Part shown: positions 1-20,000 of the stretch, in pieces
Numbering within the stretch: position 1 is the first letter of the stretch
Layout: each line of letters starts with the position of its first letter
Assembly: GCA_002245135.1 (NCBI GenBank)
Contig: NGBS01001177.1
Span: forward strand, 47,441-67,440
DNA length: 20,000 nt
From: Proteromonas lacertae
Taxonomy: Eukaryota
Direction: 5' to 3'
Position numbers and translations under genes: made by a program
Notes under the pieces: model-generated
The model's input: only the letters and a program-made list of their open reading frames with translations
The model's database searches: none
Told to the model about the DNA's origin: nothing

Positions 1-3000
1 TAAACAAATATCATCATTTCATAATGATTCAAACTCAATCTTTTTGGAACATCTTTCATTTTGCCATCATCTTTATTTTCATGTTCAGCTGAAATATAGG
101 AAGATGCACTATCTTTATAACTTCCACTAATACTACTTTTATTATTGCTTCTTGCTGTTAATTTCAATGAATTGGCTGCTAAACTTGTTCTACTCATTCT
201 ACTAGTTCTAGAAACTCGAGATGTTCGAGATACTCTAGACATTCTACTAGATCTTGATCTTTTACTACCTTTCGATGATTTACTATTGGTACTTTTATTA
301 TCATCCATATTTTCATCATCTTCTGGTGGTAGTGGATATTCTACTGTTAATAATAAGTTGATAATTGAATTGAACTGTGATATTACATCTCTTACTGGGA
401 ATTGATTGTTGATCATCCATTGAGAGAAGTCGAGCATGATGTAGATTTGATTGAAACTTCTACTCATCAGTTGAATGGCTTTGTAATAGGTAGTGAGTTG
501 ATTTGTTAGACCTTTGGCTGAGACTGATAGATTGCTCCACATCTATATATAATAATAATAATATTAAAGATATATATACAGTTGCCATTGTCATTGTATC
601 TAAATCAGACATTGTTGTCATTTCTACACTCACATCTTTACCAATTTCATTCAATATCTTTATCTTTAATTTCCATAATGGTTTTTGATCATGCTATATA
701 ATATAATAATAATAATAATAATATTTAATATATATATATATACAACATCAAGAACTTGGAATGAACTTTGAATATTTTTAATACCTTCATCATACAATTT
801 ATTATCATATAAACTCTGAATATAAGAAGTATAGAAATTCTTAAATAATTCTTTAAATTCATCATTACTAGGACTATTTCTCAATGTATTGATAATCCTT
901 TCACAATAAGGATATAATATCATTCTTGTAGTAACAGAATTAATCATTGGAACAATTGAATTCCATAGTTTCTTTGCTGGATTAACAATCAACTCAATAT
1001 CATTAGTTTTAGATCCAAAATAAGCGGAGTTACAGTAATGATCCATAGTTGCTTTTTTATAAGTATTTATATCTTCAACACTTTGGTTGTTCATATCAAT
1101 ATGATCTTCGATTGATTGTCCCCATATCATTTCACTTAATGCTAAATAGTGATAATATTCTACATTATAACTATCACATATATCTTCATCAAATCTTTCT
1201 TTATTTAATTTACATAAATATTGACATTTTCTATGTAGATTATGTTTGAACGAATAATAAGCTAATTTCATTTTACAATATAAATATAATGTCTCCATTT
1301 CCAATAATTCTGTGTCTTTTATTGTTTTAGCAGATGCTGTACGTTGTATATCCCAATCTGCAATTGATTCATCAATTGTTTTTTCACATTCTTTAATCAT
1401 ATTCATTTTTTCAACATCTGTTACTTCTTCTAGTGATAATGAACTGATTAACAACATTATCTTTTCTACACCTTCTGTACCATTTGCTACATCTTTTTTA
1501 GCTGTTTTGATCAATGCATGGGCTTTTACTGGATATATATCTTTCAATTGTAATGGTGTTCCAATGGTGTTTATTTTGGTAATTAAATTAACACAATCAT
1601 TGAACAAGCCTTTCTTTTCTTTTATCTTTAATAACACCCAGTATAAGTTTAATAATAGTGAATTATCTTCAGATTGAACTTCTTCTAAGATTTGAATCAT
1701 ATTTGTAATTCCTTCAGATAAAGAATCTGAACATTTATCAAACTGATTTGATTGGAAATATGGCAAATGGTAGTTCCAAAAATAAATGGCACTATTTTCA
1801 CACAACCAAGCTTCTTTCAAGCTTTGTGCTAATTTCATTGTTTTTATGATATTGGTGATTATATTGTTATTTATATCGACTAATTCTTTAGGAGTATTTT
1901 CATCAACATACCCAATCAGATTAAAGGGTGATTCAGTTATATTTTGATTTTGACATAATTCTTTACCTTCTTTCACTAAACATTCTATTAATATTAACAA
2001 TATATCACATTGAAGTAATATTATGTTTTTATATTTGTAAATATTCCACTCATTCTCTAATACTTTGTTACAACATTTCTTGGTGAATTCTAAATGTCTT
2101 ATACTCCATGCCAATTGTGCGATATCTCCATACAGTGTGATTCTGTATTCTTCCATATCCTTGCTTCTTGAAATCTCATTTCCTTCCGCATCTGTTCTTA
2201 CTTCTGATAGATTTAATAAATCTATTGCTTCTTTCAAGAAGTTTATTTTTACACTTATCTGTTTGGCTTGCTTGGTTTGTTCGATTAATAATACAACTTT
2301 TTCTTCTGGACCATTTGGATCACGATATATGTCTGTCTTTAAATCTAATTTTCTTTTGATTGGTAATAATACACGATCTAATGGTCTTAATTTGTTTTGT
2401 ATTTCTTCAGGCGAGTCATCAGCTTGAGCTTGAACTTCCATCAAACCATAATCAAGTCTCAATGATTCATTTATATTCTTTTTTGCTTTTGTTAATAGAT
2501 CATTGTCCATTTCACACTTTGCTTCTTCTAAATGTAATTGAGCTCTAACTAAATAGTATAATGAATCTATTTCTTCTAACGAATCAGTGATATTGTTGTA
2601 TAACGTATAGATATGTCTTCTTAAATTTGGTTGTAACAATGGCAAACTTATATTCCAACCTAACATACATAATCTTTGTAATAATAATGGATCGTTCATT
2701 CTTTTGCAAGATTGGAGACTTATACATAATTTTTTGATTGCATCAGTACGTTTGGTCAACTATAATTAAATAAATAAAGTGTACAATATATAAAATATAC
2801 TTTAATTGCTTGAATTCTTCTTTCATCTAGTTTATTAGCTCCTTTAATGTTATCTATATCATGTATCATATATTTGATAGTAAAGCAATCAATAATTAAA
2901 TTAGTATGAGCATCAGTATCTTTTGCTTCCTTGATTGTGTTCAAACAAGCTGTAGCAATATCAGTTAAATCATTATTCAATGCTATATCACCTATTTCAG

Positions 3001-4212
3001 CTAATAACTCAGCATCAATTGGAATATTCTCATTAACATTGGATGGAACAGCTTTTGCAGCTTTTGCTGGTGTTTTTTTCGCATTTTTGTCTTGTTTGGG
3101 TGCGGGAGTTTTCTTACCCCCTTTTTTGTTGTTATTTGGAGTTTTTGAATTAGCGACTGGTTCTTCTGGTTCTTTATTCTCCAAGATTGTATTGTATGTT
3201 TCTATTGATTTGGGATAGACTTTTCCCATATAATCTAACAATTGACCTTCTGTTTTACTATCACCAACAGGTAATTGTCTATAGATATAAAATATAATAA
3301 TTATTGATAAACATACTTTAATGCAATAATTTCATAATACATCTGATCACGAGGAGATGTAATCACAGCACCACTTCCTTTACCACCTCCATAGATAGTC
3401 TAAAAAGTAATAAAAACAAATGAGATATACAGCCATATAGTTTAATTGTTTCAATATATACTGAGCTTCTTCAGATTTCTCATTTTGCACCAACGTAATA
3501 CCATTCTTAATACAAGTCATTATTTTATCTTTAGAACCATTTGCAATATGTGCAGTTAATAACGCCATCTGATACTTTGCTCTCCAACATTTATCTTCAA
3601 AATTCAATTTCTCTAATAAATCACACATTCTAGTAAAGCATTCAATACAATGTTTAGCTGTATCTTCTTTTAAGAGTGGTCTACCAACTTCCCACATTAT
3701 TAAGGATGTATTGTATATTAGGAAATTGTATCTTGGCTGGTTCTTTTCTGCTATTTCTAATACTTCTAGTAGATAGCTTATTCCTTTCATTCTTTTATCA
3801 AAATTGTCTTTTCCTACTGAATGGTGTGATACTAATTCTAAACATTTTGCAAATAATGCTCGGCAATAAAACTATGTAAAATTATATTGAATTAGATAAA
3901 TACTTGATCTTTTGGAGGATTTTCGTTGAAGTATATTTCTAATGCATCATATGCTATTTTGTATTGTTGTAAATGAACAGCTGTTTCAGCTATATCTACT
4001 AACAGTTGTGGTAAATGTCCATCTGTTCCATATCCTATTACACCTAAAAATGATGACCTTGTTTTCTTCACTAATTCAAATGCTTGGTTAAGTTCTTTCG
4101 ATCCATCACCAACCTATAATAATATTTAAATTCTAAATACATCATCATCATGTAAATCATATATTTCTACAGCTTTTCGTAATAGAAATTCTATTCTCTG
4201 GACTAAAGCCAT
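1..4212 (-). CDS. CFAP46: Cilia- and flagella-associated protein 46 (TTC40), 5' part; continues beyond the left edge
   Basis: ATG at 4212. GT-AG introns at 4114-4140, 3872-3903, 3400-3430, 3279-3316, 2760-2810, 694-743 and 543-579 join all exons in frame, and the frame is open to position 1. Recognised motifs: PRYNFLIYNTSLIMWEVGRPLLK, EDKCWRAKY, DPLLLQRLCMLGWNISLPLLQPNLRRH, AQLHLEEAKCE, WLCENSAIYFWNYHL, DFSQWMINNQFP. Confidence 0.9.
184..260 (-). repeat. Imperfect 9-bp coding repeat giving (Ser-Arg-X)n inside CFAP46
   Basis: Minus strand translates as RSRSSRMSRVSRTSRVSRTSRMSRTS. Confidence 0.75.
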
Positions 4213-4340
4213 TAAAAATTGAAAAAAAAGAAAAAAAACGATTAGCTTGGCTTGAATAATTTTCATTGGATTTTTAAAATACCTATATATTCTCATAAAA
4301 CTATTTTTTAGTAGATTAAATTATACTGTAGAGAAATAGA

Positions 4341-6170
4341 ATGGAGGAAAATGATGATGAACTTATTGATAAATTTAACAAAGAAATTTTCAATTCTACA
4401 GTTGAGAACTCTAACACAGTTAAAGAAATAATAGAAAGATGTAAATTATCTGAAGAATTTAGTTTAAAAATGCTAAAGAATAGTCAATATTTACAATTTG
4501 TTCAAACAAACATAAAGAAAAGTGAAGAAGAACTTAATAGAAACTCATTTATGTGGAAATTACTATCAATATTAACATCTCATGGTATGAATGAATATTT
4601 TTTCGATTGAATTTAGATTCTTTAGTATTAGTATTTATAGAGAATGAGATAGATGAAAAAATATATTCTGTAATTATTAACCCTTTATGTAGATTGTTAA
4701 ATACAAATACAACTGTAAAAACTGATATTTTATCTTCATTTTACAACCTAATTAGTAAAGATAATGAGAGTATATATATATATATTTGAATATAATTAGA
4801 GAGAATATGTAACAAGACAGATTTATATAAATGTACATTTTGGTTATTGAAGTTAATGCCTGAATTTAAATCAGCTCCACCATCATCATTACTAATTCCA
4901 TTTTATAATATTATATTACTATTCTGTGAAAATAATGGTATATATTTTAATTTATGTATGTATAGAACAATTTTTAAACTCATTAAAAAATAATGTTGGT
5001 ATAATTGATGTTTATATGTTGTATCCAAATGAAAGAGTTAGTAAATTGTGTGAGAAAGTTTGTGAGTTGATTGATCGTATATATTCAAGTTATAATAGTA
5101 ATTATTTATACAAAAAATAGCATTTAATGAAGAAGAAGATGATGATGATGAATGTGAAAATACTGAAATAAGTAAAAGTGATGATAATTCTACAGATTCT
5201 GACAATCAACCCGCTAATACAAAACTTGATTTATATTTATTAAGAAAACATATAATGGAAGATGAAAAAGAAAAAACAGATGCCAAACCTTTAGAAATAT
5301 ATAAACAAAGAGAAGAAGAGATAAAAAAAGAATTAGAGAAAAATGATTATAAAGAGAATATCGAAAAAGAGAGTAGAGCTCCAGATGGTGCAATTAATTC
5401 AAATAATAAAGTGAATGAAGATAGTTATTTATTACCACAAAATTCAATAAATCACCAGCAAATTGATTCTCATTCAATTCCATCATTATCTTTACCACCC
5501 ACTTCAAATAAAATCAATTTAGTAGAAAGAGAGTTTAATGAAGTACTTAAAAAGAAGTTTGATGAATATATGGAAAATTTCTTGTATATTTTATTAATTT
5601 TTATATATTGTATGAATAGATGGTATGATTTTTCTATATTATATAATATAATAATATAGTGATGGATGGTATGTTTTTCATTTTTTTCTTTATATCTTTT
5701 TATATTATAATTATTTATATACTTCTAAACATATTATTATTATCTAATGTTTAATAGTGGATCTCAGTATATTATTATCATTTTATATTTTTCTATAGAT
5801 TGTATATTTCAATTAATTCATTATTATAATGGTAATAGGGAGTATTAAAGGAAAATTCTATATTTCTTAATAGATCGTATATTTCTTATATCTATTGCAT
5901 GTTTATAGTGATTATGTAGATGGAGTTATATCATATCCGTATGTTTTTTAAATTTTTATCTTCTTAATTTGTAGAATGTATAACATTTTATAAATCATTT
6001 CATAGAGAGTATTATTTTTGTTTATATTTATTCAATAGATGTGACACATAGTATATTATTATACTGTTCTTATAAATAGCGGGTATTTTATCACATTTAT
6101 ATATAATTATAGAAATAAATACACAGTGACAATAGAAGATGGTGAAATTTTTTTTGAACCGTTACAATGA
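4341..6170 (+). CDS. Unknown protein: helical N-terminus, acidic/low-complexity linker, C-terminal zinc-ribbon-like module encoded by micro-exons (16 introns)
   Basis: Phase-1 introns 4585-4616, 4770-4799, 4938-4965 and 5077-5120 join the ORF pieces in frame. Twelve further phase-2 introns (5584-6112) give ...ENFLCDGCGSQLESDYVDGVISYPIECDTYGNKYTVTIEDGEIFFEPLQ, with TGA at 6168-6170. Start codon uncertain. Confidence 0.75.
5584..6112 (+). other. Micro-exon array: 12 introns and 11 internal exons of 3,9,9,3,3,3,30,3,3,12,3 nt
   Basis: Introns: 5584-5619, 5623-5659, 5669-5757, 5767-5798, 5802-5838, 5842-5873, 5877-5908, 5939-5974, 5978-6005, 6009-6038, 6051-6079, 6083-6112. All start GTAT and end TAG; 11 of 12 are 28-37 nt. 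Confidence 0.8.
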
Positions 6171-6224
6171 ATATGAAATGAAGAATTTTATTTATTTTAA
6201 TTTGCTTCATTATTGTTTTTTTTT

Positions 6225-7164
6225 GAGTTTTTCAAAATAAATTTGAAATATATGTTGAATATATCATTTCATTAAAAAGAATTTCTAGAAAAAAATATTG
6301 GATAAGGCATATGAACTGATAATAAAAAATCTCTTACTTCTTCTGGGTTGTATACAGTAGATTCTCTGCATACTCTTTCTACTTCTTCTGAGTTATGTAA
6401 GATTGATCATCATTCTCTTCAAAGATCTTAATGAATTGTGGTGCTTCTTCTTCTGGACATTTTTGAGCAACTTTAACTACTAATTGTAATGAGCTTATGT
6501 TTGTTGATAACATTTCTTTTAAGCATTCCATTCTATCTTCTAAATCAGTGTAATGTTCTAATGCTCTTTGAGTTAAACCAGCATTTTTGCATAAGTTACC
6601 AACATAATCTTTATCGTGATAAGATAACAGTTTATTAGATAGTATTTTATCCACTACTTGAAAATTACCTGCTGGCTTATCACCTGCTAATACTCTAAAT
6701 AAGAACTTATCACATTCTCTAATAGCACCAACATTGGCAAAGGCATCAGCAACTTTTGAAGCATCAACTGTTGCTCCTTTCTTTTTCCAAGCTTAAATAG
6801 CAAATTCAGCAGCTTGTTCTGGGTTTACTCTTACCATTTGTGATACTAAATAACCATAATCTGGATCATAACCAGACTTTACTAAGTAAGCTTGAATCTT
6901 ACCAAAATCATTCAATTGTAAGAAACAATTAATAACTTTCTCATGAGCATTACCTTTGAAGTATACTTGTAATGCAACTCTGGCATCATGAGGAGCAATT
7001 AAATCACCTAAAGCTTCTGATGGTGTAATCTTATCATTTTTTTATAATTTCCCAATCATTGCTACTTTTCCATTTGATACTAATGGTCCACATAATTCAA
7101 CAGTTTCAATTTCATTCAACTTTGTCATTACCTCTGTGACATTGACTGGTTCATATTTAGACAT
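6225..7164 (-). pseudogene. CHC: Clathrin heavy chain pseudogene with internal deletions, nonsense codons and a frameshift
   Basis: CHC-like motifs: KLNEIETVELCGP, DKITPSEALGDLI, ALQVYFKGNAHEKVINCF, LCKNAGLTQRALEHYTDL, ECLKEMLSTN, EVERVCRESTVYNPEEVRDFL. In-frame TAA at 7042-7044 and 6793-6795; frameshift near 6390. Confidence 0.9.
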
Positions 7165-7235
7165 TTCTACAGAAGATTATCAAAATTAACATGAGAAAAT
7201 ATATTTGGCTTGTTTCAAAATAAATATTAAAATTA

Positions 7236-8435
7236 ATGTTTACTGAGATTCGTGGTAATTTAGAAATATCTGAAGATATATTAACCAATACACCATCTAG
7301 AAGGGTTGGAATTAGTGAGGAAGTTGAGATGAAACACCGATTGTTTTGTAGTAATTTGATAAAGGAAGGTGGAATGTTACTTAAACTATATCTTTTTGAA
7401 TAGAAATGTGTTATATTTCTTTAATATAGTATAATCCTCAAGTAGTAATAGTTACATCTCAAATTTTAGCTCACCGTTTTCTATACCGAAAATCGTTAAA
7501 AGAATATAGTGCATTTCAAAGTAAGAATATAATTAAATCTAGTTTTTATAGTTGCAATGACAACCACATTTTTAGGAAGTAAAATCGAAGAAGAAATAAG
7601 AAGTGTGAATAGTGTAATAAATGTATTTATGCGAATATTTCAACGATATAAAAATATAAAGTGTGTAATACCATCCAGTTGTTTAGAAAGAGTAGAAAAA
7701 TGGAAATCAATAATCTTAAAAACTGAATTAGATATATTAAGTGAATTAGGTTTTCTGTTATACAGTTTAAATGAGCATCCACACAAATATATATTATATT
7801 ATATATCAGAATTAGGTGGAAATAAAGAATTGGCTCAAATATCTTGGAATTTTTTAAATGATTGTTTTCATAGTGATATTTGTGTAAAATATAGTGGAGA
7901 ATGTTTGGCTTGTAGTGCAATATTATTGGGAAGTAGAAAATTAAAAATAAAATTACCTGATAATCCTCCTTGGTGGAAATTATTTCATAATGATGGAAAG
8001 AATATCATTTTTATATTAATTTTCATATTTTTATTATTATTTCTTTAATTTTATGTAATTATTAATGAGATATGTAATAGAATAATGGAATTATACCAAT
8101 ATCCAAAAATAGACTGGCTTGATTCCTTGTTTGAAGATAGTATAGAAAATTCAGAAATAACAAAAAACGAGTTGTTAAGTGAAGAAGAAAAAGAAGAAGA
8201 AGAATATGAAAAAGTGATAAGTAGTATTAATGATAAAATAGAGAATAATGAAAATAATAGAAAAAGTATATCATCATCCTCTTCCTCATCATCAACATCA
8301 TCTTCCTCATCATCATCAACATCATCTCAATCATATAGAAGAAATAAACATCATCATAAAAGATATAGTAGAAGTAGGAGTAGGAGTGGTAGTAGGAGAA
8401 GAAAACATAGATATAATAGACATTCTCACCATTAG
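7236..8435 (+). CDS. CCNL: Cyclin L (cyclin boxes plus C-terminal poly-Ser/RS region)
   Basis: Motifs TPSRRVG, GGMLLKL|PQVVIVTSQILAHRFFYRKS, FLGSKIEE, VINVF, ILSELGF, EHPHKYI, QISWNFLND, LPDNPPWWKLF, and an RSRSRS tail. Introns: 7388-7434 (AT-AA), 7521-7551 (GT-AG), 8002-8058 (AT-AA). Confidence 0.9.
7388..7434 (+). other. Putative U12-type (minor spliceosome) intron with AT-AA ends
   Basis: Donor ATATCTTT; branch-like TTTCTTTAAT at 7416-7425. Removal restores the conserved LLKLPQV exactly. Confidence 0.75.
8002..8058 (+). other. Putative U12-type intron with AT-AA ends
   Basis: Donor ATATCATT; the same TTTCTTTAAT at 8040-8049, again 9 nt from the 3' end. Removal joins WWKLFHNDGK to IINEICNRIMELY in frame. 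Confidence 0.65.
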
Positions 8436-9601
8436 AATTAATTTGTAATTTCTTTTTATTTTTTAAGTATGATATTCTACAATCATCCATTTGACATTTT
8501 AACCATATCACATAAATCTTTACATAGTATATCTCCTTCATTTTTATATTCTGTTATGTCTATTGTTTTTAAAATAGTAAAATTAGTTGTTTTTACTTAA
8601 TAATAACTTCATTTTTTCTCGAACAAAATTCAATCAGAAAAGATATATAAAAGTCACTTATTAGACTTGAGTGTTATATATATTATTACTATATATTACT
8701 TATATTATATACTATATATTACCTCTATGTTATGTTTTTATTTAGTAAAATGATAATAACAGTATAATATTATGATTTTCCATATTACATATATGAAATT
8801 AATGTTAAAAATATTCAAAATAGTAAATATACATTTATAAAAAATGAAAATATAAAACCTAATTATGAATGTTTTGGAGAGAAAGAAGAAGAAATCTACT
8901 GTATTGTATGTGATAAAAATAATAACAATATCCAATTAATGATAATAATAATTTAGAGAATATATCAAATTACGAAAATCTAATGAGTTATAATGTAGAT
9001 GATATACACCCTATGTCAAAAATTATGAGATATTTAATTGCATAAAGAGTTTTTAAACAAAAACTATAAAACATAACTATATTAGTACAAATCCATCAAA
9101 ATTCCAGCAATCATCATCACCAAGAATATTTTTATCAATCACATTACTAAAATCATATAAATTGAATTTTCGTCTTGCTCGAAATAGCTTCTTTGATATT
9201 GATACAATTCTTAGTATTGTTTTTGAATTTCACTTACTTAATAAATGACAATATTAGATTTTGAATTTCATACATAAATAAAAAATAAAATCTTACATTG
9301 AGATTTTACACTATAGGTCCAATAAATATATTTATCGATAATTATATCCATTATTTCTACTCCTATATTTAATCTGAATGCATTTCCTAACAAATTTAAT
9401 ACTGTATTTAAAATACATAATTAGCTGCAAATGTCTAAATATAATGCTTTTAAAATTCTCATATAAATTCTTCACTTTTCTATCTTTTCTAATTATACAA
9501 ATCTAGCAAATTAAATATAGATTATACTTGAATATAATCATAAACAGAGAATAATAAATTGAAAATGTAATTTGTACATGTAAATTACATTCAAAAAGGA
9601 A

Positions 9602-11424
9602 ATGAATTTTATTGATTTAAATAATCGCTGTTATAAAAATAGAGATGACTACGATGAAGATAAATTTATTGTATAAGTTTGTATATAAAAATATAGGAGA
9701 GATGTTCGAAAGATGTAGATTTATCGTCAAATATCAAAAAATATATAAAAGTAGATGCTGAACATATGAAGATAATAAAGATATATAATATTAGTGAATT
9801 GTGCAATAAAAATGTTTTGAAATTGTATGAAAAGAACTCATTGTTACAAAGTGTAGATATGAGTAATTTGGTAGTATCAGATATTATAAGATTGATAAAT
9901 GAAAGTAAACTGATGTTTATTCGTGGTTATTTGGATGATAGTTTTGAGAATCAGAGACTAGTTAGTTTACTGGATAATGAAAGTGATATAGAGGATATAT
10001 GTAGAGATATATGTGAGTGTATATGTAAATTTGACAGTTTAAATATATATAATGTAAATATAAAACCAAGTAATCTCTTATATAATAATGAGAATAGAAT
10101 AAAACTATGTGATATATTAGTGAGAGATTTAAGAAAAGAAAACGAAATAAAAGATATGTTATTTGATTCTCCTGAAATATTAGAAAATAAGGAAATTAAT
10201 ATAGAAAGTGATATTTGGAGTTTTGGTTGTATAATATATTATTTAAGTGAAAAGAAAAAGTTATATAACGATGTGAAAGAAAAGACAGAATTAATAGAAA
10301 GACAAAAACAGTTATTTAAAGAAGAAGAAGATAATGATGAGATAAATAAATGTAAATATAGATTAATATTAAAAGAGATGTTAAAAGTGAATATAAGTGA
10401 TAGAATTCATGTAAATAGTTTAAAAGAAATATTTGAAAGAAAAGATAAAACAAAAGAATTGAATAAATTAGAATGTAATTTAATATTGAATAATCCAAAT
10501 GTTATTTATTATATAAGAAATGATTTACCAATGAGAATAGAAATATTAAATTATATGTTGAATAATGAATGTATATTTTATAATATAATATAATATAATA
10601 TATTTAAATTAGATATAATGAATGAAATATCAAATTATTTTTTAAGTTTTCATGAATCCAAATATTTATTCTTTATGATCTATTTAATATGGCATAAAGG
10701 AAGTGATGAATATACAAATAAAGTTCAAAAATTAGTATGTAGTGAATTTATGAATAGTTTTTATGACTGTGATAAAACTATCGAACAAAAGATAATATTA
10801 AGCACTTGTGAAAGATTTGACATCGAATTATTTGGTCAAAATATAAGGAATGAAGGATTAATCTATTTAAGTGATAATTTTTCAGTTATAAGTGAAATAA
10901 AGACATTGGATTTGGGTAGTAATAAAATAAGTTATGAAGGAATGTTAATATTTAGTGAAAATATGAAATATTTAAGTAATTTAGAAGTATTAGAAATAAG
11001 TGATAATGAATTATATGATGAATCAATAGTAGCAATATGTAAAAGAATAAATAGTTTAAAGAAATTAAAAATGTTAGGTTTAAGTGATGTAAAAATGAGA
11101 GAAAATGGTTTTAAGATATTAATTGAAAGTTTAAAAGAATTAAAACTGCTGGAGAAGCTGAATTTAGAAAGAAATAAGATAAAAGATGTAGGAATGAGCT
11201 ATTTAATAAATAATTTGATGAATGTTTGTTATTTAAGTGATTTAGTATTAAATGAATGTGAAATAAGTGAAGAAAAGATAGTAGACTTAATAAATAACAT
11301 AAAACAGTTAAATAATTTGAAGAGATTGAGTTTAAACAATAATAATGTGAAGAATAAACAACTAGTAATGACTAGAATAAGTACAATAACTGAATATAAC
11401 TCAAATGTAACTATTCGAATATAA
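9602..11424 (+). CDS. Pseudokinase domain plus C-terminal RNase-inhibitor-like leucine-rich repeats
   Basis: ATG at 9602; introns 9671-9696 and 10571-10612. Kinase-like motifs NIKPSNLL, IKLCD, SPE, SDIWSFGCI, ML...DRI. About 28-aa LRRs such as IKTLDLGSNKISYEGM and LEKLNLERNKIKDVGM. Confidence 0.85.

Positions 11425-20000: not shown

Follow-up and report, generated by a model that had tools for sequence, protein, structure and literature searches.

A 529-nt stretch of a predicted gene of Proteromonas lacertae (positions 5584-6112, forward strand, of the 20,000-nt stretch of DNA analysed here, hereafter the window) can be tiled completely into 12 GTAT..TAG introns and 11 small exons. We show that this array is real at the DNA level and lies far beyond chance. 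Its layout is extreme, and the product predicted from it is a small zinc-ribbon-like domain spelled by micro-exons. The reading we favour, with a probability of roughly 0.6, is that the array undergoes intron-defined serial splicing, mainly constitutive, and that this likely yields one main product of 415 residues.

In order along the forward strand, the array introns measure 36, 37, 89, 32, 37, 32, 32, 36, 28, 30, 29 and 30 nt and the exons between them 3, 9, 9, 3, 3, 3, 30, 3, 3, 12 and 3 nt (81 nt altogether). Seven of the 11 exons are 3 nt long, three of them consecutive (exons 4-6); every intron is in phase 2 (12/12), and every exon is a multiple of three and no longer than 30 nt (11/11). 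Intron 1 (5584-5619, 36 nt, phase 2) falls inside a Leu codon and is followed by micro-exon 1 (5620-5622, 3 nt), which carries two bases of Cys371; intron 2 (5623-5659, 37 nt) splits that codon as TG|T. Micro-exon 2 (5660-5668, 9 nt) precedes intron 3 (5669-5757, 89 nt, without an internal AG), which splits the Cys374 codon, again as TG|T, and micro-exon 3 (5758-5766, 9 nt) follows. Introns 4-7 (5767-5798, 5802-5838, 5842-5873 and 5877-5908) alternate with micro-exons 4-6 (5799-5801, 5839-5841 and 5874-5876, 3 nt each) and lead to micro-exon 7 (5909-5938, 30 nt), the mid-segment between the two knuckles. Introns 8-10 (5939-5974, 5978-6005 and 6009-6038) are separated by micro-exons 8 and 9 (5975-5977 and 6006-6008, 3 nt each), and micro-exon 10 (6039-6050, 12 nt) supplies the second knuckle with Cys393 and two bases of Tyr396. 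Introns 11 and 12 (6051-6079 and 6083-6112) enclose micro-exon 11 (6080-6082, 3 nt), after which the last coding exon (6113-6170) carries the predicted final ribbon strands. The predicted joined exons are free of stops and in frame with both exon 5 and the last exon, as far as the TGA at 6168-6170. A preliminary description of this DNA had claimed the 12-intron tiling, the exon lengths and the uniform phase, all of which were reproduced exactly at the DNA level. The same holds for its stop-free product, which keeps the reading frame of both neighbouring exons, and for the two intron-split Cys codons of the first CxxCG knuckle.

The parse leaves little room for choice. GTAT occurs 13 times and TAG 14 times in the stretch, and 12 of each are used, so that the array parse is almost forced. 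A rule that goes from each donor to the first TAG whose end lies 25 nt or more away, and from there to the next GTAT, reproduces exactly the same 12 introns. A codon-model parser, for which we fixed the start and the stop and set the intron model ourselves, gave the identical 12 array introns at all four intron penalties, supporting the micro-exon gene model proposed earlier. The array holds seven TAG-NNN-GTAT junctions, a number reached by none of 5000 dinucleotide shuffles (maximum three), and two more occur in the 39.5 kb of remaining window. With any spacing of up to 15 nt, 10 junctions were observed, and 2 of 5000 dinucleotide shuffles reached that number. The triple-junction pattern matched once in the window and in none of 200 shuffles. 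An origin of the array by chance is excluded. Elsewhere, the triple-junction pattern matched 85 viral and at least 120 prokaryotic stretches (about 310 prokaryotic stretches estimated). Near-identical repeat units were present in 145 of the 206 sequences matching the pattern, and the 40 lowest-GC of 420 matches were, the window excepted, tandem repeats or isolated matches.

We compared the array introns with 24 of the 34 introns predicted elsewhere in the window; 10 doubtful ones had been dropped, and one gene was left unparsed. Array and control introns are similar in length (median 32 vs 35 nt, p = 0.74), in GC content and in splice-site score (13.3 vs 12.7 bits, p = 0.58), although the donor match is partly circular because controls were kept partly for their GTAT donors. 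Control introns span 27-53 nt, and array introns 28-37 nt plus the one of 89 nt. Internal AG is depleted in the array introns (1 vs 4.9 expected, P = 0.019); in the controls, 8 were counted vs 12.4 expected (P = 0.07). None of the 12 array introns has a minor-type donor (GTATCC or GTATCT). The array thus has the features of an ordinary short intron, namely a GTAT donor, a TAG acceptor, a length of about 30 nt, AT-richness and few internal AG, and its introns resemble the ordinary (U2-type) short introns of the window. Phase, composition and density set the array apart: phase 2 accounts for 12/12 array vs 4/24 control introns (Fisher p = 1.5e-6), the exons have 36% GC (29/81) vs 10.5% (42/400) in the intron interiors (p = 1e-7), and each kb of coding sequence contains about 145 introns vs 2.4, an approximately 60-fold difference. 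On these densities, the term 'intron-gain hotspot' used in the preliminary description holds as a description only.

The window has about 25% GC, the standard genetic code and short GTAT..TAG introns. The predicted gene starts at an ATG at 4341, has 17 exons and encodes 415 residues, the micro-exons contributing 81 of its 1245 coding nt. Coding exon 1 (4341-4584) begins a predicted all-helical, ARM/HEAT-like region. The predicted exons 2-4 (4617-4769, 4800-4937 and 4966-5076) are set off by four predicted introns, all in phase 1 (4585-4616, 4770-4799, 4938-4965 and 5077-5120), and exon 5 (5121-5583) encodes an acidic linker of low complexity and, immediately ahead of the zinc ribbon, a predicted helix, all on the forward strand. 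The introns of the gene thus fall into two blocks of uniform phase, four in phase 1 and then 12 in phase 2. Exon 1 has two relatives (62% and 45% identity) among 1.84 billion representatives; its relatives are seven sequences from short Logan contigs of 1.1-2.1 kb, whose frames continue beyond the Gly at the first-intron site, which suggests that this intron position is common to them. The structure predicted for exon 1 is all-helical (pLDDT 75) and finds generic ARM/HEAT folds; the best Z of 7.3 is below a meaningful level, so the match indicates a common helical repeat only. Other searches of the N-terminal part were negative within their scope: Pfam gave nothing above cut-off for exons 1-5 scanned singly (neither NACHT nor ankyrin was matched), a PDB sequence search with the exon-1 profile gave a best E of 0.24, and neither exon 1 nor the end of exon 5 had a usable match in the ESM Atlas. 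An API5 Pfam match (E 0.006, below cut-off) appeared in one exon 1 relative only. Searches of longer proteins with exon 5 or with the exon-1 alignment found no match, and nor did a protein search with the last part of exon 5, each of which is weak evidence; nine unspliced ORFs of the window are absent from the protein collection. A metagenome match of 16 residues (L001) lies opposite a prokaryotic gene and was rejected as chance. By crude hydropathy, neither a signal peptide nor a membrane segment was detected (best 8-residue mean of -0.06 in the first 30 residues).

The pattern encoded by the array is C-x2-C-G, a distance of 18 residues between the second and third Cys, C-x2-Y-G and then a hydrophobic strand. 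The second knuckle is therefore C-x2-Y rather than C-x2-C, with Tyr396, one base from Cys, at the fourth ligand position, so zinc binding may be lost. We scored the spliced product against a LysW-like profile of 27 archaeal sequences from 30 loci, all of which lie below the TIGR01206 family cut-off. It reached 13.1 bits uncorrected and 11.1 bits after correction for composition; exon reorderings scored as high once in 2000 (uncorrected) and once in 3000 (composition-corrected), residue shuffles once in 2000, and none of six unspliced frames did (maximum -2.1 bits). Nine of 2047 skip variants outscored the full product. HMMER reported two local knuckle matches rather than one domain, and global alignment to LysW-like ribbons ran from end to end with two small gaps. 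Other ribbon profiles fit worse (aIF2-beta 4.8 bits, TFB 4.3 bits), and MJ0042-type reference ribbons were not found in the 61 genomes searched. When the exons were reordered, 785 of 20000 arrangements were stop-free and five of 20000 yielded two knuckles. The rarity of two-knuckle reorderings, together with the profile score, indicates that exon order encodes the zinc-ribbon-like pattern, and this order dependence, though indirect, is the best evidence that the array exons would be used as predicted. The preliminary description's zinc-ribbon-like product is supported; the C-x-x-Y of its second knuckle had gone unremarked. Like the LysW ribbon, the predicted domain has C-x2-C-G, a similar spacer, a second knuckle with G and then a hydrophobic strand. 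Unlike LysW, it has Tyr as fourth ligand, scores only 11-13 bits and is fused to a eukaryotic protein of 370 residues; LysW also has an acidic carrier tail, which the array product lacks. The resemblance of the predicted domain to LysW is a likeness of fold and not family membership.

Joined exons 1 and 2 (5620-5668) share eight of 12 bases with exon 10 (6039-6050), and both knuckles have introns at two equivalent codons. The sequence match may reflect an old knuckle duplication or chance. A recent duplication of an intron plus exon unit was not detected: the intron interiors are no more alike than controls (p = 0.15), and the intron ends gave p = 0.29-0.74. The best junction pair is identical at 18 of 26 positions (p = 0.08, or 0.02 when the array's own ends are re-paired). 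Recent tandem duplication of array units has left at most a faint trace.

On the favoured reading, the major spliceosome likely removes the 12 introns by intron definition, which the preliminary description had invoked and which is a plausible splicing mode for the array, taking neighbours one at a time. Each intron would be recognised across its own roughly 30 nt, so that exon size should hardly matter. A 3-nt exon presumably cannot hold spliceosomes on both sides, and adjacent introns would then be removed in turn. Single skips would need introns of 61-135 nt (61-98 nt for exons 4-9), about twice the usual size (27-53 nt in the controls), which would make inclusion the default. Published micro-exons behave in comparable ways: in C. 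elegans, micro-exons with short flanking introns are independent of the helper factor PRP-40 (PMC8378409), and for the constitutive 1-nt exon of Arabidopsis APC11, intron definition with removal of the two introns in turn has been proposed (PMC4674806). Uniform phase likely reflects a filter, in that introns gained beside older ones would be tolerated only if the small exon between them was a multiple of three; an occasional skip would then drop one residue and keep the frame. The protein itself probably acts as a scaffold of the ARM/HEAT kind inside the cell; its C-terminal ribbon would bind a partner, perhaps holding zinc through three Cys and another ligand.

Some observations count against serial inclusion. 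Constitutive micro-exons are often not multiples of three: only about half of plant micro-exons of 1-15 nt are (PMC8831610), and 27 of 97 Coprinopsis exons of 1-3 nt are 3 nt long (PMC12230235). Here, 11/11 array exons are multiples of three (p of about 6e-6 if the exons are independent). Since constitutive exons need no symmetry, the 11/11 suggests that skipping happens or has happened; such symmetry requires either skipping frequent enough for selection or a phase-preserving origin. The 89-nt array intron shows that this gene can use introns above the usual length, and serial splicing leaves the 60-fold intron excess unaccounted for.

Skipping is the core of an alternative that we consider possible but unlikely, in which the array varies loop length: exons 1-3, 10 and 11 would always be kept and exons 4-9 skipped combinatorially, shortening the loop from 18 to as few as three residues. 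The preliminary description had proposed a combinatorial diversifier without such a restriction, and for the whole array this is disfavoured. In a phase-2 join, the codon at the junction takes its first two bases from one exon and its third from another, which can produce a stop. Loss of exon 3 alone creates a TGA and loss of exon 11 alone a TAA; early stops occur in 905 of 2048 skip patterns, and 68 of 2048 stay open with three Cys. Stops form at 13 of 66 skip junctions vs 4.5% expected from codon usage. Both the early stops and the excess of stop junctions argue against free shuffling of the whole array. The loop-only version has more in its favour: with the ligand exons fixed, none of the 64 patterns contains a stop, and together they yield 62 different loops of 3-18 residues; all junctions that form stops include the end of a Cys (TG) or Tyr (TA) exon; and all 11 array exons are symmetric. 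A precedent is reported for the codon-sized, alternatively spliced exons of truffle nank genes (PMC4986451, PMC13449251). However, a stop-free loop is not significant, since seven exon ends without TA or TG have a chance of about 0.5, hand-computed from window codon usage. The array splice sites are as strong as those of controls, the skips would need introns of 61-98 nt, hydropathy gives no signal peptide, and exons scanned singly contain no NLR domains. A wider proposal, slightly more doubtful again, is that one-codon arrays are a recurring eukaryotic device for zinc-binding modules, in which six exons tune the loop and stops at mis-joined ligand exons discard ligand-less products. Where exons 8 and 9 (5975-6008) join, a further TAG arises 5 nt behind the intron 8 acceptor; this TAG would compete if intron 9 left first, a hint that splicing order matters.

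We regard as improbable a third reading, also offered in the preliminary description, in which the array serves as a timer or sensor of splicing capacity: 12 serial 3'-end steps would tie full-length yield to spliceosome activity, and the zinc ribbon would be present only once all 12 introns had been removed. Retention of any one of nine of the 12 array introns does truncate the protein, whereas introns 1, 10 and 12 if retained would add residues in frame, and 50 of 69 constitutive plant micro-exons have a flanking detained intron (PMC8831610). Against this, the array splice sites are not weak, the RNA structure of the region is not unusual (z -0.47), no Rfam match was found in the region, a sensor does not require uniform phase, and nothing links the protein to splicing. 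That the array is mostly bypassed as one 529-nt intron, or that the gene is decaying, is very improbable: removal of 5584-6112 leaves an open, in-frame product without the ribbon, the fourth ligand is Tyr and an adjoining clathrin-like fragment with two stops is a likely pseudogene, but all 24 array splice sites are intact, the exon pieces are rich in GC and their order matters, 529 nt exceeds the longest control intron tenfold, and exon 1 is conserved in two relatives.

Codon-sized exon arrays are already in print. The genes known as nank in Tuber contain tens of codon-sized exons that are reported to be alternatively spliced (Iotti 2012, via PMC4986451 and PMC13449251), so that the novelty claimed in the preliminary description was too strong. 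No one-codon exon array from a protist was found in the printed literature searched, which covered few subscription journals. Like the nank genes, the array gene has runs of one-codon exons within its coding region. It differs in having seven 3-nt exons rather than tens, in its protist host and in its product, which is ARM/HEAT-like with a zinc-ribbon-like domain and not an NLR; moreover, alternative splicing and family expansion are reported for nank, whereas the array gene is known from DNA alone. In layout the array resembles truffle nank genes, and it would work like other intron-defined micro-exons. With the 1-3 nt exons of APC11 (PMC4674806), Coprinopsis (PMC12230235) and Drosophila, where 3-nt exons are described (PMC8042270), it shares exons that need intron definition and introns removed in turn; those are single exons and often not multiples of three, whereas here 11 follow in succession, all multiples of three.

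Two families of secreted proteins invite comparison. Schistosoma MEGs are secreted, consist mainly of micro-exons, have introns of 0.2-5 kb and produce demonstrated isoforms (PMC8293314; 10.1101/2023.06.21.545858). Consecutive short (up to 36 nt) symmetric exons that can be skipped without a frameshift are common to both (11/11 here). In the array gene, however, micro-exons make up only 81 of 1245 coding nt, the introns are 28-89 nt rather than 0.2-5 kb, crude hydropathy gives no signal peptide and many skips create stops; it is not a MEG. Aphid bicycle genes form a large family of secreted salivary effectors with many small internal exons and a phase-2 bias (10.1101/2021.09.24.461719), features that the array shares. 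The bicycle pattern spans the whole gene, whereas in the array gene only one C-terminal domain shows it (12 of 16 introns in phase 2, the four upstream ones in phase 1), and the array protein lacks the signal peptide of such effectors by hydropathy. It is not a bicycle gene.

Even with constitutive splicing, the array would take the spliceosome to a natural limit: 12 introns lie in 83 coding bases, some 60-fold more densely than in the surroundings, and neighbouring introns presumably cannot be processed simultaneously. The order and fidelity of intron-defined splicing could be measured directly in one 650-nt amplicon. Gene finders and read aligners would drop the whole domain, so such domains may be absent from protist annotations. 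Skipping of the loop exons, should it occur, would extend the truffle-type one-codon diversifier to protists and to zinc-binding modules, and would give one intracellular ARM protein a splicing-made repertoire of binding tips.

Other features of the window deserve mention. An adjoining CFAP46 gene (Pfam PF25439) indicates a flagellum. Tail to tail with the array gene, on the reverse strand (6379-7165), lies a fragment of about 260 codons that resembles clathrin heavy chain and is interrupted by two in-frame TAA, likely a pseudogene. A cyclin-L-like gene (7236-8435, forward strand) has a first intron (7388-7434) without a GT donor; the frame of the cyclin box is restored if it is read as an AT..AA intron of 47 nt, which starts with ATATCTTT and has a branch-like motif rich in pyrimidines, and this intron is a candidate U12-type minor intron. 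In a RING/TRAF-like gene, a phase-2 intron (12946-12920, reverse strand) splits a Cys codon as TG|T inside a zinc finger. One predicted gene (14348-17424, forward strand) combines Myb, a Gln-rich stretch, ankyrin repeats, a histone deacetylase and a PHD-like finger, an unusual predicted HDAC architecture. Finally, a degenerate kinase-like domain is fused to LRR repeats at 9697-11424 (forward strand), where the sequence has a strong purine skew.
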